Source of the DNA: a virus
Virus record (IMG/VR): IMGVR_UViG_3300033388_007160
Coordinates: 1-64,000 of that record
DNA: 64,000 nucleotides
Direction: 5' to 3' (one strand)
In this document: positions 1 through 64,000 of the stretch, piece by piece
Numbering within the stretch: the first letter of the stretch is position 1
Layout: each line of letters begins with the position of its first letter
Program-made: the position numbers and the translations under genes
Notes under the pieces: model-generated
Database searches by the model: none
What the model was told of the DNA's origin: nothing
Seen by the model: only the letters and a program-made list of their open reading frames with translations

Positions 1-843
1 GAAGACGGCCTCGCCATCGCCCGTCTGACTCGTGCCTATCCTCAGCGCGTGCATAAAATCCCCGTGCCCATACAGCTCAACTACGATGAAGTCCGCCGGA
101 AGATTGACTCGTATCGTGAGCAAATGGACGTGGACACAACGGTTACTTACGACAGCACTTCTGCTGGCTTCCGTATGGTCGGTCAGAGTTCGCCTACCAA
201 TGTAGATACGGATTACTATCTGCCTCGACTTTATACGCCGGACGGCAAGTTTGTTGATGGCGATGTTGAGAACCTACCTGCAGACAATCCCTATCTCACC
301 GACCTTGACGACATTTATCTGGACCTGAGGCGACTGATTTGCGCCCTCAATGTGCCGCTTGAATACCTGAACATGCGCGTCGGGCAACGTAGCTTCGTGG
401 ATAAGGCTTCCGAAGAAGCCCAGGAAAGCTTTGCGTATCTTATCCGTCATGTGCAGATGGCTTATGCCCACGGCCTTCGCCAGATATTCGACCTTCAGCT
501 TCTTCTGAAGGGCATCAATCCGCTGGAGGCCAAATATGAGGTGATGTTCCCCGTGGTCAGCCCGATAGCAACCAAGCGGTCGGCACAGGTTGACGCCATC
601 CGTGCAAATGTGGCTATGGTCTGGGCCAAACTTGGCATACCCGCTGAAGTGATTGGCCGGTCTGCCCTCCATCTCAGCCGTGACGACCTAGAAAGGTGGC
701 TCCAAGCCACAGGTGGCAAAATCTCCACCGAAGGCCTGGAGAAGTGGATAGACTACGCTTTAATGCAACTCAAACCCGATGAAGAAGAGGAGGGCGAGAA
801 GGAATATGAGCCTGCTGGAGCGGATACAGCAGCTACACGATGA
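1..843 (+). CDS. Portal protein, T4 gp20-like (5' truncated by window edge)
   Basis: Frame is open from base 1. EDGLAIARLTRA..RV, DYYLPR, VENLP and DI..LRRLICALNVP parallel T4 gp20 motifs (EDA.VIYRITRAP.RR, EDYWL.RR, V.TLPG, ALRVP). Confidence 0.85.
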   Translation, partial: EDGLAIARLTRAYPQRVHKIPVPIQLNYDEVRRKIDSYREQMDVDTTVTYDSTSAGFRMVGQSSPTNVDTDYYLPRLYTPDGKFVDGDVENLPADNPYLTDLDDIYLDLRRLICALNVPLEYLNMRVGQRSFVDKASEEAQESFAYLIRHVQMAYAHGLRQIFDLQLLLKGINPLEAKYEVMFPVVSPIATKRSAQVDAIRANVAMVWAKLGIPAEVIGRSALHLSRDDLERWLQATGGKISTEGLEKWIDYALMQLKPDEEEEGEKEYEPAGADTAATR

Positions 844-3800
844 AGCCCATGAGAAGCAGGATAAAGAGTTGCATGAGCTTGCCCGGCTGCTCATGGACAT
901 CTTTGACTTGGGCCACATAAGTATTGACGAACTGGACGAGCAGCCGGATGACCTGTGGCATAAATTTCCTCTGGCTGTGTCCGTCGCCAAGCAGGCTGTC
1001 CTTCAAATCGGTTCTTCCGTCAAACGCACAGACTATCACGATATAGACCTTCTCGTCCGCAGTGAAGGGGCCTGGGAACTGCTGGACGCCGTATCAGGCA
1101 AACTTGAACAGGTTCTCGGTGCTCCTATCCATCTGGTGCATGATGAATCTGGCCCGCATGGAGACTATGTGCCTGTTTATGATGTTGTGCTAATCCGGCG
1201 GCCTGAAAGGCAGCTTATCCACCCCGATGGCGTCGTCAGGCCGGGGGAATTCGTCAGAATTGGCCCATGGCGTCGCGTAGGGACATTCAAATTCCCCGTG
1301 GTGGCCCAGCATCTTATCCGTGGTGAACGTTACCAGATTCACAAGATTGGCGAAAAAATCATTGTCTTCAATAACGAAGGTGAAGTGATAGAAGATGACC
1401 TCTCGGTAAGCAACTTCGCCCTGGCCTTCTGGCGCATGGATGAACCTCAGGTTGCCGTCTGGGAAGGCGTATGGGACGGGGAAAACTTCTGGATTTGTGA
1501 ACTTCTTTACCATGAGGACGCCCAGGCCTGGAACATGCCTCTCCAGCATCGCCTTGCCCTGATGCAAAAATATGACTACCCCGAACCGGTGAGAGTCGTG
1601 CCCTATGAAATCATCCTGACGCCTGATGATTTGCTTGAACTTGAAGAAGGCACCTATGTCATCAAATGGCGCTATGAGCGTATAGACCTGCAGCGGCCCT
1701 TCTGGTTCGTATATGAAGCCCAGGCCATTAAGCCGGGGCAGTTCTTCAAGCTACTGAAGCCAGGTGCTTCCTATCATGGCCGTGAGTTTTTCTCTATTGA
1801 TGAGATTTGGGAATTCTGGGCCAAGCGCTTCATTGAAGAAGGCCATAAAATTTACTGCCAAGCCAAGATCGATGGTACGCACTGCGAGGGACATGTTTGG
1901 GCTGGCGGCGAGCAAGTTCGTATCTTCACAGAAGACCGTGCCCGTGACCGCAGCCAGTATCTCGGTCAGCTTGTTAAAGCGATGAAGCAATGGTGCGAAG
2001 ACGCTGACGTAGATAGCATCGTTTTTGACGGCGAAATCGTTTGGTATAAGAATGGCAAGGTCATTCCTCGCAAAGACATGGCTGCTATCTGGGGCGGTAA
2101 GCGAGATTTGAGCAATGAAGACATTCGCTGGTTCATCTTTGACCTTGTTTATGTAGACGGCGAAGACATACACGAGCAGCCCTATCAAGAACGGTTTAAG
2201 CGCCTCAAGGAACTTTTCAGCAAGGCCAGCGCAGAGGTTAAGAAGCGACTCATTCTCATCCCCAATCGTGTGGCCGATAGCAAGGAGACCTTCTATAAAC
2301 ACTGGGATTGGGCCTCCTCTTTCTCGTTCAGCGAGGGCATGGTGTGCAAGCTTGATACGATGACTTACGAGTTGGACGGCGGCACTGTCTACATGGCGAA
2401 GTGCAAAACTCGAAAAGAAATCCACACTTTAGTCATAGGCCGCCGCAGAATTGCTGGAAAAGACAACACGTATCAGTATCGCTGTGCCTTGAAAGCACCC
2501 GGTGGCTACCAAGCTATTGAAGCCGAGCGCAAAGTCACCGACAAAGACCTCGAAACAGAAAATGAATGGGAGATGGCTCCTAGTTGGCCGAGGCGTGAGA
2601 AGGGTGAATATGCATATGGTTCAACTTATGCTGTGGAAATGGAACGTCCGGCCAAGCTTGGCGAAATCATCTCTGTCATGGTTGACAATATAAATGTCTG
2701 GGAAGGTGATGATGGCAAGGAACACATCTCTTGGGAAAAGCCGCGAGTGATGAACATCCAACCCGAAGAGAAAGAACCCGACTCTGTGGAGTTCGCTAAG
2801 AAGCTGGCTAAGTACGGCACAAGGAAGGCCGAGGAAGTTGAATCGGCTCCTGCTGATTCAGATGAACAAGCAACAGTTGGCGAGGCTGTAGAGGTAATTG
2901 ACAAAGAAATCCCACCGGAGAGAGGCAAGGATGATGAAGGTGGCGAGGGCGGCGATGATGATGTGCTTTCGCGCTTCTGGTTTGAGATAGACGGCCAGGA
3001 AGTTGAACAGGACGACGAGCCCAACAAGTTCTGCTATCAGCATCATGTTCGGGGCATCATGATGCCCGATACGGTTAAGCGTGTGCAGAAGATACTTTTG
3101 CAGGGTGGCGAGGAGGCCGAGAAGGTCTGGAAGGAATTTGGCCTGGCAACGTTGACTATCCCTGTGGAAGAGCTCAAGCAGAAGGTTCGGGCTGCCAAAC
3201 CTGGCGAAGTCAGCAGTATCATCAATCAGGCTCTTGACAAGAAATTCCCCGGCGAGATTGAAGTGGCCGACCTTAAGCGTATAGTGCAGCGCGGTAATTG
3301 TCACGGCGATTTGCGCATCGAGGCCCCGCCCAAGCGTGAATTTCTGCTGGGCATCACGCAGGCTGTGGTGGGCAGTGCATTACAGTTCATGGACGATCCG
3401 AAGCATATAGAAGAACTTGGCGAAGAGAAGTTTATCGAGGGAGCCGAACAATGGCCTGCTGCCCTCAAATACTTCCAGCCCTATGGCTGGCTTACGCTGG
3501 TTGACTGGGGCGAATATGAATGGTCGCCGCCTGGTGATGTGGGGGCTACGAAAAACACGGCTGCCGTCTTCTACCTCGTGGACAGAGGCCAGGCCATCCT
3601 TGGCGTCCAGAAGCACGACTTCCATGAAGTGTTCTTGATATTCGAGAGGAACAAGAAATTGAGTGGCCGTTATATCTGGACGAAGGTCAACCTGCAGGGG
3701 CAGTGGACATGGCTTGGCCGTCGGCCCAGAGATCAGACGCCCTACATCCTCACGCACAATAAAGAAAAGGAAGAAGAAAAGGCCAAGCAGGAACATGGCT

Positions 3801-3925
3801 GGATAGTCTGGAATCCACTGGCCTGCGAAGCCCTTGCCAAGACCAAGCTCAAGAACCTGCTGCCCGTCAACTGGGAAGACAAAGTTGAACCCTTCTTCGA
3901 CGAACCAAGGGTGGACTTTAGCTAA
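806..3925 (+). CDS. Multidomain ATP-dependent DNA ligase: Pol-beta-like NTase + degenerate ligase copy + active ligase/OB + LigD-type 3'-phosphoesterase
   Basis: NTase motif IGSS..DIDLLV. Ligase motifs AKIDG, FDGEI, FDLVYVDG, EGMVCK, AKCK. C-terminal FCYQHH..HGDLRIE..VDRG..KLSGRY resembles the LigD PE domain. ATG 806 follows GAAGGA (ORF track starts at 779). Confidence 0.85.
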   Translation: MSLLERIQQLHDEAHEKQDKELHELARLLMDIFDLGHISIDELDEQPDDLWHKFPLAVSVAKQAVLQIGSSVKRTDYHDIDLLVRSEGAWELLDAVSGKLEQVLGAPIHLVHDESGPHGDYVPVYDVVLIRRPERQLIHPDGVVRPGEFVRIGPWRRVGTFKFPVVAQHLIRGERYQIHKIGEKIIVFNNEGEVIEDDLSVSNFALAFWRMDEPQVAVWEGVWDGENFWICELLYHEDAQAWNMPLQHRLALMQKYDYPEPVRVVPYEIILTPDDLLELEEGTYVIKWRYERIDLQRPFWFVYEAQAIKPGQFFKLLKPGASYHGREFFSIDEIWEFWAKRFIEEGHKIYCQAKIDGTHCEGHVWAGGEQVRIFTEDRARDRSQYLGQLVKAMKQWCEDADVDSIVFDGEIVWYKNGKVIPRKDMAAIWGGKRDLSNEDIRWFIFDLVYVDGEDIHEQPYQERFKRLKELFSKASAEVKKRLILIPNRVADSKETFYKHWDWASSFSFSEGMVCKLDTMTYELDGGTVYMAKCKTRKEIHTLVIGRRRIAGKDNTYQYRCALKAPGGYQAIEAERKVTDKDLETENEWEMAPSWPRREKGEYAYGSTYAVEMERPAKLGEIISVMVDNINVWEGDDGKEHISWEKPRVMNIQPEEKEPDSVEFAKKLAKYGTRKAEEVESAPADSDEQATVGEAVEVIDKEIPPERGKDDEGGEGGDDDVLSRFWFEIDGQEVEQDDEPNKFCYQHHVRGIMMPDTVKRVQKILLQGGEEAEKVWKEFGLATLTIPVEELKQKVRAAKPGEVSSIINQALDKKFPGEIEVADLKRIVQRGNCHGDLRIEAPPKREFLLGITQAVVGSALQFMDDPKHIEELGEEKFIEGAEQWPAALKYFQPYGWLTLVDWGEYEWSPPGDVGATKNTAAVFYLVDRGQAILGVQKHDFHEVFLIFERNKKLSGRYIWTKVNLQGQWTWLGRRPRDQTPYILTHNKEKEEEKAKQEHGWIVWNPLACEALAKTKLKNLLPVNWEDKVEPFFDEPRVDFS

Positions 3926-3976
3926 GCTTTTGCCATAAAATTGGCAACAGAAGGTTGCCAGAGGAGGCGATAAGGA

Positions 3977-4330
3977 ATGCGGCTTAAGATTTATTTGGCG
4001 CTCGTCATCGGGGCTTTCCTGTGGGCCCTCGGTTCGGTTTGGGCTACAACGGAGAAGGTCTGTGGTGTTTGGGGCGTCATAGCTTATGGCATAGTGGCAG
4101 CAGCATGGCTTGCCATGGTGCTTGTGGCGCTTCACAAGGCAGGCTTGCCTTATCCGGTGGACATGAAATACGTCAATATTGCCTATGCGGTGCTAAGCGT
4201 GCTGACGTTCGGCGTGGCTTTTGTTGTCATACTTTTGACTTATGGTGACACGGCTGCTGTGCTCTGGGCCGGTATGGCCTCAGTAGGCTTGCTTGGCATG
4301 GCATACGAATGGTCGAGGGGGCGAGCATAA
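3977..4330 (+). CDS. Small membrane protein (~4 TM)
   Basis: Four hydrophobic segments; AAGGA upstream. Confidence 0.6.
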   Translation: MRLKIYLALVIGAFLWALGSVWATTEKVCGVWGVIAYGIVAAAWLAMVLVALHKAGLPYPVDMKYVNIAYAVLSVLTFGVAFVVILLTYGDTAAVLWAGMASVGLLGMAYEWSRGRA

Positions 4331-4331
4331 A

Positions 4332-4520
4332 ATGGGTTTCTTTGAGAAACTGCTTCTCAGGAAACTGCGGCAAAAGGCCGAGAAAAAGGCAGCATCTGAG
4401 CTTGTAGCAAGGCATTGGCCCGCAATTGAGAAGACGCTTCGGGAACTCGGTTATGATACCGAACGTGACTTCAAGGTTGCCAGAGTGGCCTGCGAAAGGC
4501 TGATTGAACATATGCTGTAA
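4332..4520 (+). CDS. Hypothetical protein
   Basis: Fills the gap between neighbouring genes; MGFFEKLL start. Confidence 0.5.
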   Translation: MGFFEKLLLRKLRQKAEKKAASELVARHWPAIEKTLRELGYDTERDFKVARVACERLIEHML

Positions 4521-4523
4521 GCC

Positions 4524-7487
4524 ATGAAATACGCTGAGATTACACCACAAAACGTTGCCAAAGCGCCGGATGAAGAACTGCGCAGCATTCACCGGCGTTT
4601 GCATAGCTGGTGGGTTAACCTGAAGTGTGAACGTGACATGGCGAACAAAAGTGAACATATGACTTGCCGTGGGATACTTGACAGGCATTTGCTTGTTGTG
4701 AAAGAATTTCTCAAGCGAGGCATTAAGCATAATGAGGTGGATGCGTTGGATACCATGACAAACAGGCTGCTGCGCAAAGAAGAACAGGATGCCGATGGCC
4801 GGTGTGGGACAGGCCAAGGGGCTGGTAAGCCCAAGAAGGGCGATGGCGGCGTGGAGTATTGCGTCTGTCCCAATTGTGGTTATAAAATGAAACATGAACG
4901 GGGCACGCCATGCAATCAATTCAAGTGCCCGGAGTGTGGTACACCGATGCAGGGAGCAGATGAAGCGGCCAAGAAAGATTACGGCAAGAAGACTGATTAT
5001 GGCAAGCTGAAGGGTAAGTGCCCATATGCAGGCGACCCTGAGAAATGCCCGGCGGCTGCCAAGGGTTACGGCTATCCGCCCAAGAAAGGCGAGGGGCCGC
5101 CTGAGGCAGCCAAGAACTGTAAGTATGCCAAGGAATATAAGTGCCCGTATTTCGGCAAGTATTACGGATACAAGAAAAAGTCCAAGGATGCATGGGTGCC
5201 TTCTGACCTTCAATCTCTTGCCCAAGCATTGCTGAAAGCGGGCACCTACGAAGAGTGCGAAAGCATAGCTATCCAGGCCCAGCAGCTTGAAGTGCCCGAA
5301 GAGTTTGAGGACTTCCGCAGGCTTATTATCGCTGAGGCCGAAGAGAAGGCACAGATATTCAAGTCCGACAATCGCGTTGAGCTTATTGACTCGTTTGAGG
5401 GGCAGGTTCTTGAGCTGCAGGAAGCCGATGAAGGCCGGGTTCGGTTTAAGGCCATCGTCGGCCAAGTCAATAAGGTCAACAAGAACAATCGGCTCTATCC
5501 GAAGAAGGAAATCGTCAGGAACCTGCCTCGCGTAAACGAGCTTATCAAGGCAGGGAAGTTTGTCGGTTTGGCTGACCATCCAAGCTTGTTCAGCAGTGGT
5601 TCAGTCCTTGACATTGCTGTAAAATTTACAGCGGCAGGCCTGAGGGGCAATAACATTGTTGTTGAAGGCGAAGTCGTGCCCACGCAGGCCGGTAAGGAAG
5701 TTGTCACATTGTGGAAGCATGGCGTTAACACAGAATGGTCGCTGCGTGGGTATGGCGAACTCCGGCCTGCCAAGGATAAAGACGGCAAAGATTTGGGCTA
5801 TGAAGTTGTAGAGAATTATGTGTGGGATGCAGTTGACATAGTATTGCGAGGTGCCGCAGAGACTCAGACTTTGAAAGTTGAATTTGAGCACGAAGACCAC
5901 CAGACTGAAAACTCTATACAAGAAGCGAGCCGGGGTGGAGACCCCGGCGGTGAGGCGATGGCTGAAGAGAAGGTTGTTGAACAGGCCGAACAGGCACAGG
6001 CTCAAGAGCAGGCTCAGGAACAGGCTACCCAGCCTGAGCCCCAGATAAACGTTGATGAAATCGCCAAGCAGCTTGAAGAGAAGGTTGCTGCCAAGGCCAC
6101 TGAGGTTGTGGACGCGGCCCTGAAGGCTGCGGAACTGGCGGCCTACAAGCGGCAGCGCATTGAGGCCGAACTGAAAGACCTTGAAGAGAACGTGTGTGCG
6201 CCTATCGTGCAGGCCGTCGAACGGGCATCCTCGAAGGAAGAAGTTGACAAGGTCTTCGAGGAATTCAAGCCGCTTGTTGAGAAGGTGCTTCTGGCGAAGA
6301 AGGTTGAGTATGCCGGTGTGGGCATCATCACCGAGGAGCGCCGGAAGCGCCACTATCGCGACCTGTGGGTGCATCCGGCCACGGGCGAAATCGCTGAACG
6401 GCCTGAAACGGTGGCCGAAGTCAAGGCCGCCCTGCTTGAAGGCCTCGAAGGCCGTACGCGCAAAGTCTTCGAGGATGTCCTTGCGAACTATGAGGAGAAC
6501 TACCCCGAATATCTGGAGGCCTGCACGAAGCACCGCGTGATGGAAGCGGCCACGACAACGACGGCGCTTGGTGTGACGCTGCCGCAGATTCTGCCGCTGA
6601 CCCGCCAGTTCTTCCCGAACCTGATACCATTTGAGATTGCGTCGGTGCAGCCACTGAAGGGCCCGACGGGTCGCGTCTACCATCTGGCGTTCAAGAAGGC
6701 AGGCGGTGGTGACTTGGCCGACAGCTCGTCCTTTGACAGCACTTGGGCCGACCATACGGAAGGCGATTCGAAATCCCAGATTACGCTGCAGTTCAGCTAC
6801 ACCGACGTTGAAGCCGAAGAGAAGGCCATCTACTTCCACGTCACCGAACAGCTCGTGCAGGACATGAAGGCGCTCTATAATCTGGACGCCGAGAAGGAAC
6901 TGCTGCAGGCGGCTTCCGATGAGATTGCCCGCGAGGTCAACTACCAGTTCCTTGAACTGCTGCGTGCCAATGCCACGGCAGGTTCCGAGAACTATGGCAC
7001 CAAGCGGCCCAGCGGCTACACGTCCGACCTCGAATGGTATCGGATGCTGGTGGCGTTCATCCAGAAGGTGTCGGCCAAGATTGGTGCGAAGGTCAACCAT
7101 GAAGGCAACTGGATTGTAGCCGATCCGAACAGCATTAACATCCTCGCTGCTGTGGACGCCCTGCAGGGTGCCCAGCCCGAACGCAACTACGGCACGGGCC
7201 TGGTCCGGTTGGGTGTCATCCGTGGCTTCACGGTCTACCAGGCACAGTGGTTCCAGCCCAACACCATCCTCGTGGGCTTCAAGCCGCCGAGCTGGCAGTA
7301 CGCGGGTGCCGTGTATGCGCCATATGTGCCGCTCTACATCGGCCAGACTGAGATTGACGCCGAGACGAACACCCGCAAGCGGTCGGTGTCCAGCAGGGCG
7401 GCCATGGCGGTGCTGAACGGCAACGCATACGGCATCGTGAACGTCCAGTTCGGCACCACGGGCACGCCGCCATTCGACAGCGCCTAG
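4524..7487 (+). CDS. Polyprotein: N-terminal extra domains + prohead protease (T4 gp21-like) + scaffold + major capsid protein (T4 gp23-like)
   Basis: Protease NKNNRLYP..G.ADHP..SLRGYG. Coiled-coil scaffold. Capsid LIPFEIASVQPLKGPTG, EIAREVN, YAPYVPL. N-terminal CVCPNC..CPECG zinc ribbon. Confidence 0.9.
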   Translation: MKYAEITPQNVAKAPDEELRSIHRRLHSWWVNLKCERDMANKSEHMTCRGILDRHLLVVKEFLKRGIKHNEVDALDTMTNRLLRKEEQDADGRCGTGQGAGKPKKGDGGVEYCVCPNCGYKMKHERGTPCNQFKCPECGTPMQGADEAAKKDYGKKTDYGKLKGKCPYAGDPEKCPAAAKGYGYPPKKGEGPPEAAKNCKYAKEYKCPYFGKYYGYKKKSKDAWVPSDLQSLAQALLKAGTYEECESIAIQAQQLEVPEEFEDFRRLIIAEAEEKAQIFKSDNRVELIDSFEGQVLELQEADEGRVRFKAIVGQVNKVNKNNRLYPKKEIVRNLPRVNELIKAGKFVGLADHPSLFSSGSVLDIAVKFTAAGLRGNNIVVEGEVVPTQAGKEVVTLWKHGVNTEWSLRGYGELRPAKDKDGKDLGYEVVENYVWDAVDIVLRGAAETQTLKVEFEHEDHQTENSIQEASRGGDPGGEAMAEEKVVEQAEQAQAQEQAQEQATQPEPQINVDEIAKQLEEKVAAKATEVVDAALKAAELAAYKRQRIEAELKDLEENVCAPIVQAVERASSKEEVDKVFEEFKPLVEKVLLAKKVEYAGVGIITEERRKRHYRDLWVHPATGEIAERPETVAEVKAALLEGLEGRTRKVFEDVLANYEENYPEYLEACTKHRVMEAATTTTALGVTLPQILPLTRQFFPNLIPFEIASVQPLKGPTGRVYHLAFKKAGGGDLADSSSFDSTWADHTEGDSKSQITLQFSYTDVEAEEKAIYFHVTEQLVQDMKALYNLDAEKELLQAASDEIAREVNYQFLELLRANATAGSENYGTKRPSGYTSDLEWYRMLVAFIQKVSAKIGAKVNHEGNWIVADPNSINILAAVDALQGAQPERNYGTGLVRLGVIRGFTVYQAQWFQPNTILVGFKPPSWQYAGAVYAPYVPLYIGQTEIDAETNTRKRSVSSRAAMAVLNGNAYGIVNVQFGTTGTPPFDSA

Positions 7488-7508
7488 TAGCTTAACAGCG
7501 TAACTCGG

Positions 7509-7546
7509 ACCGGGGGCCGTCGGGATGACGGCTCCCGGTTTATTTT
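7509..7546 (+). terminator. Intrinsic terminator after the capsid gene
   Basis: ACCGGGGGCCGTC/GACGGCTCCCGGT stem (one G-U) followed by TTATTTT. Confidence 0.8.
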
Positions 7547-7566
7547 GTCATGCAAATGGGTAGACT
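7537..7566 (+). promoter_or_regulatory. SigB/SigF-type promoter GGTTT-N16-GGGTA (copy 1)
   Basis: Same motif and spacing as 49382-49407 and 62042-62017 (-); sits just upstream of ORF 7591. Confidence 0.6.
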
Positions 7567-7590
7567 ACGAGTGATGGCAGAGAGAAAGGA

Positions 7591-7995
7591 GTGTCCCCGA
7601 TGGCTGTGCTGGCTGTATCATTGATATGCTTGTGGGCCGAGGTTCCTGCTACGGGTGCTGCGCAAGAGTTCTATTACATGTGCGCCAAGCCTGCTACTGA
7701 GTTGTATGGGATAATAACAGCCCCGCCTGAACCGGCTAAATTGGCCAAGGCTTTTGAGTTCGTTCGGGCAGGCTTGCAATGCGTTGAAAAGGCTTGGCGA
7801 GCTGCCCACCGAAGCAATGACTATCAAGAGTTTCTGGCCGCTCTGTATGTACATCGAGGTTATGAGGCTCTGGTCTGGTATTATCTGGCCTGCTGCTGGG
7901 CAAAACAGGGCAATCAAGACATGGCCTTCCAATTCTGGCAGGTCAGTTCACTGCTCTGGAAACAGGCACAGGATATTTATCAACCTATCAAGTAA
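7591..7995 (+). CDS. Exported helical hypothetical protein
   Basis: Hydrophobic signal-peptide-like N-terminus; AAAGGA SD. Confidence 0.55.
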   Translation: MSPMAVLAVSLICLWAEVPATGAAQEFYYMCAKPATELYGIITAPPEPAKLAKAFEFVRAGLQCVEKAWRAAHRSNDYQEFLAALYVHRGYEALVWYYLACCWAKQGNQDMAFQFWQVSSLLWKQAQDIYQPIK

Positions 7996-8022
7996 AGACC
8001 ACATAAAGGGGTTGTACTTGCC

Positions 8023-8724
8023 GTGCCTGCTAAGATTGGAGCAATTGACTTCATCAACATAAACGACCCATTCGAGGGTGGCAAACGCATTCAGCTTCCT
8101 TTGAGAACTATAAGCGCTGTTGACAAAGAGCTCTTTTCACATTTTTCTGCAGAGGAACGTGCTTCATTGATTGCCGAAGCAGCTTGGGACGCTGCAGCCC
8201 GTGATGCACCTCTCGCCGTTTGCGACTATATATATTCGAGGCACCCCAACATAGTCCGAAAAGTAGATGAATGCCGCAATCTTATTGCTGCGCAAGCACA
8301 ACATCTTCGTGGAAATCAGATTGCTAAACATGTCTTAGAACATTATGTCGGAAGTTTGGCAGATCTGTTAAATTGGACGGCAAAGCATATCACCTGCGGA
8401 GAACCACCCTTTGACATTGAAGCATTTATAGCCTTCGCACGCGAAACTTGTCACTACATCCAAGGTTTAATAGCGAATATCGAGCATGAGCTCGCTTGTT
8501 TTGAAGCTCATGAACCTCGTTCTCGCAGAGAAGAACTACAAGCAACAAAACGTCTGCTGACAAGAATGCTTGGCGAAGTCAATCGTGCTGCGACGATTTA
8601 TCTTAGGATTGCCAAGAGCATTAACGAGTTAATCCAGCAGATTTTGCCTCAAATCTATAGCCGGGTTTATATGGAGCTTAGGCACATTTGCGAAGAGACA
8701 ACAGAGGAGGAGCTTGCCCAATGA
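8023..8724 (+). CDS. Hypothetical protein
   Basis: ORF track; no motif recognised. Confidence 0.55.
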   Translation: MPAKIGAIDFININDPFEGGKRIQLPLRTISAVDKELFSHFSAEERASLIAEAAWDAAARDAPLAVCDYIYSRHPNIVRKVDECRNLIAAQAQHLRGNQIAKHVLEHYVGSLADLLNWTAKHITCGEPPFDIEAFIAFARETCHYIQGLIANIEHELACFEAHEPRSRREELQATKRLLTRMLGEVNRAATIYLRIAKSINELIQQILPQIYSRVYMELRHICEETTEEELAQ

Positions 8725-9215
8725 TTCAACCAGAGATAGTTGTGCAGAAGCTCGTGGCAGTGGTCTGTGGGCTGGAGTTCTATGGTGCCCCGGCCCGCAG
8801 ATTTTGCACGATGATGGCCGAGTTTATCCCCACACTGGTGCGGCATTGCTCAAAGAAGGAAATCGCCGTTCGTGTTAGCGTCAACGCCTCATACGGTTGG
8901 GGCGAAGGAGATGAAGCTTGTGTCAAGGTTTGGTTCCCAGACATTCTTTTGCATGTGCTGCTATATTATCATCCCTTTGAAGGCGGGATAGAAACGGCAT
9001 CCTTTGCCTTTACTTTCGACCCGTATGATGGGCCGGTTGAGGCGATGTATACTTTCTATGTGCATGGGCGGCCCGGTGTTTATTATCGCCATGAGAACAG
9101 CTTAGGCATCCTTCGCGAACGCATCAGTGAGGATAACAAGCCATTGTTTGAGCGGGCTATTCGATGTCTCTTTGAAGTTCTAATGTCAACACCTGCAGAC
9201 GGGAGGTTGGCCTGA
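8721..9215 (+). CDS. Hypothetical protein
   Basis: GAGGAGG SD; ATGA coupling to the previous gene. Confidence 0.55.
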   Translation: MIQPEIVVQKLVAVVCGLEFYGAPARRFCTMMAEFIPTLVRHCSKKEIAVRVSVNASYGWGEGDEACVKVWFPDILLHVLLYYHPFEGGIETASFAFTFDPYDGPVEAMYTFYVHGRPGVYYRHENSLGILRERISEDNKPLFERAIRCLFEVLMSTPADGRLA

Positions 9216-9793
9216 TGGTTCCTGAAACCCGCCTTATCGAAATTGCCAATGATATAGTGAAGATAGCCTGTGGCCGGAAGTTCTGGCCTGACAATTGGTC
9301 TTCGGTTACATCGGCCAAGCTGGCCAAGCGAATGATTTCACTGGTCACCAGCTCGTATTCGAATGACCCAGCATCGGCCCATCATCCTGCCCACCCGTCA
9401 TTTGAGCCAATCGCCTTTAGTTGCGATGTGGATAATAAGGCAATTGATGATGAATTGGTTCTTGCCTTCCCGGCACTACATATGGCTCTTACATTCTTTT
9501 GCAGCAATGCAGGACTAAATGATTTGCTAATTGACTTTGCGCCGTATCCGCACTCCGCCTCGACACTTGATGGTTCATCATTCTTCTACATTGATTTTGA
9601 AGATGGGCAGGTTATCAATTATTTTGAGCAGAATGCTATTCCTGACCATGTGCTTAGCCTCTATACGTTGGTGTTGCCTCCGAAGAAGGGCAAGTTCATC
9701 GAGATAATCAGATACTGCTGTAAGTTAACAGGAGATGAGCGCTTGAAAGAGGGCTATGAGCGTATCATCAAGTTCGGCGACATCGGAAGCTGA
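9215..9793 (+). CDS. Hypothetical protein
   Basis: TGATG coupling; GGGAGG SD. Confidence 0.55.
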   Translation: MVPETRLIEIANDIVKIACGRKFWPDNWSSVTSAKLAKRMISLVTSSYSNDPASAHHPAHPSFEPIAFSCDVDNKAIDDELVLAFPALHMALTFFCSNAGLNDLLIDFAPYPHSASTLDGSSFFYIDFEDGQVINYFEQNAIPDHVLSLYTLVLPPKKGKFIEIIRYCCKLTGDERLKEGYERIIKFGDIGS

Positions 9794-10616
9794 CTTGGGG
9801 CCCAAGCTGGTTCGGCTCTTTTCGGGTTGGCTGATAGTTTCTGAGTTTGCCATAGGCCAGGACAGCTATTACTCGCAGACTTTAGCCTATGGCGGCCATG
9901 TGATATATCCCACAACGCGCATAGATTGGGTAGTCTTCAATGAGCAACGGGCCTATGCTGTGCAGGCCAAGCTGAAGTGGAATAAGACACTGATTAGCCA
10001 GGCCGAAGCCGCAAACGAAGTCTTCCCTTTGGTCTATCTGCTGGTTCCCACGCCACCCAGTCGCAGGATAATAGAATCTTATGGCCTTGATACGGAAAGA
10101 AGGCACTTCGGCATCATCGCAGAAGAGGACGGCGACCTATTTATTGTTCGGGAACCGATTTTCCATTTCAAGGGCCGATACAGCGAACATGCCTATTGGA
10201 AGCGAGCCTACCCTCATCTTTATAATGAGCTTTACCGGTGGCTTGCTTGGCAAACAGAGGAATATCCCCTGTGCCGCTACAAATGGTCTTTGCATAATGG
10301 TTACATTTGTCCATTCTTGAGAGCTGATGGGCATTGTGCATGGCAGCATCCGCCTGTCGGAGCGTATGGTGGTTGTGCCCTGCGCAATTATGCCCTTGGC
10401 TACAATCCGCGAGCAGATTTTCTTGAACTTGTCCATTTGTATGAAGAGACTTGTCGCCAGCACGGCAGGCCGGTTATCCTTTATCTCGATGACCAGGCCA
10501 AAGAACGCCTTCGCCAGTACAAGAAACTTTGTGCCTATTTAGAGGCAGCAACGATTTTGCACCGATTCATCTCAAGGAGTGCTAATGCAGATGGCGAAAA
10601 TTCCCGTGAGGCTTAG
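9756..10616 (+). CDS. Putative PD-(D/E)xK-fold nuclease-like protein
   Basis: SEF..RIDWV..AVQAKL pattern; Cys-rich C-terminal part. Confidence 0.45.
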   Translation: MSVSSSSATSEADLGPKLVRLFSGWLIVSEFAIGQDSYYSQTLAYGGHVIYPTTRIDWVVFNEQRAYAVQAKLKWNKTLISQAEAANEVFPLVYLLVPTPPSRRIIESYGLDTERRHFGIIAEEDGDLFIVREPIFHFKGRYSEHAYWKRAYPHLYNELYRWLAWQTEEYPLCRYKWSLHNGYICPFLRADGHCAWQHPPVGAYGGCALRNYALGYNPRADFLELVHLYEETCRQHGRPVILYLDDQAKERLRQYKKLCAYLEAATILHRFISRSANADGENSREA

Positions 10617-11631
10617 GGGGCCCTTCTCCGGCCTTACCGGATATGGCCGTTGCTTCTGTGGCGTTGTCAAGCACCTGCTGAAATCCCGGCGCTTGGCCGT
10701 GGAAGTTTTATCGCTCTACAATAATCCTCAGCCTTCTGCCGACCCCGAACTTGTTGCCCAGAGTGGCATACGATTTGATGTGCGGCATTGGGGATTGCTT
10801 TTTGGTATTCCGCCGTTGTTGCCCTCACTGGGCACGGAGTATCGGGTTATCTATACGATGTATGAGGCCGATGATATCCCTCGGCAATGGCGAACTTATG
10901 TTAAACAAGCCGATGAGATTTGGGTGCCTTCCCAGCACTGTGCCGAGGTATTTGGTGCATACAATCCCAGAATCAGAGTCGTCCATCTTGGTGTCTCAGA
11001 GTTCTTCAGGCCCACACAGCTCGACAAGAGGTATTACCGTCAGAAACTGGGCTTCCATGAAGACTGGCGAGGATACTGGATTGGCACGGCGGGCGTGATG
11101 TCTCATCGCAAAGGTGTTGATGTGCTTGTTCGGGCCTTCAGGGAAGCATTTGGCACGCAAAGCGATGTAAAGTTGCTCATCAAGACAAGAGATACCAAAT
11201 GGCTGCTGCCGATAGACGACCCTCGTGTCATTGTGATAGATGAAGACTGGCCCGAAGAGAAGATGCGTGATTTTTACTGGGCGCTCGACCTGTTTGCCCT
11301 GCCAAGTCGGGGAGAGGGCTTTGGGATGCCACCACTTGAAGCGGCGCGTTGTGGCACACCTGCTTTAGTTACAGCATGGAGTGGAATGCTGGAATACATT
11401 GATAACGATGGCATTTGGGGTATTGAAGTGGCCGGACTGGTGCCTACCAGAGGCATGGCTGCCGACCATGCCTATTATGCGGAACCTGATTTAGCAGATT
11501 TCATTGACAAGCTTCGCTTCTTATACGAAAATAGGCCCGGAGTCGGACGAAGCTATAACTACTGGACGTATCGGGAAGCTGCCAAGCGTTTCGAGAAGGC
11601 GATACTTGAGTCCATCCGGCTCCGGAGATAG
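10591..11631 (+). CDS. Glycosyltransferase, GT4 (GT-B)
   Basis: TGYGR, RKGVDVL, PSRGEGFGMPPLEA. Confidence 0.9.
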   Translation: MAKIPVRLRGPFSGLTGYGRCFCGVVKHLLKSRRLAVEVLSLYNNPQPSADPELVAQSGIRFDVRHWGLLFGIPPLLPSLGTEYRVIYTMYEADDIPRQWRTYVKQADEIWVPSQHCAEVFGAYNPRIRVVHLGVSEFFRPTQLDKRYYRQKLGFHEDWRGYWIGTAGVMSHRKGVDVLVRAFREAFGTQSDVKLLIKTRDTKWLLPIDDPRVIVIDEDWPEEKMRDFYWALDLFALPSRGEGFGMPPLEAARCGTPALVTAWSGMLEYIDNDGIWGIEVAGLVPTRGMAADHAYYAEPDLADFIDKLRFLYENRPGVGRSYNYWTYREAAKRFEKAILESIRLRR

Positions 11632-12333
11632 ATGGACCAAGCCACCATCATTGAGAGGATTCGGGCCAGAGGTATAACAACTTCAGATATATCGGATGAC
11701 GAACTGGGCACCCTCATCACTTCGGCCCTGAACTGGTATAGTTACTACCGGCCTGCTGTAAAGCTTACCACCACTTCAAGCTGCATCACCACCGTGGCCG
11801 ACCAGCAGGCCTATGACCCTCCAAGCGATGCTCTCTGGGTTGTAGAAGTCTTCTGGAATCCCACCGGCCAGTATGCCATACAGGACCTTTATCGGGCACT
11901 GCTGGGCGTGCAGTTTGACCCCGACCATTACGCGGATGTGGTGATAAATCTCAGCCAGTTGGCCCGTATTAACAGTTATTTCAGGGGCCGCTGGAAGGTA
12001 GTTGATGGCAAGATTTACCTCATCCCCACACCTGCGGAAGATGGTGTCAAGGTTCCGGTTCTCTATGCCACGGCCAAAACATTGAGTGATTTGGATGAAG
12101 TGAAAGATATCTGGTTTGAAGAACTGGTCTATGCAATGGCCCTTGAACGGAAAGCGCTCAATATGACTTCGCAGGCTGGTTGGCGTGCCGGGGCCTATCA
12201 GGTTTCAGCCCAACCTGCTGTGGTTATGGCTAAATGGGCCCAGCAGCGTATACAGGAAGTCCGGCAGGCTATTGCAAACAATTATGCGGCTGCCCGTAGC
12301 GATAGCCGTGGCGGCGGCCATGAAGAGACATGA
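11632..12333 (+). CDS. Head-tail adaptor / neck protein
   Basis: Position; TTVADQQAY and KIYLIPTP motifs typical of adaptors. Confidence 0.65.
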   Translation: MDQATIIERIRARGITTSDISDDELGTLITSALNWYSYYRPAVKLTTTSSCITTVADQQAYDPPSDALWVVEVFWNPTGQYAIQDLYRALLGVQFDPDHYADVVINLSQLARINSYFRGRWKVVDGKIYLIPTPAEDGVKVPVLYATAKTLSDLDEVKDIWFEELVYAMALERKALNMTSQAGWRAGAYQVSAQPAVVMAKWAQQRIQEVRQAIANNYAAARSDSRGGGHEET

Positions 12334-12674
12334 TGCCCCTGCCTCATAGAGTTACTATCAAGCGACCTAAGTGGTCAGATACCCGCCACGAACAGTATCG
12401 GGGCGAAGAGACCGTTGCCACAGATGTGAAAGCCCTCATTTCCCCTGCCGACCGGTCGGTAAGGGCTTTGGAGAACTGGGGCGGTATTGAGCTGTTGCGG
12501 GATACAGTTTTCCTTGAACCCGGTATTGATGTTCGGCGCGGTGATGTTATAATTGATAATGCATCGGGTGATAGATGGCGCGTTATTGAACCGCCAAAAG
12601 TCTTGCAGAATCCGATAACATGGGAAGATGACCACATCGAATGCACAGTTGAAAAGGAGGTTATCGGCCAGTGA
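12330..12674 (+). CDS. Head closure protein
   Basis: HRVTIKRP..DVRRGDVI..WRV; size and position. Confidence 0.65.
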   Translation: MMPLPHRVTIKRPKWSDTRHEQYRGEETVATDVKALISPADRSVRALENWGGIELLRDTVFLEPGIDVRRGDVIIDNASGDRWRVIEPPKVLQNPITWEDDHIECTVEKEVIGQ

Positions 12675-12692
12675 TAGGCCGGGTGGCCCGCA

Positions 12693-13256
12693 ATGCTATC
12701 ACAACTCGTCACAAGCGCACTGAAATCTTTGTTTCCGTCTTATAAAGCATCGGCTGCCAAGGGCATACTTGCATTCCTGTTCGGGGGGATTGTGCTGTAT
12801 TTCACCGAGGCACCTGAGAACATCGTTAACATCTGGCGCGTGATTGTGTGGTTGATTCTCGGAGATGTGGCAACTGGTTCGGCAGTTGCAATCATTCAGC
12901 GAAGCTTTAAGAGCACCATCTTTGCCCAGCGTGGGGCCAAGAGGTTAATCGGCTATGTGATGACCTTTGGCTTGGCTGCCGCAATGGACAGACTGGTTGG
13001 AAGCCACTACATGATAGCCTCTTGGGCTGCATACTATATTGCCGTTAGCGAGATTGCCTCCATTCTCGAAAACCTTGGCAAGCTTGGCATCCCCATGCCC
13101 AAGTTCATTGAAGTGATGATGAAGACCATGCGCCAGAAGGCCCAGAAGGGCAGTGACCTCAAGGACGTCATGGAAGAATTCGAGGAAGAAATCGAAGCCG
13201 AAATCCAGAAGCGCCAAGAGAAGAAAATCTGGAAGCCGGGGGATGAAGAAGAGTGA
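12693..13256 (+). CDS. Holin (phage holin 4-like)
   Basis: TM segments with DVATG and EIASILENLGKLGIPMP. Confidence 0.8.
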   Translation: MLSQLVTSALKSLFPSYKASAAKGILAFLFGGIVLYFTEAPENIVNIWRVIVWLILGDVATGSAVAIIQRSFKSTIFAQRGAKRLIGYVMTFGLAAAMDRLVGSHYMIASWAAYYIAVSEIASILENLGKLGIPMPKFIEVMMKTMRQKAQKGSDLKDVMEEFEEEIEAEIQKRQEKKIWKPGDEEE

Positions 13257-13765
13257 GTGAAGTCTATCTGCCTGAAGCAGGCACAGTGCTGATTGACCGT
13301 TTCCTCTATTATGTTGACTGGGAAGGCAGTGCCAGTGCCCCCTTCCATGTGGACATAGCCACCAAACGTGAGGGTCACCCGCATCATTATATCTTTCGCA
13401 TGGTTGAAGACCCCGGCAGTGTCCGGACGCCACTTTGCCTGGTTTCGCCTGAAGAATGGCCTGAAGTGGGTGAAACAATGGGCCAACAGCGCGTCCTGAG
13501 GTTCCGGTGCAACATCTTTTACGTCATTGCCATTGACCCCTATGATATTCCGGCAAGGAAGATACGCGAGGGTATCAGCAAGATAGTGGAGAATGTGATG
13601 GCTTCCAATCGCTTGGGGCTTGATTGGGTGGCAAATCTTGAGCATACCGGCATCTCATTTTCGCCCGATTTCGAGCAAGTTCTGCGCTTCAACATGATAC
13701 CCTTTAGCTGCGCGATGGCGAGTTTTGTGGCAGAAACATATGAGGACTTGGGCCACAAACCCTAA
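13253..13765 (+). CDS. Putative tail terminator
   Basis: Position and size only. Confidence 0.4.
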   Translation: MSEVYLPEAGTVLIDRFLYYVDWEGSASAPFHVDIATKREGHPHHYIFRMVEDPGSVRTPLCLVSPEEWPEVGETMGQQRVLRFRCNIFYVIAIDPYDIPARKIREGISKIVENVMASNRLGLDWVANLEHTGISFSPDFEQVLRFNMIPFSCAMASFVAETYEDLGHKP

Positions 13766-13804
13766 TCTTGATTAGCCTAATTGCGATAGGCAAAGCTTGC
13801 AGAG

Positions 13805-14416
13805 ATGATTGGCATACGAATCAATCCGACAGCAGGTGGTAAAAGAAGCTGGCTGGCCGCGATACAGCGGGCTCGCAAGCGTTGGGAACAGGTGCGGTCT
13901 TTCAATATCCCCGGAGCCCTGAGAAGTCGTATGTCGAGTGACTTCGTTCACTTGGTGCAGAATGAAGTTGAATGGGGCCAAGTAACCTGGACGTATCAGA
14001 AGCAATATTATCGGGAACGGGGCAAGGGTATGTATGGTTCAGACCCTGCAGGTTCGGGCATCGTCTACTGGGGCCGGATTAATCCACAGGAGAGATTGGA
14101 TAGGGTGGACTGGAAGGATGCAGCACGGGGGCCTCGTTTTCTTGAATCTATGAAGGGGCAATTCCGGCGTTCGGGCGGCACGAGAGCTGAAGTGCAGATA
14201 CTCACGTTTGCCATCATGAATCCGTATCCGAAAGACCAATTGCCAGCGCCGATTATGTATTACTTCCGGGAAGGTTGGCATTCGCCAGTTGAAAACAAGC
14301 AAATGCAGAAAAGGCCGGTTGACAAATATTTGGCCCGATACCAGTTCCCACGCTTGAGGCGAAGGATAACCTCAATCTGGCGGCAAGCTTGGAGGCCGCT
14401 GATGCACGTCACATAA
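13805..14416 (+). CDS. Putative tail completion/neck protein
   Basis: Basic protein in the neck cluster. Confidence 0.35.
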   Translation: MIGIRINPTAGGKRSWLAAIQRARKRWEQVRSFNIPGALRSRMSSDFVHLVQNEVEWGQVTWTYQKQYYRERGKGMYGSDPAGSGIVYWGRINPQERLDRVDWKDAARGPRFLESMKGQFRRSGGTRAEVQILTFAIMNPYPKDQLPAPIMYYFREGWHSPVENKQMQKRPVDKYLARYQFPRLRRRITSIWRQAWRPLMHVT

Positions 14417-14431
14417 AAAGGAGGCTTCTGC

Positions 14432-15532
14432 ATGAAGATTTTTATCCCTCGCGAACAGCTTGCCTATCCTTCGGGCCGGGGGCCAGAGGTGGCTAGCTAC
14501 CAGCTTCTTGAGGCCGATGAACCTTACCTTGTTAATGCACTGGTTGCAGAACTGCTCCAGCAAAACTCGCCAAAGTCTGAAGTTCGGGATGTGGCCCCTC
14601 GGCCCCCAAGCAAGGATACACGGAAATTACTCATCCTGTTCCCAGGCGGGATAGGCGATGTGCTCTGCATGAAGGCCTGCCTGCAGGCTTTGGATGAACA
14701 GATGCCCTATCCCAACCTGGAAGAAGTTGGTTTTGCCAGTGTGCGGGAAGACGACTGGCTGATTAATGACACGCGCTTTAAGCCCTTCATCCACTTCACG
14801 GTTACTGTCTTTGATTATCCCATCTCGCTAAAAATGGCCGAATATTATGATAGCTGGGTAAGTTACGGCACGCTTGAACGCCAGAGTATCAACAGAGAGT
14901 TGCAGGATACTTTTGCTGAGATTCTTGGCGTCAAGCCTTTGGGGCGGCCCGCACGATTGAACCCTGACCCTGCATTGCAAAGAGTGCTTTCCGGCTATAT
15001 CCGCGACAAGAGTCGCATCAAGGTGGGAATGCAAATCTATTCGGCAGCCCATTATCGTTCTTGGTTCCCTGTCAATGCCGTTTTGACTGCCCAAGAACTC
15101 GTTAAAATGGGCTGTGATGTTTATATCCTCGGCACGCCTACACAGCGTTTGCGCTTCACGAAGGACGGCCAACCGGTTGGGCCACCCGAACATATTTACG
15201 ACATAAGCGGCCTGCTGAGGTCGGTGAAAGAGTTCATTGCCTTCGCAAGCCTAATGGATGCCGTTATCACTGTAGATACGGCCCTGTTGCACATTGCCGG
15301 ATGCTTGTATAAGCCCACTCTGGCCCTATTCAGTATCACACATGGCCGCTACAGGACTTCCTACTATCCTACCGTGGAATACCTGCAGGGCGAAGCAGAT
15401 TGTGCGCCTTGTCTGAACATTGCTACATTGCCGGATTGTGGCGAAAAGTTCTGCAAAGCGATGGTGGCCTTGACGCCCGACATAGTGGTTCCCAAGTTTG
15501 AACAAATTCTGAAGGAGGCTGAATTGCTGTGA
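14432..15532 (+). CDS. Glycosyltransferase, GT9 (heptosyltransferase-like)
   Basis: GGIGDVL, DTALLHIAG, C-terminal CAPC..C..C. Confidence 0.85.
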   Translation: MKIFIPREQLAYPSGRGPEVASYQLLEADEPYLVNALVAELLQQNSPKSEVRDVAPRPPSKDTRKLLILFPGGIGDVLCMKACLQALDEQMPYPNLEEVGFASVREDDWLINDTRFKPFIHFTVTVFDYPISLKMAEYYDSWVSYGTLERQSINRELQDTFAEILGVKPLGRPARLNPDPALQRVLSGYIRDKSRIKVGMQIYSAAHYRSWFPVNAVLTAQELVKMGCDVYILGTPTQRLRFTKDGQPVGPPEHIYDISGLLRSVKEFIAFASLMDAVITVDTALLHIAGCLYKPTLALFSITHGRYRTSYYPTVEYLQGEADCAPCLNIATLPDCGEKFCKAMVALTPDIVVPKFEQILKEAELL

Positions 15533-15777
15533 GAGCCCAGATTGGCGACAAAGTGCGGGTTGAGATTAACGGCAAAACATTTGAGTTTGAGGTAGTGGGC
15601 AGCGGGGATGATACACTTGTCCTGCAGGCCCCAAGAGGCAGCCGCTGGTCACTCAGACTCATCCCGCAGGACGACAACAAGCCCATAGAAATCCAATTTT
15701 ATCAAGTTGATGCCGAAGGGAGACGACGCCTCGATGAGAATCACGCTGATATATCTGACCTACAATTCGGAGTCTGA
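15529..15777 (+). CDS. Hypothetical protein
   Basis: GTGA coupling; AAGGAGG SD. Confidence 0.5.
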   Translation: MRAQIGDKVRVEINGKTFEFEVVGSGDDTLVLQAPRGSRWSLRLIPQDDNKPIEIQFYQVDAEGRRRLDENHADISDLQFGV

Positions 15778-16561
15778 AGTTCGGGAGAATTTGCCCCGGC
15801 TACTGCAATCAGCAGGGGCCTACATCAATCTGATAGCAATTGATAATGCCTCGCAGGACGGCACGGTGCAGGCCCTGCGAGAGTTGGGCATAGAACCCAC
15901 AGTTATGCCGGAAAATGTGGGATATACGAAGGGCATTAATATTGGCCTTCAGAAGGCGCTTGAGCTGGCCGCCCCGTGGATAGTCATCGTGAACCCCGAC
16001 GCTGTGCCCTCAACGCCTAACTGGGCACAAGCCTTGTTGAACTACGTAGATACCCGTGTGGGCATTATTGGCTGCAAGCAAGTCAGACGAAACTATCTCA
16101 TTCATGGCGGAGGGGAGATAGCTGCTCATAAACAGTTGCTGAGTTGGTGGCAAGAGTATGATGTGGTCGACCGTAAGCTGCTCGTGAAGGAGGCTATTGG
16201 GGCTTCAAGAGTGCTTCATCGAATGGGCCATCCGGCCCAGTATAACAAAGACGAATATGTGCCCTGGGTGACGTTTGCCGTTGTAGCCCTGCGCAAGGAA
16301 GCCGTCCAAGAAATTGGCCTTCTCAATGAAGAATTTTGGCTTTATTGTTCAGATGCAGAATATTGTTTCAGGGCTTGGCAGGCTGGATGGTTTGTGCTAT
16401 ATAGACCAGTGGTCTTCGTGCATGAATGCGGCACCTCGATACGACGGGCACCCGATTGGGTGCATGAGCGAGCAATCGCTGATGCAAAAAGATGGTTACA
16501 AATTGAAGATGACTGGATAGCCAAAGTCCAGAAAGCTATGGCGGCATTGTTGCCGCCGTGA
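15734..16561 (+). CDS. Glycosyltransferase, GT2
   Basis: DNASQDGT, ENVGYTKGIN, NPD, LYCSDAEY. Confidence 0.9.
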   Translation: MRITLIYLTYNSESEVRENLPRLLQSAGAYINLIAIDNASQDGTVQALRELGIEPTVMPENVGYTKGINIGLQKALELAAPWIVIVNPDAVPSTPNWAQALLNYVDTRVGIIGCKQVRRNYLIHGGGEIAAHKQLLSWWQEYDVVDRKLLVKEAIGASRVLHRMGHPAQYNKDEYVPWVTFAVVALRKEAVQEIGLLNEEFWLYCSDAEYCFRAWQAGWFVLYRPVVFVHECGTSIRRAPDWVHERAIADAKRWLQIEDDWIAKVQKAMAALLPP

Positions 16562-16566
16562 TGTAG

Positions 16567-16953
16567 ATGGGCGCTCTTACCAACAGGCTGACCTGCTATG
16601 ACGTAACAGTGATGGACATATCTGGCGTAAGCGTGCTGGCCCTGTTCCGGGAAGCTTCGCTGGAAATCACGATAGACGAGATTGACGTAAGCGCAGCTCA
16701 GGATACCTGGAAGCAGCGCGAGTTCGGCCAAGGCGACTGGCGCTTCACCTGCACCAAGCTGATCAGCGGCTCCGTCGAATTTGTGAACATGGCCCTCAAC
16801 CGCCAGCCAGTCATCGTCTCCACGGACATCGGTGGCGTTTCCATCGTGGGCACGGGTATCATTACAGGCGTGCCTATCAACGTTGGAGCAAACGCTGCCC
16901 AGACGGAACAGATTACCATCGTCTCGGCTGGTTCTGCTTTGAGCATTGGTTAA
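16567..16953 (+). CDS. Tail tube protein (minimal, 128 aa)
   Basis: Beta-rich (EITIDEIDVS); directly upstream of the chaperone and tape measure genes. Confidence 0.65.
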   Translation: MGALTNRLTCYDVTVMDISGVSVLALFREASLEITIDEIDVSAAQDTWKQREFGQGDWRFTCTKLISGSVEFVNMALNRQPVIVSTDIGGVSIVGTGIITGVPINVGANAAQTEQITIVSAGSALSIG

Positions 16954-16959
16954 TAGGCA

Positions 16960-16991
16960 CAGGGGCGGGGTTCTAACCGGCCCCGCCCCTG
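16960..16991 (+). other. GC-rich hairpin after the tail tube gene
   Basis: CAGGGGCGGGG / CCCCGCCCCTG; no U-tract. Confidence 0.55.
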
Positions 16992-17026
16992 CATAACATA
17001 CTTCCCGAAAAGGAGGCCCGGCAGAC

Positions 17027-17557
17027 ATGCCGAAAAAGAATGCCAAGAAAGTAGCGCAGGACGCTAATCCTCAACCCAAGATTGACCTGAATGAGTTCAA
17101 GAAACGCCTGCAGCAAGCACGTGAAGAACGCAAGAAGAATGCCATTGACCTTTACCTGCCGTCGGTTGATATGACCATCAAAGTGGCACCAGCTTCGGCG
17201 AGTGACTATTACTTTGAGGTGCTAAACATCTTCCGCAGCCTGCCTGCTGAAGAGACAGAAAACCGGCCAGTTATACCTGTCAAGACGGAAGAGGGCCGAG
17301 TGCTTGGCATTGACCGGAACCAGGCACGAGTGCTTTTGAAGGCCAGCATAGTAGAACCCGAACTCGATGATGAAGCAGTAGAGTTGCTGTTTAATCTGCC
17401 CATCGGCGAATTCCAGATGCTCATCATGGCCTGCATAGCGGCTTCTGCAAGTAGCATTATTGAGTTAAGCGAAAAGCTGGGCAATGTGGAGACTGGTGGC
17501 CTTGAAGGTTTTTTCGGCACCACTCCCAGTGGTTCGAACGAATTGACGCAGCAATAG
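17027..17557 (+). CDS. Tail assembly chaperone (G)
   Basis: Between tube and tape measure genes; ASIVEPEL; slippery site near the 3' end. Confidence 0.8.
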   Translation: MPKKNAKKVAQDANPQPKIDLNEFKKRLQQAREERKKNAIDLYLPSVDMTIKVAPASASDYYFEVLNIFRSLPAEETENRPVIPVKTEEGRVLGIDRNQARVLLKASIVEPELDDEAVELLFNLPIGEFQMLIMACIAASASSIIELSEKLGNVETGGLEGFFGTTPSGSNELTQQ

Positions 17558-17916
17558 AGCATCTTGGCAAGCTGCCATCACAGCTTGATTTAGATGAAGC
17601 CCAGTGGGCCGAATTACTGGCCTACCATCGGCTTAAGCGGGCCATGCAAAACATGTGCCCTGATTGCTATGAGAAGACGCGAAGACAGAAGAAAGTCTGC
17701 TTCTGGTGCGGTCGCGAATATACTGAGCTTGATTGGGAGGAAAATGCGAAACGGCGAGCTGAAGCTCCCGATGAAGGCAAAGTTGTCGAGGGAGAAGACG
17801 CCCTCACCCTTCTTATGCTTACATCTAAGCCAAGGAACGAAAAGGCAGAAGCAATAAAGGAACGTCTCTGGAAGCAATGGGCAGAGAAAATGAAGGCCGA
17901 AGGCAAGCTTAAGTAG
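17509..17916 (+). CDS. Chaperone G-T extension via -1 frameshift at T TTT TTC (17509-17515)
   Basis: The -1 frame is open from the slip site (FRHHSQWFER..) into ORF 17644-17916. Confidence 0.75.
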   Translation, partial: FFRHHSQWFERIDAAIEHLGKLPSQLDLDEAQWAELLAYHRLKRAMQNMCPDCYEKTRRQKKVCFWCGREYTELDWEENAKRRAEAPDEGKVVEGEDALTLLMLTSKPRNEKAEAIKERLWKQWAEKMKAEGKLK

Positions 17917-17930
17917 CTTGCCGATGTGTA

Positions 17931-20900
17931 ATGAGGCTTGAGGATTATATCGTAACTAAGTTTGAAGCCGATACGCGAGGCCTACAGACAGCCCTCAACC
18001 AGATTCAGCAGGCCTTTGCTCAGGTTGCCCAGAATATTGTTGCCAGTGTTCAAGGAGCTTCCCGGCAGGCAGGGCAAGCAGCAGCCCAGATCGCCCAACA
18101 AGCAGCTCAGGCAACACAGGCGGCAACTCAGCAGGCTATTGCTGCTATAACAGCCAGTGCACGACGGACACCGGCAGCCGTCCAACCAGTAGCTGTAGCA
18201 CTTGACCAAGTTAGAGTCCCTGCTCGACAGGCCACTGACCAGTTTGAAGAACTCAGCCGAATGCTGGGGCAGGCTTCAAGCTCTTTCCGGCGGTCGGCCC
18301 GCACCATCATAACTGGTATTGAAAGCTTGGATGTCCTCTCGGTTCGCCTTGACCGGGCCTCCATGATGATGTGGCGCTTCACCATGGCCGTTATCCCCTT
18401 CCGGATGCTGGCTTTCTATTTGGGTGCCTTTACGGCAGGCCTTGCAGGATATGTTCGCCAGATTGTGATGGCCGCCGGGCAGCTTGAAACGGCCCGTAAG
18501 GCTTTTGAGGCTGCTACCGGTTCAATACAGGAAGCCAATGAAATCATTGAATACGTCCGGCAGCAAGCACCGAAAATCCGCTACACACTGGCACAAATCA
18601 TTGAAGCTGCACGTATCCTCACAGTTGCTGGTTATGACGTAAAAGAACTCCTCATGCCGATGGCTGACTTGGCTGCCGGTATCAACCAAGCCGGTGTAGA
18701 CATAGCCTCAGCGGCCCGTGCATTCGTGGACGCCATGCATGGCGAATTCCGGCGCTTGAAGAACACATTCGACATCACGAAGCAGGAAGTCTTGAAGTTT
18801 GCAGAAGGTGCTATTGATGCTCAGGGGCGGGTTGTTGATAAGGCCAAGCTTCAATACGGCATTCTGATGGCTATCCAGGAGAAGTATGGTGGGGCCAATC
18901 AGGCCGCTATGGAGTCAATCGCCGGTGCCTGGGCCAACTTCTCAGACAGCATGACGAGACTCGCTCAAGCTGCCGGTCAGAACTTGGTGCCCTTCTTCGT
19001 CAAACTTTTGAACACCGCAGGCCGTTTCCTGAATGTGCTTGAAAGACTGGCCCAGACACCATTCACACGAGCCCTCATAACTTGGGTTCCGCTTATCGGT
19101 GCATTAACCACAGGCCTTGGGACACTGCTCGCTTTGATGTCCATGCTGGCTATCCACTTGCAAGGTATAACCGCGATGTATCGTGCTTGGTTGCATACGG
19201 GCCAAGAAGCCGAGCTTAACCTTATCCGTGCCCACAATCAGCTCCAGCAGGCCGAGGCAGAACTTGCTGCCATCCAGACGGCACGAATGACGGAATATTT
19301 GCCGCTGCTTCGTCTGCAGCTTGAGATGCAGCAAGAACAATTGCGGCTGAATGAATTGATTAGACAGAGAGAGCTCGAAATCGCAAGGGCCGAGGCAATT
19401 CAAGAATTGACAGAAGCGGGACAGCCTGTGCCCGAACGGCTTCGGGTTGGTAGAAGGAGCGTAGAGGAAATCAATGAACAAATCAGCGAAGTCCAACAAC
19501 GGTATGAACAGCTTCAGCGTCAAGCTGAGGCAGCAGGCCTGATACTCAGCTTGCCAGAATTGCGAGCTGCTTTGCCGCAGATTAACGAACAGCTTGCCCG
19601 TGCGCGACGTACATATGCTGGAATAAGTGAACGTCTAGAAGAAGCCCGCCAACGAAGAAGAGAGTTGAGCGATCACCTGCGAATGGAAATACAGGATGCC
19701 GCCCTAAGAAGAGACCTTGAAGCCCAGCATGAACAGTTAGTGGTTGAAATTGTCGGTCTTGAGGAAGCAGAAGAACGACAACGGCAACGCATAGGTCAAC
19801 TTGAGAGACAGCGAGAGCAAACATTGCAACGCATAGCAGCAGCCGAGGAGGCTTATGTTGCTGCACTCCGAGGCGAACACGGCGAACGTGTCCGCAATAT
19901 CGCATTGATGCGTGAGGAATTGCAGCTCCAGCAGCAACAAGTTACGTTTGCGCGGCAATTTAGAGAAGCTTTCCTCGGTGCTTTGGGCTTCCCAATTGGG
20001 ATGGTGCGTGGGACAGCGGGATTGGGCGTAGCAGTGGTTGGTGGCTTGGGTCGAATTCTTGGTGGTTTGGTTGGCATGGCCGTCTGGGGAGCACTTATAG
20101 CTGCACTGTATGAACTCGCTCGGTTTCTGAAGGACTATCTCTATCGCAGAATCCATACCTTTGCTACCGAAGTAGAAAAATTGAAGAAGAGCCTAAATGA
20201 ACTCGATGGCACGACTGTTGAGCTGGTCCCGGCACTGAAAGAACTCAAGAATAGCATAGAAAAGACCAAACAGCGTTTCGATGCCGTTGAAATGGCCTAC
20301 CGAACGGCTGCACTTCCACCGCCGTGGACACGAGCTGGCTTTCCTAAAGCGGCAGCAGCAGCTTTGGGACTCGGTATAGGATTCAGTATAGGGCTACCTT
20401 TTGGTCCTGCTCTCGGTGCAGTGCTGGGTATGGTGGTTCCTGCAGGGCCCGTAACGCTGGGTTATGCATTTAGGTCGGTTCCCGAAGAGAGACGTGGGGC
20501 GGTTATCCGTGAAGTAGTTAATGTGCTGATTGAAGAAGGTCGTATCTCTCCTGAGCTAAAAGAATTACTATCGCGCTATGGTGCTGTGGAACTGATACCC
20601 GACGAAGAACTTGCCAAGCTTCGCGTGACCAAAGAAGACATGGAAGTAGTTAAGCAGCATTATCAGGAGCAACTTAAGGCAGCCAAAGACCTGATCCAAG
20701 AAGAAAAGCAACGAGCCCAGCATTATGACGAAGTTGCTCGGAGACAACTTGACAACATCGAAAGGTTGGGCCAACAGAAGCAATTTAGCGAACTAATTGG
20801 CCGCGATTGGGACAAAGTAGCTGCAGCGATTCGGGCTTCCGACCATCCTGCAGCGGCTCTGGCAGATACTTACAGCAAAATGGAAGAAAGACTGCAAAAT

Positions 20901-22508
20901 CAGATTGACTCGGTGCAGGACATCGAGAAAGAAATGGAAAAGCAAGTTAAACAGGGCCGTGATGCCAATGAAGTAGCAGCCGAATATCGTCAAAAAGTCC
21001 AGCAAGCCCAACGGGCCTATGAGCAACTGGTATACATCGTGAATATGCACAATCAGATTGATGAACGCAACCGCGAAAATCGCGAGGAGCTTATCCGGCA
21101 AGAAAGAGAGAGGCTTGAGCTTGCCCAGCAACTTCTGGTTGTCTTTGAGGCCCAGCAGCGGGCTATTGAAGGCCAGATAGCCGCTCAAACCTTGCGGGCT
21201 GCAGGGGCTGGTGGTCTGGCAACCGAGAGATTTCAGGCTGCATTGAGGTTTGCCGAGGCCGAAGCGGAATTCCGTGCCCGCAAGTTCCGTGAGGCACGCA
21301 AAGACTACGCTGAAGCTATTGAACATCTCCGGCGGGCCGAGGAACAGCAGATAGCCATCGAGAAACAGCTTGCCCAGGCTCAAACCGACCCTGTGCGACA
21401 GGCTCAGGAGATGCTGCGTATCATTGACAGGCAGATAGAGAACGAGCGGCGCTGGTATGCTTTCCGGCGACGCTGGGTGCAGGAGAATATCAGGGATGAG
21501 AGTCAAAGGCAGATGCTGCTTCGGGGCCTTGAGGAAGACCATCAACGGCGACTTGAATTGCTTGAGAGGCGGCGTCAGACACAAGCTGCCGAGGTTGAAG
21601 CGGCTTATCGCCGGAGGCTAATCGCCCAGTATCAAGTCCTGAAACAGCAGGCTGCCGACCATGGGGCCACGAAAGCCCAGTTGCTGTGGTATGACATCAA
21701 AATCGCCGAACAGCAGGAAGCTATAGCACGTGCTCAGGGCAAGGTAAATGAAGCCGCCAAATACACGGCACAAATCCAGCACCTGCAGCTTGAACAGGAG
21801 AGGCAGCTCTATGTAGATACCGAAGCTCGGCTGAAGGCTGTGCAGGAATACAACAGAGCCTATGGCACAACGATAGAGAACATCCGGCAGGTTGGGCGGC
21901 AGTTGTATGAAGTGCAAATCCAGGAAGCCCGCTGGCTTGAGGCACATGGCCGTGTCAATGAAGCAATGAAGAAGTATGCCGAAGCCCAGCAGACACTTAT
22001 CTCCACGCAGCAACAGGAACTTGATTATCATAGGACGCGACTCCAACTGGCCGAGAAACTGTATAAGCTGGGCATGATTTCTGAGGGCCAACTGGCCGCC
22101 ATACGGCAGCAAGCAGCACGGCAAGCCTTGGCGCTGGCCCGCGAGTGGGGTTTGAACACGAAAGAAGGCATGGAAGCCTACATGCGTTATCTGGACATCA
22201 TCAACAACCAGACAGCCGACAAGACTGAGGCACTAATTAGGAAGGTTATTGGAGCACCACAAGAGGCTTTAGAACAGATACTCTCACCGGCCACGTTGCA
22301 ACGTTATTTCGGCCAGCTTGAAGGGACCATCATGCCACTCACTCAAGCCATGTCGGCGGATATAGTCTCATTCAACAAAGGCGAACTGACCATCCGGATA
22401 CGGCTTGATGGCCTGCCTGAAAACATTGACAACCAGATTAAGCAGGCCATACATGAGGGTATAGATGCTATGGCCCGAACCATTGCAGGAGCACTGAACG
22501 GGCGATGA
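17931..22508 (+). CDS. Tape measure protein
   Basis: 1525 aa, helical and A/Q/E/R-rich, hydrophobic segments; follows the chaperone. Confidence 0.9.
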   Translation: MRLEDYIVTKFEADTRGLQTALNQIQQAFAQVAQNIVASVQGASRQAGQAAAQIAQQAAQATQAATQQAIAAITASARRTPAAVQPVAVALDQVRVPARQATDQFEELSRMLGQASSSFRRSARTIITGIESLDVLSVRLDRASMMMWRFTMAVIPFRMLAFYLGAFTAGLAGYVRQIVMAAGQLETARKAFEAATGSIQEANEIIEYVRQQAPKIRYTLAQIIEAARILTVAGYDVKELLMPMADLAAGINQAGVDIASAARAFVDAMHGEFRRLKNTFDITKQEVLKFAEGAIDAQGRVVDKAKLQYGILMAIQEKYGGANQAAMESIAGAWANFSDSMTRLAQAAGQNLVPFFVKLLNTAGRFLNVLERLAQTPFTRALITWVPLIGALTTGLGTLLALMSMLAIHLQGITAMYRAWLHTGQEAELNLIRAHNQLQQAEAELAAIQTARMTEYLPLLRLQLEMQQEQLRLNELIRQRELEIARAEAIQELTEAGQPVPERLRVGRRSVEEINEQISEVQQRYEQLQRQAEAAGLILSLPELRAALPQINEQLARARRTYAGISERLEEARQRRRELSDHLRMEIQDAALRRDLEAQHEQLVVEIVGLEEAEERQRQRIGQLERQREQTLQRIAAAEEAYVAALRGEHGERVRNIALMREELQLQQQQVTFARQFREAFLGALGFPIGMVRGTAGLGVAVVGGLGRILGGLVGMAVWGALIAALYELARFLKDYLYRRIHTFATEVEKLKKSLNELDGTTVELVPALKELKNSIEKTKQRFDAVEMAYRTAALPPPWTRAGFPKAAAAALGLGIGFSIGLPFGPALGAVLGMVVPAGPVTLGYAFRSVPEERRGAVIREVVNVLIEEGRISPELKELLSRYGAVELIPDEELAKLRVTKEDMEVVKQHYQEQLKAAKDLIQEEKQRAQHYDEVARRQLDNIERLGQQKQFSELIGRDWDKVAAAIRASDHPAAALADTYSKMEERLQNQIDSVQDIEKEMEKQVKQGRDANEVAAEYRQKVQQAQRAYEQLVYIVNMHNQIDERNRENREELIRQERERLELAQQLLVVFEAQQRAIEGQIAAQTLRAAGAGGLATERFQAALRFAEAEAEFRARKFREARKDYAEAIEHLRRAEEQQIAIEKQLAQAQTDPVRQAQEMLRIIDRQIENERRWYAFRRRWVQENIRDESQRQMLLRGLEEDHQRRLELLERRRQTQAAEVEAAYRRRLIAQYQVLKQQAADHGATKAQLLWYDIKIAEQQEAIARAQGKVNEAAKYTAQIQHLQLEQERQLYVDTEARLKAVQEYNRAYGTTIENIRQVGRQLYEVQIQEARWLEAHGRVNEAMKKYAEAQQTLISTQQQELDYHRTRLQLAEKLYKLGMISEGQLAAIRQQAARQALALAREWGLNTKEGMEAYMRYLDIINNQTADKTEALIRKVIGAPQEALEQILSPATLQRYFGQLEGTIMPLTQAMSADIVSFNKGELTIRIRLDGLPENIDNQIKQAIHEGIDAMARTIAGALNGR

Positions 22509-24706
22509 GCAACGGCACACAATTGCTCACCGTAAAAGTCCGCAAGCCGACGAAGCTGCTCAGTCGGCCTTGGGAGACTAAGCTTGACTTGATTGGCCGG
22601 AATACTCGTGACCTCAACAGTCACGGTGTCTATATCCAAAAACACGCGAAGGTTCTGATGTTGCCGCCGATTGTCAGGCCTGAAAACTACCCTTGGGCGA
22701 GAGCCGATTACACTCTTCACCCTTCTTCAGATGACTTCTTTGATGGCCGTAACTGGGGCGGGGCTGAAGGATATTACGTGGGCCACGTGGGCAATGCCAG
22801 CGAAGCCTGGGCTGCCTGGCTGAGTCCTTCGCATACCATTGAAGCCGACCGGGGCTTGCAGGTTACGCTAATCTGGTCGCCGCCTGCTGGCGATGAAGTT
22901 GTGCCCCGCATTGAAATCTTCCCCCGCATAGACTACAACCGTAGCACGACAATCAACGGCGTGACTTATTACTTTGCTCCACTTGCATTTGCCATCAATT
23001 CGCAGATGGTCTTCGAGGTTTATGAGTATGAATATGACAGCTATGAACAGTTCGAGAACAATCCTGCTCAGATACTTGTGCGGCGTTATCAGCATCCCAT
23101 TCTGGCCCAGCGGGGCACTCAGATTATGGGCGTCTTCCGCATCATTCCCATTGAGGCAGACGGCTTCGTCGTGGAGTCGCCCATCCTCAAGGATGGTGGC
23201 TTTGTTTACATCAGCCGGATACAGCGTGAGAATTTGAAGCTCTTCCCAGCAGGCGGTTGCGGCATAAGGTCTCTGGCCGGAGGATTTGCAGTTTTTAGCT
23301 TTGTTCCTTTGGAATTCCCAAGCGAAGGCTATGTAATTGGCCCCAAGCAAAGCAAACGACAGGAAGACGATAAATGGGTTTCGGTTAGTTTCCATGCTTA
23401 CACGCCTACCGGCACGGCAGTGGCCGGGACCATTGTTGACCCCGAAACTGGCGATGTTATCACCACAGGCGAAACATTTCAGGAATACGCCTACAAGGTT
23501 ACACTTTACTCAACCGACGGCATCCATACTCCGGTGGTTAATTATGTTAAGTGCGATGTGGAAGGCGAGACTGAGACCAGCTCAGAAGAAGAGATAGACA
23601 TCTCCAATGAGGTCCGGATTCAAGAGCAGGTTTCGGGCAACCTGATGGGCCATCGGGCTACGATTAGCCTGCACAATCCCAACGGTGAATATACGGAACT
23701 GGCCCTAAGGCCCATGAATGAGATTGACGTGGACATCAAAGGCCAAGACCGGGCCATCTTCTATACCCTCAATCCCAAGATAGAACTCTGGAAGGTGCCG
23801 GAGAAGGAAGCACCCTGGATTGAATGGGAATGCGGCGACATGTGGGTGCGCCTTGAGCATTATGTGCTGACAGATGAGGATGTTTATGACGGCCTCGACC
23901 TCAAGACTGCCGTGTCAAACTTCCTGCAACGGCTTGGCATACCGTCGGATAAGATAGATATTGACGATGAAGCCTCGTCTATCATGCTGCCGAAGTCGCG
24001 CAGCTCACAAGACCCCCTCTTCCGGCCACGCCTTGGGGCAACGGCTGCTGAATTCCTGAGGGACTTGCATCACAAGTTCTGTTCCGACTGGATTATGCGT
24101 TTCCGAGGCGATGGCACGTTTGAATTGAAGCCTGCTGACTCCAGCACCATTGCCCGAACCTACTACCTAAGTCATGAAACCGCTGAGCAGCTATATCAGC
24201 AGGCCTTAGAAGATTATCAAGCGGGGCTGGGCGAAGAGCCTGACCCCGAAGATTATAGCTACTTTGTCTCCAATCTCACTGTAGAACTTTTGCACGACAA
24301 GTTTTACAACGAGATTTGGGTGATTGGCGAAGATTCAGCCACAGGCCGTCCTCTTGTCGCATTTTGGATGGACTACCGCAGTCAAACTGACCGCGATTAT
24401 CTGTATTTCGTCGGCGAAAGACGAGTTGCTATCTTCATCACGCGCATTAACAATCAAGACATGCTCAATTTTGTATGCCAGCAAGCAGTCAACCGCTACG
24501 GCAAGGTAAGGCGACGGATTTCGTTTAGGACGAAGTTTGACCCGGCCCTCTGGCCGGGAGACTTTATCCAGATTTACGGCTACGCCAATATATTCCGCGT
24601 AGAGAACATTGACACGAGAATTGAACCCGGCACCGTGACGATGCGGGGAGGCGAACCGACCGATATAGTTGAGTGCCAGATTACAGCCATCGAATGGCCT
24701 ACATAG
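22505..24706 (+). CDS. Tail tip / hub protein
   Basis: Follows the tape measure gene; C-terminal DPALWPGDFIQI..FRVENI. Confidence 0.65.
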   Translation: MSNGTQLLTVKVRKPTKLLSRPWETKLDLIGRNTRDLNSHGVYIQKHAKVLMLPPIVRPENYPWARADYTLHPSSDDFFDGRNWGGAEGYYVGHVGNASEAWAAWLSPSHTIEADRGLQVTLIWSPPAGDEVVPRIEIFPRIDYNRSTTINGVTYYFAPLAFAINSQMVFEVYEYEYDSYEQFENNPAQILVRRYQHPILAQRGTQIMGVFRIIPIEADGFVVESPILKDGGFVYISRIQRENLKLFPAGGCGIRSLAGGFAVFSFVPLEFPSEGYVIGPKQSKRQEDDKWVSVSFHAYTPTGTAVAGTIVDPETGDVITTGETFQEYAYKVTLYSTDGIHTPVVNYVKCDVEGETETSSEEEIDISNEVRIQEQVSGNLMGHRATISLHNPNGEYTELALRPMNEIDVDIKGQDRAIFYTLNPKIELWKVPEKEAPWIEWECGDMWVRLEHYVLTDEDVYDGLDLKTAVSNFLQRLGIPSDKIDIDDEASSIMLPKSRSSQDPLFRPRLGATAAEFLRDLHHKFCSDWIMRFRGDGTFELKPADSSTIARTYYLSHETAEQLYQQALEDYQAGLGEEPDPEDYSYFVSNLTVELLHDKFYNEIWVIGEDSATGRPLVAFWMDYRSQTDRDYLYFVGERRVAIFITRINNQDMLNFVCQQAVNRYGKVRRRISFRTKFDPALWPGDFIQIYGYANIFRVENIDTRIEPGTVTMRGGEPTDIVECQITAIEWPT

Positions 24707-24721
24707 GGGGCTTGACAGGCA

Positions 24722-26129
24722 TATGCTGAGCGGTGATGCTTTACACAGGCTGCGAGAGGCAATCGAAAGAAAAATAGCACGCCAGGCTACTGGCGTGGAA
24801 GTTGTCCTTGACTACGGGGCCTCGCTTGAGAACCTGATAAAGACGTTGCAGCAGGCCGGAGAAACGATTGAAGGTGAAACTGTCTCACGCGGGGCCACGT
24901 GGTCTTATCTATTGCCCAGCAGCCAGTTTGGTTATGATGAGAGAACAATCGGATTGTGGCATTTCGAAGAAGGCAGCGGGGGCCAGGCCGCTGATGCGTC
25001 GCCTAACGGCAACACTCTCACCTTGGTTGATACGACTTGGACAAGCGGCAAGTGGGGCAGTGGCCTGTCTTTTAACGGGTCTTCTAGCTATTGCTATGGC
25101 AGCCTCACTTACACTGAACGCCTTGGGCACTACCTCTACGTCGCTGGATGGTTCAACCCATCGGGGAATGGGCCGCTGATTTACTGGCCTTCTGTTATCC
25201 TGCTTGCCATTGATAGCGGCAGACTGGTAGTTACCATTGATTCGGTTGACTATGTCGGGCCATCCGTCCAGACAGGCGAGTGGCAGCTCCTGCATTGTCA
25301 ATTCTTTGACGGACGGGTTTATCTGGGCGTCAATGATGTTATCACCTGGCACGATCACAGCAGCGAGGAGCTTAGTCCCCTGTATTCAACTTTCTATGTG
25401 GGCCGAGATGATACGAGCTATTACAACGGTCTCGCCGATGAGATACTTGTAGCTGCCGATGTGTTTGTGCAAGAAGACTTTCAGTATCCACGTGACTGGG
25501 CTTATACATCATCTATTGGCCACTGGCGCTTCAATGAAGGCGCAGGCAATATGGCCTTCAACCTGCTGATGTCTTACAGACCTCTGACGCTCGTCAATCA
25601 TACTTGGACTGATGGCTGGCTGGGGTCGGCTGTGGCATTCAATGCGGATGGTTATGCATATTATGCACAAGATGCAACAAATCTCAGCCGTTTTGGGCTT
25701 GAAATGTGCGTCCAGTTTGACGATGTGTCTGCTTCACAGGTTCTTGCTTATCAGGAGGGGGCTTTGCGGGTAACCTGGTCGCCGGGCCAGCTTGAGGTTT
25801 ACATCGCAAGCCTTACACCAGCAACTTTCACCTTTGAACTGCCGACTATCAGTAGCAGCAACTGGTATATCATTTCGGTGCAATATGACAATAATGCAGT
25901 GACGGCCTGGCTGAATGGGCTTAAGGTAGGCGAAGCTTCGGCCAGTGGCACGGTTGATTTGGCTTCGGCCAATTTCTTGCTGGGCGGCGACGGCACAAAC
26001 GGTTTGATAGGCAAGCTTGACTACGCTATGATAAATCGTGGGCCGGTCAGGCCCTTCTATCGTGTGCTTCCACGCTGGCTTATCGGCCAGCATGGGTTTG
26101 AAAGGGCCGATGACTGGATATTACTTTAG
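24722..26129 (+). CDS. LamG/concanavalin-like tail protein (two repeats)
   Basis: Two GxWxFxEGxG..GxxGxxxxFNG repeats. Confidence 0.8.
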
Positions 26130-26135
26130 TGGAGG

Positions 26136-26681
26136 ATGATAACCATGGTGCTGATGGCCTATGCAGTTGACCCTGTAACCCTGAGGAATTACGTGCGGCT
26201 TACCAACCGGCGCAAGATGCCCGAAGAGGAACTGCCTGAAGTTGAGTTGCCCGACAACGTTAAGATTGGCCCCACGGATAACTTGGGTAACATCCGGCAG
26301 AAGGCCATGCGGGCCTTGATAACCTTCCTCTCGTCTGAACCCAAACCGATAGAAGAAGGCAGGTATGTCTGGATTGAAACAGCTCTACTGCCTATCATCG
26401 CCATTGACCCTACTAACTACCAGATGGCTCTGCGGCATTTTGCTGACCAAGTGCAAAAGCTAAATATCTCAGCAGTGCGGGGTTACTGGTTCAAACCCAG
26501 CGAGTGGCAAGGGACTCGTCATTGGATACCGCCTTACTGGTTTACAGATTGGTCGGCCACGCTGATTCATGGATGCTTCGAGGAAGGGTATCACGAGTGG
26601 GAAGTACGGTCTCTTAAAGGCCAAAAGCGAAAAGAAACGAATTCAACCGAGGAGTGTAGCAAATATCACAAATGCACATGA
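26136..26681 (+). CDS. Hypothetical protein
   Basis: ORF track. Confidence 0.5.
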   Translation: MITMVLMAYAVDPVTLRNYVRLTNRRKMPEEELPEVELPDNVKIGPTDNLGNIRQKAMRALITFLSSEPKPIEEGRYVWIETALLPIIAIDPTNYQMALRHFADQVQKLNISAVRGYWFKPSEWQGTRHWIPPYWFTDWSATLIHGCFEEGYHEWEVRSLKGQKRKETNSTEECSKYHKCT

Positions 26682-27967
26682 AAACACCGATTAAAAAGCT
26701 GCTTGTGGCCCTTCGTTACTTACAGACCATATTCTCGCGCCGCGATGTGCTTTTCTCCATAGCCATGCTTGCCGCGCTGTATGGCGCCTGGCCCGCTCTC
26801 GAGGAAGCATTCACACAGCCGGACTTTTCCCGGAACTGGCAGCAGGATTGCGACCTGGTCCTCATTCACAAAGGCCTGGTGGAACATCCGCGTTTCAGGG
26901 ATACGCTGCAGTGGTGGACAGGGACATGGGTGGGGCAGGTGCCGTTCTGGAGGCCACTTACATCACTGCTGTTCTGGCTGGAATGGAAGTTGTTTGGGTG
27001 GGAGTTTCAAGATGCATGGATGCTGGTGCACGGATTGCTGCATCTAGCTACTTGTGCAGCGCTGTTTGTTTTCGCCGACACATTTACGGGGAGTGCAACT
27101 ATAGCCGCACTATCGGTAGCCTTCTTCTCGTTGCCGGGTCCGCTGCTTCCGTACGGCTTGCGGCTCTGGCATTCACGGGCATTCTGGGCGCTGTGGAGCT
27201 GGAAGGACCAGCCAGATTTGTTGCTGGGCTTGCTGACCATCGGCTCGTGTGCGCTCGCCCTCAGACGCCGAACGGTTTCCGCGCTGGCGCTGGCTACTAG
27301 TGCCGCAATGACCAAGGAAACGGGCTTCGTCACGCTGCCGCTCGCGGGGGCCTTCCTTCAGCTTGCAGGGCGTGCCATCGGCCCTGCTCTCGGCGCGTTT
27401 GCCACTGTGATTTTGCTGGCGATAGCAAAGCTGAAGGCTACTGGCTTGGGATTCATCCTCGGAGCAAACATCCACTGGCCGGCTCGCTTGCTGTTGACAA
27501 TCGGTGGTCTACCCTTGGCCAAGTTGGTGGGAGCGACATCTGGATATTGCGTGCTTGGGCTGACTGCGGCTGTAGCGCTTGTCTGGGCACGACCTTTGCG
27601 CTGGCTCGCTGCTTTCTGCGGAACAGCAATTGCCTGCGCCGTTCAGGCAGTCACACTTGCCAACACAGACGAGTCGCCGCCGTGGATTGTGGCCATCGTT
27701 GGTTTGTTCGACTGGAATCTTATATGCACCACTCTACCGGTAGCCGTATGGGTCGTCGTGGCCGCCTTCGGGGCTAGCAAGCAGGCTTTGTTGTCGGCTT
27801 TGGCCTATGCGGCGCTTGCGGCCCCTCCGGCGCTGGCACCCCAAGCTCTATCCCATGCTTATTACACAGCGTGGTGTTTTAGTGCAATAGCTATCGCGAC
27901 TGCTTGGTGGTGTACATGTCAAAGGTTAAGACTAACGTCTGGCTGCCGCAGCAGACTTACAACGTGA
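26678..27967 (+). CDS. Polytopic membrane protein, GT-C-like glycosyltransferase
   Basis: About 10 TM segments; loop D plus FWRPL and KE motifs as in ArnT/PMT/TMTC-type enzymes. Confidence 0.6.
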   Translation: MKTPIKKLLVALRYLQTIFSRRDVLFSIAMLAALYGAWPALEEAFTQPDFSRNWQQDCDLVLIHKGLVEHPRFRDTLQWWTGTWVGQVPFWRPLTSLLFWLEWKLFGWEFQDAWMLVHGLLHLATCAALFVFADTFTGSATIAALSVAFFSLPGPLLPYGLRLWHSRAFWALWSWKDQPDLLLGLLTIGSCALALRRRTVSALALATSAAMTKETGFVTLPLAGAFLQLAGRAIGPALGAFATVILLAIAKLKATGLGFILGANIHWPARLLLTIGGLPLAKLVGATSGYCVLGLTAAVALVWARPLRWLAAFCGTAIACAVQAVTLANTDESPPWIVAIVGLFDWNLICTTLPVAVWVVVAAFGASKQALLSALAYAALAAPPALAPQALSHAYYTAWCFSAIAIATAWWCTCQRLRLTSGCRSRLTT

Positions 27968-30900
27968 CGCTGCGGCTTCTCAATCAAAACCTCACGATCA
28001 ATACGCTTTCTTCGCCCACTAAGCGCATCTATATTAATGCGCTCGGCAGTGCCGAGATTGCATTTGACGAAGACCTGCGCACTGTGTTGGGGCCCGCGCC
28101 CGACGATCCGCCGAGCGACCCTCCCGTACCAGGCTACGTGTGGGTCGGCGTTTACTGGGTATTTAAGCTCACGATCACCGCCCCTGGAGAAACACCTTCA
28201 GCCCCTAATACGGCAACGGTAGACTTGTTCATCTGGACAGGAACAGGCACGTGGGTCATGGCACCGCAAGAACTGCCGGACGGATGGGTGAGTCAGACGG
28301 GTAGCATGGACATCAACGTGCGCATTGAGGTCACTGGCGTGTACATGAAGGCCGAAACTAACGAGGAAGCCATCTATAGCAACGGAGGCATAATGGCTTT
28401 TGTGGAAAGAAGTTATACCGAGAGCTGGTTCGCGGATGAGAATGCAAGCGTCACCGTCACTGCGGTCGGCCCTAGCGGTGAGCAACTTTCCGTCTCAGGT
28501 CCACTAGCTGACGCCGGACAGGAAGTTGAATTTGCTGCTGGCTGGAAACTCAACTTCGGGTGGACTATCCACCGTTACGACTATGAAGATGTTGTGTACG
28601 CGGCTGTTAGCGACATCGCCATATGCGAGATACCATTGGACCTCGGCAGGTTAGACCTTTACCGTCCAGGTAGCAACGTGCCTGACAGCACGCAACCCGA
28701 GTGGGGCCGCACGAAGACCCAAGACGACTGCTGTCGCGTCGGCCAAGCCGAAGGAGGAGCAGCTACTTGGCGTGAAGGGGAAGGCTGCGGCGGCGATATA
28801 TCGTGGCGCGGCGCCGTCGGCATGCCCGTTCATGTCCACTTCAAACCGCGCACACATAAGCACGCTGATGACGTTGACTACCCCGACATCCTGGTCACGG
28901 GCACGCCCATTAATTGGCAATATGATGAAGAGTCAGGCACCTACGTATCCGTTCCTGTCCAGTGGACAGGTGAACTCGAAGTCGTCCAGCAGGAGAAGAG
29001 CTGGGAATTTGACTGGGAGTGGAGAACGCTTTCGTCGTTGAAGCAATTCGTCAATGTGGTGCGCGATTGGCAAAAAGACCACGGAGAAGATGTTGGCAGC
29101 GACGATGATCCCAATCTTAATGCGCAGGCCTGCCCGTTGCTTACCCATCCCCGTTCGGTAAGCAATCTGGAAGGCGACCCCACTGAAGAGTGGGGCACAG
29201 GTGTGACCGTATCTCATGAAGGTGAGAAAGCTGTATTCAAGCCGCCTGATGTATCTCGTCCGGGCAACTGGACGGGTTCCGGTGGGCTTACGCCCGATGC
29301 CAGTGTGGGAGATAATAACGACATCTGGCATGTTGCTGCTGGTTCTACGGCCCCCACGGCCACTATGGTTATCCGCGAACGAAAGACTTCCCGCTTGGCT
29401 CGTGTTGTGGCACAAGACCCTGACCTGCCAAGTGAAATGAAACATCGCAACTTAATCATCTTGAATCGGGCAAATGTTGATACTTGGACGGAAGGCGGCA
29501 GCGATTATCTTGATCCTGAGGATGAGCGGTATCCCGAACATATCTGGCACTGGATGAATTACAGTTACGCCAAACTACGGATTAAGGCCCCAATGAGTGG
29601 CACAATTCGCATGACGGTTGACTATAAGTATCCAATGATTTTTGACCCCGGCTATCCGACACTGGAACCCGGTGAACTGACCGTAGACTGGATTGAAAAG
29701 ACGGTCGTATATGAAGGGCACGTCGAGAAAACTCCGGAAGGGGCTGACTACTCTGAAGTTGTCTTTGACTTGGCCTGCCCCAAGGAAGGCGAAATTGCCC
29801 CTCGGCTCTACCTCGTAACACGAGTTACCTTGCAATTGCCGCCACACACAGAAGACCTCACTTGGGAAATTGACGATCTCTATCTGCTGCCTTCGTATGT
29901 AGACGGCTCTTGGGGCGTATCAATGCCGCCATGGTTTCAACTTCGGGTTTATGACCCGTGGGACTTCCTGTCGGATTATACGATGTTTGCGGGCTTGGTC
30001 GGCGGAGTGAAATGCTTGGATATTCCTTATGGTTGGGAAGAACTTGAGCGGTATGAAAGGAGCTTGAAAGGCCGCCGTAAATGGCGTTCGCGGAATGAAG
30101 AAGTTTACTTCATGGACCATTCTCGGCCACTCAGCGAATTGGCAAGCGACTTGTCATGGCAGGAAGGTTGGCAGGCGACGTATCATGAGCCGGAAGAAAG
30201 CACTGTCAACAAAGATGAAGATGGCAATAAACTGTTCCCCCAGTTCTACTGGTGGGACTTGCTACGTTCGCATGAATATACGGCCAACCCAGGTGATACT
30301 ATCGAGCTGAAGCTATGTCCCATTGTGCGTTATTGGGAAGTGGTGGCAGGCATCAAACATGTAATCTACTACGAGAAATTCTTCCAAGGTCGTATTCACG
30401 GCATTGTAGTTAAGACTGACCGGTCGGGACGCATCCGGAAAGACCTTGAAGTGGAAGGCTACCGGCGGCCTTCTGAGGGAGGCGAATGGGCGAAAGTTGA
30501 TGAAACACCTGTAGATGGTCATGGGCGCTATCGTTTGGGGCCCTACCTTGAGAAAGGATATGACTATAAAGTCAGCGTCAACAGCAATTACATCACTGGC
30601 GTCGCCAACGCCAGATATTCGTGGATATCGGGAACTGGCATCGTCGGACCTGTGGGCGGTGCCATCTCGGCCACTGGCCCCCTCACCGAAATGGTGCATA
30701 TCGCCTATACGGATAACGACAACTATGCCGTGAAGCATCTGTTCACTTCACCAGGCGACCAGTGGTTTATTGGCCACATTCCTCAAGTGCCCTACGAACA
30801 GCCGAATACCGTGGTAGACGCCCCGGCCCAAGGCCTAGCACTGTATCATGACATGTCCCGAAGGCTTCACTTGTTCACCGTAGAAGATGGCACTATAATC

Positions 30901-31236
30901 CATTATGAATCACAGGACTGGGGCAAAACTTGGGTATCGCAGACCATGGTGACTACAATCAAAGGCCAAGCGGTTGCTGCAACTCTGTTAGCAGGCATCA
31001 CTACATTCTTGTTTGTCGTAGACGAAGACAACAAATTGGTATGTTATCGCAGTTGTGACCATTTCAAGACACATTGTGAGGGGCCATGGACGGTAACAAC
31101 GGGCGTAGATGCTGTTCAACCAGCCTGCTACAATGCTCTTGTTAGGTTGTATGTCTATTGCTTTAAGGACGGCACACTCTACTGCTATCGGAGTGATGAC
31201 GCTGGCAAGACTTGGGTTGAGGTGGGCAGCGCATGA
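27916..31236 (+). CDS. Large virion/tail protein with C-terminal Asp-box repeats
   Basis: Acidic and beta-rich; SQDWGKTW and SDDAGKTW. Confidence 0.6.
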   Translation: MSKVKTNVWLPQQTYNVTLRLLNQNLTINTLSSPTKRIYINALGSAEIAFDEDLRTVLGPAPDDPPSDPPVPGYVWVGVYWVFKLTITAPGETPSAPNTATVDLFIWTGTGTWVMAPQELPDGWVSQTGSMDINVRIEVTGVYMKAETNEEAIYSNGGIMAFVERSYTESWFADENASVTVTAVGPSGEQLSVSGPLADAGQEVEFAAGWKLNFGWTIHRYDYEDVVYAAVSDIAICEIPLDLGRLDLYRPGSNVPDSTQPEWGRTKTQDDCCRVGQAEGGAATWREGEGCGGDISWRGAVGMPVHVHFKPRTHKHADDVDYPDILVTGTPINWQYDEESGTYVSVPVQWTGELEVVQQEKSWEFDWEWRTLSSLKQFVNVVRDWQKDHGEDVGSDDDPNLNAQACPLLTHPRSVSNLEGDPTEEWGTGVTVSHEGEKAVFKPPDVSRPGNWTGSGGLTPDASVGDNNDIWHVAAGSTAPTATMVIRERKTSRLARVVAQDPDLPSEMKHRNLIILNRANVDTWTEGGSDYLDPEDERYPEHIWHWMNYSYAKLRIKAPMSGTIRMTVDYKYPMIFDPGYPTLEPGELTVDWIEKTVVYEGHVEKTPEGADYSEVVFDLACPKEGEIAPRLYLVTRVTLQLPPHTEDLTWEIDDLYLLPSYVDGSWGVSMPPWFQLRVYDPWDFLSDYTMFAGLVGGVKCLDIPYGWEELERYERSLKGRRKWRSRNEEVYFMDHSRPLSELASDLSWQEGWQATYHEPEESTVNKDEDGNKLFPQFYWWDLLRSHEYTANPGDTIELKLCPIVRYWEVVAGIKHVIYYEKFFQGRIHGIVVKTDRSGRIRKDLEVEGYRRPSEGGEWAKVDETPVDGHGRYRLGPYLEKGYDYKVSVNSNYITGVANARYSWISGTGIVGPVGGAISATGPLTEMVHIAYTDNDNYAVKHLFTSPGDQWFIGHIPQVPYEQPNTVVDAPAQGLALYHDMSRRLHLFTVEDGTIIHYESQDWGKTWVSQTMVTTIKGQAVAATLLAGITTFLFVVDEDNKLVCYRSCDHFKTHCEGPWTVTTGVDAVQPACYNALVRLYVYCFKDGTLYCYRSDDAGKTWVEVGSA

Positions 31237-32000
31237 GCCTCACATATCATCAGCAGGTTGATAGGCCTTACACCTTCGGCGAGACAAGCAAACAGGTCAC
31301 CAAATCTCGCCTCAATCACAATTTTGACATCTTGGCAAACAACGACCAGAACATTGAAGACCGCTTTGAGAATACGTTTGATAGCCTATTTGGTGGCGGC
31401 GTCATCACAGGCATGGAGGCCACCATAGGGACGGGCCTGAGCATACAGGTCTCCGAGGGTAAGGCACTGATTGGCTGTGAGATTAGCTGGCCCGGCGGCA
31501 CTGTAGCAGTTCTCGCTAATGCCAATCCTGGCTATATCTTCTTTTGCCATGATGGCACCTGGCACGTAGATACCGATAATACGCCTCCCGACGATAAAAG
31601 CAGCTTCCTCTATGCGACATACGTAAGCGACGCTTCTTCTGTCACAAGTGTAACAGTTGTGGGCAAGCTGGTGCTGCCCAAGCTTATTGAGGTCAGTGAT
31701 ACGCATGAGGATTTGGTTGTGGCCGGGGATTATCTTGACGTGCATATTGACCACAGTTCCCAAGCCAGCTTCGTAATACCGGGCTTCATCCAGCTCAAAG
31801 TTGAGCCTTCGGATGCCTTCTACGTGGAGCACCTTTACAAGGGCGGCATCACCGACGACAGCGACACAGAAGAAGACGTGCCATATGAGGATACTCCGAC
31901 GGGATTTTGGGTAAGAATATACAGAAGGGAAGGTTACTATTATGAGGACAACCCGACGGTTACCTTGACATGGAAGAGATGGGGCTTCGCTTATGGCTAA
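31233..32000 (+). CDS. Putative tail fibre/baseplate protein
   Basis: GVITG..GLSIQVSEG.A motif; position. Confidence 0.5.
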   Translation: MSLTYHQQVDRPYTFGETSKQVTKSRLNHNFDILANNDQNIEDRFENTFDSLFGGGVITGMEATIGTGLSIQVSEGKALIGCEISWPGGTVAVLANANPGYIFFCHDGTWHVDTDNTPPDDKSSFLYATYVSDASSVTSVTVVGKLVLPKLIEVSDTHEDLVVAGDYLDVHIDHSSQASFVIPGFIQLKVEPSDAFYVEHLYKGGITDDSDTEEDVPYEDTPTGFWVRIYRREGYYYEDNPTVTLTWKRWGFAYG

Positions 32001-32014
32001 AGGGCGTGGTGTGA

Positions 32015-33037
32015 TTGCTCTTTCCGTTTTCAAGGGGCCCAAAAGGCAGCCATCTTGATGTAAAGACGCGCACCGAACACATTGTTGAGGTTACGAATAC
32101 CGGTCAGGAACCTCAGCAGATAGGCTCCATCACCATTGCCCCCGGCGAGACCGTGCAGCTTCCCTATGAGATAGCGAAGGCCCTCATCGGCAAGCCGAAT
32201 TTCCGTGTTAGCTGGAATGTAGGCAGTGATGTGCGTGTGTTGCATGTTATCCGCTATCCGGGCCTCGGCGACCGGATTTTTGCTATGGCTGCCTGTTATG
32301 CCTTCCATCGGAACTTCCCCGAAGCCAAAATCTATTTTGAGACTTTCCCCAATGATAGAGTCTGGATTAACTGGGTGCCTTTCGTGGAATTCGGCAACCC
32401 GCCGGTGCCGCCAAGCAAAGCAGTCAATCTGGACAATGCCCCTACCGGCGGCGAAGATAGGTGCCGCCTTTACGGACGGCTGCTTGGCGTGGATGTATAT
32501 GACATCCGCTTTCCTATCAGTGTGCCTAAGATCAGCATTGTGCCAGATAAACCTTATATCCTGTTTGCACCCTGCAATTCGGGGCGGGCCATGACGAGGT
32601 CACTGGCCCCTAAAGTCGTTCAGCATGTCCTGCAGTGTGATTTTGGCTACGACTTGGTACTTGTAGACCGGCAGCCTATTTATATGGACGGGCCAAGAGC
32701 TATCAATCTCACCGGCAAGACAAGCCTGGCAGAACTGTGGTCACTTGCCCGATATGCAGAAGCTGTAATCTCGGTTGATACGGGTGTGGCCTGGATGGGA
32801 GCCTGCTTGGGCAAACCGACACTGGTCTTCTTCAGCTACATAAATCCTGCTGAACGTGTGCAAACATGCCATACGGTTTGGGCGGTTGAACCTTCGGCTC
32901 CTTGTTGTCCCTGCGGCGATAGGTTGCCGCCTATGCCCTGTGGAGTCAAAGCAGGCGATATTCCCATATGCATGAGGACATATACTCCTTGGGTGGTTGA
33001 AGCCAAGATACGAGAGTTTTTGTATGCGGCGCTATGA
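32015..33037 (+). CDS. Glycosyltransferase, GT9
   Basis: GLGDRI, NLTGKTSL, SVDTG, CCPC..C..C. Start uncertain (TTG). Confidence 0.85.
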   Translation: MLFPFSRGPKGSHLDVKTRTEHIVEVTNTGQEPQQIGSITIAPGETVQLPYEIAKALIGKPNFRVSWNVGSDVRVLHVIRYPGLGDRIFAMAACYAFHRNFPEAKIYFETFPNDRVWINWVPFVEFGNPPVPPSKAVNLDNAPTGGEDRCRLYGRLLGVDVYDIRFPISVPKISIVPDKPYILFAPCNSGRAMTRSLAPKVVQHVLQCDFGYDLVLVDRQPIYMDGPRAINLTGKTSLAELWSLARYAEAVISVDTGVAWMGACLGKPTLVFFSYINPAERVQTCHTVWAVEPSAPCCPCGDRLPPMPCGVKAGDIPICMRTYTPWVVEAKIREFLYAAL

Positions 33038-34059
33038 GAAGGAAGATTCTGTTTCTGTTTCCGTCGAGTTCAATGGGTGGGGAACAACGATGGCTCGCCA
33101 CACTGGCCCCGCGCTTGGATAGGCTTGGCTTTGAGGTTCGAATCATATTCAATCGGGGTCATCGGAGCGACTTTTTCTACCACCTGCTTGAGAAGTATGC
33201 CATACCCGAAGCCTGCTACTGGGCACCAGACTGGCGGCATTTTCATGAGCGCTACCCCGAAGTGATAGCAGAAGCCCTTGCTGCATACCGGCCCGATGTG
33301 CTGATAGTTGACCGTGCTGAAGCCCTGCATGATGTTTTCAAACAGCCCCAGCTTGACTACAAGCCGAAGGTCGTCTTTGTATGCCACACTATGGAAATGG
33401 CGATGATAAATCAAATCCGGCAGATTGATGAGCTTATTGACGAAGTGGTGGCCGTCTCCAATCGCATTGCAGAACTGATTGACTGGCGGCCTGTGCATGT
33501 AATCTGGAATGGCGTGGAGAAGCCGCAGGCCATACCGGGCTTTGATGTGCGTAAGCTACTGGGCATACCTGAGAGAGCTGAAGTTGTAGGTTTTATGGGC
33601 CGGGTAGATGCCAACAAAAGGCCAAGCTGGGTTATCGAGGCAGCCAAACGCTGTGGTTACTGGTCTTTGATTATTGGCCGAGGGGCCATCGTTCCCAAGC
33701 TGAAGGAAATGGCAGCCACCACAACCAAGTTTATCCCCACTGAAGTCTGGTTCCCCGGCAACTGGTATCAGGCCATGACCCGTTTTGTGCTGGCTTCCAT
33801 GCATGAAGGCTTTGGCCTAGTGCCCATAGAAGCGCTTCTATATGATGTGCCGGTGTATGTAACTCGTGTTGGCGACCTGCCTAATATCTTCGGAGACACT
33901 ATCCGTTATTTCGATTCGCTTCAGGAGCTAATCGGTCTTCTGAGGCAATCGCCCTACGACATACGGCCTGCGAGGGCCATCATTGAAGAGAAATTATCGC
34001 CAGAGAGGATGGCAAAAGCCTATGCCAGACTATTCGAAGGTCAGGCTTCTTATCCATGA
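33034..34059 (+). CDS. Glycosyltransferase, GT4
   Basis: MGGEQR, GRVDANK, EGFGLVPIEA. Confidence 0.9.
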   Translation: MRRKILFLFPSSSMGGEQRWLATLAPRLDRLGFEVRIIFNRGHRSDFFYHLLEKYAIPEACYWAPDWRHFHERYPEVIAEALAAYRPDVLIVDRAEALHDVFKQPQLDYKPKVVFVCHTMEMAMINQIRQIDELIDEVVAVSNRIAELIDWRPVHVIWNGVEKPQAIPGFDVRKLLGIPERAEVVGFMGRVDANKRPSWVIEAAKRCGYWSLIIGRGAIVPKLKEMAATTTKFIPTEVWFPGNWYQAMTRFVLASMHEGFGLVPIEALLYDVPVYVTRVGDLPNIFGDTIRYFDSLQELIGLLRQSPYDIRPARAIIEEKLSPERMAKAYARLFEGQASYP

Positions 34060-34993
34060 TATAACACACACGGCCAACTTTGGAGACTGGATGGTGGGCC
34101 AGTTTTTGCGCTTCTGGCTGGCCGAAAACTGCCCTAGCATACAGACACGATACCTAACAAGCGTGCCAAATACCCGTGGTGTATGGCTGAATGATAGGTT
34201 CTTTGAGGACTGGGACTGGCCGACGCACATACTGATTTTCGGCGGCTCGGTATGGTATGACGACCGCCGTTGGGTGTATGAACATGACTGGCTTGAGCGT
34301 CTACAGGACAATCAAAGGCTTTGCATCTGGGGCGGCATCCAAGTGCCCTTCACTCATCAAGAGAAGGTTAGGCCAGTTCTGGCGCGGGCTGATTTGGTCT
34401 TGACGCGTTTTGAAAGCGAAATACCCGTCCTCAAGGAACATTGCAGTGATGCCCACATAATGGTGGGCAGTGACCTTTGCTTCCTGCAAACGATAAAATG
34501 GAAGCCCAAGACGGGGCCTGCGGTGATTGCAGGCCACCTCATCAAAGAATTTGAACCATATCAATCGCTGTGGGTAGAGACATTGCGTTCTGCTTTGGGC
34601 TGCCAAGTCAGGATTGCGGGTGTTTGTTGTTTGGACGGCACACCGGCAACCAATCCCTGGGTTGTGCCCTTCCCAATGTTCTGGAATTGGCTGTTTGATT
34701 GCTGTCTGGCCGCTTGCACAGCCCTTCATGCAGGCATCCTCGCAGCAGCCATGTGCACGCCGCTTGTCTTAATTGACTTGCAGGGAAGGCCGATGAGCAA
34801 GTATCGCTTCATGGGCTTGGAATTCGAGTCGGTGACGGGTTTCTATCCTACTGTCAGGCCTTCTGAACCGACGCCCGAAGTTGTTCAGGCAGCATATGAA
34901 TTGCCATTCGCCCTGCGTGAAGAATATGCTAAACTTAAAGCAGAACAGGCCCGAAGGGGACTGGGGGAGCTGAGGGCATGGCTGACGAGCTAA
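34022..34993 (+). CDS. Polysaccharide pyruvyltransferase family
   Basis: NFGD, GGS, DLCF, LHAGILA, SKY. Confidence 0.7.
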   Translation: MPDYSKVRLLIHDITHTANFGDWMVGQFLRFWLAENCPSIQTRYLTSVPNTRGVWLNDRFFEDWDWPTHILIFGGSVWYDDRRWVYEHDWLERLQDNQRLCIWGGIQVPFTHQEKVRPVLARADLVLTRFESEIPVLKEHCSDAHIMVGSDLCFLQTIKWKPKTGPAVIAGHLIKEFEPYQSLWVETLRSALGCQVRIAGVCCLDGTPATNPWVVPFPMFWNWLFDCCLAACTALHAGILAAAMCTPLVLIDLQGRPMSKYRFMGLEFESVTGFYPTVRPSEPTPEVVQAAYELPFALREEYAKLKAEQARRGLGELRAWLTS

Positions 34994-36567
34994 TTGACGT
35001 GGGCAGCAAGTTAACCGAAGAAGAGCTTGAATTATTCGCCAAATTGCTCGACTTTTACCAGAATTATGAACTTTACCAGCGATTGCCTTTAGCCACCAAG
35101 GCTGTCGTCTGGCAAATGGTGTATCAGTTATGCAGGAAGTCGGCAGCCTGGGTGGCTGCTTTCTTTGGGATTAAATACAACACGGCAAGGGCTTTGCTAC
35201 GCAATCGGGGCCTGAAGGCTTCAGGCATTCGGGCCAGGCCGCCGTGGGACTATTACTATGACAGGGCAGCAGCGCTGGTGATGGAAGGCAAAGTTAAGCC
35301 GGTCTTGCAGGAACTCCGCGAGGAAATGCTGGGCGGTCCCTATGACCCCAAAGAAGGTGCCATTGAAGCCCTGCGTGAAGCAAGATTGAAACAGCAGGCA
35401 GCCCAGGCTCAAGCAAAACAGCCGACCGAACAGCTTCCGAACGAAGAGAATGAAGATGAAGGCAAAGAAGATATCCTGCCCAATGAGGATGTAGCTAAGC
35501 TTGATTATTATCGGGCACGATGTGCGAAGCTTGAACGACGGCTTGAGCGCCTGCAACAGCAATACATCCGCTTACAGATGACCTGGGAACGATTCTCAGA
35601 GTATGTGCTGGAGAAACTGGCCCCCTATCCGAAGCAAGATTACCCGGATGTTCCTCCGGCCAGAAGCACCAAAGACCCACATATAGCCATGATGGATTTG
35701 TCGGATATACACGTAGGTGAGCTGGTTCGGGCCGAAGAAACAATGGGCCTAGCCGCTTACGATTGGGAAACATTCCTGCGTCGTAAGAAGGCCTACATGG
35801 AAGGCCTCGTGCGAGTTGTTGAAGACGTGCGTGAAGACCATCCCATACATATAGGCATAATTCACGCTCTTGGCGACTGGGCCACCGGCGAACGCAACTT
35901 CCCTTTGCAACTCGCCCAGCTTGACAAATTCTTGAACGAGCAGATTATCGAAGGTTCCGCTGAGTTGGCCGAGATGATACAGTTCATGGCAACCCTGTTC
36001 CCCAAGCTATATATTTACGCCGTCCCCGGCAATCATTCTGCAGGCAAAGACCTCACGATGACCCTTGACCTGCTGGTTTATCATACCATAGCAACGCTGC
36101 TGCGAGACCAGGATAACATCAAGTTTGTCATCAGCAAGTCGCCGTATCTCGGCTATGAGCTTTCGCCTCAGTATGTGCCGATTGAATACAAGCACGATAA
36201 CTGGTGCTGGCGTTATCTGATAACACACGGGCATATGGTTAGAAGGCATTATGGCATACCGTATTATGGCCTCGACCGGCTGGTCGCCAAGATAACAAAG
36301 ACCACGGGCGTGGTCTGGGATGCCGTCTTCGCAGCCCATCATCATGAAGAGGCCCGCACACGTCACTGGTGGGTTAATGGCTCTTGGGTAGGGGGCAGCA
36401 AACTGAGCGTGGAGAAGATGCAGGCTGCCGAACCTGCCTGTCAGTGGTTCAGGCTATGGCATCCCCACTGGGGCATAAGCTGGCAGCTTGAAATCTATTT
36501 GGAGAATCCACAGCAGAAGCTCATGCCGGATGAAGATGGCATCTTTGGGCCAGCGTTTAAGCAGTGA
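34978..36567 (+). CDS. Calcineurin-like metallophosphoesterase with N-terminal HTH/coiled coil
   Basis: SDIH, GD, GNH, HGH, AHHH. Confidence 0.8.
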   Translation: MADELIDVGSKLTEEELELFAKLLDFYQNYELYQRLPLATKAVVWQMVYQLCRKSAAWVAAFFGIKYNTARALLRNRGLKASGIRARPPWDYYYDRAAALVMEGKVKPVLQELREEMLGGPYDPKEGAIEALREARLKQQAAQAQAKQPTEQLPNEENEDEGKEDILPNEDVAKLDYYRARCAKLERRLERLQQQYIRLQMTWERFSEYVLEKLAPYPKQDYPDVPPARSTKDPHIAMMDLSDIHVGELVRAEETMGLAAYDWETFLRRKKAYMEGLVRVVEDVREDHPIHIGIIHALGDWATGERNFPLQLAQLDKFLNEQIIEGSAELAEMIQFMATLFPKLYIYAVPGNHSAGKDLTMTLDLLVYHTIATLLRDQDNIKFVISKSPYLGYELSPQYVPIEYKHDNWCWRYLITHGHMVRRHYGIPYYGLDRLVAKITKTTGVVWDAVFAAHHHEEARTRHWWVNGSWVGGSKLSVEKMQAAEPACQWFRLWHPHWGISWQLEIYLENPQQKLMPDEDGIFGPAFKQ

Positions 36568-36570
36568 AAC

Positions 36571-37548
36571 ATGGCGGATCAGAAAATCGGTAAACAGAGG
36601 CTCATCCTTGGAGATTGCCGCGAGGTGCTTCGCGAATTACACCTCGAAGGTGTGTCTCTTGTCCTTACCGATCCACCGTATGGTCACAAACTGACCGAAT
36701 GGGATAACTGGCCTGACAAGCAGGTCTGGCGGTTGTGCTACGAGGCGATGCTTCCTGGGGCTGCTCTGCTGAGTTTTATGGCTAACCGGGGCAATAAGCT
36801 TGCTCGCCTAGTAGCAGAGCTCGAAGAAGCAGGATTTGAGACCGATTGGCCTTGGCTATATTGGGCACAAGGCAATGGTCTACCCAAAGCGAAAGGCGAG
36901 AGACCTAAGGGGAAACTAGCGCTGAAGCCAGCGGTGCAACCGATCGTGCATGTGCGAAAGCCGGGCGATCCTATCCCATACGATATTGGCTCGGCGACCA
37001 TTCCCTTTCGTGATGAGCAGGACGCAAGCACAGCAAGAAGAAACAGAACTCAATGGTGGGAAAGTCTGTCAGCAGCACAAGCAGCAGCTAATCGTAGTCT
37101 CTGGGATGGTCCTCAACAGAAGCGACTGCTGAGTGGGCGGTATCCTGCTGAGCTTGTCTGCATTGGTGTCCCTGGCGAATGGGCCAAGTACTTCGACATC
37201 ACCAACTGGGCGCTTGCGTACTTTCCAGATGAACGCCAAGGTTCGCTGTGCTGGCTGCAGCATAGCGGAGCACCAGATGGGCGCAATAGACACCCGACAC
37301 GCAAACCAGTACGGCTATTAGCATGGCTAATTAAGTTGTTTAGTGCTCAGTTCGTACTAGACCCATTTGCAGGCAGTGGAAGCATCGCAGTCGCTTGTGA
37401 GCTACTGGGAATACCTGGTGTGCATATTGAAGTACAGCGTGAGTATTTCCGTATTATGTGCGGGCGTGTAAAATGGGCAGTCGAACAAAAGAGAAACTGC
37501 GACAAACAGCAAGACAAAGAACAACTACGCCTTTGGCAACTCTCCTAA
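36571..37548 (+). CDS. DNA amino-methyltransferase (beta class)
   Basis: DPPY ... HPTRKP ... DPFAGSG. Confidence 0.85.
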   Translation: MADQKIGKQRLILGDCREVLRELHLEGVSLVLTDPPYGHKLTEWDNWPDKQVWRLCYEAMLPGAALLSFMANRGNKLARLVAELEEAGFETDWPWLYWAQGNGLPKAKGERPKGKLALKPAVQPIVHVRKPGDPIPYDIGSATIPFRDEQDASTARRNRTQWWESLSAAQAAANRSLWDGPQQKRLLSGRYPAELVCIGVPGEWAKYFDITNWALAYFPDERQGSLCWLQHSGAPDGRNRHPTRKPVRLLAWLIKLFSAQFVLDPFAGSGSIAVACELLGIPGVHIEVQREYFRIMCGRVKWAVEQKRNCDKQQDKEQLRLWQLS

Positions 37549-37599
37549 AAAGAAGGAAGAAAATAATTCCCACGATTCCGAAATAGAAGAAAAGAAAAA

Positions 37600-37836
37600 A
37601 TGGCACTAAAGCAGCGGCAAAACCAAGTTTGTGCCTTAGACTTCGCGGATATACTTGGTTCGATAGGCTATCTCGTGCTGTATGCGTCGGGAGACGATGG
37701 TGACAGGTTGTTTGTGTTTCAGCGGCCCAACCGGCCTCAAGATGAGCTTGCGCCGCTTTGTATTCTTGAGATTGATGAAGAGGGGAACATCAGTGCCGAT
37801 GACATTGAAGCTTCGCTCAACTGGAAGCTGCGATAA
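37600..37836 (+). CDS. Hypothetical protein
   Basis: ORF track. Confidence 0.45.
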   Translation: MALKQRQNQVCALDFADILGSIGYLVLYASGDDGDRLFVFQRPNRPQDELAPLCILEIDEEGNISADDIEASLNWKLR

Positions 37837-37843
37837 AAATTAC

Positions 37844-37866
37844 AGGGGCCTCGGTGTGAGGCCCCT
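37844..37866 (+). terminator. Hairpin at the end of the late region
   Basis: AGGGGCCTC-GGTGT-GAGGCCCCT; no U-tract on +. Confidence 0.4.
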
Positions 37867-37933
37867 CGTGGCACAGACAAGGAGTGGCGGTAAGCAGCAC
37901 AAAGCCGCTAGCCAAGCGAACCCCCACTCTCAC

Positions 37934-37962
37934 TTGACATTATACCACACTAGGCATATAAT
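37934..37962 (+). promoter_or_regulatory. Consensus sigma70 promoter for the replication operon
   Basis: TTGACA-17 bp-TATAAT, intergenic. Confidence 0.9.
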
Positions 37963-38020
37963 TCAAACGCAAAATTTAAGTAGGGGAGAGTGGCACAAGA
38001 CAAGGGGTGGACGGTAAGCG

Positions 38021-41000
38021 ATGAAAACAAAGCTAAGACTAAAAGCAGACAACCGGAAGCTCACCAAACAGATTGTCCGAGGCAAGCCCCTCGACCGCCC
38101 CGTAGTAGTCAAGTGCCATCATGTAACTATTGAGAGGAATAACGCTGAGTCTCTGGCGAAGAATCTTGAAGGTGTCCACTACCGCAGGCCTTCCCGCAAT
38201 CGTGAGAATTATCCCATCATGGAGTGTCTGCAGAAGTTGGGCCAGGGCCGGATTGTAGGCTTCGGCACCAAGCGCAAGCACCGCAAGCGCAAGACACGGT
38301 ATGAACTGCTCAGCCAGAACAATCCCCACTCGGCTTACAGCAAAATCAAAGCTTATATGCAACAATATCCCGGCCTGCTGAAGGATGACCCCAAGCAATG
38401 GGCCGAACAGCTCAAAGGCATGGGTTATTGCGGGAAGACTTACCTGCGCGTCATGGCCCAGATGGTCAAAGACCGCATACTCATCTGGACGTATGATAAT
38501 TACACTGAAGGCTGGCGCGTTGCCACCAAAGACGACCCCGATTGGGTGCCACGGTTCCCGTTGTATCCCTGGGCATTCGTGTTTGCCTGGCTGGCTGCGG
38601 GCCGCAGCATACTTGACCTCAAGCTCGACTGGATGACCTACGGTTATAGCCCCGCTGAGATAGATGAAGGATTGCGGTTCCTGCGCAAGCATGGTTTAGT
38701 GCAGGTTGATGAGAAGGGACATCTGCAACCCAATGTTGAACCCACAGGCTATCGGCGGGCCGTCGAATACGAAGACACAGGCGACCCCATCTTTGAGGTC
38801 TGCAAAACTGGGCTGTGGGAACAGCGGAAGAAGTTGCCTCGTATGCCCAAGGTGCAACAATACCTTTACGTGATAGCTTTGGCCTATGCCGTGGCCTTCC
38901 CCGAAAGGCTGATAGAATACTGCAAGAGTCTGGCCTGGACACGTTTGCGCAACTTAAAACTCGACTTATCACCGTGTGCTTATGGCGATTTGCAGCTCGT
39001 CAGAAGAGTGGGCCGCAATGAGCGCCGCAAGGGCAAGCACAACCGTTACCCCAATGCTACACTGCAAAATCTGCTGGCCCTTATCAAGCGCTATAAGCTC
39101 ACCATCGTGGAACCGGAACTCCTGGCCGAAGCCCTCGGCATCACCGCCCGCCACGCCCATCGCCTCCTCTGGCGGGCACATGAGCTGGGCCTGTTAACAA
39201 TTGTGAACATCTATCGCCGCCCCGGCTCAAGGGCATATCTTTACCGCGTTTCATTTAATTTTGCAGCGCCGGATAAAAACTGTCGCGTAAAGTGCGATTT
39301 CGGGACAAGCAATTCCCCCTCATACTCCCCCTATAAGCTCTTTAGTACTCCTAGTACAAGTACGATTGATTCGAAGGCAAGTAAGGGAGGGCACGGGCCC
39401 GGCCAGCAGGCCGTTGGCCTGCCGGGATTGCTGTTTGGGGAGAAGTATATAGCTTACAAGAGAGGGAAAGGAAAAAAGCTTTGGGGGAGGGTTTTGGGCG
39501 TGCTGGGGGTGGAGGGTTTGGGCCGGGGCCTTGCGTTATTTGCCAAGCATCTGGAAATAGAAAAACTTAAGGCCTGGGGGTGGAGGAGAGGTCACCCATA
39601 TGAGGTGCTGGTAGGCAGGTTTGAGAGGTTTGAGGAAGGATGGAAGCAAGCGCTTGTGAAATTTTTCACAGGCAGGGAAGAGGGAGGGGGTGTGGAGGGG
39701 TTTGTTGGGCTTGTGCTGGCGTGGTTGAACGGGGAGTGGCGGGTGGTATGTGGCCTGCTGGAGGAGTATGTGGATTGGCTTTATAAGAGGGCCACGCAGT
39801 TGGGACATGATGGCAGACGCAAGCTGGCCTGGTGGACGATGCAGGATTACCGGAAGGCACGGGACTTGCTGGAAGAGGCCCGGCAACGGCCCATAGACTA
39901 CATCCTTCGCTTCTGGTATGGTTATTGCACGGGCTTCCGCTGGGTGGATGACGCCATTGAAAGGTGGGCTTTGAGGTTTACCGGCCAGGCTATGCGGCTA
40001 TACTTACTGCGGGGTGCTAAAACTTTCTACATCAGTGACGAGGGACATGTTATGGCGCTTGACGGGCGGAAGGAAGCAAGTGGCAACGGCATCCACATGC
40101 ACACGGATTACGGCACGCTCGACCCCAAGCCCAGGCGCAAGACGAAGCCTACCATCCGTGAGCAGGAGGCCATCCCCAACCAGGGGATAGATTTGACTGC
40201 TGCCCTGAAGGAGGCATCGGAGGCCGAAGAAGAGGCTTCTGTTGATGAAGAAGTTAAAGGCCAGGATGAAGTGGTTATCGTTCAGAGGCCAGGGGAAAGC
40301 TGGTCACTGCCCCTCGGCCCCAACCGGCCCAAGCACATAAGAGTCAAGACAGAAGACGGCCAGACCATCATCTGCTACGAGCTTGATGAAGAAGTGGATG
40401 TATACAGGATAGCTTCCTATCCGGGCACCGGTGGCCTCGATGAAGGCATGTATGTGCCCCAGTGTGCCGAGGAATTCTGGCGCTTGCCGCCTGATGCCCC
40501 CATCGCCATACTTGAATCCCGGCTGCCTACTCATTTGCGCTATCTGGCCCGTTACCGCCAGATTAAGCAGAAATTCCGCGAAGCCAAGCAGATTGAGGAT
40601 TTGCTGACCCGCAGCATGCCAAGGAATACAACCTACGGCCTCGGCCTGATAGGTATCGTCACTGACTGGTATCTGTGGTATATCAAGAAGCAACGTGTGC
40701 GACACTGGACGCCGGAATGGTATCTTGCTTACGGGGAAGTTTTGCTGAAAGCCTGTCACTACTATGCGGCCCCCGGCGAACCTGCAGGCCTTAAGATTGG
40801 GGCTGCTGAAACCTGGCAGAAGGCTTTACAGGGCCAGGCGGTATCGCCCGTCGAGCTGGCCGATGCCTATGACCGCCTGACAATGGTCACGCCCATTGAG
40901 TCCAGTGTTGCTCGCCATATGAACCAGCCTTGGCGGGGCATGTGGGATTGGTTCTGGAATTGGGTGTTGAAGGGTATGCCCGAAGATGAGAAGTATAAGG

Positions 41001-41164
41001 CGTTGCACAACGTGATTGTGGCCTGCCAGAGAGGTCATGAGAAATATGATGTTGAAACCTATTGCGATGACCTGACCGGCCTTGCCGTAATAGAAGCTTT
41101 CGACGACTTTGATGCTGACGCGATACGGGAAGCCCTGCGACGTTACGGCGACCCCCGAAGCTAA
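38021..41164 (+). CDS. Large protein with winged-HTH segments, putative replication initiator
   Basis: LAEALGITARHAHRLL..ELGLL; first gene before the primase-helicase; internal skewed DNA. Confidence 0.45.
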   Translation: MKTKLRLKADNRKLTKQIVRGKPLDRPVVVKCHHVTIERNNAESLAKNLEGVHYRRPSRNRENYPIMECLQKLGQGRIVGFGTKRKHRKRKTRYELLSQNNPHSAYSKIKAYMQQYPGLLKDDPKQWAEQLKGMGYCGKTYLRVMAQMVKDRILIWTYDNYTEGWRVATKDDPDWVPRFPLYPWAFVFAWLAAGRSILDLKLDWMTYGYSPAEIDEGLRFLRKHGLVQVDEKGHLQPNVEPTGYRRAVEYEDTGDPIFEVCKTGLWEQRKKLPRMPKVQQYLYVIALAYAVAFPERLIEYCKSLAWTRLRNLKLDLSPCAYGDLQLVRRVGRNERRKGKHNRYPNATLQNLLALIKRYKLTIVEPELLAEALGITARHAHRLLWRAHELGLLTIVNIYRRPGSRAYLYRVSFNFAAPDKNCRVKCDFGTSNSPSYSPYKLFSTPSTSTIDSKASKGGHGPGQQAVGLPGLLFGEKYIAYKRGKGKKLWGRVLGVLGVEGLGRGLALFAKHLEIEKLKAWGWRRGHPYEVLVGRFERFEEGWKQALVKFFTGREEGGGVEGFVGLVLAWLNGEWRVVCGLLEEYVDWLYKRATQLGHDGRRKLAWWTMQDYRKARDLLEEARQRPIDYILRFWYGYCTGFRWVDDAIERWALRFTGQAMRLYLLRGAKTFYISDEGHVMALDGRKEASGNGIHMHTDYGTLDPKPRRKTKPTIREQEAIPNQGIDLTAALKEASEAEEEASVDEEVKGQDEVVIVQRPGESWSLPLGPNRPKHIRVKTEDGQTIICYELDEEVDVYRIASYPGTGGLDEGMYVPQCAEEFWRLPPDAPIAILESRLPTHLRYLARYRQIKQKFREAKQIEDLLTRSMPRNTTYGLGLIGIVTDWYLWYIKKQRVRHWTPEWYLAYGEVLLKACHYYAAPGEPAGLKIGAAETWQKALQGQAVSPVELADAYDRLTMVTPIESSVARHMNQPWRGMWDWFWNWVLKGMPEDEKYKALHNVIVACQRGHEKYDVETYCDDLTGLAVIEAFDDFDADAIREALRRYGDPRS

Positions 41165-41199
41165 GCGATGCCCAAAAGCTTTTGAGGTGAAGCCCAGCA

Positions 41200-43380
41200 A
41201 TGGCTGCTACTGATAGTGTCTTTGAGCAGATAAAAGCCCGCATAAACCTCATTGAAGTCATCGGCCAAGAAGTTGAACTCAAGCGCGTCGGCAAATACTG
41301 GATGGGCCTTTGCCCCTTTCATTACGAAACAGAACCCAGCTTTGCCGTAACAGAGAACTTCTATTATTGCTTCGGCGCCACCTGTAACGCAAAGGGAGAC
41401 ATATTCACGTGGCTGATGGTTCGCAGGGGCCTCAGCTTTTCTGAGGCAGTCCGGGAAGCAGCCCGCCTCGCTGGTATCCCATTAGACGATAACTGGCAGG
41501 AACGCCTCAAAAAAGCCCAGGAACATCAGGCCAAACTGGAAGCCTACGTCAAGCAAAGCCAGGAATACCTCTGGTCAAAAAAGGGCCAAACGGCCCTGGA
41601 TTACCTTCGCAATGAACGCAGGCTTACAGACGAGACAATCAAGCAGTTTGGCCTCGGCTATGATAGCAAACGCGACGCCATAGTCATCCCGCTGATGGAC
41701 ATGTCTGGCAGGCTGGTTGCCTATGCTCTCCGCCTTCTAAATAGCACCAAACGCTATCAAGTCTTCAATCAACCCTTCTTCCAGCGTCGTCGTTATTTGT
41801 TCAATGAGCAAGTTTTGTGGCAGCACAAAGACCAGCCTCTCTACCTCTGCGAAGGTTATTTTGATTGCATGAGTATCGTGCAGGCGGGCTATCCGAGGGT
41901 TGTGGCTCTTTGTGGCGGCCAGCTCAATGATTATCAGCTCAAGAAGCTCACCCAAGCTGCCCGCCAAATCATCCTAGTGCCCGACAACAAATCAGCAACG
42001 GACTGGAAACTGGCTCGCCGCAATATAGACCTCATTCGCCGTTTTGATGCCGAAGTAAAGGTGCTTGTTGCTGTGCCGGAAGGCGATGCCAATGATACCG
42101 ACCCCGACAGGCTCAAGGAAATCCTTGCATCGCCCAATGAACCCGAAGTTGCCATGCTGGACTTCATCGTTTCCGGCACCCAGGCCGAACAATACGAAAA
42201 GGCCCGGCAACTTCTCCAGACGATACACAATCCCCTGCTTCGTGATGATATTATCCAAGAATTAGCCAAGCGTTGGGGTAAAAGCACGCACCTGGTTAAG
42301 CAGGCTTTGAGTGGCCGGGCTGTCTCGGTGAATGTAGTTAAAAGCGAACATACAGTCACCATCCTTCGGCACATGGCTGCCGAGATAGCCCAAGAACACG
42401 AAATCAACCTCCGCTGGCCGGGTTTTGAACCAGAAGTCCTTCAACGTATCCACGCCGGTCATCTTATAGGCATAGCAGCCCGCACTAATGTGGGTAAGAC
42501 ACTGTATGCCCTCAACCTGGCACCTTGGTCACGTGGCCTTTACAGCCAGGTTTTCTTCACCCTTGAACAGCCCTACAGTGAAATCGCCTACCGCATGGCA
42601 CGAATCACTCTGGGACATGTCATACCGCATATGTATCCCTATCTGGATGCGGCCATCCGGAAGGCCGAGGATGAGTTCAAGGACTTCAACATTTTGAACG
42701 AAGAAGTTTTTGGTCGTAACCTTCAGCCTCTCATCACAACGTTGTATTCGGATTTCTATGTAGTGGAAGGCGTTTTTGACGTGGAAGGCCTGAAGGGGGC
42801 CATCGCTAAGCTTGCCGAAGAAGTCAGGCTGCCCGTCCGCATAGTCTGGATAGACTACCTCGGCCTGATGCGGGCCAAAGGTGACACCGAATACGTCCAG
42901 CTCAGCAACCTCATCCGCGACCTCGCACGCCTGGCAAAGGAGCTTAACCTTTTAATAATATTCCTGCACCAGCTTAGCCGCCGGGGTGGCACTGGCAAGG
43001 AGCACGTGGAAATTGACATGCTTCGCGGTAGCGGCCAGATTGAAGAAGCCGTTGACCTTCTGCTGGGCCTTTACCGACCCCAGCTTAACGATGAATACCA
43101 GCAGAACAATCAGGTCTGCACCGAGGAGCCTTTCTACGTGGACGTTATCAAGAACCGCCACGGCCCCAAGCAACGGCTTAAGCTCACCTTCTACAAGCGC
43201 AGCCTGCTAATCACGTCGGTTCATCCCTTGCATGGCCCCGAGGTTTTGCGCAGCGAGATAATGGATATACTGGAAACGAAAGGAGCTGATAGCCATGACG
43301 CAGGAGCAATTGAGCGAGGCGGCGGAGAATGTGGAGGCCATCCGGCAGGAACTGGACAATCTGGCGAAGAGGTATTTTGA
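41200..43380 (+). CDS. DNA primase-helicase (CHC2 Zn finger + TOPRIM + DnaB/SF4)
   Basis: CPFH..CFGATC, EGYFD, AARTNVGKT, IDYL, QLSR, LRGSG, KNRHG. Confidence 0.95.
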   Translation: MAATDSVFEQIKARINLIEVIGQEVELKRVGKYWMGLCPFHYETEPSFAVTENFYYCFGATCNAKGDIFTWLMVRRGLSFSEAVREAARLAGIPLDDNWQERLKKAQEHQAKLEAYVKQSQEYLWSKKGQTALDYLRNERRLTDETIKQFGLGYDSKRDAIVIPLMDMSGRLVAYALRLLNSTKRYQVFNQPFFQRRRYLFNEQVLWQHKDQPLYLCEGYFDCMSIVQAGYPRVVALCGGQLNDYQLKKLTQAARQIILVPDNKSATDWKLARRNIDLIRRFDAEVKVLVAVPEGDANDTDPDRLKEILASPNEPEVAMLDFIVSGTQAEQYEKARQLLQTIHNPLLRDDIIQELAKRWGKSTHLVKQALSGRAVSVNVVKSEHTVTILRHMAAEIAQEHEINLRWPGFEPEVLQRIHAGHLIGIAARTNVGKTLYALNLAPWSRGLYSQVFFTLEQPYSEIAYRMARITLGHVIPHMYPYLDAAIRKAEDEFKDFNILNEEVFGRNLQPLITTLYSDFYVVEGVFDVEGLKGAIAKLAEEVRLPVRIVWIDYLGLMRAKGDTEYVQLSNLIRDLARLAKELNLLIIFLHQLSRRGGTGKEHVEIDMLRGSGQIEEAVDLLLGLYRPQLNDEYQQNNQVCTEEPFYVDVIKNRHGPKQRLKLTFYKRSLLITSVHPLHGPEVLRSEIMDILETKGADSHDAGAIERGGGECGGHPAGTGQSGEEVF

Positions 43381-43699
43381 CCTGACTGACCTAATCAGCC
43401 AGCTTGAGGAAGAGCGAAGCAGGGTGGCCCAGGAAATTCTTAACATCTGGCAGAAGACACAGCTCAAGCCGTCGCGCTGGGCTACCGTGGTTGCCGGTCG
43501 GACTTCTTACGACCAAGACAGGCTTATTGCCTATTTGAAGGCTCGTGGCCTCAGACAGGCCATCAAGACTCAAGAAGTCCTCGACCGCAAGGCATTGAAA
43601 CAACTGATGGACAGCGGCCAGCTTAGTGAACAGGAACTTGAGCAGTTCAAGACCACTGGCCGCCCATATGTGCAACTCGTTAAGCCCAAGGAGGAATAG
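43295..43699 (+). CDS. Hypothetical phage protein (coiled coil)
   Basis: AAAGGAG SD. Confidence 0.55.
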   Translation: MTQEQLSEAAENVEAIRQELDNLAKRYFDLTDLISQLEEERSRVAQEILNIWQKTQLKPSRWATVVAGRTSYDQDRLIAYLKARGLRQAIKTQEVLDRKALKQLMDSGQLSEQELEQFKTTGRPYVQLVKPKEE

Positions 43700-43702
43700 T
43701 TT

Positions 43703-44578
43703 ATGCGAACTAAGCGGTTGGAATGGGACCATTATCCTTCGCTTGATGAATTGCGGGAAGCCCTTAAGGATGTGCCAGCATGGCCGGGCTCAGAGAAGTC
43801 GCTAGCTGATTACTGGCCCTATATCATCCCCCTTTCACGTCGCCGTAAGGTTGGCCGTGACCAGTGGGAAGTGGTCTGGAATCCCTACCTAACCGTAGAT
43901 GGCCGCATTCGCATTTTTGTAGATGCCCATCTGGAGGCCGATGCCCACTATCACGAAGAGATAGTCGAAATCCGGCGCGAAGACCGCTTCCTCATTGTGC
44001 GCTTGCGGATAACAAGTGACCTGTTTGGCACACGTGAAGATGTGGGCACGGCGGACTTTTCACTTGCCGAAGCTCCTCCCGACCAGAGGGAACGCCAAGT
44101 TGATGCCACTAACCCATTCGAAAATGCTGTCACTTCTGCCCGTGGCCGTGTGATAGCAGCCTTTGGCGTTGGTATCATTCCCGGCATGGGCCTTGCCACA
44201 GCAGAAGAGGTTGTGGACGCTGATAACCGTTACCAGCAGCGCAGTGGTGATAACCGCAAACCTGCCCCGCAACCCAGCCAGGCGCCACGTGAAGAACCGT
44301 CGCAACCTTCCCCTCGTGCCATGCGGCCCCATGAACTGGAAGGCAGGCTCGGCTTTGGCATTCAGACACTCAACGGCGGCAAGCTGCCCGAAGACTGGAA
44401 GCGCTACATCGGCCCCGCAACAAAGGCATTCATCGAAGAGACTGGCCATCCTAATGCCGATATAAGCAACTGGTCTACAATTGACATAAGCAAGTTCGTT
44501 GTCTGGTGCAGGCAGAAGCACGAACAAGACCCCGAATTCCTGAGCAAGCTGGAGGTTGGCGATGCCGGAACAAGTTGA
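43703..44578 (+). CDS. Putative single-strand annealing protein
   Basis: YLTVDGRI..ENAVTSARGR..GVG..ATAEEV; next to RecA. Confidence 0.55.
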   Translation: MRTKRLEWDHYPSLDELREALKDVPAWPGSEKSLADYWPYIIPLSRRRKVGRDQWEVVWNPYLTVDGRIRIFVDAHLEADAHYHEEIVEIRREDRFLIVRLRITSDLFGTREDVGTADFSLAEAPPDQRERQVDATNPFENAVTSARGRVIAAFGVGIIPGMGLATAEEVVDADNRYQQRSGDNRKPAPQPSQAPREEPSQPSPRAMRPHELEGRLGFGIQTLNGGKLPEDWKRYIGPATKAFIEETGHPNADISNWSTIDISKFVVWCRQKHEQDPEFLSKLEVGDAGTS

Positions 44579-45590
44579 TTTGGATGCCATACTGCAACGT
44601 ATCAATACAGATTTGCAGCGAAAATATGGCAAGCCACTGCTCCGTAGGGCTTCAGAACATAGCGATATTCACCGCATACCAACAGGTATAATCGGCCTCG
44701 ACAAAGCCCTGCGGGGCGGCATACCCGTTGGCATACCGGTTATCGTTCAGGGTCGTGAAAGCACCGGCAAAAGCAGCCTGTGTTACCACATTGCGGGCCA
44801 GGCTCATGAACATCTCAACAAGCCGGTGCTTCTGGTCTATGCCGAAGGCCCCTTTGACTCTCAGTATGAATGGGCAAGGGATTGTGGCCTGCCGGTAGAT
44901 GATACACTTGTCTTGGACCGAAGCCTTGCCCTTGAAGATGCCTTGCAGATAGTCCGTGAGCAACTGCAAACGGGTCTTTATAGCTGCATCATCGTGGACA
45001 GCCTTGCCAGTCTCCGGCCCAGCCCAGAAGTTCAGAAGAAGCTTGAAGAAGCCCAGTCGCACGGCGTGAAGGCCGTCATCATGAATCGTTTCTTCAACAG
45101 CCTCACTTCATTCATGCCCGACGAACCACCGTTGCTGCTTTTCACACAGCACCTTTACGACAATCCAGGTTTTGGTGGCCCGCAGATGACTGGTGGCCGG
45201 GGACAGCAATACATCGCAGGCCTCATCATTCGCCTGTCCCGTCTCGAAACACTTACAGTCACCATCGAGCACGGCGGCGTTGAGCATAAGAAGGCTTACG
45301 CCATTGCCATCCAGTGGGAGATAATCAAGAGCAAGGTGGCCCCTGCTATCGGCGAACGTGGCCGGTTTGACCTCTACCTCGAAAGCCACGTCTTCCCACG
45401 GGGCACGTTCAGCGAACATGTAGAAGCCCTCCGGCGGGCCATCCTTTGCGGCTTGGTAACGCGCCGTGGTTCCTGGTATGAATACAAAGGCGAAAAGTAT
45501 CAGGGTGAAGCAGCCATCCTGCGCGTCCTCGATGTGCAAGAAGCTTTCGATGCTTATTACGAAGCCCTTGGTAAGGTTATATCTGGTTAG
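44556..45590 (+). CDS. recA: RecA/UvsX-like recombinase
   Basis: IPTG..LDKAL.GG, GRESTGKS, IVDSLA, KSKVAP, GSWY. Confidence 0.9.
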   Translation: MAMPEQVDLDAILQRINTDLQRKYGKPLLRRASEHSDIHRIPTGIIGLDKALRGGIPVGIPVIVQGRESTGKSSLCYHIAGQAHEHLNKPVLLVYAEGPFDSQYEWARDCGLPVDDTLVLDRSLALEDALQIVREQLQTGLYSCIIVDSLASLRPSPEVQKKLEEAQSHGVKAVIMNRFFNSLTSFMPDEPPLLLFTQHLYDNPGFGGPQMTGGRGQQYIAGLIIRLSRLETLTVTIEHGGVEHKKAYAIAIQWEIIKSKVAPAIGERGRFDLYLESHVFPRGTFSEHVEALRRAILCGLVTRRGSWYEYKGEKYQGEAAILRVLDVQEAFDAYYEALGKVISG

Positions 45591-45604
45591 GGAGCTGAGG
45601 GATA

Positions 45605-45951
45605 TGCCCACCGGCCAGGATTTTGAAAAAGCGATTGCTGAAGCACTTGGCGCTGCCCGCACTGCCCGCAGCGGTGGTGCCAATATCAAAGGTGATATAG
45701 TTTGGGGGCCGTTCCTTATCGAGGCAAAAGCCACAACCAAAGATTCAATTACCGTGAAGCGCAAATGGCTTGAGAAGATTGAAGCTGAAGCCCTTCGCCA
45801 AGGCCGTTACCCGGTCTTGGTGATAGGCTTCAAGCCCATGCGCCAAGCATTTGCCGTAATACCATTGCCATTGTTTGAGGTGCTGGCGAGGGAGGCGATG
45901 GAGAATGCGGCCAAGTCCAACAGTGACAGCAGCTCTACTGGCAGCCCATGA
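45605..45951 (+). CDS. PD-(D/E)xK Holliday junction resolvase-like nuclease
   Basis: G.DFE..SGG..KGD..IEAKAT. Confidence 0.7.
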
Positions 45952-46086
45952 TTATCATCGTGGGCAAATCTCATTGGACGAACTGGACAGGCTGATAAGT
46001 GAGCTTGATTATGCCGAGGCTCAGCACGTCAGAGAACTTCTTGCCACATTGCACCGTGACCCGGAGCTGAGGAGGTATTTTTTAGG

Positions 46087-46854
46087 ATGCATGAAACTCC
46101 AAAGGACATAGTGCATTTTCTTAAGACGCTAACGCCCCGTGAACCCATCAAATGGCCTGAGGAAGATACCCTCTGGAATGCTTCTACGCTTCACTGGTGC
46201 CAGAGGTTACAGATACTGCGGGCTAAGGGTGTCCAGCTTCGCCTTGACCCGAATCTTCAACGCAAATTCTCCCTACGCAAGGCCATACACGAGGCCGTCC
46301 AGGAATGGATAACACAAAACATCACACCAGTGGCCGTAGAGAAGTTTTTCATAGACCGCGAGAACCGTATCAGTGGCCGATGCGATGTGCTATTGCCGAT
46401 GACCAACCCGCCTTATGTCATTGAAATCAAAACCTTCCGTTCCCGCCATGTGATTAATGGCTATCTGAGCGGCAAATATCAGCCATACTGGCTTCGCCAG
46501 ATGGGTTTCTATTACCAGCAGGCCGCCAAGGAATACGGTGCCCAACTCCGGCCCGTTACACTGCTCATTGATGTTGAAGAAGGCACACCCGAAGTTTTGC
46601 CGCATGACCCCAACGAGCTGCCGGACTATAAACCTTTGTGCGATGAACTCAACGCTTGCTGGGATGCCGATATGCTGCCGCCCATGAAGGAAGATTGTGG
46701 CGATTGCCCGCTCAAATCCGTCTGCACCGAACCCATCTACTCCATCAGCGAATTTTATGACTACATCAACCGTTTGAGGATTGAAAACCCCGACCAGTGG
46801 GAAATGCTAATCGTGAAGGAGGAAGAGCAGGTATGTCTCGACGAAGAGTCGTAG
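46087..46854 (+). CDS. Cas4-like PD-(D/E)xK exonuclease (Fe-S Cys)
   Basis: WCQR, GRCD, IEIKT, Q..Y, CGDCPLKSVC. Confidence 0.8.
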   Translation: MHETPKDIVHFLKTLTPREPIKWPEEDTLWNASTLHWCQRLQILRAKGVQLRLDPNLQRKFSLRKAIHEAVQEWITQNITPVAVEKFFIDRENRISGRCDVLLPMTNPPYVIEIKTFRSRHVINGYLSGKYQPYWLRQMGFYYQQAAKEYGAQLRPVTLLIDVEEGTPEVLPHDPNELPDYKPLCDELNACWDADMLPPMKEDCGDCPLKSVCTEPIYSISEFYDYINRLRIENPDQWEMLIVKEEEQVCLDEES

Positions 46855-47381
46855 AACTTGAAGGTTTCAAGTCTTTTGTGACGCAAGCCGCAGAAATGTA
46901 TGGCGGGATGAAGGAGCTTGGCGAGAAGGTGGGCTTGCATTTCACGGGCATATATCGCCGGTTTCGGGCCTTGCCTTGGATTAGATGGGGCAAGGAGGGC
47001 GAATTCCTGAAGCGTCTGGCTGAAGTCTTGGTGACGCCTTTTGAACGAGTCCTTTGGCTTGCCGGTTATAATCCCTTTGTCAAGCGAGAGTATGGCCTGA
47101 CGCCCAAGGCATTGGATGCCCTCTGGGAACTCAATCTCAAGATTGCTGAGGCGGTCAAACAGGGCCGTTTCCGGGCCGAGGACATCACCAAACTGGCCGC
47201 CCTGGCCCTAAAAGACATCGAAGAGGAGGCTCAGTCCAATGCAACCCGAGGAGAAGCGGGAACGGACACTGGGAATAGACCCTGGCACGAAAAACTTCGC
47301 GGCGATACTGCTGGAAGTGGGACTGAGCAGCGGGAAGAGTGCAGTGCACAAGAAATTGGTGCTGAAAAGGAAACGTGGTGA
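46833..47381 (+). CDS. Putative HTH DNA-binding protein
   Basis: GMKELGEKVGLHFTGIYRR. Confidence 0.45.
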   Translation: MSRRRVVELEGFKSFVTQAAEMYGGMKELGEKVGLHFTGIYRRFRALPWIRWGKEGEFLKRLAEVLVTPFERVLWLAGYNPFVKREYGLTPKALDALWELNLKIAEAVKQGRFRAEDITKLAALALKDIEEEAQSNATRGEAGTDTGNRPWHEKLRGDTAGSGTEQREECSAQEIGAEKETW

Positions 47382-47886
47382 GGACATACTTACATTTGCC
47401 CGACGGGTTGGCAGTGAAATCATAGAGAAGTTCCTTGGGGAGGGCCATGCAGTTGAGCCCGTATCTTTTGTCGTGTTTGAGCGGCAGTTTGACCGTTCAC
47501 CGGATAAACCTCTCGAAAGATTGTTGCACATAGTTGAGTTTGTCCTTTACGATTATACCTACCGAACCTGCAATGAGTGGTTTGGATACCCAGCTATCTC
47601 TTTGGGACTGGAATACTCACCCACGCAGATGAAAAAGTATGTAACTGGCAAGGGCAATGCCGATGAAGCCGAATATTGGCGCAAGATAGAGCGGAAATGT
47701 GCTACAGGCCAGTTGCCCTTCGGCGATATAGACAACCAGCATTTGATAGAGGCGGGTATTTATGCTTTGATGGGACTCGACTGGTATCATGTCTACTACC
47801 GTGGTGATGAGGCATGGAAGTGTCACGGCAATCGGGAAGGGGCCAAGAAGCCGAAGATACTCTGGAATTTCGACGTAGACTTCTGA
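47239..47886 (+). CDS. RuvC-like resolvase
   Basis: LGIDPG, VFE, SPTQMKKYVTGKGNA. Confidence 0.8.
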   Translation: MQPEEKRERTLGIDPGTKNFAAILLEVGLSSGKSAVHKKLVLKRKRGEDILTFARRVGSEIIEKFLGEGHAVEPVSFVVFERQFDRSPDKPLERLLHIVEFVLYDYTYRTCNEWFGYPAISLGLEYSPTQMKKYVTGKGNADEAEYWRKIERKCATGQLPFGDIDNQHLIEAGIYALMGLDWYHVYYRGDEAWKCHGNREGAKKPKILWNFDVDF

Positions 47887-48042
47887 GGAAGCTTTGGGCC
47901 GTGGGCACGGAAATCTGGGGCAAAGAAGTGGCCAACTATATCTTCCACGCTTACATTGCGATGAACTACGGCAAAACGAGCCTGAAAGAGCTATCAATAG
48001 AAGAACTACAAGGAATGCTCGACTGGTTAAAGGAGGAGATTT

Positions 48043-48714
48043 ATGGACAGCGAGAAGATACGGCAGAAGGCCGTCGAGATGCTGGCCCAGCTCCTCAAAC
48101 GGCCAGCATTTGAGATAGATAGCCTGCAGCCATCTGAACTGCTTGAAATCTACAAAGAAGCAGCATTTACCGCCTATCACGGCCAGCTTGTAGCTATGCT
48201 GATTGGTGCCCTGCTGCGTCACAAATTTGGCATTGGCACAACCCGTATCTTCCGTCTACGCAGCCAGGATAAAAACATGCAAATCCTCTGGTCTATTGGC
48301 ATGTTCCGGCCCCTTACAACCGGCACGAAGTATCTGGGCTGGCTGCTGGATAATGATGCTTTCAACTTTGCTATGGCCCCAGAATGTGTTGTGCGGCTTT
48401 TCCGCCTTTACAACCGCGATGAGACACGTGGCCTGATGGAGGGTATCAACCCCAAGCAGCTTGCCAACCTGATGACTCGCCATAACATTGACCCCAAGGG
48501 TTTTGTCCGGTTCACTCGCCTTCTACTGGATATGATGCGCCAGTTGCAACCCTGGCCCCAGTATGATACTCTCATCGCCGAGGTATTGAAGATAGCCCTT
48601 GGCGAGAAGACCAAAGAAAGGGCCAGGACGATATACGAAATCCTGACGGGTGATACCGATGCCCAAGAAGAAGACACTCAAGGAGAAGCTGAAGAACCTT
48701 CTGGAGAACCGTAG
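48043..48714 (+). CDS. Hypothetical protein
   Basis: AAGGAGGAG SD. Confidence 0.55.
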   Translation: MDSEKIRQKAVEMLAQLLKRPAFEIDSLQPSELLEIYKEAAFTAYHGQLVAMLIGALLRHKFGIGTTRIFRLRSQDKNMQILWSIGMFRPLTTGTKYLGWLLDNDAFNFAMAPECVVRLFRLYNRDETRGLMEGINPKQLANLMTRHNIDPKGFVRFTRLLLDMMRQLQPWPQYDTLIAEVLKIALGEKTKERARTIYEILTGDTDAQEEDTQGEAEEPSGEP

Positions 48715-49084
48715 CGTGGCCTGTGTGGAGGAAAATGGCCGGTTATACTTCCGCGTGGAGTCCGAGGATGGCGACTTCGTGGTGTTTGTCGAGCAGGACG
48801 AATACACCGCTGAGCAATGGGTAATCCGTGTCTTCCCTCTTTTCAGCGTCAAGCTGGATACCTGGGACGAGGCCGAGTTTTTGCATGACATGCTTCAGTG
48901 GACTTCTGTCCTCTTGCTATCGCCGATCATCCATCCAATTGAAGGCGGCATGGCGATAGGCTTTCAGCGGGTCTTGGGTGATACAGACCTCTGGGCGCAG
49001 GTTGAAGGTTTCATCATTGACGTAGCCGTGGCCCGAAGTAAACTTATGAAGCACGCTATCGAGTGGGATTTTAGCGTGCGATGA
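48650..49084 (+). CDS. Hypothetical protein (YbjN-like fold possible)
   Basis: Size and alpha/beta pattern only. Confidence 0.4.
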   Translation: MIPMPKKKTLKEKLKNLLENRSVACVEENGRLYFRVESEDGDFVVFVEQDEYTAEQWVIRVFPLFSVKLDTWDEAEFLHDMLQWTSVLLLSPIIHPIEGGMAIGFQRVLGDTDLWAQVEGFIIDVAVARSKLMKHAIEWDFSVR

Positions 49085-49087
49085 AAG

Positions 49088-49393
49088 ATGCTATTGCCAA
49101 TCATGGATGAATGGGAAGACTTAACGCCGGAGGAACGCCGCCACATAGGCTGGCAACGCTTCATGAAATGCCCCGACGATGTTTATCTCTGCCCCCGATG
49201 TATGCCGCCTGGTGCAGTTTATCCTGACGACTTTGATTCATACGACGAATGGCTGCCTGACCCGCATTGCAAATTTTGCTTCGGCTTTGGCGTGGTCAGC
49301 GACATCACCGAAATCATTCGCGAGGCTGGGGAAGAAGAGGAAGCCCCTGCCCAGCAACCCGAAGATAACGATGAGGCCGAAGGTTTAGCTTGA
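49088..49393 (+). CDS. Small Cys-containing protein
   Basis: CPRC..CKFCFG. Confidence 0.45.
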   Translation: MLLPIMDEWEDLTPEERRHIGWQRFMKCPDDVYLCPRCMPPGAVYPDDFDSYDEWLPDPHCKFCFGFGVVSDITEIIREAGEEEEAPAQQPEDNDEAEGLA

Positions 49394-49411
49394 CGCGCAA
49401 GTGGGTATAGT
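49382..49411 (+). promoter_or_regulatory. SigB/SigF-type promoter GGTTT-N16-GGGTA (copy 2)
   Basis: AGGTTT-N14-GTGGGTATAGT at a gene boundary. Confidence 0.6.
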
Positions 49412-49416
49412 GTCTT

Positions 49417-49830
49417 ATGAGAAAGCCCAAAACAGAAAGGAGTGGCGGCACGGTGCCCGATGTAATCGTCAATGATATCAACATCACGGCGATAGCCTAT
49501 TCCGATAGGCTTGACCGGAGGCTCAAGGAAAAGTGCTTGAAGCGCCTTTTCGAGGCCTTTAAGGGCAACGAAGACATCGAGTGGTATCGTGAGTTGTATG
49601 ACTATGCCCGCAGGACCGGTTTGGATGTCACGCTTTCGGCCCTTCACAAGTCACTGGAGGCCGCATTTGAGGCTGATGCCCAGAAGACAACAGACATCCT
49701 CCACGAGCTAAACATCTGGCCTGCCCACGCACAGGGGATTTGCGAAGCCTGTGGTGGCCCAGTTGTTGACGAGGGGAACATGTGGATTTGCTGGTGGTGT
49801 TCTTGGGCCGAAGCCAAGTATCCTGAATAG
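49417..49830 (+). CDS. Zn-ribbon hypothetical protein
   Basis: CEACG..CWWC. Confidence 0.5.
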   Translation: MRKPKTERSGGTVPDVIVNDINITAIAYSDRLDRRLKEKCLKRLFEAFKGNEDIEWYRELYDYARRTGLDVTLSALHKSLEAAFEADAQKTTDILHELNIWPAHAQGICEACGGPVVDEGNMWICWWCSWAEAKYPE

Positions 49831-49854
49831 CGCGGGGAAAGGAGCTTCTATCAT

Positions 49855-50112
49855 ATGTATCTACCTGAGGAACCCAAAGTCAGTGCTGCGCCGGTGATTT
49901 TTATCGCCCTGTCGCTTCTTGTTTTCTTGATTGGCACGGCGATATGCTTCTACTATTCCACTTCTGGCTTGCCGGTCAGGCTAATTGTTGCCGTCTTGGG
50001 AGGCTTGGCTGCTGACGTAATATTCGGGGCGGCAGTCGCAGTATTCTTGCTGGCAGTTGGCTTGGTAGCCTATGTTCTAACTTACATCAGCGAAAGGATG
50101 AACCGGAAGTGA
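49855..50112 (+). CDS. Small membrane protein
   Basis: Two hydrophobic stretches. Confidence 0.55.
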   Translation: MYLPEEPKVSAAPVIFIALSLLVFLIGTAICFYYSTSGLPVRLIVAVLGGLAADVIFGAAVAVFLLAVGLVAYVLTYISERMNRK

Positions 50113-50705
50113 TACTTGATGATGCTTGGGGTATTGACGAAGCGGGCCGGGCAGCTATTGCTGGGCCACTTGTAATAGCGGCTTATCACCCATGCGAACA
50201 TATCGGAGGCGTAAAAGACAGTAAGAAACTTACTGAAAAGCAGCGCGAGGCCTTATATCCGCGATTGCTTGAATCGGGTGTAGCTAAAATCAAAGTCATT
50301 CCGGTCCGAAAGATTGACAAATACGGCATAGTCACGGCTGAAATGTGGGAAATTGGTTTTATGTTGGATGAGCAAATATACCACGAGGTGGTGGTAGATG
50401 GGCCACGTTACAAAGTCTGGGACGAGATAGAGCAAAATGTTATGGGCGTCCAGTTCCTCGGCGACGACCTACGCTTTGAAGTTGATGCCGATGACAAGTA
50501 TTATTCCGTGGCCGCCGCCAGTATCATCGCCAAAGTCTTCCGTGACCACCTGATGAAGCTCTGGCATGAAATCTATCCTGAATACAATTGGGCCAGCAAC
50601 AAAGGCTACCCGACGCCCGAACATTGCTGTGCTGTGCGTGAACATGGCCTTACGCCACTGCACCGGAAGACATTTGTTGAGCGGATTGTTTCAGGAAGGG
50701 GGTGA
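50109..50705 (+). CDS. rnhB: Ribonuclease HII
   Basis: GIDEAGR, DSKKL, VDG, AAASIIAKV.RD, NKGYPT, HRKTF. Confidence 0.92.
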   Translation: MILDDAWGIDEAGRAAIAGPLVIAAYHPCEHIGGVKDSKKLTEKQREALYPRLLESGVAKIKVIPVRKIDKYGIVTAEMWEIGFMLDEQIYHEVVVDGPRYKVWDEIEQNVMGVQFLGDDLRFEVDADDKYYSVAAASIIAKVFRDHLMKLWHEIYPEYNWASNKGYPTPEHCCAVREHGLTPLHRKTFVERIVSGRG

Positions 50706-51012
50706 CTATTGATGGCAAGTTCGTCTTCAGTGCCAACAACGTTCATTGTTTGCTTCTTGGTGGCTATTGTTACAACTATCCTAATAGGACTTGGATGTGC
50801 CAAGCAGGTGCCTTGCGAGGTCAAAGCAGGCCAGGCGGGTTGTTTCCGGCACAGTCAAGCTGGAGCCGCCGGTAATAGTTGAAACGGACGAAGTTTTCTA
50901 TGAATATCCCGACAGAGAATATTAACCGAGTAATTATCTACGTCGGGCCTAGCAAACCCGAATGTAGCCCAGACGAGTCTCAGCTTAAAGGGGAAAACAC
51001 CACAAAGGGGGC

Positions 51013-51345
51013 GTGCCGAGAATGAATTGTCTATCCAGTAAATTGAAGCAAGTATTGGATGCTATGCAGCAGATGGAACAGGATTTTGGGCATATAGAGA
51101 CCGGTATAAACAGTCTCCGCGAGAGCACGACATTTATCAAGCGTCGATTAAATGAATTGGTTTGGGCTCTGTGGGAAGGGACAGCAGAAGCGCGGTTCAT
51201 GGATGATTTGATAGATGCTCTGCATGTCTGTGCTAGCGTAAGCAAAACAATCGAATCTCTGGCCAAGTCAATTAGAGGTTCCAGCGACAAAAGTTTAGAA
51301 ATCATTGAAGAAGTGTGTGAAATCCTGAAGGAGAATGCCAGATGA
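51013..51345 (+). CDS. Hypothetical protein
   Basis: ORF track. Confidence 0.45.
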   Translation: MPRMNCLSSKLKQVLDAMQQMEQDFGHIETGINSLRESTTFIKRRLNELVWALWEGTAEARFMDDLIDALHVCASVSKTIESLAKSIRGSSDKSLEIIEEVCEILKENAR

Positions 51346-51878
51346 TTCGTGTCACCGAGAACCTTTACTGGGGTGCCATAGCGCCGCGCGAGGAAGGGTT
51401 GGCCATCGAGCCCAAGCAACTGGACCTGCTTATTTACTGCGGCGACTGTGAGGAATTTGCCCAATACGCTTCCGAGGAGCTTCGGGATGAGATAGACCGT
51501 TGGAATGTGCCGGTGATATGCCTTGGCTGGCATGATAATCCCGGAATGCCACCAACACGCAAGTCGATAACTTTCCTCGTTGATACCGTGAACATGATGC
51601 TACGTGCTGGCCGGTCGGTATGTATCGCCTGTGCCTTGGGCATTAACCGTTCTTTCTTTGCTTTGATGTGCTGTCTGGCCCGCACTGAACCTGAGTTTGA
51701 GGCCAGAATATCTGCCCTGAGCCGTTTGCGAGGTATTAATTACGAAGATTGGTTTCACCGCTATGCCATCTGGCGCACAGTTTGGGAGACGAGCAAAGAC
51801 AAAGCGAGAGATATCTCTGATGTGAAAAAGGGCCGGATGCAGGCCCCTCAAAGCTCACAAAAGGAGAGATTAAAATGA
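51342..51878 (+). CDS. Cys-dependent (PTP/dual-specificity) phosphatase-like protein
   Basis: CX5R motif CALGINRS; upstream WHD loop. Confidence 0.65.
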   Translation: MIRVTENLYWGAIAPREEGLAIEPKQLDLLIYCGDCEEFAQYASEELRDEIDRWNVPVICLGWHDNPGMPPTRKSITFLVDTVNMMLRAGRSVCIACALGINRSFFALMCCLARTEPEFEARISALSRLRGINYEDWFHRYAIWRTVWETSKDKARDISDVKKGRMQAPQSSQKERLK

Positions 51879-52102
51879 AACCAACACAGAAGCCCTATGA
51901 ATTCCTCGCCGAGAAGCTTCAATGGTATAAGATGAAGGCCAAAGAGTTGAGAATGGCCGTCTCTAGGCTAAAGGAAGGGGTAGAGAATCCACTGCTGTTA
52001 GCAGGCCTGGAAGTGCTGGATAAACTCGCCCGTGATGTGCTCTCTTGGTGCGAATACCGTGACTATCCACCATCCCTTAGGAGTGCGAATATTGCTCGAT
52101 AA
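51875..52102 (+). CDS. Hypothetical protein
   Basis: AAGGAG SD; ATGA coupling. Confidence 0.45.
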   Translation: MKPTQKPYEFLAEKLQWYKMKAKELRMAVSRLKEGVENPLLLAGLEVLDKLARDVLSWCEYRDYPPSLRSANIAR

Positions 52103-52208
52103 TGCAGGATACGGTTGGGACCCGCCCTATTATGATACCTACGACGAGGCCCGTGATGACGGTAGTTGGAGTGAGACCGTTTAAGCTATTTGAGGACGCT
52201 GTTAAGAT

Positions 52209-52748
52209 ATGGGCCGAGCAATCGCGAGAATGTTAATGAGGGAGGCGACGAGTATGTCCTCACTTGTTGCAGATTGGTGGTGTGTTTGCCTAAAGGAACA
52301 ATATGGTAGTGTGTCGTTCAGACCAGAGGGTGACGAAGTGCTTTTAAACCTGTGTCCTTCCACACCCGATTGGCATGACATCGTGCTAAGCATAAGCAGA
52401 AAAGACTGGATGCTAGAGTTGACACATAAGGTAGAAGCCGACTCGCCAAGTATTCTGCCTTGGGAAGTTCGGATTGATGCTGGGGCCAACGTTCGAGTCT
52501 GTGCCTATCGGCCTATTACCGGTTTGTGCTGTGGTTTGGCAGTACGACAAGTCAGCGAGGAGTTGTGTACTGCTGCTATTGGTGTTTCTCCTCCACTACA
52601 GGCGATTGTTGTTGCGGTACATCGCCAAGACGGCCTTATCTTGCTTGAGCATCCGATTAATATTGATGATGTATTCGTTCTTGCGAGTTACTTAGACGAA
52701 ATAGCAAAGCGCTATCGAGCATACGGATTTACAATTGAGAAAAGCTAA
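52209..52748 (+). CDS. Hypothetical protein
   Basis: ORF track. Confidence 0.45.
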   Translation: MGRAIARMLMREATSMSSLVADWWCVCLKEQYGSVSFRPEGDEVLLNLCPSTPDWHDIVLSISRKDWMLELTHKVEADSPSILPWEVRIDAGANVRVCAYRPITGLCCGLAVRQVSEELCTAAIGVSPPLQAIVVAVHRQDGLILLEHPINIDDVFVLASYLDEIAKRYRAYGFTIEKS

Positions 52749-52768
52749 GTGGTCAACGGTGAGGTGCG

Positions 52769-53932
52769 ATGCCGAAGGCGACGATAACGGTTATGCGCGT
52801 GGGGCACAGGGATAGCGACGCGGGCAAGCGGGCGCCAAGCGAGCTGCTGATAGTGACGCCCCAGGGGATAGGGGATGCGCTGATAGCGGCGACTGTGGGG
52901 TATCACTGCGAGGCTGCGGGCATAGCGACGGCGATACGGCGGGAGATACGGGGCGAAGCGGCGGTGCGCGGATGGAGCGTATCGGATTTTGATGTTAGTG
53001 AGCTGGAGTTGTTACCGTTGCTATCGGGGAGCGGGCGTGGTGAGGTGTTTCGGTTGGCGGGGCGCAGGAGCTTTGCGTGGCATGATGCGAGCGGCGGGGC
53101 GATGCTGGATAGGCTGCTCGCGGAGATTGGGTTGGAGCGGCAGGCGGCGCCTGCAACGGCGATGATAGGGGCGGATATCGAGCGGATGGAGATTGGCGGA
53201 GGCCACGGGATAATAGCGCCGTGGAAGCACAGCGCGCCAGAATACAGTATGAGCAAGGAGCAAGTAGCGGCTGCGGCTGCGGAGATGCGGGCGGCAGGCT
53301 TGATACCGGTGGTAGTGCACAGCGAGCGCGTAGACTTGGGTGGAGTAGATGCGGTGAATTGGACGGGGCAAACGCGGACGGTGCGAGAACTGCTACCGTT
53401 GCTCGCTGCGGCGCGGGTTGTTGTGACGGCGGATAATGGCATTTTGCACGCGGCGCAGGCGATGCAGGTGCCGACGGTTGCTGTGGCGAGCAGGCGCACG
53501 ATAGCGCCGGAGGCGTTTAGGGATTACGCGCCGATACTGTGGTGCATGGCGCGGGGCGAAACGCGAGCGGTGCGCGAGCGCACGATAATGCTCGCAGTGC
53601 GAGCGATGCTGAAGGCAAGCGAGGCGAGGTGGTGTATAGCGGGGCCGGAGCGCTATCTGTGTGGTGTGGAGCAGGCGGGGCGGCGGGTAGCGCGGGCGGC
53701 AGGGGTGTTTTACGCGAGGATGGACGCGGACGCGATTGCAGAAGCGGATGCGGTGATCGTCGAATATCATCCGTATTATCACGATGATTGGGCGGCTGTG
53801 TTTGAGGAGCTGCGTGCTCGCGGTTGGCAGGGGGAGATAATTTGGAGCGTGCACAAGGCGGCGGACTTGACGCGCGAGGGGCGGCAGGCGGAGATAGCGG
53901 AATTGGAGGTTGTTGGCGAGCATGGCGGATAA
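52769..53932 (+). CDS. Glycosyltransferase, GT9, with C-terminal extra domain
   Basis: QGIGDAL, NWTGQT, ADNGILHAAQA. Confidence 0.75.
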   Translation: MPKATITVMRVGHRDSDAGKRAPSELLIVTPQGIGDALIAATVGYHCEAAGIATAIRREIRGEAAVRGWSVSDFDVSELELLPLLSGSGRGEVFRLAGRRSFAWHDASGGAMLDRLLAEIGLERQAAPATAMIGADIERMEIGGGHGIIAPWKHSAPEYSMSKEQVAAAAAEMRAAGLIPVVVHSERVDLGGVDAVNWTGQTRTVRELLPLLAAARVVVTADNGILHAAQAMQVPTVAVASRRTIAPEAFRDYAPILWCMARGETRAVRERTIMLAVRAMLKASEARWCIAGPERYLCGVEQAGRRVARAAGVFYARMDADAIAEADAVIVEYHPYYHDDWAAVFEELRARGWQGEIIWSVHKAADLTREGRQAEIAELEVVGEHGG

Positions 53933-54437
53933 GGAACGCGCGCTGGTATTGATGGAGCATTGCGATGATGCGGGCGGAACGCAGGCGCTGCTCACGGGGG
54001 TTGACTACTTTTTGCGAGGGCGATGGAGCGAGCAGGAGCTGCAGCGGGCTTTGCAGCAGGCGGATATATTCGTGTATGCGGATGATGTGGACGAACCCGA
54101 CCAATCGGCTGCGGCGGCGGATGTGTTGGGGTTCGGGCGCCCCGTGGTAGTATCGGGCTGCAGGAAACATGCGGATGTGTTGCCGTGGTGCGTGCAAGCG
54201 AAGGGGGCGCAGGAGATAGCTGAGCGAGTATTGTGGCTGCTGAGCAATGCTGCTGCATACCAGCGGGCGGGGCTACGGGCGCTGCAGGGAGCGAGCTTTC
54301 GGCGGCAACGGGTGCTCGCGCGGCAGTATCGGGCGGCGGTTGTCCATGTTTTGGCGAGGCGATACTTGCGGGATTATCGTGGCGCAGGGGGGAATACTGG
54401 CCCTAAGCGAGCGGTCGAACATGAACGCGATGGATGA
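53922..54437 (+). CDS. GT-B C-terminal half-like protein
   Basis: ADIFVY..QSAAAADVLGFGRPVV. Confidence 0.55.
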   Translation: MADKERALVLMEHCDDAGGTQALLTGVDYFLRGRWSEQELQRALQQADIFVYADDVDEPDQSAAAADVLGFGRPVVVSGCRKHADVLPWCVQAKGAQEIAERVLWLLSNAAAYQRAGLRALQGASFRRQRVLARQYRAAVVHVLARRYLRDYRGAGGNTGPKRAVEHERDG

Positions 54438-54592
54438 AGCCAGCTACGAAAGTGGAGAGAATGTGGCCGAAGGCTTGCACTGGTACGTGCATGGTTATGG
54501 GCAGAGGCGATGTTGTTGCCGATAGCGCCGCGAGGCCACAACATGGTTTGGGAGACGAACAGAGATTGAATAAAATAGGAGGGGAAACGAAA

Positions 54593-55339
54593 ATGCAGCA
54601 GCCATTTGTACCGGAGATAGGGCAATTGCTCTTCGCGGGCAATAGAATCGGTCCATGCGAAGTCCCAGATTTTGTCAAGTCGGGGCTATACCAGATCTCG
54701 TCGGCTTTAATAGCTCGCTTCAGTGAGAATCCTCAAGATGAAATGCCAGCTTATGGTTGGCCGTTTATGAACAACACCTTCATGATGCGCAATTATTGCT
54801 GGTGCGAGCGGGGCGACTGCCCTTGGTGTTCAGGTGGCAAGTGCACATGTCCACCATCGGCATTCATTGTCGAAAAAAACGGAGTCCGCAAAACGGCTGA
54901 AGAGGTTGAGAAAGAAATCCTAGCTCAAATCGGCGAGGAACCCCCTCTGTTCTTGGAGAAGAATCCTGAGACGCCAGAACCGGGTATGCGTGTTTTCGAA
55001 GTTGCGCCGAATCCTGAGTATGATAGGTGGCGGCGGGAATACGAACGTCTTATAGAAGGTTGGCAAGTAGTTGAGCATCACCCTGTTTGTCCGTCTTGCA
55101 GGCCGCCGCGCTGGTGGGCTGATGTTGGGGCGGTTGGCTGCGCTGCCCCAAACTTCTGGTATAAACCTACAGATCTGAAGATATGGTGGTATAAATACAT
55201 CGGACGAAGCATGAGCAGCAATCGTGGGATAACAAGCGACGAATGGCAACAAGTCGTGTTGCATGTTTTGCGTTCGCTGGAAGACGACCCTGTTGACCAA
55301 TTGGAGCCGCTATTGCGCAAGCTGTACGAAGCCGATTGA
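54593..55339 (+). CDS. Hypothetical phage protein
   Basis: GGAGG SD; PNF.YKP..WYKYIGR. Confidence 0.55.
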   Translation: MQQPFVPEIGQLLFAGNRIGPCEVPDFVKSGLYQISSALIARFSENPQDEMPAYGWPFMNNTFMMRNYCWCERGDCPWCSGGKCTCPPSAFIVEKNGVRKTAEEVEKEILAQIGEEPPLFLEKNPETPEPGMRVFEVAPNPEYDRWRREYERLIEGWQVVEHHPVCPSCRPPRWWADVGAVGCAAPNFWYKPTDLKIWWYKYIGRSMSSNRGITSDEWQQVVLHVLRSLEDDPVDQLEPLLRKLYEAD

Positions 55340-55346
55340 TAATATC

Positions 55347-55817
55347 ATGCAATCAGTGGGGGTAGGGTTTTTATGCTTTCGTCCACTTCGCTGGCGAGCA
55401 CCGTCAAAAAACTTGCTCATAAAGCTATTCGATGAGTGGACTTTAGTCTGGGCAACAGAAGACAATCAAGTAGAGGTGCATTTGCCCTTTATTGACGTGC
55501 ACCGCGATGAGTTGACATTGTATGTTCGGCAAGCGGCCAATGGCGAATACATAGTCACCGACGGCGGCTTGATTGTTAGCAACTTGGAATTCGACGGCCT
55601 GCAAGTGGCCGAGGGCACCAGACTTCATCGTGTCGTCATATCTCTGCTTGAAGGCACGTCCTTGAACCTTAAAGGTGGCGAGATATATGGCTCTGGGCCG
55701 CTGCACAAGCTGCCGAGCATAATCTGGGAACTTGTTCGTGTCTTCATGTATGTCCAAGGTGCACGGGCTATGTATGAAATCGTGCGGAGAAAAGGAGGAG
55801 ACAAGCATGGCAACTGA
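55347..55817 (+). CDS. DUF1828-like protein
   Basis: PFID...D.LTLYV..TDGG. Confidence 0.55.
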   Translation: MQSVGVGFLCFRPLRWRAPSKNLLIKLFDEWTLVWATEDNQVEVHLPFIDVHRDELTLYVRQAANGEYIVTDGGLIVSNLEFDGLQVAEGTRLHRVVISLLEGTSLNLKGGEIYGSGPLHKLPSIIWELVRVFMYVQGARAMYEIVRRKGGDKHGN

Positions 55818-56250
55818 AGATATGAAGGCCTTCTACAGAAACAATCCATTCTGCTGGACAACCTTCGAGGATGTGGAGGACGAATACTGGCGTTTGTTTG
55901 AGTCTCACGACCGCGATGAAGACAGGCTTGTCCGTGTGGCCGAGATTTTGCGGAAGGCGCTAATCACGGCTGCTAAGCGTCTGTGGGGGCCGACGTTTTC
56001 TGGCTATGTGATACTCATTCGAGGCCGCAGGGCAATATATATCCTGCAATACAACGCTGGGTCTCCTACGGGCTGGGAAGTACTCGGCCATGTCCGAAGG
56101 CCTTTTGATTTCCCGGATAATCTGAAATACTGGTGGCAGACGGATTGGCAATACGGTTGGTGGGACGAGAAGAACCCGTGGGCCGGGCCAGATTATGGGC
56201 CTGTGGGTGTTGATATTGTTGAGGTACAAAAGCGCTTGCGTGATGCCTGA
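55807..56250 (+). CDS. Hypothetical protein
   Basis: AGGAGGAG SD. Confidence 0.5.
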   Translation: MATEDMKAFYRNNPFCWTTFEDVEDEYWRLFESHDRDEDRLVRVAEILRKALITAAKRLWGPTFSGYVILIRGRRAIYILQYNAGSPTGWEVLGHVRRPFDFPDNLKYWWQTDWQYGWWDEKNPWAGPDYGPVGVDIVEVQKRLRDA

Positions 56251-56348
56251 GGCTGTCTAGAAGTGGTGGTATCACAAGGGCAATGTCAGTGAGGACAGGG
56301 ACAATACACAGTTGCCGATTTGAGGGGACTTAACTGGCAGTCTGTCTA

Positions 56349-56377
56349 TTGACAGGCAATGCCAAACGTGATAATAT
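56349..56377 (+). promoter_or_regulatory. sigma70-like promoter in the IS left end
   Basis: TTGACA-17-TAATAT. Confidence 0.5.
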
Positions 56378-56386
56378 ATTACCGCC

Positions 56387-56974
56387 ATGAAGCTAAGTGA
56401 TTGGGCCAAGCAGCAAGGCATCAGTTATCGCACGGCATGGAGATGGTTTAGGCAAGGACGCTTGCCGTGTAGGGCTGAGCAGATGCCTTCGGGGACCATA
56501 TTGGTCTATCCCGATGAGGAAACACAAACAGATGAAGCTGTAGTGATTTATGCTCGTGTTTCGTCCAGCAACCAGCGTGGAGACTTGCAGCGGCAGGTTG
56601 AACGGCTTGTGACTTACGCCAATGCTCGCGGCTGGAGAATTGCGGATATTGTCACAGAGATAGGTTCGGGCCTCAACGGTCGCCGGAAGAAGCTGTTGAA
56701 GCTGTTGGCCGACCCCAATGTTCGCCATATCCTCGTAGAACACCGAGACCGCTTGGCCCGTTTCGGTGTTGAGTTTATAGAGGCAGCGTTGTCTGCCAGT
56801 GGCCGCAAGCTTACGGTGGTAGATGAAACAGAATTCAAAGACGACTTATGGCAGGACTTTGTGGATTTGGTTACCAGCATGGCGGTCCGCATATATGGCC
56901 GTCGAGGCGCACGAAACCGTGCGCAACGTGCTTTAGAGGCCCTGAGGCACGGCGATGACAATCTTAAGGAGTAG
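56387..56974 (+). CDS. tnpA: IS607 serine transposase
   Basis: N-terminal HTH, YARVSS, DRLARFG. Confidence 0.95.
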   Translation: MKLSDWAKQQGISYRTAWRWFRQGRLPCRAEQMPSGTILVYPDEETQTDEAVVIYARVSSSNQRGDLQRQVERLVTYANARGWRIADIVTEIGSGLNGRRKKLLKLLADPNVRHILVEHRDRLARFGVEFIEAALSASGRKLTVVDETEFKDDLWQDFVDLVTSMAVRIYGRRGARNRAQRALEALRHGDDNLKE

Positions 56975-58049
56975 CAAGCTTAGCTTCAAAGAAGCAACGG
57001 AAGCCAAGCTGGCTATCCTGCAGAAGATAGCTGAAGATTACCGTCGTGCCGTTAACTGGTTCATAGACTGGTATTGGCAACACGGCCTCCGCCGCTTTCC
57101 TGAAACCGAAGTAGTCAATGCCTGTCCTGTGGATTGGTTCACTCATCGCATGAAGAAGGTGGCTGCACAGCAGGCCCTTGGTATAGTCCGCGTTGCCTGC
57201 AAGCGAGGCCGGAAAACAAAGCCTGAATATAAGCAGCTTAAGATACAAGCTCAATGCACCATTGCGCGGTTGCGGCAACCCAAAGAGGCCGAGAGCTTTG
57301 ATTACTGGCTTGAGCTGCGGTGCATAGGCAACAAATTACGCTTGGACTTGCCCCTGAAAGCCAACAAACATTTCAACCGCTTCGTAGCTGAAGGCTGGAA
57401 ACAGCATAGTGGACTGCTTATTGATGTAAAGCGACGCACTGTGACGGTAGTATTCGAGAAGGATGAGAAACCTGCAGATGATACGTCACACCCCGTTGCT
57501 GTAGACATCGGGGCAAGTTCATGTCTATTTGCCTGTGCCGACTTTGCCCACGCTGGCTGTCTTGGTCTGCAGATTGGCGACCTTCTACAAAAGGTTGCGC
57601 GGAAACAACATGGCTCCAAGCGCCAGAAGAAAGCTCGACGCCGGTTGAGGCATTACATTGATGAACAAGTCAAGAACCTGCTCAAAGCTTTTCAACCTAG
57701 CTGCGTCGTGGCCGAAAGATTGCATAACGTGCTGCAGCGAACCAAACAAGACCGTAAGCTAAATAAAGCAGTTCGCTGCCTCCTCGGTGGTTGGTGCTAC
57801 CGTTACGCGCTGGAGCGGTTGCGCATGACATGCGAAGTCAACCGTGTTGGCTTCCATGTCGTGCCGCCGCAGTATACCAGCCAGCGGTGCCCAGCCTGCG
57901 GCCACATCGAGGAGTCGAACCGCCGAGGCAGGATGTTTCGCTGTCGGCAATGTGGGTATATTGACCATGCCGACTTAGTGGCCGCCAGAAACATCCTGTG
58001 GCGGTTCACTGAGGAGATTACCGTCCCTCAGGCGGCGGAAGCCGGTTGA
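56955..58049 (+). CDS. tnpB: TnpB RNA-guided endonuclease
   Basis: VDIG, AERL, TSQRCPACG, CRQCG, ADLVAARNI. Confidence 0.92.
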   Translation: MTILRSSKLSFKEATEAKLAILQKIAEDYRRAVNWFIDWYWQHGLRRFPETEVVNACPVDWFTHRMKKVAAQQALGIVRVACKRGRKTKPEYKQLKIQAQCTIARLRQPKEAESFDYWLELRCIGNKLRLDLPLKANKHFNRFVAEGWKQHSGLLIDVKRRTVTVVFEKDEKPADDTSHPVAVDIGASSCLFACADFAHAGCLGLQIGDLLQKVARKQHGSKRQKKARRRLRHYIDEQVKNLLKAFQPSCVVAERLHNVLQRTKQDRKLNKAVRCLLGGWCYRYALERLRMTCEVNRVGFHVVPPQYTSQRCPACGHIEESNRRGRMFRCRQCGYIDHADLVAARNILWRFTEEITVPQAAEAG

Positions 58050-58113
58050 CAATGTTTGACCACGTAACCGGCAACGGTCAGATGAGCTTGCCATACGAAA
58101 GGAGGCTAATGAA

Positions 58114-58476
58114 ATGCAAGACTATGTATTTGTGGAATGGCATGGTAGGTTGAGGGCGTTGCTCAGAGTCTTGGCTTCAGTAGAACAAGACTTGAAGGAT
58201 GTGGTGCGTCAAGCGGTAAGCTATGGCGTCGCCCCAGCCCATCAAATCCGCCGTATTGACCGTGCATTCTGGGAGATTACTGATGCTGTGTTTGAGGTCC
58301 TGGAAAACATCGCAGACCGGATTGATGGCCTCGATTTGGAGACGACCATGCAGGCCCTTGAGGCCGAGATTAAAGCCAAAGGCGTAAGCCCGAAACAAAT
58401 ACAGCAGGCCGCGGAAGAAGTTCGGCGCGAGGCTTACGAAGAGAAGTACGGGGAGGGGGAGGCCGGACGTGAATGA
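58114..58476 (+). CDS. Hypothetical protein
   Basis: AAGGAGG SD. Confidence 0.5.
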   Translation: MQDYVFVEWHGRLRALLRVLASVEQDLKDVVRQAVSYGVAPAHQIRRIDRAFWEITDAVFEVLENIADRIDGLDLETTMQALEAEIKAKGVSPKQIQQAAEEVRREAYEEKYGEGEAGRE

Positions 58477-59128
58477 AGTCTGGTTTGTTGACCGTGACGG
58501 CACGATAATGAAGGATGTCGGGTATTGCAATGACCCTCTCAAGGTTGAGTTAATCTCATATAGAGCGGAAGGCATAATAGAAGCTTTAGAGAAGGGTATC
58601 AAAATTGCCATAGTGAGTAACCAGAGTGGCGTGGCCCGTCGAAAGATAACACCTAAACAACTGGCATCAGTTACTCACGAGGTTGCAATGCAAATTGCGA
58701 AGTCTTGCTCCTTGTTATTGCTTCCGGATTACACTCCGCCGTTGTGGGCGACGTGGACGTGCGAACAAGCTGCTCGATGGCCCTACCCGCTCTTGCTGCC
58801 GGTCAAATTGACGCTTTCTCAAACACGCAAGGCTGAATTATTATTTGTCTACTGCCCCCATCATCCCGACCAAATGTGCGCCTGCCGCAAGCCCCAGATA
58901 GGCATGGCTATAATGGCCCTATGCTATTGGCACGGCGAAAACTGGCATGAAACGATGCAGGAACTCTCAATGGGCCGTGTGCCGGAGTGGTTGAGGGACA
59001 TGAGGGCCCAAGTTTTCGGGGACAAGGAGAGCGATAGAGAGTTTGCTGAGGCCCTGCCATTTGAGACTGGATTCTGGCCGCCCGAACGATTTTACGAAGT
59101 TGCTTGTTTCGCTAGCTGTGCTGATTAG
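58469..59128 (+). CDS. HAD-IIIA phosphatase, GmhB/HisB-like
   Basis: DRDGT, SNQSG, CPH..CACRKP, GDK.SD. Confidence 0.8.
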   Translation: MNEVWFVDRDGTIMKDVGYCNDPLKVELISYRAEGIIEALEKGIKIAIVSNQSGVARRKITPKQLASVTHEVAMQIAKSCSLLLLPDYTPPLWATWTCEQAARWPYPLLLPVKLTLSQTRKAELLFVYCPHHPDQMCACRKPQIGMAIMALCYWHGENWHETMQELSMGRVPEWLRDMRAQVFGDKESDREFAEALPFETGFWPPERFYEVACFASCAD

Positions 59129-59182
59129 TTGAATTAATAAGTGCGATGATTGTTAGAAATTTGGCTAGAAACTTGTCATCAA

Positions 59183-59198
59183 CGTTTCACGTGAAACA
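59183..59198. promoter_or_regulatory. parS centromere-like palindrome
   Basis: CGTTTCACGTGAAACA, 15/16 match to TGTTTCACGTGAAACA. Confidence 0.75.
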
Positions 59199-59336
59199 AA
59201 TTTGGGATGCCGTATCTTAGATACATAGCGACTCGTGTGGGATTCGTTCTTCGTGGGCGTAAGTATGGAAGATAGACGAAGAAGCATTTGCTGTGACATT
59301 AGAGAGAGTATCGAAGGAGGTTAACCGTTTATTTCC

Positions 59337-60641
59337 ATGAAACGTCGCACAATCGGGAATCATACATTCATATGCGCTGATGCCTGCGAGGCCCTTCGCA
59401 CGTTGTCCGCTAACAGCGTCCATTGCATAGTAACATCGCCCCCATACCTGTGGGCAAGGCGCTATTCGGGCCAGCAGGCTCAAATTTGGGGCGGTGACCC
59501 TAAGTGTAAGCACGAGTGGGAGGACGGCAGTTGGCGTCGTAGAAGCAGTGACTCTGGTGACCTCATCGGAAACAAGCAACGAATCCTGGTTCCTTGGGCC
59601 GGCGATGTACCGATCCAGTATCGCGTGTGCCGCAAGTGCGGTGCCTGGCATGGCGAACTAGGGCTTGAACCGGACCCCAAGCTTTATGTGGAGCATATCG
59701 TTGAGGTAATGCGAGAATGTAAGCGTGTGCTGCGGGATAACGGGATTTTGTGGTTGAATTTGGGTGATACATATGCAAATGCCGGAGGTAAAGGCTTGAA
59801 ACGCACAGACCTGATAGGCATGCCTTGGCGGGTTGCATTTGCGTTACAGGAAGACGGATGGTACTTACGGCAGTGTGTCATCTGGGCGAAAGGACATTCG
59901 TGTCAGCGGCAGCTCGAAGACATCGTGGCCGAAGCGGCCAAGGCTGCAGGCATAGAGGAAGAGAAAATTCTGGTTCTGCTTGAGAATCTTCAACCTTATG
60001 TGGGCAATGCCATGCCTGAAAGTGTCAAGTCACGGCCTACTACAACGCACGAGTACATTTTTATGCTTACGAAGAGGCCTAGTGGTGATTACTATTATGA
60101 CTACTGGGCCAGCAAGGAGAAAGGCCGCCGGAGTTTGCGAAGCGTGTGGGCTATACCACCGAGGCCGTTCAGCGGCACCCATTTCGCAGTCATGCCCATC
60201 GAGCTGGCCGAATTGTGCATTAGGCTCAGCACCAGCGAACATGGTTGCTGTGCGAAATGTGGTACACCTTACCAGCGCATCGTCGAGGCCATCGGGCCAG
60301 ATGAAGAATGGAAACGGGCTTGTGGAGCGGACAAGTGTGGTGAATATAAAGGCAAGGCCCAAAAAGACTATGCTGCTGCCGGAGCTGAAGACGCCAGTGA
60401 AGTGAAGGCAAGGATTTTGCGAGGTATGCAAAAACGAGTTACTGTCGGTTGGGAGAAAACCTGCAATTGCGATACGGATGAAGTTATGCCTTGTGTTGTC
60501 CTCGACCCATTCGGCGGAAGCGGGACAACATCTGTAGCTGCCATGCGGCTTGGGCGAGCCAGCATTTACATTGATGTAAGCGAAGAATACTGGCAAATGG
60601 CTATAGAGCGGCTGCAATGGGAGCAGCCGAGGTTGCTATGA
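59337..60641 (+). CDS. DNA amino-methyltransferase (beta class, SPPY)
   Basis: TSPPY, HFAVMP, DPFGGSGT. Confidence 0.9.
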   Translation: MKRRTIGNHTFICADACEALRTLSANSVHCIVTSPPYLWARRYSGQQAQIWGGDPKCKHEWEDGSWRRRSSDSGDLIGNKQRILVPWAGDVPIQYRVCRKCGAWHGELGLEPDPKLYVEHIVEVMRECKRVLRDNGILWLNLGDTYANAGGKGLKRTDLIGMPWRVAFALQEDGWYLRQCVIWAKGHSCQRQLEDIVAEAAKAAGIEEEKILVLLENLQPYVGNAMPESVKSRPTTTHEYIFMLTKRPSGDYYYDYWASKEKGRRSLRSVWAIPPRPFSGTHFAVMPIELAELCIRLSTSEHGCCAKCGTPYQRIVEAIGPDEEWKRACGADKCGEYKGKAQKDYAAAGAEDASEVKARILRGMQKRVTVGWEKTCNCDTDEVMPCVVLDPFGGSGTTSVAAMRLGRASIYIDVSEEYWQMAIERLQWEQPRLL

Positions 60642-60949
60642 AATGCGCCGTTTTAGGTTGTGAAGAAGAAGCCGGAATCTGGCTTGTTACATCTAACGAG
60701 CAGGTAACCCGGCTGTGCCGGAAGCATTTCGAGGAATACTGGCAGGCCGGAGGGGAGTTGCATGGTGTAGAATACAAAGTCCGGCAGGGTGGCCGGAGCG
60801 AATCTATGGGCTGGTCACATCGCACAGGCACCATCCAAAGCAAATTTGTCAACGAACAACGCCGGTGGTTGCAATGGCTCGAAGAAAACCAGCCTACGAG
60901 GTCATCAAAGAATTCGGGGAAGCCTGGCTTGTGAGAAGATTGGGGGCTG

Positions 60950-61588
60950 ATGGACGGCCCTCAAAGCAGCGGCCATTCTGGGCATGTGGCCGCTGCTTTG
61001 ATTTGTATCAGGGAGGAGGCATTATCCTCGATGCCGGATATTGCTCAAACTGCGGCTTCCGACCGGCTCCGGACACTGAAGCAGAGGATACTGAACTGGG
61101 CGAATGAAATTGTTGACCCCCAGCTTAAAGATTTCGTATTCCATTGTCTGCGCCATGCCCCTCCGGCCTTCTGGGAAATGCCCGCTTCCGCTACCGGCAG
61201 GCACCATCCGTCCGACGAAAGAGGCCCCGGTGGCCTGCTGATACACATCCTTCGCCTTCTCAGTGTGACAGATGACGCCATGCAATGGCTGAAGGCTGCC
61301 GGATATTCCGAACGCAAATGGCGGGATTGGTGGATAGCAACCTCGATTCTTCACGACTTGCTCAGGGCCACGGAAAGATACAAGAAGCGCCACGGCCCGG
61401 AAATGGCAAAACGCATAGAAGCACGCCTCGACAGCCGTTACAGGCAACTTGCCGATGCCATCCGTAGGCATGAAGGTCCCTGGTCTGATGGCGGCCCCTC
61501 TACACGCAACTGGTTTGGCCTTCTCTTCCATATGGCAGACTTCTGGTTAACGCGAGAAAAGGTAAAGACCGACATCGAGGAAAAATAA
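60950..61588 (+). CDS. HD-domain hydrolase
   Basis: ASATG.HH..GGLL.H, LHD, H.G.W, HMAD. Start may be 61031. Confidence 0.8.
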   Translation: MDGPQSSGHSGHVAAALICIREEALSSMPDIAQTAASDRLRTLKQRILNWANEIVDPQLKDFVFHCLRHAPPAFWEMPASATGRHHPSDERGPGGLLIHILRLLSVTDDAMQWLKAAGYSERKWRDWWIATSILHDLLRATERYKKRHGPEMAKRIEARLDSRYRQLADAIRRHEGPWSDGGPSTRNWFGLLFHMADFWLTREKVKTDIEEK

Positions 61589-61613
61589 AAGCCCCACCCT
61601 TCGGGTGGGGCTT
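61581..61613 (-). terminator. Intrinsic terminator (minus strand)
   Basis: AAGCCCCACC-CGAAG-GGTGGGGC followed by TTTTATTTTT on -. Confidence 0.85.
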
Positions 61614-62010
61614 GAGCTTGAGAGGATGCCGCCTCGGTGCCTGTCCTCCGCGTTAGCCAGGCCTCGCTCGGGCTTTGACCGACGCCATCCTCCAGACGAG
61701 GTTGGGATGGGCTGCGATAACGCAGCCCCGGTGGACTCGCTAACGCGAGTGACCACCGAAATATTCCAGCGGGCAGGCCTATGACGCGAGACGGGAAGGG
61801 GGCAGGCATAAAGCCTGTGCGAGGGGACACACGCGGGCGGCGGTGCCTGCTGCCACTAGTATATTGACTGGCTAGCGATCGGGCGCTTGGCCACGCGTCT
61901 CACGGATTGGCCGAGCATCGCCCAAGAAGCTATTGAAGCTGGGCTTTAACTCCCTTTGCATTTGTCGCCAAAGGCCTGCCCGCCTTTACTCGCTGTCAGA
62001 GTTCGCACGA
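61581..62010 (-). ncRNA. Candidate large structured ncRNA (family not recognised)
   Basis: No credible ORF; many stems and long-range pairings; bracketed by a promoter motif and a terminator. Confidence 0.6.
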
Positions 62011-62012
62011 AC

Positions 62013-62043
62013 AGTATACCCACAATGCTACTCATTCAAACCT
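62013..62043 (-). promoter_or_regulatory. SigB/SigF-type promoter GGTTT-N16-GGGTA (copy 3)
   Basis: AGGTTT-N14-GTGGGTATACT on -. Confidence 0.6.
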
Positions 62044-63574
62044 GTCGCATTGATACTTGCTGGCCCAAGGCTGTATACGTGCGCCATCTTTCTTCGCTGT
62101 GCTTTTCAAGGACGCCATCGTCCTCGTCCCAGAAATCTATAACTTGGGCAAAGGGCTTGCCGGGGGCTATGCGAAGGCTTCGGCCAAGGCGTTGCTGTTG
62201 ACGGCCATGAGCCTTGCCCCCAGCGGCCATAATCAGCACGTCAATCGTCGGCACGTTGAACCCCAAGTCCACCACTGGCGTGCCAATCAGGATTTTGTTG
62301 GTGGCAATGAATTCGTCTTTGATTTCTTGGGCCTTCTGGGCGGACATGCCGCCGTGCAAGAAGAGACAATTTTCACGTCCCAGATATTCATCCATCAGCA
62401 GGTTGGCATGTTCTTCCCAATTGACGATGATAAGCACCTTCCGGCCTTTGCTTTGGTGGTAGAGGGCTTCGGTTGCAATGTGGAGGTTTCTTTCTGTGTT
62501 GTAGGCGATGCCATACCGATACTTCTCAGCCCAAGAACCTGCTACGGGCAGGCACCGGACTGGTATGAATTCCACACGGGCTTCGGATAAATAACCTTCG
62601 TCCTGGAGTTCACGTGTGGGCTTTCGGGCCAGGATAGGGCCGGTTACAGCATGTAGCTTCATCGTTTCCCCATAGCCTTCTTCGCGGCTGGCCGTGGCCG
62701 TTTGGCCGAATCGATAGTAAGCGTCTACAGTCATCAGGTAATCAAACCACGTATCGGCAGCGGATTTGTGATGTTCGTCCACGATAATCAAGTCCACTTC
62801 GCGGGCCAGTTTGCCTCCACGTGCAGGGTCTCTGGCCCATCCTTCGTCAAAGATGGCAAGTGTTACCCAGTCTGGCTCGAATTTGCCTTTCGCGATAATG
62901 CCCAGTGGCACGTCGGGGCAGTATTCGGGCCAGCGGGATTTGAATTCATTGAAAATCGGTGTTGTGGGAACGATTATCAGGGTTCGCAGCCCCAAACGAG
63001 CAATAATCTCGATGGCAATTTCCGTCTTGCCGCCGCCTGTTGCCACTTCAATAATGCCCCGCTCAGCTTCAATGGCAGCCTGCACGATTTCTTCTTGGTA
63101 ATCGCGTAGCCTGATAGTCGTCCGCCAGGGGCGAGCTTCGCCAGGTTTGCGTCTTTCATCTACGATTTCAGCGCCTTGGGTAAGATGGGAGATATAAAAG
63201 AGCAGCCCTGTGGGCACAGCCTTCCGCCGCCGGTCGAGAAAATGTATCCGGTGATCCCACTGGCAACGCCAGCAGTCTGGAAACAGGCTGGCCGCTTCTT
63301 CATGGCTGAATTTCTTGCGTCGTTTGACTTTCTGAATGAGCCTCTGGCATTGCCGTCGCAACCACCGAACGCTATCATAGCGGGCTTCAAGGCCGGGCCG
63401 TCCGGCCAGTCGGGCTTCTTCATCCATTAGTTCTTGCAAATGCTTCTCAAGGTGCCGTGCCAGAATCCACTTCGCATTAGGAATTTCAAAAGACAGACAT
63501 TCATCAATGGCTCTGAGTTCTTCGTCAGTGGCTTCCTCAATTTGCGTCCAAGTGTTGGATATCCTCAGCCTCAA
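62036..63574 (-). CDS. Superfamily 2 helicase (UvsW/Rad25-like)
   Basis: LRDYQ, ATGGGKT, DEHH, TAT, QRLGRSLR. Confidence 0.9.
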   Translation of the reverse strand: MRLRISNTWTQIEEATDEELRAIDECLSFEIPNAKWILARHLEKHLQELMDEEARLAGRPGLEARYDSVRWLRRQCQRLIQKVKRRKKFSHEEAASLFPDCWRCQWDHRIHFLDRRRKAVPTGLLFYISHLTQGAEIVDERRKPGEARPWRTTIRLRDYQEEIVQAAIEAERGIIEVATGGGKTEIAIEIIARLGLRTLIIVPTTPIFNEFKSRWPEYCPDVPLGIIAKGKFEPDWVTLAIFDEGWARDPARGGKLAREVDLIIVDEHHKSAADTWFDYLMTVDAYYRFGQTATASREEGYGETMKLHAVTGPILARKPTRELQDEGYLSEARVEFIPVRCLPVAGSWAEKYRYGIAYNTERNLHIATEALYHQSKGRKVLIIVNWEEHANLLMDEYLGRENCLFLHGGMSAQKAQEIKDEFIATNKILIGTPVVDLGFNVPTIDVLIMAAGGKAHGRQQQRLGRSLRIAPGKPFAQVIDFWDEDDGVLEKHSEERWRTYTALGQQVSMRQV

Positions 63575-63755
63575 GCTCTTTCACCTCCTCGATGGCTTGA
63601 GTGGCTGCTGCGAGTAACCTCGATAGGTCGTAGCACAGATTGGGGTCTGTCACGAAGCGAATTATTGTGTTATTAAGCTTGGCAAAAACTTCGTCTCTCT
63701 CATCGGGCAATGTATCAAGCGTAATGTGATAATAGACGATTACTGGTGCGAGCAT
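63537..63755 (-). CDS. Hypothetical protein
   Basis: ORF track; overlaps the helicase start. Confidence 0.4.
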   Translation of the reverse strand: MLAPVIVYYHITLDTLPDERDEVFAKLNNTIIRFVTDPNLCYDLSRLLAAATQAIEEVKELEAEDIQHLDAN

Positions 63756-64000
63756 ATATTGGCTCAGGCCAAGTCTTTGGGGTAGCGATTCGGTTATTTC
63801 ATTCGATGGGGCGAAGGAAAATATCTCGCGCCAAAGGCCTTCTTCTATGATGAAGTCCTCGCACAGTCGCTGGATAGCCTCCCATGCCTGAGGGGAGATT
63901 GTTGGTGGTTCGCCACGTCTGGCCGTGTATAATACTCCTGCAAACCCAGCTATTGCATTTGTAAAGGCATCTTTCAGGCACTGGGTGATTGTTTTTGACA

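Follow-up and report, generated by a model that had tools for sequence, protein, structure and literature searches.

A putative DNA end-repair polyprotein with ligase and 3'-phosphoesterase domains encoded in the head module of a virus genome

Phage P1 DarB and the Alt and internal proteins of phage T4 set a precedent for head-loaded enzymes that act on the incoming DNA or in its service. The polyvalent proteins described by Iyer et al. (2017; PMC5512222) are large and multidomain, combine diverse DNA-modifying enzymes and are encoded together with portal and terminase genes; they are predicted to enter the capsid and to reach the host along with the DNA, and the concept of a head-packaged multidomain effector is established. 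The main text of that study does not mention LigD, and two of its three mentions of a 'ligase' concern no DNA ligase. Magroviruses encode an ATP-dependent DNA ligase in the structural module in addition to the replicative one (Philosof et al., 2017; PMC5434244), and the latter article gives no domain dissection, reports no 3'-phosphoesterase (PE) or nucleotidyltransferase (NTase) domains and makes no functional proposal for this enzyme. A further ligase, that of ANMV-1 (AJP62006, in KP703175), is annotated in its record as 'ATP-dependent DNA ligase' only.

Here we describe a polyprotein gene of the ~86-kb IMG/VR genome IMGVR_UViG_3300033388_007160, the first 64,000 nt of which constitute the window that was analysed. 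The protein consists of seven parts, namely a helical hairpin, a Pol-beta-like domain, a degenerate ligase copy, a ligase with a predicted OB domain, an acidic linker, a PE barrel and a tail, and it may travel in the particle as a kit for DNA repair.

The gene and the head-module locus

The features of the locus are collected in Table 1, with residues numbered throughout from nt 779, where the ORF opens (779-3925, + strand, 1048 aa). The ATG at 806 is the likely start because a Shine-Dalgarno sequence, GAGGAGG (788-794), lies 11 nt upstream and a 98%-identical database protein (P0005) starts there too. In the comparison with strain L017, which is 96% identical at the nucleotide level, dN/dS is 0.053 for the whole gene, 0.02-0.05 in the ligase and the barrel, and at most 0.26 in any part, the highest value being that of the linker. 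By this measure all parts of the protein are under purifying selection, and this is therefore a real, constrained gene.

Table 1. Features of the polyprotein gene and its surroundings (positions in the window)
Feature	Position	Strand	Basis or details
T4-type portal gene, 3' part	1..843	+	Pfam Portal_T4 E 8.8e-15; PHROG 213
NTase-like/ligase/3'-phosphoesterase polyprotein gene	806..3925	+	1039 aa from ATG 806; ORF open from 779
N-terminal helical hairpin, residues 10-63	806..967	+	model helices 12-26, 29-41, pLDDT about 90
Pol-beta-superfamily-like NTase core (tentative), residues 64-150	968..1228	+	G78-S79, D88, D90, D122
Degenerate duplicate of ligase adenylation domain, residues 151-345	1229..1813	+	motif I: Lys to Leu, Asp to Arg
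ATP-dependent DNA ligase adenylation domain, residues 346-560	1814..2458	+	K363 in KIDG; motifs III, IIIa, IV, V
Ligase OB-fold domain (predicted), residues 561-670	2459..2788	+	ends in motif-VI-like W..PRV...EK
Acidic, poorly conserved linker, residues 671-745	2789..3013	+	sequence; the C-domain model begins with low pLDDT
LigD-type 3'-phosphoesterase beta-barrel, residues 746-990	3014..3748	+	H756, H842, D844, R846
Helical insert in barrel, ~85 residues	3056..3298	+	between QxHxRG and HxDxR; model helices 39-110, pLDDT 93-98
C-terminal helical tail, residues 991-1048	3749..3922	+	model helices; dN/dS 0.03
Small hydrophobic protein, 117 aa	3977..4330	+	translation; same operon
Hairpin, zinc ribbon, S77 prohead protease, scaffold-like region and Gp23 major capsid protein	4524..7487	+	one 987-aa ORF
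Strong terminator-like hairpin	7507..7541	+	16-bp stem, then T run; first after the portal-to-capsid string

The local gene order is TerL, portal, polyprotein and protease/capsid. The overlap with the portal gene and the position ahead of the capsid gene, both read from the letters alone in an earlier note on this DNA, are borne out by the end of the portal ORF and by the domains of the downstream gene, which matches Pfam Peptidase_S77 and Gp23 (PHROG 207, E 2.3e-22; PHROG 138, E 3.3e-41) and is separated from the polyprotein gene by two small ORFs; for the small hydrophobic protein, Pfam and PHROG searches gave no family match. The complete portal, 500 aa long, spans the circular junction and was rebuilt over a 114-bp end repeat; its gene is contiguous in L017. 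Because of the portal overlap, the Shine-Dalgarno sequence, and the scan of the portal-to-capsid string in which no convincing + strand terminator was found before 7507, co-transcription of the polyprotein gene with the portal and capsid genes is very likely. The genome further encodes a Ro60/TROVE protein and an M15 peptidase, and its host looks bacterial.

Domains of the polyprotein

The earlier note had described a GS..DxD domain, a ligase-like copy lacking the catalytic lysine, an intact ATP-ligase core, an acidic linker and a QHH..HGDLRIE domain, and every one of these features was located in the ORF. The hairpin that precedes them is conserved in relatives, again N-terminal to the NTase core, and appears to open the protease-capsid polyprotein as well, the N-terminus of which matches the hairpin of the relative L004 (BLASTP E 2e-10; hhalign probability 42%), the link being significant against this one relative only.

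The small N-terminal domain bears the Pol-beta-type signature in the form GSS..DID at residues 78-90 (nt 1010-1048), and both the superfamily pattern hG[GS]...[DE]h[DE] and a third acidic residue downstream are present. Among 72 representatives, the glycine is found in 72, D88 in 69 and an acidic residue (D/E) at position 90 in 72, and the position of D122 is occupied by D or E in 48. In a profile search of PDB the best matches of the core, weak ones (E 0.03-0.4), are the palms of Pol beta and TdT, and among 26 relatives NTP_transf_2 is matched by two (best E 7e-4) and DNA_pol_B_palm by one (0.027); an Atlas look-up returned sub-threshold leads with scores of at most 0.83. No nucleotidyltransferase is found among the structure-search matches of the N-terminal model (pLDDT 75-92), the lists being filled by other parts of that model. 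The motif and the weak matches make the NTase assignment a tentative one.

The QHLIRG domain aligns with the true ligase domain in profile-profile comparison (hhalign probability 92%, E 5e-7, 92 columns), motifs I, III and IIIa lining up, and its model gives weak Foldseek and VIA matches to LigIV, other ligases and the adenylation domains of capping enzymes (E 2.6e-3, Z 5-6). This degenerate copy is restricted to close relatives. Judged by its motifs and profile matches, the polyprotein appears to hold a complete ATP-dependent DNA ligase: Pfam DNA_ligase_A_M (PF01068) covers residues 355-543 (E 1.3e-18; 67.9 bits versus a cut-off of 26.2), the motifs are KIDG (363-366), FDGEIV, FDLVYVDG, EGMVCK and AKCK, the columns of K, D, G, E and K do not vary among relatives, and the PDB sequence matches include archaeal ligases and human ligase I. 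The OB region has no match in Pfam, DNA_ligase_A_C included; it is spanned by colinear local homology in all ligase-bearing relatives, and the BLASTP alignment with the ANMV-1 ligase runs through it.

The C-terminal domain was modelled by AlphaFold (pLDDT 90.9, pTM 0.88) as the PE barrel that the earlier note had anticipated. The top five structural matches are all PE domains (VIA Z 10.6 for 3P43, 10.3 for 3P4H, 9.2 for 3N9B, 9.0 for 3N9D and 8.0 for 5DMP; 2.5 for the next, unrelated fold), 123 of 124 residues are aligned with 3P43 at 2.3 A, and each of the first six Foldseek hits is a LigD PE entry (probability 1.0 for the first five and 0.97 for 5DMP). The residues of the QHH..HGDLRIE motif, H756, H842, D844 and R846, correspond in the alignment to QxH...HxDxR of 3P43 and are conserved in 147, 147, 148 and 148, respectively, of the top 152 family proteins (149 of 1,299 matching clusters plus P0001, P0006 and P0007). 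Thus, the conclusion that the barrel has the eight-stranded LigD 3'-phosphoesterase fold is well supported by the model, and the His-His-Asp metal site and the arginine are kept. In PaeLigD, the metal-site and arginine residues are His42, His48, Asp50 and Arg52, and His84 and Tyr88 are essential. The His84 position corresponds to Q900 (Q in 67, E in 62 and H in 8 family members) and the Tyr88 position to W904 (151 of 152), both provisionally, the profile alignment to 3P43 being weak in this region; the barrel would therefore have no equivalent of LigD His84, and its chemistry may differ from that of LigD. Pfam LigD_N does not match the polyprotein at E 0.1, and in relatives it reaches 28.1 bits at best versus a cut-off of 31.1, with matches in 4 of 33 and 6 of 26 (best E 1.4e-5).

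Inserts of 71-119 residues occur at the same site of the barrel in 24 of the 152 family proteins, including the polyprotein and P0006, and another member carries 356 extra residues there. The C-terminal tail stands where many relatives have a prohead protease or a second barrel.

A viral protein family linked to head genes

Proteins with this barrel form 1,299 clusters at 50% identity and, judging by gene neighbourhoods and fusions, constitute a large, undescribed viral family tied to head assembly. In 50,697 deposited phage records the family is represented by ANMV-1 only, and no cultured phage is among the carriers. The synteny with head genes for which the earlier note had proposed to look is found in homologues from distant viruses. 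A portal gene lies immediately upstream in L001, L011, L012 and L013, and in L009 it lies one gene further upstream, behind a minor-head-protein-like gene; these five portals belong to four PHROG families (146, 12, 10963 and 113), and the window and L003 have a fifth, T4-like type. Downstream, L004, L008 and L011 have protease or capsid genes. An XkdF-type prohead protease follows the barrel directly, as the C-terminal part of the same protein, in 34 of the 152 representatives, and Pfam S78_2 is matched in 7 of 33 long members. The partners fused in these 33 proteins include a Dam-type methylase (11/33) as well as UDG, C5 methylase, PNK3P and pyrimidine-dimer glycosylase, and PNK3P and 2H phosphoesterase occur as additional domains in some relatives. 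One relative, P0007, has an intact 764-aa frame although the lysine of its ligase, the histidines of its PE barrel and the GS..DxD stretch have been lost, which points to a role beyond catalysis. The polyprotein itself has no fused protease, MuF or portal domain.

Proposed function and relationship to known systems

On balance, we consider it somewhat probable that the polyprotein is a multi-enzyme DNA end-repair protein of the head-assembly programme, of the heal, fill and seal type, that is loaded in the procapsid and acts at entry. The barrel would free nicks or breaks of blocking 3'-phosphate, cyclic-phosphate or ribonucleotide groups, the small nucleotidyltransferase would then add one or a few nucleotides, and the ligase would seal via lysine 363; such a scheme would mirror bacterial LigD in its logic while dispensing with Ku and using another polymerase-like part. 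Loaded into the procapsid along with the protease-scaffold-capsid polyprotein, the protein would travel with the DNA and, at entry, could mend nicks and breaks that the phage genome has suffered from particle damage or host nucleases. The prohead-protease fusions in 34 of 152 relatives are an indirect sign of such carriage.

It appears unlikely, if deserving of serious attention, that the protein is expressed late and remains unpackaged in the cytoplasm, where during packaging it would clean and seal nicks in replicated concatemers that might otherwise stall the headful motor, or would tidy the ends cut by the terminase. T4 packaging in vivo requires sealed DNA and depends on ligase, and such a role would fit both the shared operon with the terminase, portal and capsid genes and the lack of a protease fusion in the polyprotein. 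However, it leaves unexplained the fusion of the barrel to the prohead protease, which assembles inside the procapsid, in a fifth of the representatives, as well as the retention of a catalytically dead copy (P0007).

That the enzyme is a general replication and recombination ligase, located in the head operon by chance, is improbable. The genome has no other ligase, this being the sole ATP-dependent match in 86 kb (68.4 bits), with no NAD-dependent ligase found in the same 86 kb, and accordingly it may also serve replication. However, the replication module, with a primase-helicase (41200-43380) and a clamp-like gene, lies ~35 kb away, the position in the head module is conserved across unrelated head-gene families, magroviruses hold their structural-module ligase besides a replicative one (PMC5434244), and a PE barrel and an NTase would be superfluous for an Okazaki ligase.

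There is only a slight chance that the substrate is RNA, for instance tRNA cut by host anticodon nucleases, which would be mended much as T4 does with Pnkp and Rnl. LigD PE enzymes work on 3'-phosphate and ribonucleotide ends, and the PNK3P and 2H phosphoesterase domains of some relatives, as well as the Ro60/TROVE protein, would suit such a function, whereas the ligase belongs to the DNA_ligase_A_M type, with a predicted OB domain, rather than being an Rnl or RtcB, and the commonest fused partners (Dam, C5 methylases, UDG and dimer glycosylase) act on DNA. Least credible is a mainly structural or assembly role in the head core with vestigial enzyme domains, to which the loss of all three catalytic signatures in P0007 and the dead ligase copy in the polyprotein would be congenial, given that the polyprotein has every catalytic residue, nearly invariant across the family, and that dN/dS in the ligase and barrel is so low.

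Compared with known systems, the putatively packaged repair protein bears no sequence relationship to P1 DarB or to T4 Alt and the internal proteins. The earlier proposal of a LigD analogue with a Pol-beta-type NTase agrees with the PE fold, the ligase, the lack of an AEP and the head linkage, whereas the active site of the barrel departs from that of LigD. As in bacterial LigD and the stand-alone archaeal PE proteins represented by the five structures above, an ATP ligase with a predicted OB domain is joined to a PE barrel that keeps the His-x5-His-x-Asp-x-Arg signature. In contrast to LigD, the N-terminus carries a Pol-beta-like domain of ~150 residues instead of an AEP (no AEP or primase-polymerase was matched in the polyprotein by Pfam or NCBIfam, and matches to the NCBIfam LigD models are confined to the ligase part, far under the cut-offs), the domain order is NTase-ligase-PE, the barrel has its insert and invariant Lys, Lys and Glu of its own, and the protein is viral and sited in a head module. 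As also distinguishes the phage from LigD-based NHEJ, no Ku gene is present: the earlier note had seen none in the window, and PF02735 matches nothing in the whole genome.

The magrovirus ligase is likewise encoded in a structural module; its host is archaeal, whereas this phage genome looks bacterial. The ANMV-1 protein has the same order of NTase-like, ligase, OB and PE domains and follows a portal gene; it is 26-36% identical to the polyprotein and differs in having an uninterrupted barrel, a second, His-less barrel and no degenerate ligase copy. The polyprotein has no MuF, portal, zincin or Dar-type domain; like the polyvalent proteins (PMC5512222), it combines several enzyme domains, here three predicted ones and a dead copy, in one polypeptide encoded among the TerL, portal and protease/capsid genes.

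Domain architecture of the focal protein

The C-terminal 324 residues of the focal protein have no match in Pfam, and a PHROGs search with the protein gave none either. An AlphaFold model of this region, built from an alignment of 35 family members (pLDDT 90.9, pTM 0.88), adopts the fold that the earlier note had proposed, that of the LigD-type 3′-phosphoesterase (PE) barrel. The top six Foldseek matches in the PDB are LigD PE domains (probability 1.0 for the best five and 0.97 for 5DMP, against at most 0.04 for the next match), and VIA, a second structure aligner, ranks 3P43 first (Z 10.6, 2.3 Å, 123 of 124 residues, 22% identity to the focal barrel), followed by 3P4H (Z 10.3), 3N9B (9.2), 3N9D (9.0) and 5DMP (8.0), with the best non-PE fold at Z 2.5. 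The C-domain profile retrieved from the PDB sequences only 3P43, with an E-value (0.23) that alone is not significant. A helical insert of ~85 residues splits the focal barrel between the QxHxRG and HxDxR motifs; barrels of relatives that have no insert read, for example, YVAQHHIRGNSIHTDLRME, near the LigD signature.

The putative catalytic residues of the barrel are conserved in nearly all of the top 152 family proteins (H756 and H842 in 147, D844 and R846 in 148, E950 in all 152). The position aligned with LigD His84 is occupied by Gln or Glu, that aligned with Tyr88 by an invariant Trp, and the family has further invariant residues of its own, Lys897, Lys945 and Arg964; therefore, these barrels appear to constitute a separate branch of the LigD PE superfamily with an altered pocket.

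The identity of the ligase is not in doubt at the sequence level: residues 355-543 match DNA_ligase_A_M (Pfam, E 1.3e-18), solved archaeal and human ligases are matched as well, and KIDG (363-366) is accompanied by motifs III, IIIa, IV and V, which relatives retain. This core had been described as intact and as preceded by a ligase-like copy that lacks the catalytic Lys, and both descriptions hold. In a profile-profile comparison, residues 151-345 match the true ligase domains of eight family members (probability 92%, E 5e-7) with motifs I, III and IIIa in register, the Lys of motif I being replaced with Leu and the Asp with Arg, and the N-terminal model yields weak fold matches to adenylation domains of ligases and capping enzymes in both Foldseek and VIA. 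This segment is a decayed duplicate of the ligase adenylation domain.

In residues 1-150, a helical hairpin is followed by a core that carries G78-S79, D88, D90 and D122, the first three forming the GS..DxD motif that had been recognized previously. The core aligns with the Pol beta palm on this motif at a weak E-value (0.03), and NTP_transf_2 is detected, also weakly, in 2 of 26 relatives (best 7e-4); together, the motif and these matches tentatively suggest a Pol-beta-type nucleotidyltransferase (NTase). The N-terminal model is mediocre (pLDDT 64), and its Foldseek and VIA-wide lists include no nucleotidyltransferase folds, with ligase-like and helical matches instead; an Atlas look-up with residues 1-150 gave scores of 0.83 or lower throughout.

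A jackhmmer search from the hairpin alone returned nothing beyond the closest relative. A hairpin of the focal type also opens the protease-scaffold-capsid polyprotein of the same phage, which matches the hairpin of L004, a related viral contig, with 33% identity over 80 residues (E 2e-10), and a profile comparison of the hairpin with the polyprotein N-terminus is suggestive only (probability 42%). Inspection of the N-terminus and linker by eye for protease sites of the T4 type (L/I-x-E) gave candidates, such as SLLE at residues 11-14; because motifs of this kind would arise by chance, no site is claimed.

Position among head genes and genome context

The source record comprises 86,019 bp, of which the window covers the first 64 kb, and has a 114-bp repeat at its ends, which shows the assembly to be circular. 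The start at 806 named in the earlier note appears to be better than that at 779, because GAGGAGG is located 11 nt upstream and a 98%-identical database protein begins there. The placement of the gene within a head cluster is likewise borne out: its 5′ end lies within the final stretch of a T4-type portal gene (Pfam Portal_T4, E 8.8e-15), which follows a terminase-like gene and spans the circular junction, and lies upstream of the protease-scaffold-capsid ORF.

Coordinates of features in the phage genome and in related viral contigs
Feature	Coordinates	Strand	Description
Focal ORF	779-3925	+	1048 residues; residue numbering from 779
Inverted repeat	3942-3960		7 bp, TGGCAAC...GTTGCCA; after the focal stop codon, before the Shine-Dalgarno sequence of the next ORF
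First downstream ORF	3977-4330	+	117 residues, strongly hydrophobic; between the focal gene and the protease-capsid gene
Second downstream ORF			62 residues
Third downstream ORF	4524-7487	+	987 residues; S77 prohead protease, scaffold-like stretch, Gp23-type capsid protein
Strong terminator-like hairpin	7507-7541	+	First on this strand, just past the capsid gene
ORF without Pfam match	38021-41164	+	1047 residues; directly before the primase-helicase
Primase-helicase	41200-43380	+	DnaG/DnaB-type fusion
Ro60/TROVE protein	74641-76164	-	With vWA domain; outside the window (L015:10644-12164)
Barrel ORF of L004	L004:12616-14454	+	Barrel with helical insert and LAGLIDADG-type intein
Head-module protein of L009	L009:8228-11443	+	1071 residues; ferritin/rubrerythrin-like, PE barrel, XkdF prohead protease; no ligase
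NTase-like/methyltransferase protein	L008:8258-10939		557 residues, together with the stand-alone 334-residue PE barrel that follows; also in L006 and L007

The 117-residue protein, which probably carries several membrane helices, had no match in a family search, and the inverted repeat that precedes it is not followed by a T run on the plus strand. In the 987-residue ORF, the hairpin, a CxxC zinc ribbon and a Lys/Gly/Tyr/Pro-rich stretch precede the protease, which is of the T4 type, and the scaffold-like region is acidic and coiled; the counterpart in the related contig L003 lacks the first ~113 residues.

For neighborhood comparison, 11 distant viral contigs were taken. The portal gene is directly upstream of the family gene in ANMV-1 (KP703175), L011, L012 and L013, and one gene further upstream, behind a minor-head-protein-like gene, in L009; these portals belong to four PHROG families, and those of the window phage and L003 to a fifth, T4-like family. 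The upstream gene in L010 encodes a MuF-type minor head protein, and prohead protease or capsid genes are found downstream in L004, L008 and L011. Furthermore, in 34 of the 152 representatives, an XkdF-type prohead protease ends the polypeptide directly after the barrel. The family shows a consistent link to head assembly. Because procapsids are where prohead proteases assemble, the fusions would bring the repair domains there, at least transiently.

The strain L017 (QMZP01000012.1), a 10.9-kb contig with terminase, portal, the counterpart of the focal gene and capsid gene, is 96% identical to the window phage at the nucleotide level. Against this strain, the dN/dS value for the whole focal gene is 0.053, with 0.00 for the N-terminal domain, 0.14 for the degenerate copy, 0.04 for the ligase, 0.05 for the OB domain, 0.26 for the linker, 0.02 for the barrel and 0.03 for the tail. 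L017 was assigned to the bin of a Candidatus Aenigmatarchaeota MAG of the Guaymas Basin, likely a binning artefact, although it still reveals the habitat.

Elsewhere in the phage genome are a clamp-like gene, a DNA methylase, a helicase and an M15 peptidase; the 1047-residue ORF may encode a divergent DNA polymerase. The primase-helicase, the M15 peptidase, the Ro60/TROVE protein and other genes point to a host that is probably bacterial. An archaeal host, considered from the ANMV-1 match and the binning of L017, is unlikely, given the M15 peptidoglycan peptidase, the DnaG/DnaB-type primase-helicase and Ro60.

The barrel family and its fusions

The barrel profile, searched against 1.84 billion representative proteins, recovered 1,299 clusters at 50% identity with E ≤ 1e-3 (1,053 at 1e-10 and 491 at 1e-30). 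Among the top 152 proteins, the order NTase-like domain, ligase, OB, barrel is found in at least 59; about 80 combine ligase with barrel, about ten the NTase-like domain with barrel in the absence of ligase, and 52 the barrel with other or unrecognized parts. Judged by domain matches in 33 long members, most of the parts fused to the barrel act on DNA; the tally is Dam-type methylase (11), XkdF protease (7), metallo-beta-lactamase fold (5), UDG, C5 methylase and PNK3P (2 each), and pyrimidine-dimer glycosylase (1). In L004, the 1495-residue ORF that precedes the barrel ORF contains, besides its NTase-like and ligase parts, a metallo-beta-lactamase fold, a zinc ribbon and an AAA ATPase. In L006, L007 and L008, the NTase-like/methyltransferase protein is followed by a stand-alone 334-residue PE barrel with an insert; the NTase-like domain and the barrel thus travel together even where there is no ligase. 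BFVD contains one structural relative, a related-locus search with the single focal protein found nothing, and a genome search with alignment A1 of family proteins returned only the 96%-identical strain.

Proposed function and relation to known systems

The domains, conserved residues, operon position and family-wide head linkage are established, and the focal protein very probably functions in DNA end repair as an enzyme and is expressed together with the head genes; its physical packaging is only slightly favored. The barrel would clear blocked 3′ ends, the small N-terminal domain would add nucleotides and the ligase would seal the ends, and the protein would enter the procapsid to serve the genome at or before entry. 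Competing explanations are a cytoplasmic role at the time of packaging; a general replication ligase, the focal ligase being the sole ligase of the phage genome; RNA repair; and a mainly structural role. The related protein P0007 (764 residues) has no GS..DxD stretch, ligase lysine, OB domain or barrel histidines, with its frame and overall layout intact; this hints at an additional role that does not depend on catalysis.

Extending packaged repair beyond this phage is more tentative, and somewhat less likely than not: in sediments and other slow environments, tailed viruses would carry a particle-borne machine for single-strand-break and end repair, in which a ligase is combined with a 3′-end cleaner and a Pol-beta-like domain that adds nucleotides, and to which the relatives' version would add glycosylases, PNK-type phosphatase and protective methylases. 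Loaded into the procapsid via the prohead protease or the shared N-terminal hairpin, it would act, before any viral gene expression, on damage gathered while the particle waits or inflicted by host nucleases at entry.

Injection by phages is known for polymerases, ADP-ribosyltransferases and anti-restriction proteins. No description of a particle-carried DNA break-repair enzyme was found in the literature searched, and full-text searches returned nothing relevant linking LigD or phosphoesterase to virion, portal or phage. Conceptually, head-packaged polyvalent proteins come closest; the main text of the respective survey does not mention LigD, and ligase passages in it concern RNA ligases rather than a DNA-ligase module (PMC5512222). 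Magroviruses have been reported, without explanation, to encode a ligase of a distinct family in their structural module (Philosof et al., 2017; PMC5434244). Among 50,697 deposited phage records, the module is present only in ANMV-1, where it is annotated simply as ligase.

The barrel family is thus large, almost invisible in cultured phages and not covered by a Pfam model. If packaging is real, genome repair at entry joins the counter-defence and survival strategies of viruses, the 'unexpected' structural-module ligases of magroviruses are explained, and these compact heal-and-seal enzymes are possible reagents; even without packaging, a new branch of LigD phosphoesterases with a putatively altered active site is added.

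The focal architecture is a variant of the LigD-type repair module and of phage polyvalent proteins, this member standing out by its T4-type head genes, its dead ligase duplicate, its barrel insert and the hairpin that it shares with the capsid polyprotein. The earlier reading of the protein as a LigD analogue is supported in its architecture, ligase plus PE barrel, and in its head linkage. Bacterial LigD and archaeal PE proteins are the closest characterized enzymes. Bacterial LigD follows the same logic of clearing, adding and sealing, whereas the focal system has no AEP polymerase and no Ku, in agreement with the initial reading; neither Ku nor an NAD-dependent ligase was found in the phage genome. 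If particle-borne repair is real, the system would amount to a viral equivalent of the eukaryotic Pol beta-PNKP-ligase III pathway.

Follow-up and report, generated by a model that had tools for sequence, protein, structure and literature searches.

A candidate structured non-coding RNA of about 425 nt at the meeting point of convergent gene blocks in an uncultivated marine phage

The largest stretch without open reading frames (ORFs) in the analyzed part of an uncultivated marine phage genome (61589-62035, 447 nt) is read here, with somewhat better than even confidence, as the gene of a stand-alone structured non-coding RNA (ncRNA) of about 425 nt, predicted to be transcribed from the minus strand between its own promoter and its own terminator. 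The gap is GC-enriched and significantly foldable, with a promoter at one end and a terminator at the other. As judged from its sequence, the predicted RNA would be an orphan without a known family, and its kind is plausibly that of the large phage-borne structured RNAs of unknown function. Because all observations come from a single locus, the evidence is moderate. The source is an IMG/VR record of 86,019 bp with 114-bp terminal repeats, a completeness estimate of 100%, and a genome GC content of 53.1%. Coordinates are those of the record; the window, meaning the whole stretch of 64,000 nt that was analyzed, comprises its bases 1 to 64000. The features on which the argument draws are the following.

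60950-61588, plus strand: left neighboring gene, encoding a 212-aa protein of PHROG 5889, a family that assigns no function
62036-63574, minus strand: right neighboring gene, encoding a DNA helicase of the SF2 type (PHROG 16) that carries ResIII and Helicase_C domains
62013-62042, minus strand: putative promoter, with the -35 element GTTTGA at 62041-62036 and the -10 block GTGGGTATACT at 62023-62013
61985-62006, minus strand: predicted 5' leader, weakly paired with 61697-61700 in the minimum free energy (MFE) fold of 62006-61582; its start is deduced from the promoter position
61768-61984, minus strand: predicted 5' domain (about 217 nt), in which a multi-branch interior lies within a closing helix of 13 bp (61972-61984 with 61768-61780)
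61849-61972, minus strand: variable segment within the 5' domain, containing the predicted hairpin 61885-61916 (9 bp)
61709-61758, minus strand: predicted twin hairpins, 61729-61758 (12 bp, interrupted by a 2-nt bulge) and 61709-61728 (8 bp)
61622-61692, minus strand: predicted 3' domain, whose closing helix of 7 bp pairs 61686-61692 with 61622-61628
61581-61613, minus strand: predicted intrinsic terminator, a GC-rich hairpin of 11 bp (61613-61589) with UUAUUUUU behind it at 61588-61581

The gap is the meeting point of two convergent gene blocks, with plus-strand genes up to 61588 and minus-strand genes from 62036. Cumulative GC skew peaks at this position, and the skew is about 0 across 61001-63000. 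An earlier note, made from the letters of the window, had singled out this region as the largest gap in a tightly packed genome, and it is indeed the longest ORF-free stretch in the window. The same note had placed the gap between an SF2 helicase and an HD hydrolase. The helicase was borne out by its ResIII and Helicase_C domains and by PHROG 16, whereas the HD domain of the 212-aa protein reached only 17.4 bits in Pfam against a cut-off of 22. A search of 5.8 billion proteins with the 212-aa protein returned nothing other than itself. One tRNA and at least one tag-less tmRNA were confirmed in the phage genome; in the window, ARAGORN detected neither a tRNA nor a tmRNA. A tnpB gene belonging to an IS607-like element ends at 58049, and a TnpB omega RNA was discounted as a candidate for the gap in view of the 3.5 kb and four ORFs that lie between them. 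A search for a close relative of the phage TnpB, as a clue to the host, did not find one.

The gap is non-coding. Its GC content is 0.613 versus 0.531 for the genome, which places it at the top among all genome gaps of at least 120 nt. Period-3 power amounted to 0.6 compared to a genome median of 3.4 and fell within the lowest 2% of 444-nt windows, each of the six frames is interrupted by 2 to 6 stop codons, and a Pfam and PHROG search of the ORFs touching the gap yielded no family match. No combination of a Shine-Dalgarno sequence and a start codon was present on the minus strand of the gap. Such candidates were found on the plus strand only, with lengths of 13 and 25 codons, and the 25-codon candidate is broken by a natural 1-nt deletion. 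Single-base indels in natural variants were located at 61716 and after 61813. An ORF of 130 aa on the minus strand would require read-through of the terminator into the antisense of the neighboring gene. A small ORF or protein-coding gene was rejected on the basis of the missing periodicity, the stop codons in every frame, the lack of Pfam and PHROG matches, and the missing minus-strand ribosome-binding site and start.

The promoter at the gap is one member of a promoter family of the phage. The sequence GTGGGTATA occurs 3 times in the window versus 0.2 times expected, and the combination GTTT-N15/16-GTGGGTATA occurs four times in the genome. Copies were verified at 49382 (+), 57934 (+), 62042 (-), 67851 (-), 68285 (-), 71429 (-), 73529 (+), 74556 (-), and 76471 (-), and weaker copies were noted at 4066 (+) and 7537 (+), giving a family of about ten members with the consensus [G/T]GTTTAG, 13 to 14 nt, and then (G)TGGTATACT. 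A two-block weight matrix was trained on the eight other strong sites, with the gap site held out, and both strands were scanned. The held-out gap site scored 23.4 bits, ranked 6 of about 172,000 positions, and fell within the range of the training sites. In 30 composition-preserving shuffles of the genome, a score of at least 23 bits was never obtained, and a score of at least 20 bits was obtained 0.07 times per genome. Nine sister sites are positioned at gene boundaries and directed into genes or RNAs, most of them with a ribosome-binding site and a start codon downstream. Judged from this placement, the family is the ordinary promoter of the phage, predicted to drive ordinary mRNAs elsewhere in the genome.

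The earlier note had already proposed a promoter upstream of the gap on the minus strand and had called it SigB-type. While the score and rank of the site uphold the promoter, and the sequence evidence for it is now much stronger than in that note, the SigB-type label reflects resemblance only: the motif reads equally well as a putative sigma-70-like extended -10 (TGnTATACT) with an unusual -35, GTTTAG. No sigma-factor gene was detected in the phage, and a phage-encoded sigma factor behind the promoter was rejected on this account. The -35 element at the gap overlaps the stop codon of the helicase gene, and the start of transcription is predicted at about 62006 (+/-3). As the earlier note had also reported, a U-tract terminator lies downstream on the minus strand, formed by the hairpin 61613-61589 and the UUAUUUUU tract behind it, which overlaps the last codons and the stop of the plus-strand gene. 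It was the only terminator-like site in a scan of 61300-62300, and on the plus strand no U-tract follows the hairpin 61589-61613. From the promoter and the terminator on the minus strand, we infer an RNA of about 425 nt that would extend from about 62006 to about 61582. The sequence thus holds what is generally looked for in an RNA gene, its own promoter and an intrinsic terminator on the same strand. It should be noted that there is no terminator between the helicase gene and the gap, so messages of the helicase operon would also carry the gap sequence as their 3' tail.

The gap folds far better than expected from its composition. Compared to dinucleotide shuffles, the fold z-score of the whole gap was -5.87 for the plus strand and -5.52 for the minus strand, and it remained at -4.55 and -4.14, respectively, when the terminator hairpin was left out. 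Among 400-nt windows across the genome ranked by GC-regressed fold energy, the gap took place 3 of 428 on the plus strand and 12 of 428 on the minus strand. The long-range stem described earlier (61769-61780 with 61972-61983) is a perfect 12-bp helix, extends to 13 bp on the minus strand, and continues with imperfections to 32 nt at 75%; only 0.7% of dinucleotide shuffles contained a perfect stem of at least 12 bp. The predicted pair probability of the 13-bp closing helix was 0.97 to 0.98 for the minus and 0.96 for the plus strand, and the helix is extended inward by pairing of 61966-61970 with 61782-61786 and of 61952-61956 with 61796-61800. All three hairpins listed in the earlier note (61709-61728, 61729-61758, and 61886-61915) were recovered, the third with slightly wider limits of about 61885-61916. 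The twin hairpins, whose tips are alike, showed pair probabilities of 0.98 to 1.0 on both strands, and the helix closing the 3' domain showed 0.81 for the minus and 0.73 for the plus strand. The helices predicted with high confidence are all pure Watson-Crick and form equally on either strand.

The multi-pseudoknot architecture that the earlier note had attributed to the RNA fared less well. Both complements exist, a 9-nt match of 61649-61657 with 61739-61747 and a 9-nt match with one mismatch of 61785-61793 with 61896-61904. Perfect complements of at least 9 nt, however, are expected 0.37 times per shuffle, and complements of 9 nt with one mismatch are expected, by estimate, about 2 times per 190-nt domain. 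Because such short complements occur at chance frequency, the pseudoknots are not supported. The partner at 61649-61657 would also compete with base pairs at the top of the hairpin and not merely occupy its 4-nt loop. The segment with the 61886 hairpin is replaced in a marine variant described below, so its pseudoknot partner is not kept as sequence there.

Relatives of the element were sought in several collections. At gathering thresholds, Rfam 15 gave no match in the window or in L001, and at E values up to 10 it returned noise and weak matches at the terminator hairpin (at most 20 bits, compared to cut-offs of at least 37). The earlier note had found no resemblance to tmRNA, RNase P, SRP, 6S, or intron motifs, in agreement with the Rfam cmscan check, in which tmRNA, RNase P, SRP, 6S, and group I and II introns had no gathering-level match. 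The families GOLLD, ROOL, OLE, HEARO, and raiA were set aside for the same reason. No DNA similarity to the gap was found by blastn in phage GenBank (50,697 phage records), and a search of IMG/VR with both flanking proteins revealed no close relatives. Loci collected with a helicase profile from IMG/VR, JGI metagenomes, and GTDB genomes included none with a comparable gap or similarity; the best helicase homologues were 44 to 48% identical and had other genes directly downstream, with no large gap. The nearest related phage (G001) is represented by a fragment of 43.8 kb, which has about 18 proteins in common with the present phage (25 to 51% identity) and a rearranged gene order. It was the only relative returned by a structural-protein profile search, its helicase is 48% identical, and it contained neither a comparable gap nor a match to the gap by DNA or covariance model. 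The whole record of a further relative (G002) likewise gave no match to the gap by either method.

Two single-sequence covariance models (R1 and R2) produced only self-matches in 560 kb of relatives and no match in the rest of the phage genome. The mini-tmRNA-tip pattern led to one provirus (G003), which neither model matched. A 20-mer from the clamp region had no match in IMG/VR and two in GTDB (Phaeobacter and a Phycisphaerae metagenome-assembled genome), which extend for only 23 to 25 nt, with about one expected by chance. No other copies of the element were found in the phage, its relatives, or GTDB genomes. Paralogy with a region at 71.4 kb was considered and rejected, the match being 19 nt long with an E value of 0.34 and consisting of a purine run resembling a ribosome-binding site. 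Since no homologue was found, there is no covariation support for any helix. No RNA sequencing run containing the gap sequence was present among the matches listed, and the matching contigs derive from DNA only.

Natural variants of the gap were recovered as Logan contigs, of which only two, both short, match it. One, of 215 nt, stems from a hydrothermal-vent run (X1) and matches 61657-61849 with one substitution and one deletion before it diverges. The other, of 177 nt, stems from a marine run (X2) and consists of 61761-61848 (2 substitutions in 88 positions and 1 insertion) and 61973-62012 (4 differences), with 48 unrelated letters in place of the 124 nt at 61849-61972 (joint 61848/61973). 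Both contigs break at a common point, 61848/61849. The arms of the clamp are retained and its interior is swapped. In coding contigs of the marine run beside the gap, 9 of 151 and 9 of 175 bases differ (5 to 6%), and four of the five listed changes in the contig covering 61178-61352 fall on third codon positions of the gene for the 212-aa protein. If third positions are near-neutral, the per-site divergence is about 15%, and 88 neutral bases should hold about 13 changes, compared to the 2 to 3 seen. This suggests sequence-level constraint on the core, although low contig depth (2.5 to 3.3) and small numbers weaken the argument, which is also biased because the contigs were retrieved through shared 31-mers.

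The minus strand is the more likely strand of the RNA, as indicated by the promoter and the terminator; thermodynamics slightly favors the plus strand. G-U pairs do not separate the two, in line with the earlier description of this evidence as mixed: the extended stem holds 2 on each strand, and one natural variant speaks for each. A T>C change at 61691 in the hydrothermal-vent contig keeps a pair of the closing helix of the 3' domain as G-U on the minus strand only, and a C>T change at 61803 in the marine contig keeps a pair as G-U on the plus strand only. A functional RNA of the plus strand, arising when transcription of the plus-strand gene block continues past the hairpin 61589-61613 that lacks a U-tract, is in our judgment distinctly improbable. 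This strand does fold better, at -191.3 versus -179.8 kcal/mol for 61614-62010 (a difference of about 12) and with a GC-corrected rank of 3 versus 12, the change at 61803 points its way, and a weak match to the promoter family is found at 61512 (+). However, shuffled genomes reach the 15.6 bits of this match about 0.8 times each, plus and minus strands hardly differ in z-score, the change at 61691 favors the minus strand, and a plus-strand transcript would meet no terminator before running antisense into the helicase gene. The gap may instead be a structured 3' untranslated tail and insulator where the plus and minus blocks converge, a reading that we hold unlikely although it fits the position of the gap exactly at the strand switch and cumulative GC-skew maximum, the missing terminator behind the helicase gene, and the hairpin without a U-tract behind the plus-strand gene, which makes read-through from the left likely. 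Hairpins and terminator would then stop read-through and shield the helicase message from 3' exonucleases, and the internal promoter would add convergent transcription only. A single terminator hairpin normally suffices for this purpose, though, and for a compact phage about 400 nt of additional conserved, GC-rich sequence is a considerable cost. That a dedicated promoter of full strength stands in front of an untranslated tract suggests that the transcript itself is wanted, and the core is conserved in a variant whose neighboring genes have diverged by 5 to 6%.

Because the strong helices are strand-symmetric Watson-Crick, an element that acts as DNA also fits them, i.e., a replication site by the helicase gene, a junction for recombination or module exchange, or the remnant of a small inverted-repeat mobile element with the 12-bp repeats as its ends. 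Perfect inverted repeats work on both strands, these repeats flank the interior that is swapped in the variants at the shared breakpoint, and the helicase gene adjoins; even so, we rate such an element as quite improbable. With 61% GC and neither iterons nor an AT-rich tract for unwinding, the gap is unlike known origins, and an iteron or AT-rich replication origin was excluded, the direct repeats in the gap being two-copy only and no longer than 14 nt. The element is single copy in the phage, its relatives, and GTDB, where the two 20-mer matches are attributable to chance. The bases flanking the repeats show no target-site duplication, no integrase or reverse transcriptase was seen near the gap, and the exact bracketing from promoter to terminator would be left unexplained. 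A retron msr-msd ncRNA was also considered, as inverted repeats are present, and was rejected because there is no RVT_1 match in the whole phage. Least credible to us is a decayed gene or neutral spacer that is GC-rich and foldable by accident. The locus is known only once and is missing in the nearest relative, and the Shine-Dalgarno-like GGGAAGGGGG on the plus strand resembles ribosome-binding sites elsewhere in the phage. That match is nevertheless at chance level, with an E value of 0.34 for the 4 kb compared, and neither residual codon periodicity nor protein similarity is left. GC content above the genome level, a fold z-score of -4 or lower, a core conserved in the variants, and an intact, full-strength promoter all argue against decay.

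The predicted stand-alone ncRNA was compared to known systems. GOLLD and ROOL are large ornate ncRNAs, frequently encoded by phages and prophages, with lengths of about 800 and 580 nt, respectively. Similarly to GOLLD (RF01998) and ROOL (RF03087), the gap would encode a phage-borne, GC-enriched, multi-domain ncRNA of several hundred nucleotides and of unknown function, with tRNA and tmRNA-like genes elsewhere in the same genome. In contrast to both, it has no Rfam match at E values up to 10, is shorter, and does not lie beside a tRNA gene; it also has neither a family nor covariation support. GOLLD, ROOL, and OLE are large ornate RNAs that form homo-oligomers (PMC12286853).

A different parallel is offered by the position of the promoter, which overlaps the end of the upstream ORF, as in type I 3'-UTR-derived small RNAs. 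These RNAs, such as MicL and DapZ, have an internal promoter and are Hfq-dependent antisense regulators of 80 to 300 nt with seed regions. The gap RNA would share with them a terminator common to mRNA and RNA and a predicted double existence, once as the 3' tail of the mRNA and once as a transcript of its own. Unlike them, it would be about 425 nt long and highly structured, and it has no detectable complementarity to phage targets. ColE1 RNA II and the T4 origin transcripts are structured primer RNAs at replication origins. They resemble the predicted RNA in having a dedicated promoter, in being long, structured, and untranslated, and in their location next to replication genes, here including the SF2 helicase. 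They differ in that the gap has no GC skew favoring R-loops and no AT-rich unwinding element, its RNA would end at a strong terminator, and nothing marks an origin.

Under the favored reading, transcription of the stand-alone ncRNA would begin at about 62006, driven by the member of the phage promoter family that overlaps the helicase stop codon, and it would end at the intrinsic terminator formed by 61613-61589 and the U-tract. From 5' to 3', the RNA would consist of the 5' domain of about 217 nt with its 13-bp clamp and swappable segment, the tandem hairpins, the smaller 3' domain, and the terminator. Complementarity of the RNA to the rest of the phage genome was at chance level only, and an antisense regulator of phage genes was rejected on this ground. 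It is rather the fold of the RNA that may matter during infection, with the RNA binding proteins as a scaffold or decoy; roles as a ribozyme, scaffold, or decoy are speculation.

At present, the locus is of value as a well-delimited candidate with promoter and terminator mapped from sequence. A by-product is the promoter family, by which transcription units are annotated throughout the phage genome. Phage-borne large structured RNAs, GOLLD and ROOL among them, belong to the RNA classes that are least understood, and each new one is a candidate for a new RNA architecture or a new phage-host interaction. It is a long shot, yet conceivable, that the gap RNA is the first example of a hitherto undescribed class of large, modular RNAs of phages, in which the 13-bp clamp would hold an exchangeable domain (124 nt here and 48 nt in the marine variant). 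Expressed from an ordinary phage promoter, such an RNA might, together with the tag-less tmRNA and the tRNA, capture or redirect a host RNA-surveillance or defense protein, with the swappable domain setting target specificity. The phage already has an unusual set of RNA tools in its tRNA and at least one tag-less tmRNA, and a 425-nt RNA with a naturally exchangeable domain would make it a good model of RNA-based host takeover.

A promoter family with the motif [G/T]GTTTAG-N13/14-(G)TGGTATACT was found to recur phage-wide. Its members are placed at gene boundaries and directed into the gene or RNA downstream. L125 denotes the remainder of the virus record beyond the window (record coordinate = L125 coordinate + 64000).

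Matches to the promoter family
window 49382-49411, plus strand, family promoter
window 57934-57962, plus strand, full-strength family promoter
window 62042-62013, minus strand, family promoter
L125 about 3851-3822, minus strand, family promoter
L125 about 4285-4256, minus strand, family promoter
L125 about 7429-7400, minus strand, family promoter
L125 about 9529-9558, plus strand, family promoter
L125 about 10556-10526, minus strand, family promoter
L125 about 12471-12442, minus strand, family promoter
window 4066 (plus), 7537 (plus) and 37969 (minus), weaker matches

In appearance the motif is closer to an extended -10 promoter of the sigma-70 type, with a -35 element that is unusual, than to a stress-sigma promoter. 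A gene for a sigma factor was not detected in the phage genome.

An IS607-like pair of overlapping genes occupies window 56387-58049.

Genes of the IS607-like pair
56387-56974, TnpA serine recombinase (Resolvase domain; PHROG transposase)
56955-58049, TnpB, 364 aa (Cas12f1-like TNB domain)

The 3' end of tnpB contains the full-strength promoter, at the position where the start site for an omega RNA would be expected.

Beyond the window, two small RNA genes were confirmed using Rfam and ARAGORN.

RNA genes in L125
12863-12943, plus strand, short tmRNA-like gene, 81 nt, tRNA-like domain only (51.1 bits)
10557-10631, minus strand, tRNA-Glu(UUC)

A candidate second mini-tmRNA, at about 68294-68375 (minus strand) of the record, scored below the Rfam gathering score. 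The strongest GC-corrected folding in the genome was located at record positions 71400-73200 (L125 7400-9200), where the plus strand at 71601-72000 has a residual z of -4.7 and several neighboring windows give values of -2.6 or lower on both strands. Separately, window 53001-54000 is a local composition outlier (GC, 0.64; GC skew, +0.365) within a 387-aa ORF (52769-53932), whose product could be glycine-rich or repetitive.

To the left of the ORF-free gap, the marine variant contig across window 60932-61082 has four listed differences, at 60978, 60984, 60999 and 61041. Each of them is a third codon position in the plus-strand ORF 60715-61107, and none is one in the frame 60950-61588. The latter, right-hand protein is 185 aa long in its database version, which would put its start at 61031. 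Gene boundaries in this stretch will probably have to be revised.

Within the 5' domain of the candidate RNA, A-G-[C/G]-GGGCAGGC-[C/A]-TA occurs as two direct copies (61768-61781 and 61797-61810; spacing, 29 nt). Since the 3' arm at 61972-61983 can pair with either copy (12 bp or 8 bp), an alternative-pairing switch inside this domain is possible.
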